64,000 bases of DNA. Source: Octopus vulgaris. Taxonomy: Eukaryota. The stretch is taken from NCBI GenBank assembly GCA_951406725.2, contig OX597827.1:52452001-52516000 (forward strand), written 5' to 3'. Numbering within the stretch: position 1 is the first letter of the stretch; the number at the start of each line of letters is the position of its first letter. Below are positions 1 through 64,000 of this stretch, one piece after another. Below the pieces are notes generated by a model. The model saw nothing but the letters and a program-made list of their open reading frames with translations. It made no database searches and had not been told where the DNA came from. The position numbers and the translations under genes are program-made.

Positions 1-526
1 TAAGCCACCAAAGGCGCGCTGTACGTCTAAATGGAGCAGAGGAACGGTGACGGTGGTCAATTCCAGAAACAATGTCTCCGTGGATGGAATTCTGCGACAC
101 GTCTTGGACCATCGCAGGATTGTCGCTTCGACGGACGACGATTGTGGAGAGGGGGAGAACGAGATGCCCAGCTTGAGAAGATCTCACGCACAAGGCGCCC
201 TCCTAGTTGGATGGTGGACTACGACATAGAGTAGAGAGAGTGTGATCTTTAAGATCAGGGTGGCGTGTGGGATGACGTCAGCAGCTGGGGAGTTGACTGG
301 AAGGGCAGGTGGGATGCGCGCGCAGCGAGCGGCGATTTCTGCCTTTTTTCAACTCAGGTCGTTGCGGGGTTAAGACGGGTGATCATGTTGTTAAGGTTGG
401 GTGAAGCAGCTGCTATCTCTAGCGTTCGGGTCGGGCTGTGTCGAAGTATCCGTTACCGCTGAAGGGTCTCCATCAGAGCGAAGAGAAGGTAGGTGCCTTT
501 ATTTTGAACCTCTTGCACACACCACA
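1..526 (+). mobile_element. 3' end of a Gypsy-like LTR retrotransposon: frameshifted integrase C-terminus, PPT and 3' LTR (266-526)
   Basis: The LRRS...RRPPSWMVDYD tail is typical of Gypsy pol ends. A purine-rich tract precedes TGTGG at 266, and the LTR closes with CCACA at 526 (TG...CA inverted termini). The sequence is CpG-rich, so relatively young. Confidence 0.6.
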
Positions 527-1370
527 GTTTATCTTTCACATCCTACAGTATGCCGTTATAATAACAAATTTTTATTGTTACAACTGCTGACTCCAACATT
601 TCATATTATTGTGTACCTCAAGAATATTACCCTTTACAATTGGTGACCCTCGACTTCAACTAAAAACTATTGTTGCACACACACAAACACACACATATAT
701 ATGTGCATTTGAATGTAGCAGGGAACAGCTAGCATTTGGCCACTATTTGGATCCCGTTGTGTCCACTACTCTGACTGGTTGGTATTGGGGCAATTTGTCT
801 CTTACTTAATTGCGCCAATTTGCCATGTATAACCATTCAGAGGCCCTAAATAGGATCACATGGGACAATCTTTTACTACCCTGTTTTTGAGCCTACAGTT
901 CCTTATAAAAACTCACCTTTTCCTCTTTCTGGCATCTTTGGTTCCAGATTTTTTAAGGTCTAGCCACTGACCACAAAGATACAGCTAGTTCCAGCGACAA
1001 TGCCAGACAACACCACCAGAGAAGCTATGTTGAGACTCACCAAATTCGTCCAACAGTATTATGGCAACCTTCATCTTCATTGCCATCATCATGTCCTTCT
1101 TAACGTCATCAACATCATCTCTCTACGTACACAGCTCAGCAAGCAATTCACCCAGGTTCCAACACTTCACTGTTTGTGAATTACTTCACCATGGATCAAC
1201 AGCAAATATACAACCTGCAAGAACTCCTGTATCAAGTGACCCAGGCAGCAGCATCACAATCTTGACTTCACGTACGACATGTACCTGTAACCGGCTCAGC
1301 ACCATGGCTGCGACCTCTTGATACAGTATTTCAACTGTGTAAAAACGACCATAAACTGGTATTATTCATC
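527..1370 (+). mobile_element. Older LTR element remnant: LTR end, PBS and decayed gag
   Basis: ...TTTACA followed by TGGTGACCC (PBS-like) at about 641; degenerate gag-like coding sequence follows. Confidence 0.4.
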
Positions 1371-1689
1371 TTTCTTGTGTCTATGAACTTCTCACTTCGA
1401 TGGCTGTAGACTCTTTCATTGCCATCCTTATATATTCTTAACATGCTCATACATCTATGCTTACACACACACATACTTTGTTCTCATGGCAGCCTGTCTA
1501 TTATTCTGTATACATGACACACACACAGATACACATGTTAACATATCAATAAATATTCTCATAATCATTCTCATGCAATTGTGTCTCCTTTTTCCATCTG
1601 GCAAATAAATGGTTCTATCAGTTTTCTCTTTTATTGTAATGGGCATGTGATGTAGTACTAAAGAGCCATTCTCTTCATCTCACATTGCC

Positions 1690-1990
1690 TGGTCCCTTAC
1701 ATCTTCTTTGGTGCACTGTGCTGAATTTTCCTGTGTTGGGGGTTGCTGTCACCACAAAAGTTGGTGTGGTAGTCTTCCAGTGCTCATCCTGAAGACGTGG
1801 CCAAACCACTATAGCCTGTGCTGCTGGTCTTGGTCTTTAATAGCGGATGTTGTTGTTTGAGATTCAGTTGCATAGATATCTTGTACAACATTGCCTGCTT
1901 CATTTTGCCTTATGGTCTCAGAATCAATGTGGACAAGATGAAAGTTCTAACAACAGATGTCTTGCCAGCCTGTGTGTCTTGATAGCATTC
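1690..1990 (-). mobile_element. RTE-clade LINE 3' relic
   Basis: Minus strand reads WFGHVFRM..RLPHQLL, the C-terminal RTE motif; a related copy lies at 47100-47340. Confidence 0.6.
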
Positions 1991-2399
1991 AGATGGAGAT
2001 TCTTTTCTTTAGTTATTGAAATGACTTCAGTACTCTGATAAAACTTAGCATGTAAACCTTTCTGTCCATATCATTGCTTTTAAACTCTGAGAACTTTTCT
2101 TTCCTTCTCCTAACATCTTTTTACATATTGCTCTTAGGTTATTGAGCTTTTCATTGTTATTTCATTCAAGTTGATCTAATATCTTAATATTATTATCCTA
2201 TTAAAATTAATATTATTATCCTATTAATTCTATCTTCTTGTCACACCAATCATCCTGCCATGTTCTCAACTTTATTTCCTCTCCATTCAACTCACTATTC
2301 TCTTCTCTCTGATAGTTTAACACTTCCTCTGTCAATCTTTCAATTACATTACCATTATCTTCACTGTTATCCTCTGCTGAGTTTTCTATTTAATAACCA

Positions 2400-3020
2400 A
2401 AATCAGTACTAGTTGAGTTCTGATGTTGATGTAATCAACTAGTCCCCTCCCACAAAATTGTGTCTATAGTAGAAAGGATTATCATTACTACCACTGCTGC
2501 TGCTACTACCACTAAGGCGATGAGCTGGCAAAAGTGTTAGCATGCTGGGCAAAATACTTAGCAGTATTTTGTCTGTCGTATTCTGAGTTCAAATTCTGCC
2601 AAGGTCAACTTTGCCTTTCATCCTTTTAGGGTCAATAAAATAAGTACCAGTTACGCACTGGGGTCGATATAATCAACTAGACCCCTCCCACAAAATTGTG
2701 TCTATAGTAGAAAGGATTATCATTACTACCACTGCTGCTACTACTACTACTTAGGCAATGAGCTGGCAAAAACGTTAGCATGCTGGGCAAAATGCTTAGC
2801 AGTATTTTGTCTGTCATATTCTGAGTTCAAACTCTGTCAAGGTCAACTTTGCCTTTTATCCTTTTAGGGTCAATAAAATAAGTACCAGTTGAGTCCTGGG
2901 GTTGATGTAATCGACTTACCACTTCCCTGAAATTGCTGGCCTTGTGCCAAAATTTGAGCTCGTTATTATTATTAGTAAGGCAGTGAGCTGGCAGAATTAT
3001 TTCAGTGCCAGACAAAATTG
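2400..3020 (+). repeat. Head-to-tail tandem array of tRNA-derived SINE (family A)
   Basis: Unit of about 238 bp (GGCGATGAGCTGGCA...CTTTCATCCTTTTAGGGTCAATAAAATAAGTACCAG...CCCTCCCACAAAATTGTGTCTATAG) with starts at about 2516, 2753 and 2978. Confidence 0.8.
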
Positions 3021-3177
3021 TAAATTGGCAGATCTCAAAATGTCTTTGTTTTTGTATTTGGTTTGCAAGATTCTTTATGTGAATTCATGCATTCAAACAA
3101 ATTTTGTGTATTGGCAGAGTCATTATCCCAATACTAGTAACACATGTACTAGTTCAATTCTACTCCTATATTATTAA

Positions 3178-3410
3178 TCATCATCATCATCATTTAGCGT
3201 CCGCTTTCCATGCTAGCATGGGTTGGACTGTTCAACTGAGGTCTGGGAGGCCAGAAGGCTGCACCAGGCCCAGTCTGATCTGGCAATGTTTCTACGGCTG
3301 GATGCCCTTCCTAACGCCAACCACTCTGTGAGTGTAGTGGGTGCTGGCAAATGGCCACGGTTGGATGGTGCTTTTTACGTGACACCAGCACGGGGCCAGC
3401 AACTGGTTAA
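3178..3410 (-). mobile_element. SINE family C ((GAT)n-tailed, GGAAGGGCATCCAGC motif); other copies at about 8075-8375, 14184, 18380, 35995, 39860, 40493, 48070, 49516, 53814, 54266, 59948, 61960
   Basis: The recurrent motif (CAT)n-TTTAACGTCCGxTTTCCATGCTAGCATGGGTTGGA...GGATGCCCTTCCTAACGCCAACCAC occurs in more than 10 places. Confidence 0.85.
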
Positions 3411-3605
3411 ATATCTATCCAACTAACTAATCGATCATTTGGTCAACTTGTTGGTTAAAAGTTTTTTGTTTTTTTTTTGATGTTCGTCAAAGCTCTTTCG
3501 TTGCCATTCACAACCTTTTCTACTTTGCTACAGAGGCCATGTTTACCTGTCTGAAATATTGTTGCTTGAAAGCAACCTGAAAAAGGATGCAAATTGTGAT
3601 GAAAG

Positions 3606-3636
<31 letters not shown>

Positions 3637-3829
3637 TCGTGAGCTGAAACTAGATAAAATAAAATTTTTTTAAAAAATCGACTTTAACCAATTGACTAAT
3701 AATAGAGTGGAATTGAACTGGTGTGTATATTAATATTGGCATAGGTTTCCCCTAGACACATCAATATATATCGTTCTCAGAAAACTATCTTTAGTGCATG
3801 CCTCATCACTTCTTTTTTAAGTATTTCAC

Positions 3830-4720
3830 AATGTCAGCATAACTTCCAGTGTAAGTCCCACCTGTCATGGTTCTGAATATATTTTCTTTGCTAAGACTCG
3901 ACAGCCAGAGACAATGTGGTTATTTATTTCTTCCCTGTCACCACATATCCTATAGTTACTGCCTCATAGTAAGTCTTTAGTGGCGAGGCTTTGATCCTGT
4001 GCTACAATAATAAAACCCTTCGGTTTCAGCTTTGAATCTTGTACTTCTCAGCCAGTGTTGAGACTTTTCCTTGTCTACTTCCACTCTATTCCATTTTTTC
4101 AGGTATTGGCTATAGAGGGGCTTTTCTTGCCATTACTTTATCATAGCATTCTGTAGCCCCCATTTTTAGCTTAGATGTTTATCTTTTCACAATTTGTGTT
4201 GTTTCCCCTTTTCTTCATAACTGTCACTTTAGACCCTGTTTTGCATTTGTTGGCTTCTTTGAATAGAAAAGTTATTTTGTTCATGTTTTGTAACTACTTG
4301 ATATTAATTTTCCAAGATTCTTGCCTGGATACTTTTGTTGTCCTACAATGAATATTCTTTAATAGTTTTCTGATAGTGGTAAATATAGTCTGTCAGATTT
4401 TCGATGGTTTATTCTAGATCTCATTGTTTTTACTTTTTCTGTCTAGACTTGCTAGTTTGTTTAGCACCCAATTGAGAATATAATAACTGTAACAATTACT
4501 GGGTCAGCTGAAATATTCATGCCTATTACCTTTTGTGCATTTGTTTTAAGTATTAATCTGAGCCTATAATATTCCTTCCTAATCTTTTCTTTAATTTGTG
4601 TGAGTTATATATTGATTCTTTAGTATTTGTATTTGGTCTAATTCTCTTCATTTAACATGATTTTTGTGTACTTATTTAATTTTCTCCCCTTCAAAGTTAC
4701 CTCAGTGCATTTCTGTAACA
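3830..4720 (-). mobile_element. Decayed R4/Dong-like (restriction-like endonuclease) non-LTR retrotransposon, RT thumb to CCHC region
   Basis: Minus strand gives, across frameshifts, ETEGF..AQDQSLATK and RICGDREEINNHIVSGC (zinc-knuckle region) followed by HWKLC. Confidence 0.65.
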
Positions 4721-5533
4721 GGAATCTCATAAAAATTTCCCTGGTAAATCTATGTAATTGAGGCCAGCCATATGCAAAAGATGGTTGATTGTCTAACCAT
4801 AACTTTTGTATACAAGTCCAATCCTGTTTAACATGTCAGTGCCAAACAGAAAAGGAGCAGAGAAAGGGAGTCCAATTGGAATAGTTCTTTTCTATGGGTT
4901 TCATTTTTATAATTCTGTCTTTTTGCCTGTATTTGCAAAATTATTTGCTGTTTGCTATTTTATATATCCTCTTATTATTGGTGTTAGGTTCCTTAAAACT
5001 GGAAATTTGAAACCTCTCACATGTGATGTCTGTGCAGGCAAGCTATCAAATGCCAAAATTTTAGGATATCTTCAGTAGCAAAAGCATGCCATTGAGAATT
5101 CAGTGCAGATTGGCAGGACATGTTCAAATGCAAGAATGCAAGGGATTCTACAGTAAAGACTTGTCCTTGGGTATAAGGATAAGTTGAAACAATCACTAAA
5201 ATCCCTACACCTTAATTTAACATCTTGGGCAAGTTATTGCATAGATCAATCTGAGTGGCATAAAATGTGTCATGATGCATCTAAACAATCTGAATTGAAT
5301 AAACAGAACAATAAAATAATTATATCCTGCAATCAATAGATGCATTTGTTCAATCTCAGGCAAAATCAAAATCATTATTGTCCCCATTGACTTCATAGTA
5401 AAATCTATACCTGGACTCAAATTACATTCATGCATCCATCACAAATAGATGTTGTTTCTTTTATTTTTAACCCTTTTTCTTTTTTTAAATATTTTCCTTC
5501 AAACACCCATCCATCAAAATCAACTAGAGTGAC

Positions 5534-5566
<33 letters not shown>

Positions 5567-6027
5567 GATTATTATAGAATGAGCATATGTGGCAAGCACA
5601 GCTCCATGGTGAATTTGGATTTATTTCATTGTACTTAATAAATAAAAAAGTTTTTATTTTGTTATTACCTTGCAAATAGAAAACTTTGGAATAGTTTGGT
5701 GCCTGCTCTGTTTATCTTGGGATTGAAAGTTATGTTCTGTTCTTCAACATTTTATAAACATTAATTTATTAGTTATTCAGGATGGCTTCTCCTTCCCAGG
5801 TAGCCACAAGTATGGTAGCACAGATAAACCCCCAAGGAAAAAAAAGATTGCAGAAGTATTAACATAAGACAAATGAAAAAAAAATAAACAGTATCAAACA
5901 AGAAGACAACTAACAGTCAAACGTTAAAAAAGTTTCTATTTATGTAAAAATAAAATCTTTCTAACATTCTTCCATCCAGTTATGTTTATTGATGTTATGC
6001 ATTGGACATAATGATGATGATGATAAT

Positions 6028-6078
6028 TGAATCATTGTGATTCTATTGAATCATTGTGATTCTATTGAATCATTGTGT
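6028..6078. repeat. 19-bp tandem repeat in the presumptive COX15 3' UTR
   Basis: TGAATCATTGTGATTCTAT about 2.6 times. Confidence 0.85.
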
Positions 6079-6185
6079 CATCAAAACACAGATTTAATAA
6101 GAACATTTTGATAGTCTGAGGATTGTGAATTTAACACCAAAAAAATATCAATACAACAAAAAAAATTAAATTTTACAGGTATTAT

Positions 6186-6317
6186 TTATTTTGGAAGCCT
6201 TCGTAACTCATGGGACAGCCATGTTGCAAAGGAGAGTAGAACCAGTGATCCAGATTGATGAGTAGCAGCTAATGGTGTTTCTACATAAGTCAGCAGGGTT
6301 CCGATACCCAGTCCAAT
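6186..6317 (-). CDS. COX15: COX15 coding exon 9 (terminal)
   Basis: ttacag|[43 protein letters not shown]; 132 nt. Confidence 0.96.
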   Translation of the reverse strand: MGLGIGTLLTYVETPLAATHQSGSLVLLSFATWLSHELRRLPK

Positions 6318-9300
6318 CTGTAAACAAGAAACAATATAATAATAATAACAATAATGTGAATAACGGTGGTAATAAAATTGAAGCCCTTGATGGTGATGGT
6401 GTTGCACCCAGCAGGCTCAGAAATACTGGTCTAGCTCCTGTCTGTCGTTACCCAGCAATGGACCAACACACACGGTGTAGATGGAACAGACAAGCCAATG
6501 CTGTGGTCATGGAGTGTTACAACCTGAACAACCTTGTAGACGAGACGAAAATGGTGCTCATATTAGGGGATACTGTCAATGTATGTATGACCAATGGAGA
6601 GAAAGAGGATTGTTACAACTCACAGAACAGAGATTATGTGATCGAGCTAGAGAAATAAGAAAAAAATTGTTGGTTCACAGAAGTAGAGCTCGAAGCTATC
6701 AAAAGATGGGTATTGGAAAACAGCAGCAGAGGAAACGATGAAAATACAGTTCTTACTGATAAAAGTAATCTCATAGCAGAAAACAGAGGTTAAATCTTTA
6801 ATCCATAGGAAAGGAACAGTGATAGCTTGCTCGATGAGAGACATATAGGTGATCTGGAAGACGACAATAAAACTAAAGGCGGCGAGCTGGCAGAATCGTT
6901 AGCAGGCCTGTCGAAATGCGTAGCTGTATTTCATCTGCCGTTACGTTCTGAGATCAAATTCCGACGAGGTTGACTTTGCCTTTCATCCTTTCGGGGTCGA
7001 TAAATTAAGTACCAGTTACGCACTGGGGTCGATATGATCGACTTAATCCGTTTGTCCGTCCTTGTTTGTCCCCTCTGTGTTTAGCCCCTTGTGGGTAGTA
7101 AAGAAATAAATAAAACTAAGAAAGAACAGTTGAGGAAAGAAGGTTGAGAGGAGATAGTGATGGATGGCAGAGAATGAGCATCACAAGTGGTGAGAAGATG
7201 TACACAGGTAGAATGATGAGGATGGACCAATAACCTTCCATACATTTATGCAGGTGTGTGTGTGTGTGTATAAAAAATAAAACAAAAGTAAAATAAATGT
7301 TGAGAACTGACCTGAACAAAAGCCATGGCAAGAAGGCAGTTGACTGCAGTTCGGGCTCGAGGTGATAATGGTGCTTTACGACAAACGAGCCATAGTGTAA
7401 CAATGGCAGCAGCTGTACTCTGACCCTGTTTTTACAAGAATTATATAGAAATATATATGTGCATGTGTGTAATACAGTATAGATCATATATTGTTAAATG
7501 ATTTATCAAATTGTTTCACAAGCAAAGCTATATATATATATATATATCTCATGAAAATAGGAACTGCATGTTTAGTTCTCATGCATACCAATATCCATTT
7601 TTTCTGCCGAGGGTTTATATGCCCCAATATTAGACTATTTTCAATATTAGACTATTTTCAATACATGGCGAATACTTATAATTATCATTTACAGAATTTT
7701 CACTCACCACCATTTCTTAATTTAAAACACACACACACAAATACACAGATATACCACACATTACGGCTATCTCAGGCAATAGGATTTTGCACTTACAGAA
7801 ATTTTAAAGTGTAACTACTAATTTCAGGTTACGTTCTGTAATTTTGCCGTCATGGAAACTTGGATAAATTTTAAGAATTTAAAAACTACAACTTCCTTCT
7901 TTGGTAAAAGGCCACTTCATCTTTTAGGTAAAGCCAAAATAATTAATAATTTGAAAAACCATAATCAGAATTACATACATATATGTATGTGTATATAAGT
8001 GTTTGTGCATGTGTATTTGTGTTTATTTTCTTGGGTAACAATGAGTTATCTGCCAATATCAGTCTCTCTATATTGTCATCATCATTTAATGTCTGCTTTT
8101 CCATGTTTGTCTGGGTCAGAGAGATTTTCTACAGTCAGATGCCCTTCTTGTTGCCAGCCTACATTTGCTTCCAAGCAAGGTAGTATTTCCCCATGGAAGA
8201 CTGGAAATCAACATTGATGCACACAGATACAGATATACACACACATGTATCATGGCCAGTGCTAGTGACATGTAAAAGGCATCCACCACACTCTTGGATT
8301 GGTTGGTGTTAGGAAGGTCATCCAGCTGTAGAAACTAACAAACCAGACTGGAAGAGTTTGGTAAATGATGATGATATAGTTATGGTATATTCAGTTAAGA
8401 ATGTAATAGAGTACAGTATAAAACTCATCCACCTTCAGATTTCACCCTGTGCTATCCAGTAGTAGTATTATACATACTTCCAGGTTTGTGTTTAGACTTC
8501 AATCATGTGTGAATAATTGAAAAAATATGAGTCAACAAGGAGTACAGTTGGACATTATTTTCAACCACTACATTTGTTTCTATGTAATGTAGTTCACCAG
8601 GTGCACAGGTACTTGATTATGCAACTGTTTCCTTGTATTTTGAGATCTAGTTGTGTTTCCTTAGGCGATATGTAAATATTTTCTCTGTAAGTTCAAATTC
8701 TCAGCCACTGACAGCGACTACTACTAACTTCAGGCTGTGACAGACAGAGAGGATGCTCTTGAAGCTGAGAATTTGAACTTAAAGAGATGATATTTGCATA
8801 CTGCCTGAGGAAACAACTAGATCTTATAATGCAGGGAAACAGTTGCATAATCAAATAACTACATGCCTGGAGAACTATAGAAACAATTGTAGAAGATTGA
8901 AAATAAATGTCCAGCCGTGTGTGTGTGTGTCTATGTACAAAATATGGGGGTTTAGTTCACAGGTGATCTAAATGGCTAGGTATGCTGGGTAAGCACTGTA
9001 ATGGATTACCAGGGCTTTAAGCTCATAGTCAAGATGGGAGTTATGGAACCACTGTAGATTTCCAATATAGTCTTCATAGTGTAAATATCCAGAGAGAAAC
9101 ACAATCATATTGATGGTTTGTAAGAGAATGATAGCAGAAGTGGCTATTGAGGGATAAAGAGAAAGAAAAATAAATAGAAAGAAAGGCATTGGCAGGGACG
9201 CTGGAGGTACAATCCTTGTCAATGTCTCTTTATCCCTCAATAGCCACTTCTGCTACCATTCTCTTACAAACCATCAATATGATTGTGTTTCTCTTTGGAT

Positions 9301-12300
9301 ATTTACACTATGAAGGCTGTAATCATACCTGGATTTACATAGGATTGTACCTAAAGACTATGGACTAGCATCTACAGTTGAACTGTGAACTTTCATGCTT
9401 TTTTTTTTTTTCCTTCATTTCTTTATTTCTCCAATCCTATATTTCATAGTTTTATTAACCTATACCCTTCACATTTTCCTTATTTGTCTCCGATGACAGA
9501 ATATCCCAGAAACAGCTGTAAGACTTAAAATTTTTCTAATAATAATAACATATATGACTTGAGATGTTTGTCTTTTATTGTCCTCTTTAACAAATATATA
9601 TACATATATACACAATGGATTTTTTTCTATTTCTGTCAACAAAATCCACTCGCAAGGTTTTGGTCTGCCAGAAATTATAGAAGACTAGCAGTATCGCCCG
9701 GCGTTGCTCGGGTTTGTAAGGGAAATAACTATATAAGCATTTTTAGAGAGTTATAGCCAAAAAATAGCAAAAAAATGCATTAAAAATTGAAAAAAAATTA
9801 AGGTAATTTTTTTTTTAAATCGTTGACACATCGTAGATATTTTTAGAGAGTTACTTCCCTTATATAATAACGAAAAATATGCATTAAAATGGAAAAATAT
9901 GATGGTAAATTTTTTTTAAATCGTAGACTCATCGTAGACGCGCGCTAATACCCAGAAGGGCTCGATATGAATCACGACTATAAGATACCCGCTTTTGGTT
10001 AAACTACACCGCAAAATGTGGGAGTAGTTACGAATCTAAATCGTAGGAGACAGACACACAACTTCACTCTTATATATAAAGATATAAGCCACGTAGTTAT
10101 ATACACATACTTTGTTATATACACATTCTTAAAAGAAAATGTTATTTTGAACACAACATTTACAAAGAATAAAATATTTTTTGGTTTTTCTTAACCCTTT
10201 CGTTACTATATTTCTGACCAAAATACACCCCTTATGTGTTTCAATTAATTTCTAACGTAATCATAAATTTAGTCTGGTTTCATTAAACAACTATAACTTT
10301 TTTATTTATGAATACATTAATCTGATTTTTGGAAGATAATTTAGTGAAATGTTCTCAACCAATTCTATACTATAATTTTTGTCACAAAGTGACTCTAATT
10401 GCAGGTAGATACAGGTAAATTCAACAATATATAAAATTATTAAAATTTTGTTCAAACATCGCTATAGAAAATGGGTTATTAGCTAATATTCAATTGGGTA
10501 TACAACAAAATTTTACGATAGAATTTGTTATTCTGGGTAACTTTCTAATACCCATAATAATATTTATGGCAAAATAGGCCTTAATTTCATTTAAGGTTGC
10601 GGGAAATAACAAACTATCGTTTCTTTCGCTTTGTTTAGGTTTAGATCAAATACCACATGCTTTTTTTTTTCAGTCATAGAGTTAGATTTATGAAGGTCTT
10701 CAGTAGAAAATCCTTCGAATTCTGACTCGCTGCTTGATATAATGAAATTCGTATCCATTTTTTGTCAGAATTACAAATTTTGAAAACACAATAGGAACAA
10801 ATTTCGGAAAAAAATCTCCCATAATTCACGGAATTAAAATTACACTTCGATTTTTGTACAAAACTGTAGTTGAACTGTTTACGAAGTTCTAAAGAGATTT
10901 ACTCTGATATTCTCATTTAAATATGAATAGGTAAATTCGGGTGGCTTGGTCACATTAACCAAAATTTTTTTCGGGCGGTTTGGTGCAATTATATATACAT
11001 ATATCTATATATAATATTATATAATAAAATATATACAGAGTAAAATAAAAACCAATTTACCTTTTCTGTATTGTTATTCGACCATCCGTGTGTCTTTGCA
11101 AATGTGTTGGAATGATAAGTGAGTTGTGTTTTGGCGCCTTTTTTTACTAATAACAAACACACACGTGTTTGTATGTAGTTGTTTGAAACGTTTGTGTTTG
11201 CCACTCTCATATATGTATGTGTATGCGTGTGTGTGAGGAATGACACACTCACGCATGCACACATGTACATCAATGCTTTTATGAGCGTCATAGAGAGAAA
11301 CAAATATTACATCGCCATCGCCATCGCATTCTATTTTCTACCTGTCAACACACAGTGAATTAGTTTCAGTTTATTCATTGCACACTGTGTGTGTGCGTTT
11401 GCGTGTGCTGTAAACCAGACTAAGAAAAGCATTTGACACACACACCAGAATGTGAGTTTTCTGTAAATTTTGCTTAATTGGAGTTTAAATTTTAAAAACT
11501 GGACCTGGCATGACGCGATGCATTGTACTCTTAAAAATGCTAGGTAAATTGTAATTGAAGAAATCCTATATTGTAGATTTGTATAACTCCCAAAGGGAGG
11601 CAGATAAAATCTGCCTTTTATAATAAGAGATACTTGTAAATATTCAAACTGAACATTAAGCATTATCATATGAAAGCACCTTACCTTTCCTCCTACAAAG
11701 AAAGTGAAATAAACCCCAGTAATATACAATATACAAACTAAAAAATGAACTTACCAGCCATCGATGGTTGAACTGAACTGTGGTTGGGTTTTCAAAAACA
11801 TTTTTCCACTTTGGTGAGAAAGCAGCAATGTCAGAAGGTATCCATCTATCAGCCATCTTTGGCCAAGAGTTGTAGACAAGACCAGCATCAAGACCAGCAA
11901 CAAATGCTCCTGATAACAATAAAAAATGACAAAATGGGGAGAATATTATAACTCAACAAAAACTTCTATCTTCTAAGTTCATATGATACAGCCAGGTTAA
12001 TTTTTTATAAATAATTAAGACCCACAGGCTAGTGTTAAACTCTGGTATCTGCATTGAAGTTCAAACTTGGAAGTTAGGTAAGATCCTTGAAATGGAGTGT
12101 GATCACTTCAGGATCACTGTAAGCATAACTGTGAGAATAATACAAGTGATGCAATGGAGTCAACATGCTTACTCAGAGTGACAACACTTGAGTTCTGAGA
12201 GATTAGGAACAGTGAGAATGGGTAAATGAGTTAATCATAGGAGTTAGTCATAGGTGACACAGCAAGAAACCAATTGCTACTGTTTGGGTGTTGTGCCTGA

Positions 12301-15300
12301 TTACATTTGATCTGCCAAAGTCAAATGATCTTACAGATCACAACACTGAAGATCAGATGCTACTGCATCACATAATAGCAGATGTTAGTTGCTTTTATAA
12401 GGTCACAATGTTAGTTTAGAAGTGATGGGTATGTAAGCAAATAATAAAACTTACCAGAAAAGGCTGTAATAAACACTAATCCTGTAACACCAAAAGAAAA
12501 TTTACGAAGTCTCAACATCTGTAAGGTTTTAGGCATCTGAAAGCAAGAGAAATCAGACCTGTTTTACAACAAAGGATCAACAGAATTTCTTTTTTGAGCA
12601 ACAGTATATCAAAAGAATTTATGCCTAGCATTATGAACGTGTCTGCATATACACATGCACAATTTCTTTCTCTTAAGACATATACACACACACATGTATA
12701 TGTGTCTAGACATCTATTTATATTTCAATATTACTATGTCCTTGTATATGAATTGATTATCATGCTTTATTATTTATAATTACTATCATATAGCATATCC
12801 CATTATTTTGTCAGGAAAGAAGCAATTCTTTGCAAGCCCTTCCAAACTGGTGTGTTTAATGCAGTTGATGTTCAGCTTGAACTTCTGTACATTAGAAGAG
12901 AATTGTAGTTCCTTGGTGGATGAACAAACAAAACGTTTAATGCAGAGTTTGTCAGTGAAATAAGATATAAATGAGCTTGGGTGGACGTGTACATAGCTTG
13001 CTAGTTTTGAGGAACTTTTATAATAGCAGTAGAAGAGATAAATGGAAAAATAATGTACTTTTGAGTCACTGGTAGGATAGTGTTAGTGAGTTTTTGCCAA
13101 TCAATTGGATGACCTCTTTTTTTAAATGCATCCAAGGATAATTACGTATATTAACAGAGGCTCCCAAATATGTGAATTGCATTCGAGTTTGGTAGAAAAT
13201 CAAACAAGTGACAGTATTTTCTGATTTTAAAGAGGAATTCTAGTTTTGGCAAATTATGTATGTGAAGTCACCCATGAAAACCTATCAATGATTTTGAGGT
13301 TTAACATTTGTGGTAATGTGGAGGACTTTGTAAAGTAAAGGCTATTTTATGTCTATGTATAGTGATTAAATTTTGTGGTGTTGAAATATTGCTATGTCCT
13401 CAACAATGAAATTGATATGTGTTCAACAAAGGATTCTGGATTATCTGTTCATGGAAGCAGTGAAAGTTAGATATGGGTATTTCAAGTTCCTAGTGGATGA
13501 CACCTGTATGTGAATAGTAAAGGAGTGAAAGTTTTTGGTAAAATTAGGAACTACCAAGCTGGTGATGTATGCTGACAATAAATATTCTATGAGTCAATGA
13601 TGAAAGATAACAATTGTAGAGGGAAATTAAGAAAATTTTTCAAAAGCATAAGACCATTCACTTTATACATACCATTTGTCGGCTGTTGACATGGGACAGA
13701 CCTGACCAGAGGAACATGACATAAAGGAGAAAAGCTGAACTTAGATGTGCAGCAAGGCGGTACTGACTGACTCGAGGGATGTCAATATCTTCTTCCAAGC
13801 CGCTCTTAACCATGAACCAACCAAGGAAACCCTGGAGAGAAGAAAAAGCATCAAATATCTTAATGAAAAAAAGCAGTTAAACAGTCATGATAAAATTCTC
13901 TAAAACACACAAAAGAAAAGAATCACTTGAGAATGCAGAGTAGAAAGAGATCAATTATGTCAAACAGAAAGGATTAAGTATGCAAGACTGTGTGGTAAGA
14001 AGTCTGCTTCCCAACCATATGGTTTTGGGTTCAGTCCCACTTTGTGGAACCTTGGGCAAGTGTCTTCTACTACAGCTTTGGACCAACCAAAACCTTATGA
14101 ATGGATTTGGTAGACAGAAACTGAAAGAAGCCCATCATATATATATATATCTAAAATATAAATCCTGTTATGTATGTGTGTGTCATCATCATCATCATTT
14201 AACGTCCGTTCTCCATGCTAGCATGGGTTGGACGGTTCGATCGGGGATCTGGGAAGCCAGAAGGCTGCACCAGGCTCCGGTCTTATCTGGCAATGTGTGT
14301 GTGTGTGTGTAAAAGATTAAATGGCCGTAATTTTCAACTGATTTTCTCCAAACTGGGAACATACATTACTTATGTTCCAGAGATGGTTTTAGACTCTTAA
14401 TGAGTAACGGGCCTCCTGGGAGCAGAAAATACCTGTTCCTGAGTTACGTGTAGAAGAGAGGTAACTCTATGTGAGGTAACTTTCAGAAATTGTCTCCCTT
14501 ACATCCATTGGTCAAAAAATCTCATATAAAACAGAGATGTGTGTATTCACTTTTCATGTGTATCCCTCTCTATCAATATCTATCTATCTATCTATATGTA
14601 TCTATCTGTCTACATCCTATCTATTTATATCTTATTCATCTAACTAGCTACTCTCTCTCCCCCTCTCTATTGTTTTCATTTTCATTTTTCAGATGCTATT
14701 GTTTTCATTTTAAGTTTCCAATCGCTATTTACAAATAGCAACAAATTACTGACAGAAAGAAGTTCACAATTACTGATGAAAGTAATTTCATAAATAATTT
14801 ACTTACAGAAGTTACTTAATAAATTTCACTTCAATCTGTACACTTCATTAAATTGCCTACAAATTTCTTATTTACTTTTGCAACGTTTTGTGTCTTTTTT
14901 GCTGTTGATGGAATTACTGACAAAAGTAAGCTCATAACTTACTGACAGGAGTAATTTCAAAAATTTTACTTAAATCTGTACACTTAGTTAATCTTCAAAA
15001 AATGTTCTTATTTACTTTTGAAACGGTTTTGTCTTTTTCTGTTGTTAACTTTTTTTTGCTGGTTCCTTCGATACTGGCTCTTTGGTTCATTAAGTGACAA
15101 ATTTCGTTTCAACACATACAATCCTCTATTTTCCATAAAAATTTCTTATTTACTTTCTGCCTGTTGTATTAAGAAATATAATTTCCATTACCCAGTTATT
15201 TTCATTGTTTACTATCTTCTGCACCCGTGTATTTCTGTATATGTATATAACCATGCCTAGAAGGAAAGTGTCAAATTTGTCTACAATATCAAGGTAAGCC

Positions 15301-18300
15301 AAAAGAATGTCCAGGGAAAGGGAGACAGCTGCAGAAAAGGAAGCATACCAAGAAACAAACAGACTGTGCACTACAAAAGCCAGAGCATCTCAAAGTGATG
15401 AACAGAGGTATGCATGGCTGACAAGGAATAGGATCTTTACTGCAGAATGAAGAGCAGTTGCGACAACTCAGAGAAGCAACTTCAAAGAAGCAGCTTTCAA
15501 TTATGAAAGTTACAGTGAACAACACAGAGAGCAAGGTAGCTATCTGAATGAAGGGCTGCAATGTTTCGTGGAAGATTTAAAAAGAGAAATCCTGTATGTG
15601 TTTGGAAATAGGTTTGAATAGAAATTGGATTGCTACAAACACATTTAAAGAGCTGAATCTGTCATAGAAGAAACAACCATGGAGCATTGTATGAACGTTT
15701 TTAGTTAGCAAAAGTGTTTATCAATGAGGTATAAATGATAATTAACCTTGGTAAAAAACAAGAACTCACCTGGAAACCCAGGAGACCAGACAATAACAAA
15801 ACATGAGGTTTCATGCCAGCAGACAGCCAACCTTTCCTCCAGAAATAAGCAGCAGGTAATAAGAAGACCATGCCTGTCAAACGACCCCACATACGGTGTG
15901 CATACTCCATGTAGTAGATGAATTTGAAATCAGTTAGTGTCATTTCTCTCTGGTTGCTGACACTATGAAGAAATACTAATAGAATGTTAGATAAATAAAA
16001 ATAATAACCAAAATTGATAGGTTGGCAATGGTCAGTATTGATGATATATAAAATGGATGGAAATAAAACCTGAAAAGGGTAGATGGAGATAGAATGCTGA
16101 ATATAATAATAAACAGGAGAAAAAGACAAGAAGTAAAGGATATTAAGAGAAAATAATGATGATGTGGCCCTTTTGAAGATAAGCCAATAAACACAATGCA
16201 GTTTGTGTCCTAAAAAAACTGAAGTCATCACCTTCCCCTGCAGATGAAATGATTTGGACATTATTTGAAGCAGATGAGTAGAGGTGTCACCACTGCATGG
16301 ATTGTCTTTTTGCTTTTGAAGCCAATATTCATTCTGGCTTAAAAAATGTTCAAGGACACCAGCTAGATCTACCTAAAAAAATGTCAGATTTTCCTGTGAT
16401 GTGATCGGCCTGGTGCACTTTTGATTAGGTGTCAGAAGACATGGTACCCACTGAGCAGAATTCTTTGTCTTGCCAAGTTAACCATTAAGCAGAATATTCT
16501 CAACCCTCTCATTAGATATGCTAATAGGATTGGCTATTTGATTTAAAATCAATTGCTTGTCATCCATCACCATATGATGAACACAATATTCTTCAAGACT
16601 CTCTCTTACCTACCTAAATTCAGTTGCCCACTTTAGCCCTGTTGATAAAACTGAAAAGCCATCCTCTAATGTAGCAAGTATGTCAATATGAATGTCCTTG
16701 GGGACTAAACCCTTTTTTCTGCAGGTACTTGATAACTCCACAACACCAAATTTTGTCCATTTTCAAGAGAAGTTGTTACTAGTTACTTTTGAAGTTTTCT
16801 TTGAACAGACAGGTGTGAGTTTAACTGGAAAGAAACAATTTAGTTATAAGAAGAATTGAAATTAATGCATGCAAAATTTCACAGCTCTAGCATCATTTCA
16901 TAGTCAGCCTATGGACTTTTCTGCCCACCCTCGTATTTTATTGATTCCAAAAGTATGAAAAGCAAAGTCAATCGCAGTAGAATTTGAACTCAGAATGAAA
17001 AACCAGACAAAATGCCACAAAACATTTTGGTTTCAAATTTTGGTACACAGCCAGCAAGTGCATGGGAGGGGGCTAATCGATAATCATCAACCTCAGACTG
17101 GTACTTATTTTATCGTTTCCAAAAGAATGAAAGGTAAAGTTGACATTGGCAAAATTTGGACTCAGAACACAACAATGGACAAAAAGCATTTTGCCTGGAA
17201 TGCTAACGACTTTGTCTACTTATTCAGAATGGATAATAATAAAGAGAATATCTAGGAGTGAAAATTTGTTCTTCTCTAACAAAACAGATTATATTTTGTA
17301 GATCTAATGTGTGTGTGTGTGTCTTGCAGACTACATAGAAACCTCACCAGTGCTGGTGACATGAAAAAAGAACTCAATAAATGCTGTGTTTGTATGGCGA
17401 AAATGAACAAAAAAATGTATAATTACGTTTATGATGGGAGTTATGTCCCCTACCAAAATTGTGGAAAAAAATAATAAAATAAGTGTAGCTGTCACAATAG
17501 TATTAAGCAAATAATTAAGGCTATGTGAGCTGGTAAAATTGTTAGCACACTGGGCAAAATTCTTGGCAGCATTTTGTCCAAGTGTATGTTCTCAGTTCAA
17601 ATTCTGTCACGGTCGACTTTGCTGTTCATACTTTGGAGATCGATAAAATAAGTACCAGTTGAGAACTGGCAACGATGTGATCAACTTACTGCTTCCTTGA
17701 AATTGCTAGCCTTGTGCCAAAACTCGAAAGCAATATTAAGCAAATACTTACTGTTTGTATTCGGGAAAGGTCTTATAGCGCTCAAACTCTGCAATCCATT
17801 CTTCTTGGCTGCTAGGTGGTTTCATGTCTTTCAACAGTTTCCAATCAACCATTGACAAACCTGATTCTGTCAAACTGAAACCATTAATAGTATAGTTTAA
17901 AACAAAACAGACAAGTGGAAATTGTTTTGAAATATGTTAAGTAAAATCTTCAGTCATTTCCTTTTCCCTATTTACATCAACTCATACGTATCAACCCTAC
18001 CCAATTTTTACAGTTGTCGCATACTCTTCCTCATCTCAACTTATCACCCTTCAACACTTATTTATTATATCCATCCTCTTACCCATTCCCTGTCTCTAAC
18101 CACTCTCACTCTCCCATACTCTTGTAACCTCTACACACACACTTCTCCCACTTCTACTCACCTCATATCTTGAGTTTACAGCCCAACATCTCATCACTAC
18201 AATTTTATCTTCATCCCAGCCACTCTCATCCTCTCTTCTATACTATAAAGTGATAGCCATGTAGCTGCTCTACAGCAAGAAATCTGTTCAGGTCCTGTCT

Positions 18301-21300
18301 CTCACAGTTTAACACTTCATCCCCAAGCATAAAGCTACCTCCCTTTCAACAATAGCCTCACTAAGTTGATGGAAATCTGTCTTGCAGGCTACATAGTAAC
18401 CTCACCAGTGTTGGTGACATGAAAAAAAGAACTCAATAAATGCTGTAAAGTGGTTGGCATTAGGAAGGGCATCCAGTCATAAAAGTCCTGCCAAAGCAGA
18501 CACTGAAGTATGATGTGGACTTATTCTGTCAAACCATCCAATCAATGCCTCTATAGAACATCGACATATGATGACAATGAAAGGGGTTAGCTGCTTCGCC
18601 TCTAGAGCACAAACAGTTGACTTAAAAGGGTTAAATACCAGAGATATTTTTGTATAAAAATGTGTATGGAAATCTAGGTGCAGGTGTAGGTGTGTGTTAA
18701 GAAGCTTGCTTACAACCACATGGTTCCAGTTTCAGTTCCACTGTGTGGCACCTTAACAGGTGTTTTCTACTACAGTTTCAGGCCAATCAAAGCCTTGTGA
18801 GTGGATTTGGTAGAGAGAGACTGAAGGAAACCTGTCATTAATTTTATATATATAATTAATAAGTTTGTAAATGAAGAGATTCAATGGATATAAATTAATT
18901 TATTGATTAATTAACATTGCCTACAATTTTGCCCTGAAGATCTTCCACCCAAGATACTCAAAATGCAAACTTATTATATATGCTTTGTAATTTAAATTGG
19001 GTGTGAAGTGAAACAATTGTAGGCAATGTTAATTAATTAATTGATATCCATTGACTCTCTCCCTTTTCAAACTTATTAATATTTGATGTTTTATAATATA
19101 TTTATTGCAGAAATACCTCTTCAAAATATAATATAATTAAACCACAGTATCTTGGATGAAACTATCCCTGTAAGAGGTTTAAATATCCTCATAGTGATAA
19201 TACATATATGTATGTATGTATGTATGTGTGTACGTACGTACGTACATATACATGTATATGTGTGTGTCTGTGTTTGGCTCCCACCACCATTTGACAACCA
19301 GTGTTGGTGTGTTTATGTCCCTATAACTTAGTGTCTCAGCAAAAGAGACTGACAGAATAAGTACTAGGCTTAAAAAGAAACAGTCCTGGGATTGATTTGT
19401 TCAACTAAAATCTTTCATGGCTGTGCTCCAGTATAGCTGCAGTCAAATGACTGAAACAATTCAGTGTTTTAGTCATAACTTTAAAGTCTTACTTAATAAC
19501 TAAAAGATTTAATTCATAATTTTAGCATGTAGATATTAACAGTTATTTTAGTTTGTTGTAATTAATTTTAGAATCTTAATAAAAAAGTCAATAGGTAATT
19601 AAACAAGCAACTTCCAATGGTTGAATTCATTATAATGCCCTGGAAGGATAGAAGACAAAGTCGACTTTGGTGTTTAAAGCATTTAACAGAAAGTTTTTAA
19701 TTTTAGCATTTTGTAAATGTTTTCAGCATTTAATAATTTTAACAAAGTTTGCCTTCAACTTCAGTGTTTTAGTCATGACTTTAAAGTCCAACTTAATAAC
19801 TAAAAGATTTAATTCATAATTTTAGCATGTAGATATTAACAGTTATTTTAGTTTGTAGTAATTAACTTTAGAATCTTAACAAAAATATTTCATACTTAAA
19901 TAATACTTGTCACAGGAGTGGCTGTGTGGTAAGTAGCTTGTTTACCAACCACATGATTCTAGGTTCAGTCCCACTGCGTGGCACCTTGGGCAAGTGTCTT
20001 CTACTATAGCCTCGGGCCGACCAAAGCCTTGTGAGTGGATTTGGTAGACGGAAACTGAAAGAAGCCTGTCATATATATGTATATATATGTATATGCGTGT
20101 GTGTGTTTGTGTGTCCGTGTTTGTCCCCCTAGCATTGCTTGACAACCGATGCTGGTGTGTTTGTGTCCCTGTTACTTAGCGGTTCGGCAAAAGAGACCGA
20201 TAGAATAAGTACTGGGCTTACAAAAGAATAAGTCCCAGGGTCGAGTTGCTCGATTAAAGGCGGTGCTCCAGCATGGCCGCAGTCAAATGACTGAAACAAG
20301 TAAAAGAGTAGAGTATGCTTAGTCTTCAGTCGGGGAGATGGTGGTTATAGAAGTGAATAACAAATAACTCTGGACAATGGAGGGGAATAATTGGCAGTTT
20401 ATAATAATAATAATAGTTTAAGAAGAGAAGAGACAGATGGGGACAAAACACAGAAGAAACTTCAATTCTTAATTTTGAGTGAATTTCCCAAAGAGCAACT
20501 TTGCAGAACATTCTGTTGGAATATTCCTATCACCTGCCAAAGACCAACATGCTTACCGTGTTACACCACCCAATATGACGGCTCCAAAAACCATTCCAGC
20601 ACAGCCAAAGAGCCATTTGCCAACAATCTTCTGTGAATTGAGAGGTATGCTTGATTCAATCCGGGCAGCTACAGTGCTGTGAACTCGCTGGCCAAAAATT
20701 CTGGAGTTTTTTGGGTTCCATGGGTACCACTTCCTCTGCAACATAGATGAATAATGTAGTTCATGATATATGAATTACTAACACAGTGCTATTGCTACAA
20801 CTACTGTGACTAATACAATTTCAAACACCTTTACTATCATTACTACTACTATTACCAGAATTATCCACTGTACATTGTTGAAATGTGACAGCTAAATAAA
20901 ATCTGTAAGAATCTACTTTTTTTCTTCTGTTAATTCATTTGGTGCACACAGTCCCATGAAATTTTAATTAATCTATTAATACTAATAATCAATGCATCCA
21001 TTACACCTATCAATAACAGAGTTTCAGATCAGAATGCCCACATATAAGTTGGATTTTCCTCGTTTTGAAGGGTATTTTTTCACCACAGCCTGTGAAATGA
21101 TGGCAGGAAAATTTGATTTGTTTCCAGCCCCTCCCCTACCTTTCCTCTCCACCCAAACCGATTTTGGCCAGTTTTTTGGCACTTACACACTTAAAAACGA
21201 TGGTAGAAGCCTTTTTGGTAAAAAAGGAAACTTTTTGAAAGTATTTTTGGTAGAAAAGGTATGTGATTTAAGGGAGATTTAGCTATTGTTTCTAGCACAT

Positions 21301-23329
21301 CCTTCAACCTTCCTCATCCCTTTGTCACTGACATGTATTGATATTTTTCAACATGAACAAGTTGTATGGAATGGTGGTCCATTGATGGGATTTAAGCAAC
21401 AAAAATAAATTTGTAATTTAAATTTTTAACCCCTTCCTCCTGCAGTAAGTGAGTCCATGTGTAAGAAAAAACATGTTTTCTAACAAAAAAGTATGCTATT
21501 AAAATAAATTATCTTTTACATATGTTTTTAAAATCATTGTGGAAAAATCTCAGCAATGACTTTTTCAGGCCCTCCAAAGTTTTAAAATTATATAATGAAA
21601 CAAATGGAGGGCAGAGGATCATAAATTTTCAATTTTTTTTTTCTAGTTTCCATAATATATACTTTTCTGTATATAAATGTTTTTTCTTATACAAACGCAC
21701 ACGGACTCGCTTGGTGCCGAGGGGTGGGTGAAGAAACGCGGAAGGTACAAGATGGTCGTAGGATGTGCTAGAAACAACAGCTAAATCTTCCTTAAATTAC
21801 ACACCTTTTCTCCTGAAAATATTTTCAAAATTTTTAAATTCTTACCGAAAAGGCTTCTCCCATTGTTTTTAAGTGCGTAATGAGAGAGAAAGAAAAAGAC
21901 CAAAATCAGTCCGGATTGGATGAGAAGAGAAGGTGGGATAAAAAAAAAAAAAATTATAAATTCTCCAAATTTTCTTTTCACGAAAAGCTTTGCTCCCATC
22001 ATTTCGAAGGCTGTGGTTAAAAAGAAAAATCGGAAAAATTCCCTTTCAAAACGGAGAAAATTCAACTGATGTGATGTCCTGATCCGAAACTCCGCCTGTA
22101 ACATTTACCCATTACGCATGAACACACAAACGATGGGCTACTACATTTTCTGCCTAAGTTCACTCACAAAGCATTGACCGGTCTGGGGCTATCGTAGGAG
22201 ACACTTGTTCAATGTGCCGCACACTGAACCCCAAATTATGTGGTAGCAAATAAAGTTTCTTAACGAGTCACACCTTCACATTTATTATTCTTGAACAACA
22301 TACATAGCGTATCATTTCAAGTTATGCAACTTCATCTCAAGTCATACAATTTCAAGTTATATAACTCCATCTCAAGTCATACAATTTCAAGTTATATAAC
22401 TTCATCTCAAGTTATATAATTTCTTACAATTACACAAAGTATTCAATGTTATATGAAAAGGGAAATATAAAAGTGACATTTGTATACTTCTGATGTTTTT
22501 GTCAACTATATTCCGAATTTTTGTCATAACACCTCGCAAATACATAATTGTAAAATATTGACAAAAAAGCAATTGTAACACAAATTTAGTAATTATGATT
22601 TGTCGAATAAAATAAATAAAATTTGCGGTTAATTAAACGAAAGTGTTGAGAATAAAAGCAGTAATTTCCTATTATATCGTACTTGTAAGCATTTATTCGT
22701 TTCGGTCGTTCGGGATAACAAAGTTAATTTTGTACATAACTTAAAGTGTCATTTACACACGCAAGCAACAGAGCAACCGGTGTTTAAGCAATGATTATGA
22801 AATCACACTATAAACGAATTTAATTGACCTTAGTGATTTAGGTCTCATTTTAATTCTTGCACTTATATATCCCGGAATCGAAATATCGCCGTAATATATT
22901 TTATACGCAATCATAGAGGTACAATTAAGTTAATGCATGATGTTCTCTTTTGACAATACCCTGTAAGAATCTGGTAGACGTGAACTGTTAATGCCCGTCG
23001 TATATGTATGTTTATATTTACCTAGTGGTTTGTCAAAAAAAAAAAAGCGCTTATGGATTAGATAAATATAGATCAATAAAATAAGTACGGGAATTCGACG
23101 TGAGCACCTTAAACCTCAGCATGCCCAGTGATATTACGAAAAAAATATAACTTACCAGAAACTGAAATGGCGTTTGTTTATGAAAAATATTCACTTTAGG
23201 TGTGTTCTTGTAGTGAGAAATAACTGTTCTCCCTGTGAAATCTATTTGTGTTTGATTTTTTCCCAAATTTAGAATGTATTTCCTGCAACATAGTGGAGTA
23301 CGACGACATAAAAACACCGCAGCCGACAT
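6186..23329 (-). CDS. COX15: Heme A synthase COX15, spliced CDS join(23329-23156,20735-20557,17874-17752,15962[or 15956]-15770,13831-13673,12536-12455,11909-11755,7425-7312,6317-6186)
   Basis: Nine exons with GT-AG junctions and consistent phases give a continuous 436-aa (or 434-aa) ORF. It has the COX15/CtaA motifs [49 protein letters not shown] and ATHQ. Exon sizes 123/187/82/155/114/132 match the vertebrate gene as recalled. Confidence 0.96.
6400..7210 (+). mobile_element. 5' fragment of an R4/Dong-like non-LTR element in COX15 intron 8, interrupted by a SINE
   Basis: [14 protein letters not shown] ... [31 protein letters not shown] resembles the conserved N-terminal block of R4-clade ORFs. 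Confidence 0.55.
6878..7108 (+). mobile_element. Full-length tRNA-derived SINE (family A, Meta-like central domain) with 11-bp TSD; other copies at 17518-17730(+), 24361-24587(-), 45290-45460(-), 61428-61600(+), 63400-63820
   Basis: GGCGGCGAGCTGGCAGAA (A box), B-box-like GAGATCAAATTCC, then GCCTTTCATCCTTTCGGGGTCGATAAATTAAGTACCAG; flanked by AATAAAACTAA at 6866-6876 and 7109-7119. Confidence 0.88.
7312..7425 (-). CDS. COX15: COX15 coding exon 8
   Basis: aacag|[38 protein letters not shown]|GTCAGT; 114 nt. Confidence 0.92.
8545..8917. mobile_element. Foldback MITE, Tc1/mariner-like
   Basis: Imperfect TIRs of about 160 bp (TA|CAGTTGGACATT...AATTCTCAGC and GCTGAGAATT...AATGTCCAGCCG) around a spacer of about 55 bp. 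Confidence 0.75.
9067..9600 (+). mobile_element. Penelope-like pseudo-LTR with inverted partial copy and a hammerhead motif
   Basis: 96-bp inverted repeat at 9067-9162 and 9225-9320; hammerhead-like motif at 9486-9524; ends in (TA)n. Confidence 0.55.
9486..9524 (+). ncRNA. Minimal type-I hammerhead ribozyme motif (U4C variant)
   Basis: GTCT-CCGATGA-(weak stem II)-GAAAC-AGCT-GTA-AGAC: stem I GTCT/AGAC, palindromic helix III ACAGCTGT. Confidence 0.6.
9685..10082 (-). mobile_element. Non-autonomous Helitron
   Basis: On the minus strand A|TC...CCCGAGCAACGCCGGG hairpin...CTAG|T; near-identical to 24820-25219. Confidence 0.85.
10195..10990 (+). mobile_element. piggyBac-like element 5' portion (other end not found)
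   Basis: TTAA|CCCTTTCGTTAC start; CpG-richer than its flanks; right boundary approximate. Confidence 0.4.
11755..11909 (-). CDS. COX15: COX15 coding exon 7
   Basis: atcag|[26 protein letters not shown]...[12 protein letters not shown]|GTAAG; 155 nt. Confidence 0.96.
12455..12536 (-). CDS. COX15: COX15 coding exon 6
   Basis: tttcag|[28 protein letters not shown]|GTAAG; 82 nt. Confidence 0.93.
12830..13620 (-). mobile_element. CR1/L2-type LINE RT relic
   Basis: Degenerate RT C-terminal motifs on the minus strand with many stops. Confidence 0.45.
13673..13831 (-). CDS. COX15: COX15 coding exon 5
   Basis: ctccag|[53 protein letters not shown]|GTATGT; 159 nt. Confidence 0.95.
14150..15530 (+). 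mobile_element. Truncated Helitron 5' part with decayed Rep/Hel N-terminus (ATG 15253)
   Basis: A|TCTAAAATATAAATCCTG start within (TA)n. [24 protein letters not shown]...[10 protein letters not shown]...AAFNYES resembles Helitron N-terminal repeats; two stops. Confidence 0.6.
15770..15962 (-). CDS. COX15: COX15 coding exon 4 (alternative in-frame acceptor at 15956)
   Basis: [28 protein letters not shown]...LLGFQ|GTGAG. Confidence 0.93.
17752..17874 (-). CDS. COX15: COX15 coding exon 3
   Basis: tttcag|[43 protein letters not shown]|GTAAGT; 123 nt; not in the ORF track. Confidence 0.95.
18855..19200 (+). mobile_element. Penelope-like pseudo-LTR fragment (inverted arms about 18857-18928 and 19015-19078) nested in a CORE-SINE (about 18680-19460)
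   Basis: An inverted duplication flanks the hammerhead; SINE head upstream and SINE tail downstream. Confidence 0.55.
18929..19026 (+). ncRNA. Type-I hammerhead ribozyme motif with intact core
   Basis: TTGCC-CTGAAGA-stem II (CTTCCACCCAA/TTGGGTGTGAAG)-GAAAC-AATT-GTA-GGCAA; palindromic helix III ACAATTGT. Confidence 0.7.
19460..19885 (+). repeat. Direct duplication of about 125 bp (19460-19585 and 19760-19885)
   Basis: TTCAGTGTTTTAGTCAT...TAGAATCTTAA repeated with few mismatches, 300 bp apart. Confidence 0.85.
19915..20315 (+). mobile_element. Full-length tRNA-derived CORE-SINE (family B; resembles octopus OR-type SINEs); other copies at 13980-14150, 18680, 41210-41500, 42520-42910(-), 43960-44130
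   Basis: A box TGGCTGTGTGG, B box GGTTCAGTCCC, CORE-like GTGGCACCTTGGGCAAGTG, internal (TA/TG)n, tail GACTGAAACAAGTAAAAGA. Confidence 0.85.
20557..20735 (-). CDS. COX15: COX15 coding exon 2
   Basis: tgcag|AGG ... [26 protein letters not shown]|GTAAG; 179 nt. Confidence 0.93.
21016..22098. mobile_element. DNA transposon/MITE with about 300-bp diverged terminal inverted repeats (COX15 intron 1)
   Basis: 21016-21315 is the reverse complement of about 21748-22098 (for example GATTTAGCTATTGTTTCTAGCACATCC versus GGATGTGCTAGAAACAACAGCTAAATC); right end GCCTG|TA. Confidence 0.7.
22315..22422. repeat. Minisatellite with a unit of about 35 bp
   Basis: TTTCAAGTTATATAACTTCATCTCAAGTCATACAA about 3 times. 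Confidence 0.8.
23156..23329 (-). CDS. COX15: COX15 coding exon 1 (putative mitochondrial presequence [17 protein letters not shown]...)
   Basis: ATG in GCCAAGATG context; 58 codons, R/K-rich and acid-poor; ends CTG|GTAAG, phase 0, matching exon 2. The N-terminus is poorly conserved, so this exon is less certain. Confidence 0.75.
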
Positions 23330-23745
23330 CTTGGCTTTCAACGCAAATGTGGCTTGGCTCTGACTTTTCAAAGGTCATATTCACTGCCCATAAAAATATA
23401 GAATATAATATATCTATTAATTTGCACAAAACATGCACATATATATATCACTTCAGATATTCTCTGAGTATTATATATTTATATATATGTATATATATAA
23501 TATATACATATATATATATATATATATCACTCAGTTTCGTATTTGTGGGAGTGCGCATGTGTTTATATATATATGTATATATCGCATTATGTGGACAATA
23601 GCGTCATTAGTTACGGGTTTCCAAGGGGTTTATTTGATTTACTACATTCACAGCAAAAATAACAAGGTAGTACTGTCAGTGCTACTTGGGCGGAACAAAT
23701 ACTGCAGGATAAATCTGTTCGAATGTGTCAGTATAATAGTTTTTC

Positions 23746-24164
23746 GGATCTTTTCAGTTTGAACGGCAGTTTTTAACATAATTTCTAGGTAACTAAAAAA
23801 TTTTAAACTTCGTATACTGGTAGAATGTGTTTATAAAACATCTTTTTCTCTTGGCTTTATTGAAAAAATTCTATAGTTTGTAAGATATTTCGTTTTTTAT
23901 TTCTTCAATTGCTGCAATTTCAACCAATCAATGACGTCTATCGAAGTAAAAAAAACATTCTGTGCCGTATGAATATGTCCCTCGTTTAAGAAACAGATTG
24001 GGTTTATTTACATTTGTGAAGATAAAAAGATACCCTTCCCCCCACCCCTAACCCTAACCCTAAAACAGATTGAAATGCAATAGATCGATACTTGGGTCAT
24101 AATTATGGGTGACAATTTCATATGACACCGCTAGAAAAAACTGCCGTTCAAACCGAAAAGATCC
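23746..24164. mobile_element. Mutator/MULE-like MITE with perfect 9-bp TSD and internal (CCCTAA)3
   Basis: TIR GGATCTTTTCAGTTTGAACGGCAGTTTTT / AAAAACTGCCGTTCAAACCGAAAAGATCC; TAGTTTTTC on both sides (23737-23745 and 24165-24173). Confidence 0.9.
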
Positions 24165-24819
24165 TAGTTTTTCTTCTCAATATTAACGTTTTAGGCGGTA
24201 GGGTTACCCTATCAGAATGTCTGACAAATTGCGTATACTATTTAGTTACTGCTTTTAATGTTCTGAATTTAAATTCAGACGAAGTGAACTTTGGTATTCA
24301 TTCTTCCGAGATCGCTAAAATAAAATACCTGTAAAATGCTGGGACCTGTTTCTATAATATATTTCTTTATTACCCACAAGGGGCTAAACATAGAGGAGAC
24401 AAACAAGGACAGACAAAGGGATTAAATCGATTACATCGACCCCAGTGCGTTATTGGTACTTAATTTATCGACCCCGAAAGGATGAAAGGCAAAGTCGACC
24501 TCGGCGGAATTTGAACTCACAACGTAACGGCAGACGAAATACCGCTAAGCATTTCGCCCGACGTGCTAACGTTTCTGCCAGCTCGCCGAACCTCCTTGAT
24601 ATGATTAGAATTATAGTTCGTATATTTGTCGCTTGGTTTAACATCAACTGATTTTTGGGTGCCTTTAGTGAAATGGAGTGCACTGTGACATGCATCCAAG
24701 ATAACTTCCCCTCCCTTCCCATTAGAGATTTAAGAAGTTCACTGTTCCAAACAACTCATGAAAATACAATAAATACGTAAATAAATAAATGTAAAAACGG
24801 TTGTTTTTTTTTATATACA

Positions 24820-25219
24820 TCTTCTTTATATATAAAAGAGAGGTTGTGTGTCTGTCTCCTACGATTTAGATTCCTAACTACTCCCACATTTTGCGGTGCA
24901 GTTTAACCAAAACCGGGTATCTTATAGTCGTAATTCATATCGAGCCCTTCTGGGTATTAGCACGCGTCTACGATGAGTCTACGATTTAAAAAAAATTTAC
25001 CATCATTTTTTTCCATTTTAATGCATTTTTTCCGCTATTATATAAGGGAAGTAACTTTCTAAAAATGTCTACGATGAGTCAACGATTAAAAAAAAAATCT
25101 ATCATCATTTTTTTTTCATTTTTGATGCTTTTTTTGATATTTTTTGGCTATAACTCTCTAAAAATGCTTATATAGTTATTTCCCTTACAAATCCGAGCAA
25201 CGCCGGGCGATACTGCTAG
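24820..25219 (+). mobile_element. Non-autonomous Helitron (sister of 9685-10082)
   Basis: A|TC ... CCGAGCAACGCCGGG ... CTAG|T. Confidence 0.85.
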
Positions 25220-26179
25220 TGTTTAAATAAAAATTGAAAGCTGTGACCCATAAATGAGTTGGTGGGGATTGAAAGTTGAATTTGTAGGCGTTGTTTTATT
25301 TATTTATTTATTATTTGTTTGAATTGCTGTCGCCTAAAATCTCTGATCTGGCCAGTTGTGTTGTATGGGTATCGGGTATGGACCCTACAGGTAACTAGCA
25401 CAAAAAAACCCAAAACAAACTGAAGGAGTTTGAGACTACGGCTGGAGAGAATGACCACGCCGACACCAGTAGCACCAGCGAGGCCACCGGCTCCACACCC
25501 AAAATTACCAACGACGGCACCCACATCACCGTCGGTGACAGTAGCGCCAACGATGTTACGTCTTACGGCGTGGTGGTCAGGGGTGACCACCACACAGACA
25601 AAAGCCGCAGCGATATCGCCGGACTTACGCTTCATAATGATAACATCACCGATGGCAGCCCCAGTAACACTGGTGGCTACATCTTCGGGCCCGGAGCAAA
25701 CCGAAGATGCGCCGGTAATGTGAACACAACCAACATCCAAACCTGGAAATGTATCGGGTCGACTTGGACGGCCTTCAAGCGACGCCTGTACAACCACAAG
25801 TTCTCTTTCAGGGTTCCGGAAAGACAATTCGTCACATCCCTGGCCAACCTCAAAGATGAAGAGACCCCATACGATATCAAGTGGAGGATCTTAGAGCGGC
25901 CACGATCCTACAGCATCGGGAGAGAACGTTGCAAACTTTGTATAGCTGAGTGAGCAAGGATACTCAAAGACTACCTGAAACCTGGATCACTGAACACTCG
26001 CCAGGAAATTTAGAGTCAGTGCATCCATTTCAAACGCTACCTGCTGCAAGCATGGGATTCCCCGTTCTCCGATTAAACCCGGCAGAGTCCCTACGATCTA
26101 AAAGCAGTCCAATGGGAAAAATCCCCCGTTCCCCCTCTTTTGGCCTACAAAGTACGGATATTTTTTTTTTACTCATTTC

Positions 26180-26183
<4 letters not shown>

Positions 26184-26222
<39 letters not shown>
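26184..26222. repeat. (TA)n microsatellite; others include (ATT)n 5534-5573, A24 3611-3634, TA-rich 23435-23585, (CA)n(TA)n 48020-48066
   Basis: Directly visible. Confidence 0.9.
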
Positions 26223-26225
<3 letters not shown>

Positions 26226-26280
26226 TGCATGAACAAAAACCCACCATAATATCCATGGATATTACAAAGTGTATTGTAAT

Positions 26281-26344
26281 CATCCTAAGGATGCGAATTA
26301 TGATCGCAAAAAGCATGTAATTTGTGGAAACGCGCGTAGAGATG
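26281..26344 (+). ncRNA. Degenerate hammerhead ribozyme motif (G5A)
   Basis: CATC-CTAAGGA-stem II TGCGAATTATG/TGTAATTTGTG-GAAAC-GCGC-GTA-GAGATG; palindromic ACGCGCGT. Confidence 0.5.
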
Positions 26345-27038
26345 CTTTAAAATATTTATGAATTCCATCCTTAGATTATTGCTATTATTACTATACTTAT
26401 CATACGTTATAATTGCTCAGTCGGTACGATTCCATAAAACTGCTGGTATAAGTTGGAATCACTAGACCGTAGCTGTCATAATAACATAGGAACTTTTATG
26501 TGTGTAACGGTATATTTTAAGATATGTGTTGGAGTCGTAATTTGTGCCCTTTGAACGGTATTTCTATAAAATTTCATCAATAAATATCCATTTTCCTGAA
26601 AGTTATAAGGGAAAAATCGGATCTTGTGAATTTTCCGAAAGTCCTCTCCCCCACCCCGTTCGTTTGTGCAAATTTTTTTCATATTCACTTTCTACACATT
26701 TTTTCACATCTTGTAGGCTGTTTTTTCTTAAAATTTGGTTTTCATGACCGGAGCTTGAACTGTATATTGACCGTTCTTTCAATTAATGTTTAAAGTTATT
26801 TTAATGCGTCTAGAAATATTTCTATACCTAAAACTTCCAGAGAGAAAAACTAATTTTGTGAGCATTTGTAAACAGATCGGTCCTACTAAAACACGCCGGA
26901 GGGTTGATCTTGATATATTATTATATTTTACTAATCAGTTAAGACTTGTGCACGCCATAGACTTATTAAGTCGGCGAATGATTTCTACACACCGTAGACT
27001 TGTCATCAAGGCTGCAATGTGTCGCTAAGAGAAAAACA

Positions 27039-28024
27039 TGTAGCGTAGCTACACTGTTTGAGAGATATATTAGAAATGACCTCGTGTTAGATAGCAACCA
27101 TCTTCGGCTATTTTGACCCCGTTGTGTCCACTGCTCTGATTGGTTGACATTGGTGCAGTTTGTCTTTTGACTTATTTCGCGCCAGTGTGTAAGCCAACCA
27201 ATCACGGCCTTCGGATAAGGTCCCATGACACAGTCTTTTGGGGGTTTCACTGGAGCCCACCTCAGGTTATAAAAGGCGCCAGCAAACCACTATTTCTCGC
27301 CTTAGGTTCCAGTCTTTCTCAGGACTAACCTCTAACCACAGAGCGACTCAGCCAGTTCCAGTTCTAGCGATAGACGACCAGACCAGCCAACCATGTTCCT
27401 GTTCCAGCCAACGACGACGCTAACGTATACCACCAACGCAGGACGTTTCCACCACCGACGCCTTTCTCTGCCGTCGCCATCACCATTATCGTCCTTCAAC
27501 TTCACGCCGTCTACACCTCCGTCGCTTTCATCTCCAGCAACATCAATACGTACACAGTGACTCGCTCAGGTTTAAACTCCATGCTGTTGTGAATATTCAC
27601 CAAGGTAAACAGCTCAGTCAGCCCGCGAGATTCCTGTATCAAGTAACCCGGCACGGCATAATAACCACAACTTCTGCACGTGTAGTAACCGGTGCTGCCT
27701 CGTGACCTCAACCTCTTTTACAGGACTACAATTGTTGTGTAACCTCACTACGAACTGGAAAATTAACTCCATCTTGTCTAAAATATCCTGAGAGACTCTT
27801 TTCTATGCTCTGTATTTTGTTTTGCTCGCATACACCTTGTTTGTACTTCTGTCGCACACACGAACACATAGACACAAACATTTGTCGCATGCACACAGAC
27901 ACCCCACTTTGCTAGCACCCATACTTTATCTTATTGTACACATCTGTAAATAAAGTCTTCTCTCTAAAACAGTAGAGCGGTTGTCGTCTTCATTATTCCT
28001 TTTGGCACTTATTCATTTATATCA
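27039..28024 (+). mobile_element. Solo-LTR-like insertion nested in the TIR element
   Basis: TG...CA ends, TATA box (GTTATAAAAGG at about 27267), AATAAA at about 27949, flanking CATGTA direct repeats. Confidence 0.55.
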
Positions 28025-28439
28025 TGTATTTGGCTTCTTCTTTTGTTAGGGGCGACCGTGCGGCGTTAAAAAGGAGACATTTCTGTCACAAACTCCTACG
28101 TACGGTCGTTTTCCAATTTGAGAATAATACAACTTTTTTCTGCTTAACAATGATTACAGTAGGTACACATGGCACACCTCTTGTATGCACAGCTTGCAGC
28201 ACCATAAATGACAATCTTTTTAGCTATGAAGTTATGAATATGAGCAACCTCAAGGTTGCTCTGTTTATATCATAAACGATCTAAAAAGCGTATCCTTTAT
28301 GAAAGATTTTGGGAAGCAAATCTCATCCATCCACTGACAATAGAAATTCGTAGCGGTGCAAAACGTTCACTTGCAGATAAAAAAGAGCTGGGGAATACAC
28401 GTTTCAGGGTTCGTCTGGCGGTCATTTAATAAGTCGCGA

Positions 28440-29300
28440 AGTTTTTCGGTGGGGAGTTTTTCGTTGTTATAATAACCTGTCCACATCACGTACACGCTTT
28501 CAGAGTTGTGTGGTGCTTCAGCCACTCGAGGAAAGTCTGTTAAGTAGTCGAATGCTCGTGTCCAGAATTCCGTTTCTGGAAGAGGAAACCGACGAGGCTG
28601 CTTTTTCAGTCACTGTTGATAATGCAGCGATTGTCCACAATGAGGAATACGCCAAGCTTTTGGCCGCTTCGAGAAGGCTTTCTCATATTCGGGTGCTCGA
28701 GTTACCCAACTACGAAGCAAGTTGGATTCCACGTATTAACGGCGTTGTTTCACCAACTCGATACAGGTTCGCATACGTAATTTATTTGAATGCAGCTCAT
28801 TGCTGTAGACGTGCACGGACACAGCGTGAAACAAACAGTTACCTTCCGCTGTAACGTGGACAGGAATATAGGATACCTCATTGGACGTCAGAAGGTACAG
28901 CTTGGATTTATCGTCGATCGCGCTCTCGATTTTCGGTGACAAAAAAGCTCATCTGATCTAGGCACGTTCTGTAACAAGATCGATTCCCTCACGATGGCAG
29001 TCTCTAAAGCGGCGAAGTCTCTCGCAGGAGACAGTCGACGTAGTGACTCCTCGTAGTCAAATGTGCTATCCCTACGGCAGCATGAAGCGCACACATAATC
29101 ATTGACGTTACTTCCCAAACCGGACAACATCGCGGTTGAGAGGTACTCGCAGTCTTTGTGGAACCATAACCAACATACAAAGCAGAAAACGCTTTCATAA
29201 CCGCAGCTCCGTATGCAAACACCGCACGAATACTTTGGTGTGCGCTTGAGTATTCTTGGGGAAGATACCATGACGCGAACACCGACGGTATAATTAACTG
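28440..29300 (-). pseudogene. Frameshifted PHD finger + vertnin-like OTU cysteine protease
   Basis: CGVC...CFVCWLWFHKDC...YVCASC (C4HC3 PHD); VTAEGNCLFHAVS...KLRMRTCIELV (OTU Cys box); AYSSLWTIAALSTV; VYVMWTG, in different frames. Confidence 0.7.
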
Positions 29301-29559
29301 TTGAAGATACTCGACAAGGACAGATGAGACGCAAAGCAGAGTGTGCAATACAATCACAGGCGACCTGTTTTACAATCGTGAACGCAAAAACAAAGCAATT
29401 AAACATTATCTACGGCGCGTACAAATCATTTGCTGAAAAGTTAACAAGTCTACGGCGTGCACAAGTTTTAACTGATTAATAAAATTATATTAATATATCC
29501 AGATCAATCCTCCGGCATGCTTCGGTGTGTTTTAGTAGGACCCTTAGTTGGGACGGATC

Positions 29560-29880
29560 TTCTCAAGCATAGCATCGCACCACTTGTTGCTTTCTCACTT
29601 CTGCGAGGTACAGCCTTCACGACCTCTTATGTCTTTCTTGGTCTTCCACCCTAGCAGATTCCGTCCATTTAGATTGTTTGGCATTTCTTTACTCAACTGT
29701 TATCCTTAAAATGTATATCAAGTTGCATGCAACTTCTAACACTTAATTTTCCTTTTAGTAAATTTTTGCTGCAGTGTTCATGCACACTGAATACAAAATC
29801 AGAGTTACACCTTATCATTCTATTCTAAATGCGGCTAGCTTCTTTAACCAGTGTAACTGAGTTCTACAAGCAGGCCTGGC
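29560..29880 (-). mobile_element. RTE LINE 3' relic
   Basis: Degenerate GRPRKT-like 3' end on the minus strand, similar to 38400-38610. Confidence 0.45.
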
Positions 29881-30139
29881 TTTTAGCAAGCGAGCAGATT
29901 CTACGCGTGGTGCTGGTTCTCATATTTACGTCAATTCAAGAATGCAAATGGAAAGAGAAATTCGCAAGTTTTTATGGCTCAATAGAAACATTCCTCATTC
30001 TCTAACAGGTTGGTCAGTTTCAGTTATAAGTTGAAATGTTTTTAAAGACTAATCCATGCTTAAACAGTAAGAGTAGAAAACAAAAATATCAGAAGTCAAT
30101 TGTATATTAAAAAGACATCTAATTATTGCTTTCCATACT

Positions 30140-30760
30140 TACTATATCATGTGACACAACCTAATGGTCACGTGGCCAGTACTATTTAACATGGCTATCG
30201 TATTTGTGTGAATAGCTTTGTTATTCACTTGAATAAAGCTGCCGGTTAAGAATTTTGTACGACTGTAACTTTATTTGGATAAATACTTTACTGTGGGACT
30301 TCGTTATTCGGACTTGATCAAATACTTACCAAGCTCATATGTAATTCTCATAGACACTTACAATAATATTTAAGATTGATTTGTGTTTCACAGAAAGCCA
30401 GATGGATGTGAAGAGAAACGTAAACATAGTGACAAGGTAAACACTTTTTCTTCGTAGGGTGTCCCAGAAACGAAGAAGCGCCTCTCTCTCTATTTCGTCA
30501 AGGAAAAAATTAGTTTTACTTTATCTAGCTTTTAACAAATCTGATTGACAGTTATGTGACAGACGAATGAAGAAAAGTTTTCGATGACGTAGCAGTGTTG
30601 TTAATGATTTTTGTTTTGTAAGTGTAGCATTATAGTCCCGTATCGAATACTTGTTGATGTCTACCAACACAATGTGTTTAAAGGCGAAGTGGCATTCGTT
30701 TCATTTTCACCGCGTTACAAGGGAGTTTCTGCGCGGTCGCACGTCCTGTTCAAAATAGCG
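30140..30760 (+). promoter_or_regulatory. Candidate TMEM230 promoter / 5' UTR exon region
   Basis: Locally CpG-enriched and apparently unique sequence. TCATGTGAC (30147) and GTCACGTGG (30167) E-boxes; candidate donors AAG|GTAAAC (30436) and GTAAGT (30618). Confidence 0.4.
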
Positions 30761-31929
30761 ACTAAATTCCCTTAAATTATACTCTTAGAAACATTGGATA
30801 ATATAGTCTTAGTCCTAGTTATACAAATGTAGGGGAGGAGGTAATGTATACGTACACTATCCGTTTTCGGCGTAACCCTAACCCTAAACACCGGGTGTGC
30901 GTTCTTTACTTTCGCCAATGTAGGATAGTCACTGCTGGAAGACCTTTGATTATTTGTTGCTGAATCCGGGATTAACAGCAGCTAACAGTCGGTATCCAAC
31001 CTAACTCGATACGAAACGAAAATGTCTTATCGCACAATCTAGCCATTGACACTAACTGGCCCCGCTAGCATCAACACTAAGCAAGTTGTTTGTGATGTAA
31101 ATATAAGAAACAAAGTCAACAAAGTTGATTCCTGTAAAGTTTGAAGTGAAATAAAAATAAATATTCAAAGGCATTTAGTTTGATGCATTAAATCGTTTCG
31201 CAAGCTTTATATCGGATTCATATGTAAGTACTGTGTTGACCAATGCAAAACTTAGTAATTGACGACTGCGATGAATTTTTTTCAACATAACAAAGTTACG
31301 TCTCTTCTCACTATGCTTGTTAATAACTGATGGATTTGCTATAATTGTGGTTTCTACAGATAAAAATAAATATTCCATGAGTTGCAGTTGTTAGTTAATT
31401 AATTTGATCTAAAATAACAGAACAAAAAACATTGCATCAGAATTATTGTAGTTATTGAAAAGACACATACTATTGATTTCTAACTGTAAATCATTGATTG
31501 TGGAGACCAAAAGCATTATAACGTGTCGTATGATAATAGGGTTTATCCAAATATTATGTTTACATGGGATCCATTACATTTAGAAATCTCAGCTGACGGG
31601 TCTAACTGATTATGTAAAATATAGCGGTATTATTTGATTCTTTCGCCCGCACGATTTTCACTAAGAAAATATAATTTACGAATATAGCTACCTTCAATAT
31701 ACCTAATCGTGTGCAATCATATAAAAAGTGTGCAGCAGTATTAGCATGTCAGTGATATATGTATGAAAAGCAATATTCTTAATTTACTATGATCAAAGTT
31801 TCGCATCCTGCTAAAGCACTGTTAATCTCCACATGTAGAAACGTGGGGCTTTATGTCCCGGTTAGTCTGTGTCCTCTGAAGAATTCCTTCACTACAGGCT
31901 CGATCCAGTTATTCCACGTCACCACTACA

Positions 31930-33150
31930 ATTACTTCTTATACCAGGAGAAACATTGCTATTGAAATGAGTATCGTCACCACGTTTACCATCATTCTCAC
32001 TTGTTTTAAGTGGCTTGAGTTTAGGCCTGCTTTAGTCTGCATGAACCAAAATTCCAACCCTGATCCTTGTAATCATAGCTATGGTTTCCAATTTGCATCA
32101 CAAAGTTTGCTCTATGGAATAGGGTGCATGGAGTTGCTGTCCTAACAAAGCAGAACTTTCTACTTGTCCCCGCAAAAAAATGGTGATTAAACAATAGTCT
32201 GGGTGAAAATGATTTAAACTTCTTTTTTCCATGGTGAGAGAATGCCTATAAACCCACAATCCCATTTGACATTTTGTGAGGAATGCAACCAATTTTCTGT
32301 AGCCAAGAACAGGTTACCAAGAAATTTGGAATCCTTACTCAACATTAGGAAATAGGGCACACCATTCTCTGATAAAATTGCTTTTAACTATTTGTTGTAT
32401 GGTTGAGCTTTTGCTAGTAAGGACAGGAATACTCTCTAGCCATCCTGAAATGGAATCCCCTGAGACAAGCATCAATCTAATACTTTCAACATGGTTGTAC
32501 ATGAATCAAGAGATCAAACTCCTTGAACCCCAAATGAAACCTTTTGAAAATACTTTATCCATGCACATTTTAGACAGGTGGTCCTCAATATTCCATGAAT
32601 TAGAAAGGTTGCCATTTAAGATTCAGGCAGTTGATTGTAGCAGTATTTATACAGTGAATATTGTCATGAATGCCTTTAATGATTTATTTCCTAGATATTT
32701 CTAGCAAAATAATGAGATCGATATTGCATAATATTAAGTTTTTCTGAGTTAATGTATTTTAAATAAGCTTATAAGGTCTTTTTGCATTGAAGCAATTACT
32801 TCAGATATTCTTTTCTTATTCTGGAAATGATTTTGCCCACTATTGGATCATGCAGTGTTTCCAAAGCTAGTTGATTATGACAAATCATCAGTTCCTATCT
32901 AATATAGAATTCGTTTATCATCGTAATCTAGATTAATATCTTTCAATTTAAAATTTAACCTTGAGATTGCATCAACATGAGGAGTGGTATCTCCTTTGAC
33001 ATACGTGACATCACAATCAAGTCCCACGAGCTGGATGGCCTCAGTATCCTTGAAAATGTAACCTTTTGAATTCAAGAGATCTATGATGAAATCTAAGTAG
33101 GAATTTTCTACCAAATAAAAAATTGACAGACAGTTTGTAGTCCACACACT
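31930..33150 (-). mobile_element. Decayed Gypsy pol (RNase H end to integrase)
   Basis: YVKGDTTPHVDAISRLNF (RNase H C-terminal motif) followed by degenerate integrase-like sequence. Confidence 0.6.
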
Positions 33151-33959
33151 TGTTAAAGTTTCTCATATTATTCAAATAATTGTTGTAATAAATACCAGGT
33201 TACATTTTCCTGTTTTGTGTCTGTCATTTAATAACTTTCTGTTTACCACATTGCATCTGTGGGTTCTTACCAAATCTGCTGTTGTAAGGATCTCTTCTAA
33301 CTTTTAAATAAAGCTTAATGTTAATATATGTCAGATACATTCCTTTTTAAATCATAAATAGAAGTTTCTACATGTTGCTTAACTTTGCCTGAAATCATGT
33401 TCTGTCTTAAAAAAGGAATATATTATACAACTGATAAAAAGACAGAATGATAATAGCTGTTAACATCTTTGACCATATATCTCCTTGATTAAGACTGATC
33501 TGAACCTAAACTCCAGCATCCAGGTTGTGTAATACAGATAAAATTTGTTTTGCATCCGTTTATTACACAGCAGAAACTTTTTTCATTCTGTTCTTTGTAA
33601 GCATTTGAGAGAATTAACATGAAGTTCATACCACCTTATCTTCTTAAGTTTCTTTCCATTTGCATACATTTGTCCTTGTTGTTTTGCGTAGGTGGTTTTC
33701 CAACATTTTAACAAGTGCTTAAAATCATTTGCTGTAGAAATGCTTCTATTTTCTACAAAATTCTTCTCTTCCCACATTTACGATTTAATTTTCTAAGTGC
33801 TAAGAAATTTTTTAAATAAATTTTTTTCTTTCCAGATTATCAGGAATGAAATATTAACACTGTTGTTTTTGAAGGGAAGGAGAAAATAATAATAATAATA
33901 ATCAAAACATTGAGTAATTGAATTCATTTAAAAAACCCATCATTTCCAAGCTAGGGAAA

Positions 33960-34043
33960 ATGTCCCGTCGCTTCTTTGGTGGAAGTGGGTCAGCTCGGTA
34001 CCAGCGGCTAAGTAAGTCTGATGATGGCTTTGTGGACATGCAG
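33960..34043 (+). CDS. TMEM230: TMEM230 first coding exon
   Basis: GAAAATGT start; [28 protein letters not shown]|GTAAAG. Confidence 0.9.
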
Positions 34044-37000
34044 GTAAAGAAACATTATCTTCATTATCATTATCATCATCTTAACACTAGAAAGACAAAC
34101 CATATATTTAAACAACTGATTTTGCAGTTTGTGACTCATTGGAATGTTTAACTTTCTGGCTCATGAGTCAAGAATGCAAACTTACATGTAGGCATTTATT
34201 CAGTTAAAGCTTGTTACTATAATTGTCTCACTGCATTCATTGTGATGTATACATTTGGAAAAACATGCAACTCTAATTACTTATATCTGCTTCATTGAAA
34301 TTAGTTTCCATGTCTACTTCACAAGTTAAAACAATTGCTCCATCTATGTGAAAAATGTTCAAATTTGTAAAACTCATCTTAGCCAAACTAATATGGAAAA
34401 TTTTTGTGGCATTATCTCAAAGTAAAAAAAAAAATCAGTTTTGTGTTAATGCTCTTGATAATGGCACAAATGTCTCAGTCACATTTCTCCTCTTCTATAA
34501 ACATATGACTTTGTATTTATGTAAAAAGTCAATATTATACTAGAATGATCTGATATACTTAGATTGGAAACTTTAACATAACACCAAGTAATGATTGTAT
34601 CAGGATACAAGCTAACCTATGAGCCAGGAAGTTGGTACTTTATTCATATAATCCCCCCTCCCCCTTGTAATCTAATAATATAGTGTATGTTAGCAATTAT
34701 ATACTCAAGAGTATTAATATACAGTATTTAGAAATGTGACATGTGACCTTTGTCTCAGAAGAATTCCACCACATTTACCACCTTACTCCAATTCTAGATA
34801 AAAGTCTGAAATAATTTATATCTTGTGATATTTTCAAATTTCTTTTAAATTTCAAAAGAAAATCTGTTGATGCTGATTAGTATTTAACATTGGCTTGTGT
34901 TAAGATTGTATAATTGCACCAAAAAAGTAAATGTTCTTTTAAATATTCTCATTCATCTCATATTGACTAACAATTGAAGTCATTTGTGCATGTTTACAAA
35001 CATTAGGAAATCATTAGATATGAGTTTCAAATCATACTTGTGACATAGCTTCACTTTGCTTACCGAGCAAACTACTAAACCATTTCAGAAGTAACTGTTA
35101 TACCTATTGGGAAGAGATCAGGCGTTAAAACTAAGAGAGTACCGTTGACTTTAATTTTTTTTTTACTGTAATATATATTATTTAATATCAATCAGTATCT
35201 GTTTCTATATATGATACTCTGCTAATATAATGGAATAGAGCATCAGAGACAAGGCCATAAATATATTACAACAAAACACTTTGGTATATGATATTTATAT
35301 TCTGTTGTGAAGGCTATTACAAAAATACAATAGCATTTGTATGCTTTAATTGGCTAATATATCTGTATTGATCAATTGTCAAAGTCAACAAGCTCATGAA
35401 TTCACCAGAAACATAACACTGTGTAACACAATTTTTGTCCTTGGATAGCAACTGTTATTTCCAAATGCTTACTCATAGAAAGTATGAAAAATAGTTAACA
35501 TTTCCTCCAAACTTTGCATTTGTTATATTTATTTAAACTCCAGAGAATCCCTCTCAGCTCATGGCTATGATGCTCCCCAACTACTGCTCATGATCAGAGA
35601 TGCACATATTGCTAACCACTAAGGGACATGCTCAACTAGTTAAGCTCAAGCAACTGACAAGCAAATCTGTGGCATTGTGCAGAATATTTGCTATAATGAT
35701 ATTTCTGCTTCAGTAACTCAGAGATGAATCTGTTTGAAATGTAATGCAATAGGTCAGTTTCAAAGCATTGGTGTCCAGGTCACAAAAGCAGAGTTTAAAG
35801 TGAATAGTAGTCATTTCCTTTGATTTTTAGATGGAAGTAAATAGGAAATAACACTTACTGCCCAAAGACAACAAAAAAAAAAAGAAAGTTTGCTTTACAG
35901 TGTTATTCAGATGAATATATGAGAAGATTCTGTATTTGATATCAAAAGCCAAAAAAATAATCATCATCAGTTGTATTTGCTTCTGGCTTCACAGACCCCA
36001 GTAGAACCGTCCAACCCATGCTAGCATGGAAAACGGACGCTAAACGACGATGATGATGATGATGATGTGACAGTCCTCTCTTCAAACCCTGTTGTGGTTG
36101 AAGAAATATGTTAATAAAATCTCATGAGTTGAAACAATGGTCATATAGACTAGTTGAAAAGAATGATCTTTGTATTTGCACAAGGACATACCAGAATGGT
36201 GACTACCAAAAGTATTAAATCTTTGAAATACATATCAAAATTACAGTCCATCCACAACTGAAACGAAAAAAAAACTGTAAACAGTTTTCTTCACGCAACA
36301 AGCTGTATATCTATTTTGTTTCTTTTCTGATGGCAGCTTTTGAAAATGTGTGCAATACTGCTTTATTTTAGTTTCTCCATTTTTCATTTTAACTAACTTC
36401 TGTGTCAATAAACAAAAAAGGAAAAACGCATGTATACTTAAAAAGTTTGCTTTTGCAACCAAAAGGCTATGATAGTCAATTAAAAATGAAATTGATATTA
36501 GTTGATGTTGTAAAATGCAGAGTAGGTAATGAAAGGATTAATGGACAATCTTACCTCTCACAATATAGAAACATTTTTCATGGCACCAGCTGACAAAATG
36601 GAAAAGGCATTGCCCTGGAGGATAGTGATGGAGATGTGCTGGAACAGCTACTCTGACTCATGGAGTTCACACTTGCAATCCCTCTTCATGGAAGTTTGGG
36701 CAAGTAACTTCTATCATGGCCTAGAGCTGACCAATGCTTTGTAAGTGAAAGTTGTAAATAAAATTCTGTGCAGAAGTCTGTGTAATGTGTGCGTACATGC
36801 ACACACATATATGATAGATTCTTATAGAGAGCTATGTATGTTATCCTGGTCATTAAAAAAAATTTTTGTTGGCCAACTTTAAACATTGTTTAAACTCATA
36901 AAGAACAAATGCAATGTAATGAGCAACTCCTATAAAGCAGATTGTTATTTTTTCTCTGTACATTCATATATCAACTATATATTTTTACTGTAATTAACTG

Positions 37001-40000
37001 AACCTGATACACAAATGCATCCATTTTAAAATTGGTACCAACCATTGTTCATGAAAATCATGGCTCACCTGCCTTTAGTCTAGTCCATGTAGCACCATTT
37101 ACACAATGGTTTACCCATATCAAAGAAACTGCTTTAGTTGCATCAAATGACAGCTTACCTCCACTCCTCAACCATAGTGAAGGTAACCTGTCTTGGATAG
37201 TGGTCATTCTGAACAAATCCAACGGTATGCAAAAGAGGTTTTTGGCCTTATCATACAGAGATGCAATCTCTGTAAGTTGTGGTAAAGAAACCCATCTAAG
37301 AGAATAGGTACACAATTAAAATTGATAAAGTGAAGAGGAAGCATTTTAGTCCTGACAGAACTGGTTGCATGGTAATGCACTCAATACTGTAACAAAGTTG
37401 ACAAGAAGAGGAATATCCAACTGTAAAAACCATGTCAAAAGCATAATAGTCACACAAAGAAACCATTATACTTAGTATTTGTTGATTTGGAAGAGGCTTC
37501 TGGTAGTGTTCCATTCTCTGTATTCTAGTGAATGCAAAGAAACCTGTTTTAGAGGGATGGCTTGTGAGACATGCAAGCCATGTATAGGTGTTCTCTCAGC
37601 TAAGTGAGTTAGCAACAAGCTCTAAAAGAATTTATGGTTCAGGTCAGTGTTTCATCAGGGTTCATTTCTCATCTCCCTTCCTGTTTATAGTTCTTTTGGC
37701 CATAACATTGAAATTCAAGACAATCTAATTCTCTCTCATAGGTGAATTAGTCAGAGAAATAGTAAAGTTCCAAATGTGTAGGGAGTGTCTAGGATTGGGA
37801 TATCTAAAATCAGTTTAGTGAAGATGGAAGTTTTAGTTAGCAGAAAAGAAAACTGAACACTGCAACTAATGAAGTGGCTATGCTTGATATGCAGAATGGG
37901 AGAAGTTAGGGACACAGTACTGTGTTTCTACTGCAACAAGGGTATACAAAAAGTTAGCTGGATCTGAGTTAGGATGACAGAAGGATTTCACATTCAATAA
38001 ATGCACAATTTATCAGCAAGAGTTCCAAAGAAGTGAAGTCTTCAACTGCTTAGAAGGCTATTAGATATAATTGATAGCTTCTGTGAATCAAGTAAACTGA
38101 TCAGTCGAGGAATTGGGTGTTTTGAAAGCATAGTAGCCAGAGAAAGGATAGGGTTGAAAAAATTCAGGGAGTTATTACCTTTCTTGGGGACAAAGAGCTT
38201 CTTTCTTTGGGACAGACTGCATAATGCTTATGTTCATAGTGAGCTATTGCATGATAACAAGGCGTAATTACTGAATGTGGAGGGTATGCAAAAGCTGGAA
38301 TGATATAAGGCAAGCATGCTCTGCTGCATATGAAATATGAGCATGCATGAATGATGGGAAACAAATGTGCTTAGAGAAAACCGGGCTTAAGAAGTATTGG
38401 CTGTTGTGTTCTGGAGAGAAGACTTTGCTGATATGGTTGGGTGTAAAAAATCATACAGTGCAAGTCGAAGGAACCCATGGAATAGGAATATTGAAGAAGG
38501 TGTGGGGAGAAGTGATGTGGTCTGATCTTAGGATGCTGGACCTCACAAAGAAGATGATGAATGACTGCAACAAGTGAAGAGATGTTGGGTTGAGACAAAC
38601 CAGTTCAACCTGTCAGAAAAGGAAGGTAAAAATTATGTGTGTATTAGTAAAATGATGTATACTTAGGTGTTGAGTTAGATCTCTCTGTGCCAGTGAGGAA
38701 TTATTAAATAAACAGAGAGAGATAAAATATGTACTAAACTAAGTAATGGTGATATAATTGATTAAAAATATTTCACTCAGTGCCCCAGCATGACCAAACT
38801 CCAAAGTACTAAAATTAATGAAAGAATAAAAGTATACATTAAATATTTTGTTTTCCTTTAAAAGCTAGTTCAAATAGTCCAGCATTTGCAAGACATCTTT
38901 AGTTTACATAATGTTTCTCATAGAACTGACAAAGGGTGGTGGATTGGCAAAATAATTTGTCAGAAGAAATGTTTTGTATTTCTTTTGGCTCTTAGCTTGC
39001 CTTAAGAATGCAACAGATTGGCTATAACAAAGTTTGTATTCATATCTAAATGTTCCAATTACTGATTCAGATTTGCATCTTCAAACGATTTTACTAGAGT
39101 GCTTGTTTAAAATCTTAAATGTAAAATTAATCAAACGATGATATTGATTTGAATGTAGAAAAGCTAGTCAGAATTAATCCAAGTCACACATCAAGTTGTA
39201 TCAGTAGCCTATTCTCTTGAGTTGCTATAATAAGAATTATAGTCAAATAAAGTCATATCATCTTATATTATCAAACTTTGGAAAGATAATAGTCAATGTT
39301 GATGTGATTTGAACTCAGAATTGTGTAACAATAAATTAAATTATAAAACATTCAAGTCAGTACTCTACTGACCTGGCCTTTATTATAATATCATCTAAAT
39401 ATTATTTATTATGAGTAACAACAACTTCAATTACACAATAATTGTAAATTACTTTAGTTTCTCTCCCCTTAGTAAGTATCTTCTTATGTCATTGATTTTT
39501 ACTGATTACAGAAAATCTATATAATACTAACAATGTGTTTTTCAATAAAAGAAAATATTAAATCTGTACAAACTGTTTTCAGCCAATCCTATATTGGGTT
39601 ATGTGCAGATTAATTCCATCACTGTTGAGCAATCTGTATATGAGACAAATGGTACATATCAATGTTCAAACCTACTGCTTTTTAGAGACTGGCCTTGACT
39701 CTCAAAAGAGGAAATAATAGTCACTTGAATTCAAAGTCAAGATTTCTGGAAGCCTTCTCCTCACTCATTTTTAGAACCCTCCTTGCTGTTGTCAGTGATA
39801 TTTCATCTGGCTCTGTTTGAATTCCAGGAATTCTGAGTGCCACTTAAAAACCACTGGTGATGGTGCCACATAAAATGTACTGGCGATGATGCCATATAAA
39901 AAGCACCCAGTACACTCTGTGGAGTGGTTGACATTAGGAAGGGCATCCAGCTATAGAAACCAAGCCAAAACAGACTATGGAACCTGATGCGGCCCCCTTG

Positions 40001-43000
40001 CCTGGCCAGCATGGGAAATGGATATCAAATGTTGATGAATGAAGTTGTAATCCTCTTCAGTCTTTACATTGAAGAAACAAAGAAAAAGACTACATTTCAC
40101 AGTGTCTTGAATTAATAGAGAAAACATTACTAAAGCTGAACAAATTGATTAAAGAATGTATATGAATATGTGGCAGTATATGTTTGAAGACAAAGTACTG
40201 TGATGGAAAAGGAGCTGAAAACACATTTCATCAGATGAAAATAGAGTTAAAATGGATAAACATGTAAATGAAATGTTGAAGAAATTTACTCACAAATATC
40301 TCGGAAATTATATTTCAAATGAATTTTAAAAATATGGGTAAGTTAGAAATCCAGTTGAAACAGTTTCTCTGCATTGAAAACTGTAGCATAGTAAAGGAAA
40401 GTATTAAAAATTAAGAAAATGTACTTATAGTTATTTTGAATATGCTTTAATTCAAGTTAATAGAAATAAAATTTTACATTATTAAAAAGCAACATCATCA
40501 TTATCATTGTTTAACGTCCGCTTTCCATGCCGGCATGGGTTGGATGGTTTGATTGAGGACTGGTGAGCTAGAGGCTGCACCAGAATCAATCTGGTCTGGC
40601 AAAGTTTCTACAGCTGGATGCCCTTCCCAATGCCAGCCACTCCAAGAGTGTAATGGGTGCTTTTTATGTGCCACCAGCATGAGGGCCAGTCAGGTGGTTC
40701 TGGCAACGAATACGCTCATGCTCAAATCCAACTTTTCTCTCAGGGTGCTTACACTCTGACGTGTATGCACACTGACATTACACATCCAGCGGAGCATACT
40801 GGCTTCATTCCTTGCGAACTTACCCATGTCCTCAGCAGTCACAGCCCATGTTTCACTGCCATGTAGCATGGCAGTTCACACACATGCATCATACAGTCTA
40901 CCTTTTACTCTGAGCCCTTTGTCACTGGCAGAGGTAAGAGCTCTCTGAACTTTACCCAGGCTATTCTTATTCTAAGCAGCTACACTTTCAGAGCATCCAC
41001 CCCCGCTATTGACTTGGTCCAATTACTTCTGTAAAGTAAGGGAAATATTTTGAAAAATGTTTTAAATTAGAAAACTTCTTACCACATAATTCAGTCAGTA
41101 TCTCAATTTTACATATATTATGCATGTATACCCTCAGTTTTAAGTCAAGAACCAGCATAACTTTACAAACCATAGTTCCATGCTAAAACTTTTTAAAGTT
41201 TAACTAATATAGTTCCAGGTTCAGTCCCACTTATACTATAGCCTTGGGCTGCCCAAAGCTTTGGGAGTGAATTTGGTAGACAAAAACTGAAAGAAGCCTG
41301 TTGTGCATGAGTGTGTTCTGTGTATCTGTCTTTGTCCCCCACCACTGCTTGTCAACCATCATTGGTGTGTTTACATCCCTGATAGAATAAGTACCAGACT
41401 TAAAATAAAAATAAGTACTGAGGTTGATTCAAAGGTTGATTCAAAGCTGGTGCTCCAGTATGGCCACAGTTTGATGACTGAAACAAGTAAGAGATAAAAG
41501 ATTTGGAATATTTTACGATTTTCAGTGTCAAGTTATTCGTAGAAACAGTTTCAGATCTCGTTTCTGTCAATGAAGTATGAGAAACGAGCTAGAGTAAGAG
41601 CATACATGCGCACGCACACACACACAACTTGATTTTTAAGATTAGGCTAGGTTTCTTCAAAGAATGTATTTCTAAATATTAAATATAAACATGGTCATTG
41701 TATAGATAATGTATGAAGAAAAATGTGTGCCTTGAGAAGTTGTAAATTCAAAGATACACCAAAGACTTTTTTTTGTTTATTTCTAACTATCCAGTGACTT
41801 TGTATACTAAGATTTCTCAATCTTCAATAATCTTTCTCAAAAGCCATACTGAAAACCTTTATTCAACCTGTTGCCCTCTATTATTTAGTGTTTAGTCTGA
41901 GCCTCTTCTACAGCTGCCATTATACACTTTGCATTGTAGAACACTCTACTACCATCTAAATTGTCTTCCTAAATCCTGTACAAAGCATTACATGCAAACC
42001 AACAAGGGAGCCTCTCTGTGGTCACTGGACCTACTGGAAATAGCATCCAAATCTCCATAAAAATCACACTTTACTGTCTTAAAAAAGGAATCATCCTGCT
42101 CGCAGTTATATCATGGTTGGAATGTTTATGATCATTGTTCTGTTTGATCGGGGCTGTCTTGGAACTAAGCAGCAGTATTTTGTTCTGTAAACTACTGCTC
42201 TTTGAAACTCATATTTTTTCAGGTATTACATGGATCTCTAAAATGACATTTTATGGCAATCAAAACAATATCACACATCTTCACCCTTTCAATCCAAAAC
42301 ATGGTCCCCACACTGTACAAACTATTCCTTTTTTTTCTTTCAGATAGGGATTGTACAAAAAATTAAAAAATTGCTTGAGGGGAATCAAATAGTAATTTCA
42401 GTATTGTAAGTTACTATTTGTAATAAATTATTGCTTGGGTATTTACCTCCCACCTACTTGTAATCATTTTTTTACTATACACCACTCTGTGTTCATTCAT
42501 AAAAATCTTGTATACTTCTTTAGTTATTCTTTTATTTGTTTCAGTCATTTGCCTGTGGCCTTGCTGGAGCACTGCCTTTAGTCGAACAGATCGATACCAG
42601 GACTTATTCTTTGTAAACCTAGTACTTATTCTATCGGCCTCTTTTGCCAAACCGCTAAGTTACAGAGATGTAAACACAGCAGCATTGCTTGTCAAGCGAT
42701 GTTTGGGAGGAAAACACACACACAAACATACATGCATATATACATATATGTATGACAGGCTTCTTTCAGTTTCTGTCTACCAAATCCAATAACAAGGCTT
42801 TGGTTGGCCCGAGGCTATAGTAGAAGACACTTGCCCAAGGTGCCATGCAGTGGGCCTGAACCTGGAGCCATGTGGTTGGTAAGCAAGCTACTTACCACAC
42901 AGCCACTTCTGTTTAAGATCTACAGGAACATCTAAACAATGTTTTACTGGGGAGATTTAATAAGACTAAAACATGTCTGGAGTTGGGTTAGGGTTAGATC

Positions 43001-46000
43001 AGACTCACTCTTTATTACATTTCATTTTTAATTTAATTATAATTTGGTGGTTGTTTCTTTCCTTAAGAATTATCCATTTAAATAATGGTTACTCTCATCC
43101 CTAAAGTTGGTGCAATCTTAATTAAAATTTCTTGGCTTCCTACATCAAATTTGCTAGTGCCCACATTCATTTGACAGATTGTTCCAGCAATCAAAAACAA
43201 AACCAAAACTTTTGTAGTCTAAATTGTGGGACTGGTTTTTATCTCTCTTCTAATATGTAGGCACTTATAGACATACATACTCTCATCTGTCTGTATTTTA
43301 CTATCTTGCTCTCTCTCTGTATCTATTTCTCCTTCTCTTATCTCTTGTTCTTTCAGGATCTTACTACTATCCCTTAATCTCTCTCACTCACTCTTTTTTT
43401 CACACCCAGCAACATTGTAATCACTTATATCTATATTTAATAGCTTGGCTTTCTCTTATAGTAGCCACTTACTTAATGCTACATTAAAATATCTTCACTG
43501 TTGATACAGCCAATCTTCTCCCTTTCATTTGATCCCACCCTTGTATTCATTTACATATGCATATGTCAAGTTGACTTGCCTGGAGAATACTTCCTGTCTC
43601 TTTCACTGACTCTTTCTCCCTCTTGTGTGTGTGTGTGCATGTAACACCTGATATTTAATTAGGTGTAGAGAAGAAAACAAAATCAAACACAAAACCACTC
43701 AACCTGAGTTTGCATGGTTTTGTCAGTAAATTCACTGCAAAATGACCAAAAAGGACAAATCTGATTGTCTACTAAGATTTCAGGTCAGTTTTACCTCACT
43801 TTTCATAATTGAATATGTGCTCGTGTGTATGATTGCTTTCTATTTTTTTCCTTTCTTCCTTTACATATCATTTTTTCTACTAACACATTCTGGTTTCAGC
43901 TTATTTGTTCAATTTTTAAACGTTTCCATTATTCAGAATTTATTACTTGTTATGTCCCAGGCATGGCTATGTGGTAAGAAGTTTGCTTCCCAATCACCTG
44001 GTTTCAGGTTCAATCTCACTGTGTGACACCTTGGGCAAGTGTCTTATAATTCTAGCTCTGGGCTGACCAAAGTTTTCTAATTGCATTTGGTCGATGAAAA
44101 CTGAAATAAGCTTGTCATGTTTGTGTGTATGTGAGTGTTACTCTTACTGTTTCCTTGCTTTGACATCATAGTTGTAAACAAATATTATCACAATTTGGGT
44201 ATCCATAACTTAGTGGAAATTCCTAAAAACAAGATCCTGTGTAAGACAGTTCAGTATTCTCTGTAAATGCACAAAAACTGTTTTAAGGGCTACATACTTT
44301 GTATTGTTGTTATTGGATTAGCAAAACAATTATGAAAATAGAACCAAGGGATAAGCCCCGCTTTCCCGGGAATTACCGCGTATGTCAGCTAGTATATACA
44401 TATGCATATATGGGTACAGAACATCACCAACAATAAACAACATGAAATATGAAAACAAATGAGTTCAATACACAAACAACGAGAGAAACAACTGGAAAAC
44501 AGGACAAGTAACACAAAGAATGATCCTTCATCAGTTGTTGGCTGTCTGTCTGCTTATTTCGAGCATTGAATGGGAATATGAGTCTTTGAAGACAGTTGCC
44601 CCATAAGTACCAAAATAAAATTTGGGGTTTATGGAGGGTCAAAGTTGGGAACAAAAACAGGATTGTGGAGACATACAAGGAAACTGAATGAAAACAAACA
44701 TAGAGGGTCATTAGACCAGAATGAGGGTAAAATAGCGAATGCTGGAGAAATATTTTCTTTGACAAGAGAAAAGATAGAAGAAAGAGATAGGATACATTTA
44801 GTCCTTAGGACAGTCTTGAAAGAAATGAAAGATGATTACATGAGGAAAAGAAAGATGGACAGTGTTCTTGCTTCCTCATGTTTGTTTTAACTACTCAATG
44901 TTTTTTATAAATATTTTGAAATATGGCAGTAGAGTGGTAAAAACAAAGTGAATCTGAACATATCGAGGTTAGATCTTGCTAGGATTGATTTTTACTAAGG
45001 CACACATCATTTACTTGGATAAATTCAATCAATATATTTGTAGTGTAATATTAGGATTGTTAAATAATTATTGATGAATAACAACATTTGGTGGACTGTG
45101 TTATGTGCATAATGGTCACTGTACTAATATTGGTATTAGTTCTCAAAAAGTTTTATTAACCTGAAACATTTGTATTTACATGTATTCAACAGTTGAATAA
45201 ATAGAACAGCATTCAAGAGATATCGAATAAAATAAGCACAAATTTTCATTATAAAATATGGTAAATATTGATACAAAGACTATACAAAATTATTTCTTTC
45301 TACTATAGGCACAAGGCCTGAAATTTTGGGGGAGGGGCTAGTCAATTACATCAACTCCAGTGTTCGACTGATACTTATTTTATCGATCCCAAAAGGATGA
45401 GACAAAGTTGACCTCGGCAGAATTTGCACTCCAGATGTGAAAATGGACAAAATACTGCCTTAAGACTATACATAATTACTGAGAACAAATTTTGGCATAG
45501 AATTCATGGGTTCAATACTTTTTAAGAAGCATTCAGTTTCCGTCTACCGAATCAACTCAGTGGTTGGAAAGCAGACTTCTTACTACACAGCCATGCCTGC
45601 GTCTGTTGTCAAAAAGAAAATATTCCGTTAAAAAGGACTAGAGTTTGAGCTTGTTTTCTAAATGAGATTACTGGGACTAAGTGAATAAAGTTTCTTGCTT
45701 AAGGATTGCAAAATAAGAAGTAAATAGATAAATTAGATAAAAGTTAATTAAAGCTTGAAAATCATTACTAATACTCAATTCTTCTAGCTTGTTTACAATG
45801 AGTTTTGAAGTAGTCTGGTGCCTGTAAAAACTGGCTAATGTCAGAGACTCTTCATGTATTGTTGTTAATCTCTTGATTCAACCTTGCCTGACATCACCTG
45901 TGCCTTCATGAGAGAAAAAGAAATACTGTTTTACATTGAAATTTCCCATCATGATTTTATATAGATTCTATTTGATAAATTTTGTTCTAAACATGAACTT

Positions 46001-48019
46001 AGATAATAAAAACATAAGGTGTTTTACTAAATCCATTTTATATTGTAATTTATGAATAATAGTGTCGCTGGTTACAGATTTCAAAAGGGCCAACCACAAA
46101 TTCACAGCATTTTTGATACAGAACAAATTTTTTAAGGTATTTCATTCATAAAAACATCAGTTTTTCATTTTCCTTGCTGATGTTTATATCCTTCATCAAT
46201 ATATACTGGTGAAAGATACATATACACAGTTGCAGTTTGGCAATTCTACTCACAAGACGTTGGTCAAACTAAGACTGTAATTAAATACAGTGCCATACAA
46301 TCAGATTGTATACTGAACCATGATTGGGAAGAAACATCTGTAACCATCCAACTGTGCCAGAGTTTAAACTTACAGTGTGGGTCTAGTTGAGATCAATTAA
46401 CCAGAAATCAGTAACATAAGCCTGCCAGTCATCAGTGTTGTAATGTTCATTTTTTTTTAAATATTTATTTCATTAGTTATTTTCATTCCAAGCTAGTCAT
46501 TGACACACATGGTTATTCTAATCTATCCTCAGTCTAGAATTACCTAGACAGGTAGGTATGAGAACACTGTCCTGATAAATTGAAGAAAATGTTAAAGCAA
46601 ACTGAGTGGTATCATAATCATTGAGCCACATAGGTATCATGTAACACTATTTGGTTAAAGGTTTCTGGAGCAAATCAATTTGATAGAGCCAGTCCTCCTA
46701 GCTAAACCTAGAGGTGGAGTTAAATTCAACATCAAAAGCTAATAAATCACTCATGTTATGTAGTGATGCTGCTGCTTACAGCTTTAAATTGTTCATATAA
46801 TGCAGTACGTATTTATAACTAGACAAACTGGGTTACTTCTGAGTTATACCTTTTAGTCACAACACCATGCTGATGACAGTAAACAAACCACTTACCTTTT
46901 AACTGGTTATCTGTTATCCTATTAGCTTGGCCATTCAAGTTCTCAAAATGGGTTAGGTGAGTTAGTAAATTTTGGCATAGAGTTCATTGATTAAATATTT
47001 TTAAAGAAGCATTCTGTTTCAAGGTGGAGAACTAAAAAAAGAAGAAGAAAACACTTTCAGTCCTGTACAAACAAAATCATTTGCTAAGCTCTCTACATGA
47101 CCAAATCCGGCAGTGCAGGCTAAAGTGGTTTGGCTACATTTACAGGATGCGTATCAGAAGACCACCACACCAACTTTTGTGATGGCAGTGACCCATGTAC
47201 TGGAGATTCCAGCACAGCACACCAAAGAAGTCATGAGTGAAACAAATTGAGGAAGACTTGAAGTAGCAGCGCCTCAACCTTAAGCATGTTAAGGCCAGTG
47301 CCATGGATCAGAAAGCATGGAATAATATCATCACCAGAGTTCATCATCCAGTGGTACCCACAGCAGTATATTGGTTAAGAGGACAGCATCCCCATCCAGT
47401 TGCCAGCTAGAGATTTTACTTACTTATTAATACAGTGTAAACTTAGATCTTCTGTCAATTTTTGTCTTATTGCTATGACAACAACCTTTTATCTTATTGC
47501 TATGAGAACAGCTTTTGCTCATCTAAATTCTCTTTGAGAAGTTTTTTTCTGAGATAGTGCATTACAGCATGTGCTGTTCAATGCTTGCACATTTTTACCT
47601 ACTTTAGAATACCAGTGCATTTTTTTCTTAAATCACAAACCTAATCTTAGTTTTTTTTTTCTATCCATTTGGTGCATGGGCATTGTTTACATTCTTTTAC
47701 AAACTAATAAAAGCAATATGGATATGCTCAACATTCCCACTCAGTTATATGATCTTAAAAAATATTTGACCCAATATCAACTAAAAAGTTAAAATATTTC
47801 TGTACAGTATTGTAATACATTTTACTTTACTATTATCACCACTAACATCTGAGAGACATTGTAATACTATGGCTCAATATATTTCAATTTCATATTATTA
47901 GTTTCATTTTCTCTAAAGTCCTTTGCTTATCTAGCATATTACCAAAATGAATAGCATGCAAAAAAGGTGGCTGTGTAGTATGCTACAACATACCAACCCA
48001 AAGCATAACATTAGCTGCT

Positions 48020-48069
<50 letters not shown>

Positions 48070-51000
48070 TCTTTATCATTTAATGTCCGTGTTCCATGCT
48101 AGCATGGGTGGAACAGTACCACAAGAGCTACCCAAGGCTGAAGTCTGCACGAGACTTCTCTGACTGTTTTGGCAGGATTTTTACAGCTGGATGCTCTTCT
48201 TAACATCAACCACTCAGCAGAGTGAACTTAGTGCTTTTTATGTGGCACAAGCACAAGCGAGGTCAGTTTTGGCAAGGTTTTTACAGCTGGATGCCCTTCC
48301 GAACACCAACCACTTTACAGTGTGGACTGGGTACTTTTAAGTGGCACCTGCACTGACGGGGTCACCAAGTACTTGCAAGACATAAAAAATCTTTTGAGAG
48401 GGGGCAGGCATTGGAGGAGGTGATGATGAAAAAGTTATAGTGAGACAGATATAGGTGTCTTGCTGAAGAGGAAGTACAAGGTTGCCCGGCCAGAGAGAGA
48501 AAGATAAGGAATGAAGACAGACACAGGTGTGCTACCACAAAGAAAATACACGGTTGCCCAGCCTGAGGGAAGTGCAGGAGAAGGAGAGAGAGAGAGAGAG
48601 TGGGAGACTACAGGATGGAGATGGTGGCAAAATGCTGGGGTCAATTCATTCAACTATAAATTCTTCATAGTGGTGCCCCAGCATGGCCACAGTCAAATGA
48701 CTGAAACAAGTAAAAGATAAAAGACTAAAAGATAAACATTGTTAAAAATATACTGTACTTCCTTGTTTCAGTAGTTTGAGATACCAATATGAGCCTTCAA
48801 CCAGTCAATCAAGCAAACACATATCAAGATATCAAGATACATATTTCAACATGTAAGGTCAAGGAGAAATGATTGTACACAAGACAAAACTACTAATTTA
48901 TCTTATGTTGTTTCTGTTGGAGGATTAAAATTTATGGGCTCTGAATCCACATTGTAATCTCAGTTATTATAATTATTTTGTTTTTTATGTTTCCTCATTA
49001 CCATCAGATGTCTAATTAATCATGTAGGATTTATGCTTTGAAATTCTGAATGATGTTTCTCAATATTTCCACCAATATCTGTGCAACCATCCCTCTGTCT
49101 GTGTGTCTGCCTGCCTGTCTGTATGTCTGTCTGTCTGTCTCTCTCTCACACACACACTCACAATCTTAGTTTGCTTCTTTCAACCTCTGTACTCTATCCA
49201 CTAAGGCCCTTGCTACTGACCATGCTTGTCGTACAATTATTGAAGCTGAACATCCTCATATGGACCAAGTCTCTCATCTGAAGATCCTTTCCTTACACTT
49301 GTTTTGGAGGCCCTGAGAAAGGTGCTGCCCTTCCTCTTCCAACTAAGCCTTAAAACGTTCAGTCTCATAAGTCTGAAAGAGACTTCAACAGTCTTGGGCA
49401 CAGCCTCTCTTCCTACATCTTATAAAATAAAATGTGCCTGCCTATATCTCATTTCTTTCTCTTTTTTTTTCTGTCAATTTCTGTGTTTGTTTAACTCTTT
49501 AGCATTTAAACCAGTCATCATCATCATCATCATCGTTTAACATCCGTTCTCCATGCTAGCATGGGTTGGACGGTTCGACCGGGGATCTGGGAAGCCAGAA
49601 GGCTGCACCAGGCTCCAGTCTTATCTTGCAATGTTTCTACAGCTGGATGCCCTTCCTAAATGGATGCCCTTCTCATATCTGGCCCAAATATTTTACCTGA
49701 TTTATGTTCAAGCCAGCTAGATCTGGCCTATCACACTTGCTCTACAATGTTATTCTAAAAACAATCACACCATTGAAATCTCAAAGCTATGAGCTAATGC
49801 AAGATAAATTCAAAACAATGTGAATGAATAAGCATTACATTTGACAGAGTAATCTGAATACTAAAGAATTAAATTGTCTGTGTTTTTTTTTTTTTGGTCT
49901 AATTTTTTTGCCTCTCTTTCTCAATCTTCTTCTCCTCATCCATTTATTGGTTTCTTATTTCAGTTTGAAAAGCCTCCATCAAAGATTCCTTACAAGGCAA
50001 TAGCTTTGGCTACTGCCTTATTTGCTGTTGGTACCCTTCTCATCTCTATTGGTGCTTTGCTGTTAACAGGCCACATTAGCAGTGAGGTAAACTAAGTTTT
50101 ATTGTATTTTGGTTTATTTTCTTAATGCTTTAGCATTTAAACCACCCACATCCAACCCTAATATTCTACCTGGTTTTTGGCCAAACTGGCCAAATACAGT
50201 CCTACCCTACAATGTTATGCTAAAAGTAAACAAAAACATTACTGAAATCTCAAAGCTACAAGATAATGCATGATTAATTCGAAACAATGTGAATAAATAA
50301 GCATTTGACAAACTATTCTGAATGCTAAAGGGTTAAAAGAGATGGCAGTTTTGATCCAAGTCTCGATCTCTTTCAAATGAACAAAAACTCATGTTTTTGT
50401 AACTTTGTAAAAGAAATTAAAATTTTAAAAAAAGAAAAATTATATTTCAGACTTTCAATTTAATTTTGAGTTTCAATTTCAGATTTTGGGTTTTATGAAA
50501 ATATTCATTTGAAATTTCAAAATAAAAATAAAAAATCTAAGAAGTTGTTTATTTTAAATCTCATTTCAGAACATGTCTCTGTCTATAATGCCAAAACTAA
50601 TTTGTGTGTCAGTGTGTCACACTTTGGGCCCCACTCCTCATTCTCTCACTATTCAGTTACACTTCTATTCCTCTTGGTGGGGTGTGAGTAATAGTAGGCA
50701 TAGAAAAGGTGAGGGCTGTAGTAGATTGACAGTTGAGATGGTAATGGGGTGATAGTAATAGTATGAGCTGTAGTTGTGATAGAGGCAGAGGCAAAGGTGA
50801 TGGTTGTCGCTAAGGTGGTCAAACATGATAGTAAGGGATGTGAAAGACAGTGGTGATGGTGGTGGAGAGGAAGACAACCAGTCTGAATGGTGTGTTGTAG
50901 TGGCGATGGTGGTGGTACTGGTGATGGTGATGGTTGAAAACAATCAACAGAAAGAAAGAGAGGAAGAGAAAGAAAGAGGTTAGACAGAAAAATAATTGTA

Positions 51001-54000
51001 CTGACCCTCCACTGGGAAGACGAAAAATATTGTTTATCATGAAGCTTTTTGATGAAAATTGTTCATTGCTTGAAAAATATTGGTCAAGTTTAATAAAATT
51101 TAATATCTACGCAATGCATGAAGTGTCATTATTGGGCTCAAGGCCCAATGAAGAGCCCTCTACAGGAGCTTGCTTATAAGCTGGTCCCTAATAATGCCAC
51201 TTCCCTGACTTAATCTAGTGAACATATAAAAGAGTCTCTATATGGCTGCTTGATACTTGCTAGAAATAGCAGCCAAGTCTCTCAAATAACAATCTACTGT
51301 TAAAAAAAAGGAATTTGATGCACTTTGGAAAAAAAAAAAACAATCCTAGATTGCTATAACTACTGTCTTTGATCACAGGTGTGCTTGATCAAGATTTATG
51401 TGGGATTAAACAATACCAACAATGATTTAGTAAACAAAATATCTAATGTAAACCATTAAAATAAATACTACTTTATTTACTAACTATGTAGTTTAATGTT
51501 CTCTACTTCTTTGTCACACTGTACCAACCACTCCATCAAGTCCTCCTTCTCTAGAGCATTAAGCCCCCCTTGGACTTCCCTTCCTACCCTTACATTTCTT
51601 GCCACAATCAGCTTGAAATTATTCAAAAGGAACATTAACCATGTTAGTCATACTAGTTTCAGAGGACTAGTATGAAGGCCATGGTCCCCTTCTCTTCTTT
51701 CATGTCAGTAAAAATAAGTTTTAATTTGATACTGTCCTGCCTAGCCGCACCCATATTGTTGTTATTGTTTAACCTCATCATCCAAGCTTTTACTCAGACA
51801 ATGTAGCTGGAGTTACACTATCTGATATGTCCTTCCTTTTTTAAGATGATAGGATGTGATTTTATAGAGATTTGGCTGCTGTTGCTAGCAGTTCAAGCAA
51901 TTATGTAGAAATACTTTGTTTTTATCAGCTCTGTCTAATGTGTTTATATTAGCAAGAAGGATAACAGATCACTTTTAACCTTTGCAACCACTCAGACAGA
52001 ATAAAGTGGTCAGCATTTAGGACAGACAGTTTGATATTGAAACACCTGCTCCGAGAATAAAAATCAATGTAACCAACACAGAGAGTGTAATACAGCCAAA
52101 TAAAAGAAAGAAACAAGGCTATTTACTTTTCTTTGAAGTTGGTCTGTAAAATAAATTTGATATAAAATTAAAAAAAGCTCAAGGAATATATTTCTGTCAT
52201 TATTGTTTTGACAGCCCTTCTTTTATGCAGGCATAGATTAAATCATCTTTTGTGTGAGGTCTAACATCTTGAGATCTGATTGTACTACTGGTTTCCAGGT
52301 CTTCCTCTTAACCCTTTGGTGTTTAAGCCGGCCATATCCGGCCCAAATATCCTACATGTTTTACATTCAAACTGGCCATATCTAGCCCCTTACACCTAAC
52401 CTATATTGACATTCTAAGAATAAACAATCACACTATTGAAACTTCAAAGCTGTAAGATAATGTATGATTAATTCAAAACAATTCGATTGATAAAAGTATT
52501 ACATCTAACAGATTAATCTGAACACTAAAGGGTTAAACATTTATCCTTCAGCAATAGCACAACACTCATTTCTCATTTTATACAATCTACTTTTCATTTA
52601 GATCAGAGAAAACTTTGTTGTCAACAGAAGAAATTAATCCCTAAACCACTTCCACTTTTCTTTATTTTGACAGCTATGCTTTTGTTATAAATCCAGCAGT
52701 AATTAGATTACCTGACTAATAGGAACTATCAAGTATGATCAAAGAACTTCTTGGGCAGTTAACATCATTTCATGATTACTTCTACTGCTAATTATTTTTG
52801 TGCTTCTATTACATCTAAAGTTTTAATTCTCTTTATTTTGTTACATCATCATCATCAAGATCTCTTAACTGATGCAGCCAGTTGTTGACACTTTCATAGT
52901 CAGCCATTGCCACTGGTCTCTGTTCTCTGACATGTGTAACAGGTCCTCTGTGTTGTGTCTTGTCCAGTCCTTGATGTTGTCAAACCAGGATTTTCTCTGT
53001 TTGCCTTTCTTTCGTCCTCCCTCAGCTGTGCCCTGAAGAATGACAGGAATCTGTGGCATGATATTTTGCCACACAGTACAGAATAAAAAAACATATCAAC
53101 TGCATTATGCAGATTCCACTAACCCATTTGGTCATAAGAGAACTATGTATCTTAGCTAGGTACCCATCTACCACACACACACTTCAGATGAACAAATGCA
53201 AAACGGAACTTTGTTATATGTAAATGTAAACATATAAACATTGAATAGATAGAACATAAAGAGAAAATATTTTATTTCATTGCTTGTCTCATTTTATTTT
53301 GTTGCTTGTCTCATATTGGTACTTCATTGTAAGGTCACTGTAGGTTCTGTCTCTCCATAAACATTATGATTAGGTTACTCTGTTTTCTTTTTTACTAGTT
53401 TCTAAAGCAGTAAAACCTGAATAACTACTTTTATCAAACTAATTATTTTGACTTTCTTTCTCTATTTATAAGAAAATAATTTCTCTTGTCTTTAAATAAA
53501 CTTACAATTGTTGTATATTTTGTTTCACTGGCTTCTGTTTACTTTAGCTATTAGTCTGAAAATGATACCCAACATTGGTTTGATGCCAGTATAGAGAGAG
53601 AGAAATTAGATGTTAATATAGTTGTTGGTAGTGCTGATACTTATCATCAAGTTATTTAAAAGATATTTATAGGGATTTGACAGCAATAACGGTGATGATG
53701 TTGATAATAGCAGTGATTGGAGATGAGAAAATTGATTCTGTTTCTGAAGTGTCAGTTAATAACAAGTCAGGAGGTGGGTGAGATTTGTAGGTTTTTGCAT
53801 ATATGTATGAGTGCATCATCATCATTTAACGTCTGTTTCCCATGCTGGCATGGGTTGGGTGGTTTGACAGGAGCTAGTCAGCAAGAGAGCTGCCCAGGTT
53901 CCAATTTGTCTGTTTCGGCCTGGGTGCTTTTACATGGTGCCTATACAAGTGCCTTTTATGTAGCACTGGTATGAGTGCTTTTTTTAAATGGTGCTGGCAC

Positions 54001-56748
54001 AATTGCTTTTAATGTGGAGCCAGCACAAGTGCTCTCTATGAGGCACTGGCACAAAATTAATAAGTTACCAAGTTGATATATTATGAGACTGAACAGTGAT
54101 GAGTCAACAGTCTGTATCACATCCTCACAACTCCAGAGGAAATAGGTACAAAGAATAGTCACAGCCAGTTGTTGTGAAGAGCACTGTATAATTAATGAAT
54201 GCTTCATTAATTTATAGTTTTGAATACTCCTGTTAATCTTGAATAGGCATCAGCAAACCCTTATATCATCATCATCATCATCGTTTAATGTCCGTTTTCC
54301 ATGCTAGCATGGGTTGGACGGTTCAACTGGGGTCTGGGAAGCCAGTAGGCTGCGCCAGGCCCAGTCTGATCTGGCAGTGTTTCTACAGCTGGATGCCCTT
54401 CCTAACGCCAACCACTCCGTGAGTGTAGTGGGTGCTTTTTACGTGCCACCTGCACAGGTGCCAGACGATCCTGAAATCCATAGGACCAAAGGCAATTTAA
54501 TTTCTTCCCCAATATATTCATTTGTCTAAAGCAGTAGTTCCCAAACATTTTTCTGGCTGCCACCCACTTGGCACCCAGACCACCTCCCCACCCTCCCCAC
54601 CACAAATATAGACCACTTTCTGCAGCAAATTCAAAACAACTGTATTTCACAAATAAAACTTAAACCTAATTAATCTATTAATATTTTTTTTACATCTATC
54701 ATCTCATTTTGGCCACCCCATTATCATCCCACTTTTCTTCAACACCCTGCTGAATCCTTCCACCACCCCTAAGGGGGTAGTACTGCCCATTTTGGAAACC
54801 ACTAGTCTAAAGTAAGAAGTAAAATGAATACATATATCTGTAAACACTTGGAAAAGAATATTATGCATCCTGTTAAGTTTGAAACCTTAAAAAATTTGCT
54901 AAAATAAGAGCGGAAAATATGAACATTTAAATTCAGAAATGGAAACTATTGTCATCTGGTAGTCTATCTCCTATAGTAATGTACTTCATGGCCCAGCAAT
55001 TACATTATTTGGGAAGAGTGCATGAATGAAGATGAATAAAAAAAGAAGCGCCACTGTTATTTTTATGCCTCTTCTAAGATCTTAGCGTGTGAAATTTGTT
55101 GTTGTTTAATCCCAGATCAGCTGTACTCAAGCAAAACTTATGCCCAAAGACATTCTAGCAATAACAGTCTTATCTTTTTAGTTTGGTAAGTTGTGTATGG
55201 CTGTATTTGTTGTTGGTTGTTAGCAATGGCAGGCAGCTCTGTTGGTTAGCAAGAGAGAAATAGTCTCATTATAGTCAGTGTGGAATTGTCTAACCTGCAT
55301 TTTCAAATGTTCCAGATAGAGCTAAGGTAATTTTTTTCCAGTGTATTAATGACCAATGTTTTGAAGTTAATTAATGGGACATTTTTCATTTTTTTTTTAT
55401 GGCAACAAAATGATAGTTTTTTGGTTGATACTGCAGACAGTTACAATATATGTAGCTTATCAAGGAGGCTGGGTTGACAATTATAAACTCCAGGTGCAGA
55501 AGAATCTCTGTCAAAAATTCTCTCTATTATTTTGTGAAAGTCATTTCCTTGGTCTTAGCGTCTCTAGTGGAACTGGGAGTTGGAGTGCAGGTACTGAATA
55601 AATTTTCCCATGAATCCAATGGTTGCTAGGGCCATTTAGTTTCTCAGGATACCATTGTATGGTGTGAGGGTATTTCTGTATGTTAGCAACAGCCTTTGAA
55701 AGACAAAATCCCTTCAGGGATAGTTGGTAGTATTTCAGCATGGGACGCAACATAGATTTGTATGAGTGCATATTTTTCTCTGGTGTAGCTTACAATGTTG
55801 GAAACAATGTTGTCTAGGCAAATGAAAAAGTTTATGGTATTCATAGGTGTATGAGACATACTCTCTAAATAGGGACAATAAGCATTAGAAATTTAGGTAT
55901 ATTGAAAGGTTGATAGTCACAAATTTCTTACAACTTAGAATATTCAATTGAATGTACTACATGGCTAGTACCTTATTGCATTTTTTCAAACACCCCACCT
56001 AACACACATAAGGGATGACAGACCAACTCAGTTCTAGCAGGATTTGAATCCAGTGTATTTCATTTATTAGCCACCTTAACTGTTCTTGCCACTCCACTTA
56101 CATGTATGTACTAGTATGTATTGACCACATACTTCCTCATTACAACAAATAAAAACAAATATGTTTTGAAATTAAGCATTCATTGAAATGCAAAGTTAAT
56201 TTTCATATTTTCAACTCTCTTGTTTCCACTGTTAAAGAGATTTAGAAATCAACTATAGTGTCTATAGTGATTTTAGTATATCTTAACCTTTTAAAGATGA
56301 ATATCTGTTTATTTGTCAGATTAGGTCATTGATTGTTTCTTTTTTATCATATCTTTTTTTTGTTTATTGATGTGTTTATTGATATTTTACAAACTCTGTA
56401 CCAGTTTTTCTGCTGTGCACTAATTCTTTTTCTGTTGATTTTTCTTTTTATACTTTTTTTGTTTGTTGAGTTCTATTTGCAGATATTTTTTGTTTATTCT
56501 GCTCTATGTTTTCACTGTCTGTCCTATGAATGTCATTGTTGGTTCTTTGTATTACTATGCTCCTTGTCAAATTGTACTTTTTCTTACTTAATTGTCTTTT
56601 TCTTTTGCAGTACGCTGACCGTACCTGGCCACTACTTATCCTTGGTGCCCTTATGTTCATCCCTGGCTCCTACCATGTCATGATAGCATACTATGCCTAC
56701 AAAGGTTATGAGGGCTATTCTTTTGAGGACATTCCAGATTTTGATTAA
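33960..56748 (+). CDS. TMEM230: Transmembrane protein 230, spliced CDS join(33960-34043,49964-50086,56611-56748), 114 aa
   Basis: Three phase-0 exons with GT-AG ends. The protein MSRR...[35 protein letters not shown].../[45 protein letters not shown] matches TMEM230 family motifs (IPYKAIALA, PGxYH, KGYxGYSxxDIPDFD). Confidence 0.95.
37440..38640 (+). mobile_element. RTE/BovB-like LINE RT relic
   Basis: [15 protein letters not shown] (FVDLEKAFD-like), a HQGS..SP.LF-like block, and a degenerate 3' end. Confidence 0.65.
44160..44391 (+). mobile_element. Helitron 3' end
   Basis: GC-rich hairpin-like CCCGGGAATTACCGCG about 10 nt before CTAG|T. Confidence 0.45.
47100..47340 (+). mobile_element. 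RTE LINE 3' relic
   Basis: [11 protein letters not shown]...PHQLL; homologous to 1690-1990. Confidence 0.55.
49495..49868 (+). mobile_element. piggyBac-like MITE copy 1 (interrupted by a family C SINE)
   Basis: TTAA|CTCTTTAGCATT ... AATACTAAAGAA|TTAA; internal sequence shared with copies 2 and 3. Confidence 0.75.
49964..50086 (+). CDS. TMEM230: TMEM230 second coding exon (TM1)
   Basis: tttcag|[41 protein letters not shown]|GTAAAC; 123 nt. Confidence 0.95.
50126..50332 (+). mobile_element. piggyBac-like MITE copy 2
   Basis: TTAA|TGCTTTAGCATT ... AATGCTAAAGGG|TTAA. Confidence 0.78.
52312..52532 (+). mobile_element. piggyBac-like MITE copy 3
   Basis: TTAA|CCCTTTGGTGTT ... AACACTAAAGGG|TTAA. 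Confidence 0.82.
52844..53085 (-). mobile_element. 5'-truncated RTE LINE 3' end with (GAT)n tail
   Basis: [26 protein letters not shown]...RDQWQWL. Confidence 0.75.
54532..54804. mobile_element. hAT-Charlie-like (MER5-type) MITE with 8-bp TSD
   Basis: CAGTAGTTCCCAAA ... TTTGGAAACCACTA; GTCTAAAG on both sides (54524-54531 and 54805-54812). Confidence 0.85.
56611..56748 (+). CDS. TMEM230: TMEM230 last coding exon (TM2, stop)
   Basis: tttgcag|YADRTWP...DIPDFD TAA. Confidence 0.95.
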
Positions 56749-57849
56749 CTGCATTTGTATCCTTGCCACTCAGCATGCAGCTTTGCTACAAGCCATACGG
56801 TGGATGTTCTTGCTTAGAAATCTTAAGAAGCTTTGATGTCAGATAAACACTCTCAATTCATTTCAACATTGAAATGTTCCCAAAGTTATACTTGGGTTAG
56901 TGGCAACATGTGTCAGTCAATGCTACAAATATTCTTTTCTACACAAGGCACAAGGCCCTACAAATATTAAGTGCAAGTAATTGTACCCATCTATTATTGG
57001 TTAGGCTAAAAATATGTTGGCAGGCCAAACCAGATAGCCTAAAAGTATTATTTGGTAATATTTCTGAAATATTTTCTTTTTTAAACAGTTTTTTTTTTCA
57101 ACAATTTTGTCTGCACACATGTGCCTTATACCTGGTTCCAGTAATGCTTCAGAGGTGGTTGGTAAATTGTCATTATTTATTTTTAAATACCTTGGGGGAA
57201 AAAGAAAAGTAGCAGTATTAACAGTCAAGATATAACTACACAACAAGAAGCAACAATAACATCAATAACAAATGCAGCAGCAATAATCAGCAACAACAAA
57301 AATAACATGAAATGACTTGTAAAAGCATAAAAAAAAAAGGAATAAAAAGACACAACAACAACAGGAAGTAACTACTAACATTGCTAGACCGCAACCATAA
57401 TCAGTATCATCTAAGAATTTAGTCAGTGTCTTTTACTGAAAAATATATTCTGACAGCAAAATATGCAGATATTAAAAGAAATATTTTTACAGTAGGGTGA
57501 TAAAAATATGAGAACCCAGTTCTTTTACTGCCACATTTTCATTCTCACTCTCATATGCATTCATTATAATCACATGGTTCACTTTATTTAAAGTTTAAAC
57601 ATTATTTACATAGTCAGTTTTATGTTAACTAAAATCAAATTTTTTCTCAAATATTTCTATAGAAAAGAGCTTTTTTCCCTTTTTTTTTTTTTGTACATTT
57701 AGATGAAGTGGTAAGCCTTGACATTAGCAGATCTTCCTAACCTAATGAGATTAATGTGCTTCAGATTGAACTTGAGTTGTCTGATGCCAGGGGAAAACTT
57801 GTGTAAGGAGCCCTAATTGGCTACAATTCTAGGTGTGAAAGGTAGAGAA

Positions 57850-58760
57850 TGTATGGGGTTTGGAGGGTGAAACAAAGTAGGGATTACAAAGATGGTTGCA
57901 GCAGAGAAAGGAAGCAGTATGAGTGTAGACTAGTTGTTGTAGCATGTTTAGCTCCATCCCAGACATGTGATCAGTTTTCAGGTGTAGGTCACACACCTGT
58001 TTTGTTGAGAGCCATAGCTATTCAGGATTAAGGTTGCAAGACTATTTCCTTAATATGCATACTGATTGCATTTTGGTGACTATGCCTATAATCATACATG
58101 ACAACCAAGTATAATCATTTCTGGTCTGGCACAATGTGTCAAAGTCGCATGAAGATGACACCTTTTCAATAGGGAGTGAAGAATGGTTATCATCTGCATA
58201 GGTGAATATATTGTTAGAAGCAATGAGAACATCATTAATGTAAAGAAGGTAGTATGAAACACATGCATGATCTGCATACAAAATGAAATTTCCTGGCTGT
58301 GCAACAAGTGCAGCAAGACAACAGATAAAAGCCTCAGTGCCAAATGATTCCAAAAGGTTCTATTAAATATTGATTAGGCACTATTTTTACCAAATGCCAG
58401 AATGTCAATGCATATCAAAAGAAGGCCTACACTTCCTGAGGCTGCTATATTTCAGTAATAGAATCACGGCTATAATCTATTGTGCAATCTGTTGAGAGAG
58501 AGACTGCATACATACAGATGGCACACTCTGGTCCCTCCTTGAGGAAATCAAGGAACAGACAGCAACAAAGTGTACACATTAGCCAACTGCTTTATCAGCA
58601 ACATTGATATGTTCTCAAGGGCCTGTATGCAATATTAGATAGTCTGCAGTAAATGTTTTGTTTTCTACATTTGAAAACTATCTAGTGGCATCAAGGAACA
58701 TGTGTAAACAAATGTTTTATACCAAACTGGCAACATAGCATTTAAGAACCAAGGAAGTTA
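57850..58760 (-). mobile_element. CR1/Jockey-type LINE RT relic
   Basis: LYINDVLIASNNIFTYADD catalytic motif in ORF 58042-58353; otherwise decayed. Confidence 0.7.
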
Positions 58761-61104
58761 TCTTCTTTAATAAAGTGAAGCTGTCAATCAACAACAGACA
58801 AAAGTAGTATGAAATAGGGTGGTCATACACATATACACACACTTCCATGTGATTGTTTTACATGTTAGATATAGCAGTTAAATCTTCAAATTAAACACTA
58901 TCATCTCCAAAAAGGATGGATAATGTAGCCTGGAGAAAAAATGGGATGATCATAGGTCTGCTCTTTCAGGACAAACCTTGAGCTAAACAACAATAAACAG
59001 ATAGGGAAAAATAAATTTTATAAGATAAACAAAGCTGAAATTGACATCTGCTGATTTCCAATAAACTACATTTCTAAGTAAAGTACAATGCTGTTCCAGT
59101 GGTATCACACTTTGCTCCATAAAGGGAGAAAATTCATTGGTGGTGAGAAATGGTATTGGTTCTTGTCTGCTGAGCTTTAAAATTCATGTGCGACCACACA
59201 AAACCTAATTAATCCTCCCCAGAGTTGCAACTCTCTGGAATTCCTTCTTCACTCAAGTGTTTTTCCTGCCAGACTGTAACCTGTAGAGGTTGGAACTGAA
59301 GATAAACTACGCTGATCTCATCTGGAAGGTCCCAAGCCATGGGCAGTGTTCCTTCTTCAATTGACAAAACAAAAATATGTACATAAACCTGTAAGGAATG
59401 ATTAGTAGTTTAATGGTCACTTATTTGCGATTATGGAGGTGAATATGTTTCATTCTCATGTGCTGTCTTATGACATAATCATGTTGTATTTATTATGACT
59501 CTGGTGTTATTTGTATGAGTGAATGTGTATATATATATATGGCACTTATGTACAAATCATGGTAAGATATAAACCTTATTTTTCTATAACTGTAATAAAT
59601 ATATGATTACTGTATGTAGCTTTTCTGTTGTGACTAATTGTCTTTTAGCTAGATATATTATTTCAGTTATCTAACAGTGTTCAAAATTCAAAAAAGCTGT
59701 AAGACCAGTGCTTATCTCTGGTTTTTATAGTAATAAGTAGATGAAAGTTGAATCTCTTCTCTGAATAAGAGGATGCTGGTCTGTTACAGGTAACTTTTCC
59801 TACAAGTAGATTGAAATTTTGCTCTGGAAATTAACAAATTATTAATCAAACTTTATAGTGTGTACAGAATTTTCTTCACCGTCTTTTTTTTCCTAAGCTC
59901 TCAAGTCAGCATTGGTGACAATATGAACCTCTTACAATGAGTTAAAATCATCATCATCATCATCATTTAACGTCCCTTTTCCATGCTGGCATGGGTTGGA
60001 CAGTCTGACAGAAGCTGCACCAGGTCCCATTGTCTGTTTTGGCATGGTTCTACAACTGGATGCCCTTCCTAATATCAACCACTTTACAGTGTGTGCTAGG
60101 TGCTTTTTACATGGCACCAGCACTGGCAGGGTCATCGAGTACCCTGCAAATCAAAAACCCCCTCAACTGGGAGTGGGGAGTAGTACTGAGTAAAGTGTTG
60201 CCTTGTGCCAGTTGAGAGATTAAAGGTATATATATACATAAACCTGTAAGGAATGATTATCAGGGATAAGTGTCTTGCTGTACAGAGGATGCCCCAAGAA
60301 AGATCATTATTCATTTTCTTAAGACATTAACATTTTAAGTGAATCAGATAGTTAGCACAATTCCCTAAGAACTTATTGCTTTCCTGAGCATTTCCTTCCA
60401 TAATATTGATTTGGGAATATATATTTAAATGTACATGACATTAATAGTGTAGTGAAATAAGCTGGTTTCAATAAGGAATCAAAATCAACTCACAAACTTG
60501 ACAGAATTTAGTCTTTAGTTTTATAACATACACTATATTTACCTTTATATTATGCTGAGCCAACAAAGAAGCCTATATGTAACCACTTGACCAACTATAA
60601 ATAGGAGCCAAACCTCATTCAAATTCTACTCAACTGTCTTAAGAAAAATGACACATTGGATAGTGTTGTCTGCAATATAATTATATATTATACCTGAAAA
60701 ATGCTCATTACTAGAAAGCCTTTGACTATGGTTATATTTGGGGCTAAACAACATCACATTAATGACAGACATAAATTAGTAGAGGAGAGGGATAATCAAT
60801 GAAATCAACCCGAAGTACATATCTGGTGTTTATTTTATCAACATCAATAAAATAAATCTGTACCTTTTGAAAGAAGTATTGGCTCCCAGGTCTGTGTTGG
60901 TCCCACTGTGTGTTGCCACCACGTGTACAAGTGTTTGGTGAACAAGATAAGGTTCAACTGCATTATGCAGATTCCCATAACCCATTTGGTCATAAGAGAA
61001 CTATGTGTCTTAGCTAGGTACCCATCTACCACACACACACACATATAAAGATGAATGAACCCAAGCATCTGGATTTAAGAATGGGTTAGAGAGAAAAGCC
61101 TATA

Positions 61105-61332
61105 CTTGTCACTAAGTGGGGAGAAGGGGCACTGGATTGCACTCTGCTTATTCAATGAAGCACCTTCAGATTTAGAAAATACAGTTTACAAAAATCTTGC
61201 AATACATTTCTTGAAGTCTGACTAACATGCTTGTCACTAAAGGGGTGCACTGGATGGCACTGCCCTCTTACTATTCAATGGTGCACCCTGAGTTTTAGAA
61301 ACTACAATTTATGAAAATCTTCCCACAATACA
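61105..61332 (+). repeat. Diverged tandem duplication of about 125 bp
   Basis: CTTGTCACTAA..GCACTGGAT..ATTCAATG..TTAGAAA..AAAATCTT..CAATACA occurs twice. Confidence 0.7.
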
Positions 61333-64000
61333 AATTATTGCCCACCCAGAATATTCTGAAGTACCCCCAGACACCAAAGTATGGCAACAGGCCTGGAAAA
61401 GCCAACTCAATACTGTAGATATTTCCAGGTGGTGAGCTGGCAGAAATGTTAGCACACAGGGCAAAATGTTTAGCGGTATTTTGTCTGTCTTTACGTTCTG
61501 AGTTCAAATTCCGCCAAAGTCAACTTTGCCTTTCATCCTTTCAGGGGTCGATAAATTTGGAGTTGATCTAATCGACTGCCCCACCCCTCAAATTTTGGGC
61601 CTTAATTTGTTCATATCTCAATTCAGTCAGTTGTTAGACACAATCAGATATTCTGAGTTAGTTCCTTGTCATATGTTAGATATCCAAGGGAAAATGGATA
61701 TCTACTTAACAACACAATCTGGAATTGAGCTTTTGGTTTTACCATGCACCCAAGGCTCGTGGAAACATTGAATGAGAAAGAAAGTTCATTTCCATGTGAG
61801 TGAACACATCTGAGTAAAAGAAAATATTCAGAATATAAGATGATTCATAGTTTTGGACAAACTTTACAAAAAGGCTTCTACAGTCATTACTCAATGCTAT
61901 AGGAATGGTCAGATATACAATACAATACCAGTTTAATAATTTACTGTTAAATATGAGAACATCATCATCGTTTCGTTTAACATCTGCTTTCCATGCTAGC
62001 ATGGGTTGGACGATTTTGACTGAGGGCTGGCGAACCAGATGGCTGCACCAGGCTCCAATCTTGATTTGGCAGAGTTTCTACAGCTAGATGCCCTTCCTAA
62101 TGCCAACCACTCTAAGAGTATAGTGGGTGCTTTTTACGTGCCACCGGCACGGGGGCCAGTCAAACGGTACTGGCAACAACCTCGCTCGAATCTTTTTACA
62201 CATGCCACCAGCACAGGTGCCAGTAAGGCAACATGTGATTAAAAAAGTGTTCAATTTAAATGGATGAGAAAGATGTGATCATTTTTTTAGTAATTTCTAT
62301 TCTTGACTATAGGAACCATGCTGGAGCATTCTCTTTTTAGACAATGATATCGACTCCTGTACTTTGGTACATATTTTATTGATGTCTAGAAATGAAACGC
62401 ATGTCATCCTTGGCATAAAAAAAGACAATTCAGAATTAAATACTGCAAGCTGCTTTTCTTTGATGCATAAAATTTGTTAATTCTATGCTAACACACGTGT
62501 GTGTATGTATGTATGTATGTATGTACGACAGGCTTTTGCAGTTTTATCCAAGTTTTACTCACAGGGTTGACTCAAGACTATGGTTGAAGGCACTTGCCAA
62601 TGGTCTCATGCAAAAAGATTGAACCCAGAAGCATGTAGTTGTGAATGGAAAAAAATGGTTTAGTTGTACAGTGTATAAATCAAGAAGAAACAACTTACAT
62701 CTTTTTAAAAATAATTATATTTAGAAAGAAAACATCTGCAAATGCTTTTATTTTTGAATCAGAAAATATATGTTTTATTCAAGTAAAGGACATTTTTGGT
62801 AAGTTATATAATATTTTTATGTATATATATAAAAAAAAAAAACCACCACCATTTTTCTCTGTGGTAGTATGACATCCATTGGTATTAATATCCCTCAACA
62901 AATAAGACAATATTAAGAGAAATTTCTATGAATAAAAGAAAAGTTTAGAATATCAAATTTTTTTTGGTCATGATAATTTCTCAATATGGAGATTATTATG
63001 AAATAATGCTCTAGGCATTCTTGATGCCATTGCTGTATAAGCACAAATCTTTAAATTTTCAAAGGAAGGAGAAAAGGGATTTGTGACATAAATGAGAAAG
63101 AAGTTGTAAACTCAGTCTGCGAAGGAATTAACTATTTATATTGTTACAATGATAGAAAAGGTGATGAGACTAATGACATGGTATATGTTATCTGGTTGAA
63201 TGCCACACATTTTCTTTGAGAAAATCTAGCAATAGTCCTGAGATCATATTTGAATCAATAATTCCTCATTATCATATAGGGTATTACAATGGCAAATTGC
63301 AGTATTTAATTATACTCTTTGTGGTCCAAGTTCAAATCCCTGCAGGTTCCCAGTTTACTTTCTGTCCCTCTGGGATTGATAGAAAAAGTTCCGGCAAGAA
63401 ATCATTGGACAGATTGGCAGAATTGTCAAAGCACTGAATAATTTGTCTTGTGATATTTGTTCTGATTCTTTATGTTCTAAGTTCAAATCTCATTGAGGTC
63501 AACTTTGTTTTCATCTTTTTCGGGGTTAATACTAGTGCTTGACTAATACTTTATCAACTTAAAAAGGATGAAAGGCAAAGTTGACCACTGTGTGATTTGA
63601 ACACAGAACACAAAATGCTGGAATGAATATAACAATGCATTTTATCCAACATTTTAATGATTTTACCAATCCTCTGCCCTATAATAATTGTTTCTAGTCT
63701 TGGCACCAGATCTCAATTTTGAGGGGATGGGGCAGTTAGTCAATTAAACTGACCTTAGACTTTGACTGGCACTTTATGTTATCGACCCTGAAAGGGTAAA
63801 AGGCAAAGTTGATCTCAGTAAGATTAATAATGTTTTATCAAATTCAGTACAGCCAACTTAAATTTTTCAATTTCAACAATAGCAACTACAAAGAAAAGAA
63901 TCAAATATATCCAAGTGCAGTCGTTAGTTCTTCATTCATAATTTCAATTGCTGTTTTGAATTGACCATTTTCACTTCAATCATATAACTAAAAGCTTTGA

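What the first reader, a model, noticed from the sequence alone, without database searches (positions are those of the whole stretch)
26879..29542. TIR transposon whose only cargo is a PHD-finger plus OTU (vertnin-like) protease gene
TIRs of about 125 bp starting GGTCC, with internal sub-repeats (GCCRTAGA-like), enclose a decayed gene pairing a histone-reader-type PHD finger with an OTU-type cysteine protease. No transposase motif is visible. A reader plus deubiquitinase-like module on a mobile element suggests an anti-silencing or chromatin-targeting accessory protein, perhaps related to the ancestor of vertebrate vertnin. The superfamily (MULE, Harbinger or Kolobok) cannot be fixed because no TSD is evident. 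This copy is frameshifted and the OTU His box is not recognisable.
Basis: partly seen in the sequence, partly recalled or inferred. Interest (0 to 1): 0.7.

Follow-up and report, generated by a model that had tools for sequence, protein, structure and literature searches.

The report
Dead Mutator transposon, PHD-OTU head left
This is a broken copy of an animal jumping gene that has likely lost its DNA-cutting half, leaving the front end of the enzyme: a zinc finger predicted to read histones and a domain predicted to clip off ubiquitin, a kind of protease fusion already catalogued on such elements.

Summary
The TIRs and the decayed PHD + OTU gene are real. The reading 'cargo-only accessory element of unknown superfamily' is not supported. 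Relatives carry the same PHD-OTU as the N-terminus of a Mutator (MULE) DDE transposase in one open frame: pearl-oyster KAK3103000.1 and locus L054. Their ends (CGGT../GGGT..) resemble this element's, which places its true ends at 26878 and 29543. With those ends, the only other copy in this genome has an 8/9 target duplication, and relative L128 has 9/9. This copy has none. It lacks the DNA-binding and DDE regions, has a stop and at least three frame breaks, and is shared with three other organism labels. The differences seen look unselected. An OTU on a MULE is in print (MuDR-6_HM), and this scan found PHD-OTU MULEs three times before on other genomes. The remaining interest lies in the family: an untested reader-protease head whose nearest structural neighbour is vertebrate vertnin.

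The parts
26878..26998 (+). Left TIR (3' end of the gene); begins CGGTCC; GCCRTAGA sub-repeats
   Evidence: terminal base inferred from the TSD register in the C6 copy and in L128
27039..28114 (+). Nested solo-LTR-like repeat (TGTAG...CTACA family, about 1.0-1.2 kb); this copy lacks its last few bases and right-hand duplication; unrelated to the MULE
   Evidence: 40 places scored in each; 9 of 11 distinct copies with both ends readable have a perfect 4-bp TSD, 7 further rows had unclear ends; absent from the C6 sister copy
28115..28356 (.). Subterminal element sequence shared with the C6 copy (84% identity); no similarity to transposase profiles
28435..28936 (-). Decayed vertnin-type OTU domain: Cys box TAEGNCLF (Cys codon 28835-28837), stop at 28736-28738, frame breaks near 28690 and 28525; His box at most a remnant (PKNFA, about 28435-28449, by eye only)
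28957..29226 (-). PHD finger (C4HC3, 29080-29226) and the following conserved linker; frame break before the OTU
29409..29543 (-). Right TIR (5' end of the gene); begins GGGTCC read inward

Best explanation
The element is a decayed TIR transposon that likely arose by internal deletion from a Mutator-like (MULE) element whose single transposase ran PHD - OTU - conserved middle region - DDE core, and it later took a solo-LTR-like insertion. Shown: TIRs; a broken PHD-OTU; no DDE region; intact PHD-OTU-DDE frames in other animals; similar ends; a 9-bp TSD on the sister copy; the nested repeat; the same insertion under other organism labels. Inferred: the deletion removed everything from the OTU end to the 3' subterminal DNA, and the copy has decayed without selection since before those organisms split. 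The locus is predicted to make no functional protein. Likely working of the intact enzyme (about 50%, untested): the PHD, whose profile is closest to the Pygopus, MLL1-PHD3 and DIDO fingers (H3K4me2/3 readers, established knowledge), tethers the transposase to open, H3K4-methylated chromatin. The OTU, with Cys and His kept, removes ubiquitin in cis from the transposase or from chromatin and repair proteins at the break, protecting the complex while the DDE core cuts and pastes with a 9-bp duplication.
For:: P0022 (964 aa) and L054 (1045 aa) hold PHD, OTU and MULE domains in one frame; P0082 and L063 hold OTU + MULE; D, D, CxxH and E columns are conserved in all 4. P0022, P0011 and P0023 align collinearly with the window's PHD, linker and OTU (sum E 1e-23 to 2e-27); 13 of 80 metagenome loci have a MULE hit; 5 of 80 have all four regions; the window's OTU falls in a 30-row group where 6 of 7 loci with at least 700 bp downstream carry the middle region and/or DDE; ends of L060, L128, L070 and L063 match the window's end at 13, 10-11, 9-10 and 10 of 14 bases; TSD 8/9 (C6) and 9/9 (L128); contigs of organisms B and C bridge both element junctions; organism D links the element to the same right flank; 4 synonymous and 9 non-synonymous differences each for organisms B and D. 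PHD neighbours. PMC6446971 Table 1 gives MULE TSDs of 8-11 bp and an OTU on MuDR-6_HM.
Against: No TSD at this copy (TAAACAGAT vs TTAGTTGGG). No autonomous parent found in this genome (0 of the 12 fetched of 66 MULE loci matched the OTU, PHD, middle region or TIR), and no DDE remnant marks the deletion point. Over all 80 loci, only 19 of 60 with room downstream have the middle region or DDE, and one close hit is a Helitron (P0007), so this OTU type also travels with other elements. The tree is the quick one, support for the group is only 82, and the window row is a long branch. L070, the full-length relative with both TIRs, shows no TSD, and the C/G end asymmetry is reversed relative to the gene in this copy compared with L070 and L128. 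The L060 and L063 ends were picked by motif or by eye, so their match scores are inflated. Substitution tables were cut and counts are small. Histone binding and DUB activity are untested.
Confidence: 0.85

Rival explanations
1. A dedicated non-autonomous helper element that carried only a PHD-OTU anti-silencing or chromatin protein, acting in trans.
For: No DDE trace in the element. OTU proteins that end soon after the His box exist (P0004, P0008, P0014). Relatives lacking DDE but keeping ends occur (L060, L128). 41 of 60 loci with room downstream show no middle region or DDE.
Against: Single copy with PHD-OTU in the genome; the sister copy has lost it; differences look unselected. L060 and L128 are themselves broken. 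The nearest relatives with room continue into the transposase (6 of 7).
Confidence: 0.08
2. A Pack-MULE-type capture: a small TIR element like the C6 copy picked up a host or other-transposon PHD-OTU fragment.
For: The C6 copy has the same TIRs without PHD-OTU. This OTU type also occurs in a Helitron.
Against: The PHD-linker-OTU arrangement, its place just inside the 5' TIR and the terminal sequence match PHD-OTU MULEs. No host donor was found in the genome.
Confidence: 0.04
3. Another TIR superfamily (Harbinger, Kolobok or Ginger), or two independent MITE ends.
For: The right flank begins TTAG, which recalls Harbinger targets (recalled, not from a call). Ginger1 transposases carry OTU or Ulp1+PHD (PMC2836005).
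Against: Both ends co-occur in the same order in the C6 copy with one 9-bp near-duplication. Ginger1 has TGTNR ends, 4-bp TSDs and a C-terminal OTU. No relative examined joined this head to a Harbinger, Kolobok or Ginger domain (30 of 64 hits scanned).
Confidence: 0.03

Closest known systems
MuDR-6_HM (Hydra), MULE group 14 of Dupeyron et al. 2019 (PMC6446971; seen: Table 1, passages, supplement rows)
   Same: Animal MULE with one ORF and an ovarian-tumour (OTU) domain
   Different: Listed with no TIR and no zinc finger; this family has about 120-bp TIRs and a PHD. Sequence relationship not tested, because the paper's alignment file was not seen.
Pearl-oyster KAK3103000.1 (P0022) and metagenome locus L054
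   Same: Collinear PHD-linker-OTU, 30-44% identity per segment for P0022
   Different: Intact, and continue into the middle region and MULE DDE core
Rehavkus (PMC6446971), Ginger1 (PMC2836005, passages), Medicago MULE-OTU fusions (PMC1702500, passages), OTU/VTD Helitrons (PMC9741609, passages)
   Same: DNA transposases fused to PHD and/or ubiquitin or SUMO proteases; same proposed role
   Different: In Ginger1 and the Medicago MULEs the protease is C-terminal, here N-terminal. VTD is another protease family. As of PMC9741609 (2022), transposon OTUs had not been assayed.
Vertebrate vertnin (VRTN)
   Same: Best structural neighbour of P0022's OTU among Atlas models, TM 0.86 against at most 0.75 for other named OTUs; UniRef names P0011 'Vertnin'
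   Different: VRTN lacks the catalytic site (PMC10318531, passages) and carries HTH domains. No PHD or MULE family is listed for its cluster.

Membership tests
MULE (autonomous) | DDE transposase with CxxH motif | tested here: not met
   No hit in the element or window; present in relatives P0022, P0082, L054, L063. This copy is therefore not filed as an autonomous MULE.
MULE (non-autonomous derivative) | Long TIRs | tested here: met
   About 120-135 bp, 80% alike
MULE (non-autonomous derivative) | 8-11-bp TSD | tested here: inconclusive
   Absent at this copy; 8/9 at the C6 sister; 9/9 at L128; absent at L070
MULE (non-autonomous derivative) | Internal sequence and ends related to a MULE-transposase element | tested here: met
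   Collinear with the N-terminus of MULE transposases; ends 9-10 of 14 alike to L070, whose TIRs were found independently
MULE (non-autonomous derivative) | Autonomous partner with the same TIRs in the same genome | tested here: inconclusive
   Not found with these queries; searches score only the best candidates
MULE group 14 (MuDR-6_HM) | DDE-domain clade membership | not tested
Ginger1 | TGTNR ends, 4-bp CCGG/CCGT TSD, C-terminal OTU on a Gypsy-like integrase | tested here: not met
Active OTU protease | Catalytic Cys and His boxes | tested here: not met
   This copy keeps the Cys box but has no His-box match. Both motifs were seen in 78 of 91 OTU rows; most misses are truncated rows or motif variants, and the window row was cut before the His box.
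H3K4me-reading PHD | C4HC3 ligands and peptide binding | not testable with these tools
   C4HC3 pattern with Trp before His is present; the family profile is closest to Pygopus, MLL and DIDO fingers; binding needs an experiment
Vertnin (VRTN) | Inactive OTU plus Vertnin_mid and HTH domains | tested here: not met
   PHD upstream and no HTH seen in the element; only the OTU fold type is shared

The most novel reading that the evidence does not exclude
This fossil belongs to a widespread invertebrate MULE lineage whose transposase carries an H3K4me-reading PHD and a catalytically active vertnin-type deubiquitinase at its N-terminus, steering and protecting integration. Vertebrate VRTN, which sets vertebra number, descends from a domesticated, inactivated transposon OTU of this type.
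Probability: 0.3. Interest if true: 0.6.

Novelty: new member of a known kind. Interest (0 to 1): 0.25.

Why it matters
The locus itself is a dead transposon fragment. Its value is as a pointer to intact relatives (KAK3103000.1, L054), which make two open questions testable: what transposon-borne OTU proteases do, and whether vertnin's dead OTU came from a transposon. Searches for vertnin + transposon, VRTN + transposase, VRTN/OTU/deubiquitinase and vertnin/OTU domain/Helitron listed no title proposing that origin; most of those papers were seen as listings only.

Tried and rejected
Word-index protein searches with the two fragments found nothing; only the HMMER search did. P0001 and P0020 (multi-stretch hits) were not examined. 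Own-genome PHD hits at 32-38% identity: L006, L008 and L009 read by eye as fingers inside LINE reverse transcriptases, L007 was not resolved; rejected as family members. Two further exact TIR-motif matches on C13 do not extend; there were 5 matches against 15 for the reversed control. A search with the MULE core of P0022 found nothing in the genome. Expression: no RNA holder was listed. Contigs of three runs guessed to be RNA cover parts at depth about 3-4, and one runs past the right TIR into the flank; this is no evidence either way. The Atlas search with the window's OTU fragment was unavailable. An AlphaFold job on alignment A1 had not finished, so there is no own model or fold search. Tree: quick method only; 4 of 28 proteins and 6 of 80 loci were left out, and identical rows were merged. 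The shuffle test on MULE versus middle-region-only labels was uninformative. Self-BLAST found flanking inverted repeats in 7 of 80 loci, of which 2 (L070, L128) begin SGGT. PMC10027918 (passages) has no VRTN or OTU. The search on Mutator insertion preference and PHD gave nothing relevant (listing only); PMC13317346 was seen as a listing only.

Full report
Setting. The window lies on contig C14 of a 2.8-Gb genome with 227 contigs. Earlier scan notes call it an octopus genome (not tested here). COX15 exons lie at about 6.2-17.9 kb on the minus strand. Whether the element sits in that gene's first intron or upstream of it was not resolved.

Observation. The TIRs are real: 26879-26998 pairs with 29409-29542 at about 80%, score 138 against a shuffle maximum of 28. 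On the minus strand there is a PHD finger (PF00628, E 0.0059) and an OTU Cys box (PF02338, E 0.0073), both under Pfam's cut-off. A profile of 20 relatives matches three frames in order (29175-28957, E 5e-10; 28936-28673, E 3e-24; 28709-28506, E 1.5e-12), weakly reaches the 'VMWT' strand, and finds no His box. There is a stop at 28736-28738. That is the anatomy of a solo LTR (established knowledge). Without it the element is about 1.6 kb.

Family in this genome. TIR and internal searches found one other member, a 771-bp copy at C6:60611161-60611931, 73-84% alike over its main blocks. It lacks both the nested repeat and the whole PHD-OTU. No second PHD-OTU and no parent transposase were found. 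The genome has at least 66 MULE-domain places; none of the 12 fetched matches this family.

Relatives. HMMER with the 70-aa OTU piece gave 64 hits. Of 30 scanned, 10 have a PHD, 1 has a MULE domain (P0022, pearl oyster KAK3103000.1) and 1 is a Helitron. Among 82 stored proteins, 10 (7 clusters) share P0022's conserved post-OTU region and 2 its DDE core. A metagenome scan kept the best 80 of 263 related stretches: 13 have a MULE hit, 5 have PHD, OTU, middle region and MULE, and L054 is one 1045-aa frame with all three Pfam domains. The four long frames share GxDxT(F/Y)N, G(S/T)DxExA, CxxH and NNxES, the MULE D-D-CxxH-E pattern (recalled). I take the middle region to be the DNA-binding part by analogy with PMC1702500 (passages); this was not tested. 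Against a uniform link, only 19 of 60 loci with at least 700 bp downstream have the middle region or DDE. In the 30-row OTU group that holds the window it is 6 of 7, but support is only 82, the tree is the quick one and the window is a long branch.

Ends and TSD. L128 has TIRs starting CGGTAG/GGGTAA inside a perfect 9-bp duplication. L070, with all four regions, starts CGGTCA/GGGTCA but shows no duplication. L060 and L063 have 3' ends matching at 13 and 10 of 14 bases, though these were picked after the fact. The window reads CGGTCC/GGGTCC in the same register, so its ends are 26878 and 29543. In that register the C6 copy is flanked by GCACAGAAG/GCGCAGAAG (8/9, chance about 2e-4), and the window copy by unrelated 9-mers. 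MULE TSDs are 8-11 bp (PMC6446971). The C/G asymmetry is reversed relative to the gene in this copy; this is unexplained, and a flip of the interior between the TIRs is one possibility.

Age and selection. Contigs of organisms B and C bridge both element junctions and the left edge of the nested repeat. Organism D joins the element to the same right flank, differs at 24 of 636 bases plus gaps, and has a short copy of the C6 type. No change is listed at the stop codon in D's covering contig (table cut). The differences visible in the decayed frames are 4 synonymous to 9 non-synonymous for each of B and D, and 2 to 3 for another run of organism A. One of B's four is a stop-to-stop change at a frame edge. 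This is as expected without selection, on small and incomplete counts.

Mechanism. Shown: a broken head without a DDE core, in a family whose intact members fuse the two. Inferred: internal deletion, a later LTR-like insertion, and decay. For the intact enzyme I favour chromatin tethering plus deubiquitination in cis. The family PHD is closest to Pygopus, MLL1-PHD3 and DIDO (E 1.5e-8 to 4e-6). The OTU Cys and His are invariant in the 17-sequence alignment. A role for such proteases in transposition was proposed in PMC2836005 and PMC9741609 (passages), and the latter states that transposon OTUs had not been assayed. Polyprotein self-processing (PMC1702500) is the main alternative.

Comparison. 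MuDR-6_HM is an animal MULE listed with an OTU; PHD or protease fusions are known in Rehavkus, Ginger1 and plant MULEs. The PHD-OTU-first order was not seen in the papers returned, but this scan noted it three times on other genomes. The vertnin link has real support at fold level (TM 0.86), and VRTN's OTU is described as inactive (PMC10318531). No VRTN sequence was available, so descent is untested. Supplements: three files of PMC6446971 were searched; its alignment file and Repbase entries were not seen and may already hold this family.

Verdict. A real but dead and ordinary locus: a new member of a known kind, interest 0.25. The open questions belong to its intact relatives.

Noticed in passing
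window 27039-28114: Abundant TGTAG...CTACA solo-LTR-like family with 4-bp TSDs, copies 75-85% alike over the full length; the internal coding part was not looked for.
   Followed up: partly
window 6225-17873 (minus): Five COX15 exons (PF02628); the first coding exon was not located.
   Followed up: partly
window about 25300-26040: Two overlapping frames of 184-196 aa with no Pfam hit; by eye the 3' part recalls a decayed Penelope-type GIY-YIG endonuclease end (recalled, untested).
   Followed up: no
window about 26535-26770: Very high-copy short repeat directly left of the element (depth up to about 1e5).
   Followed up: no
L008 1099-2244, L009 1078-2430: PHD-like finger inside LINE reverse-transcriptase frames in this genome; already noted by the scan (e1-9867775 and others).
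   Followed up: no
L083 937-9787, L131 689-9408; P0008 cluster: A separate vertnin-type OTU group that stops right after the His box and lies between about 44-bp inverted repeats starting TGTGTGGTTCCAG, about 8.7 kb apart; possibly another transposon class carrying a stand-alone OTU.
   Followed up: no
L128 3315-5548: TIR element with a perfect 9-bp TSD and a second family-like terminus at 3653, just before a truncated OTU.
   Followed up: partly
P0032, P0054, P0007: The same OTU type is joined to a FLYWCH-like start (by eye), a MADF domain and a Helitron RepHel, so it moves between element types.
   Followed up: no
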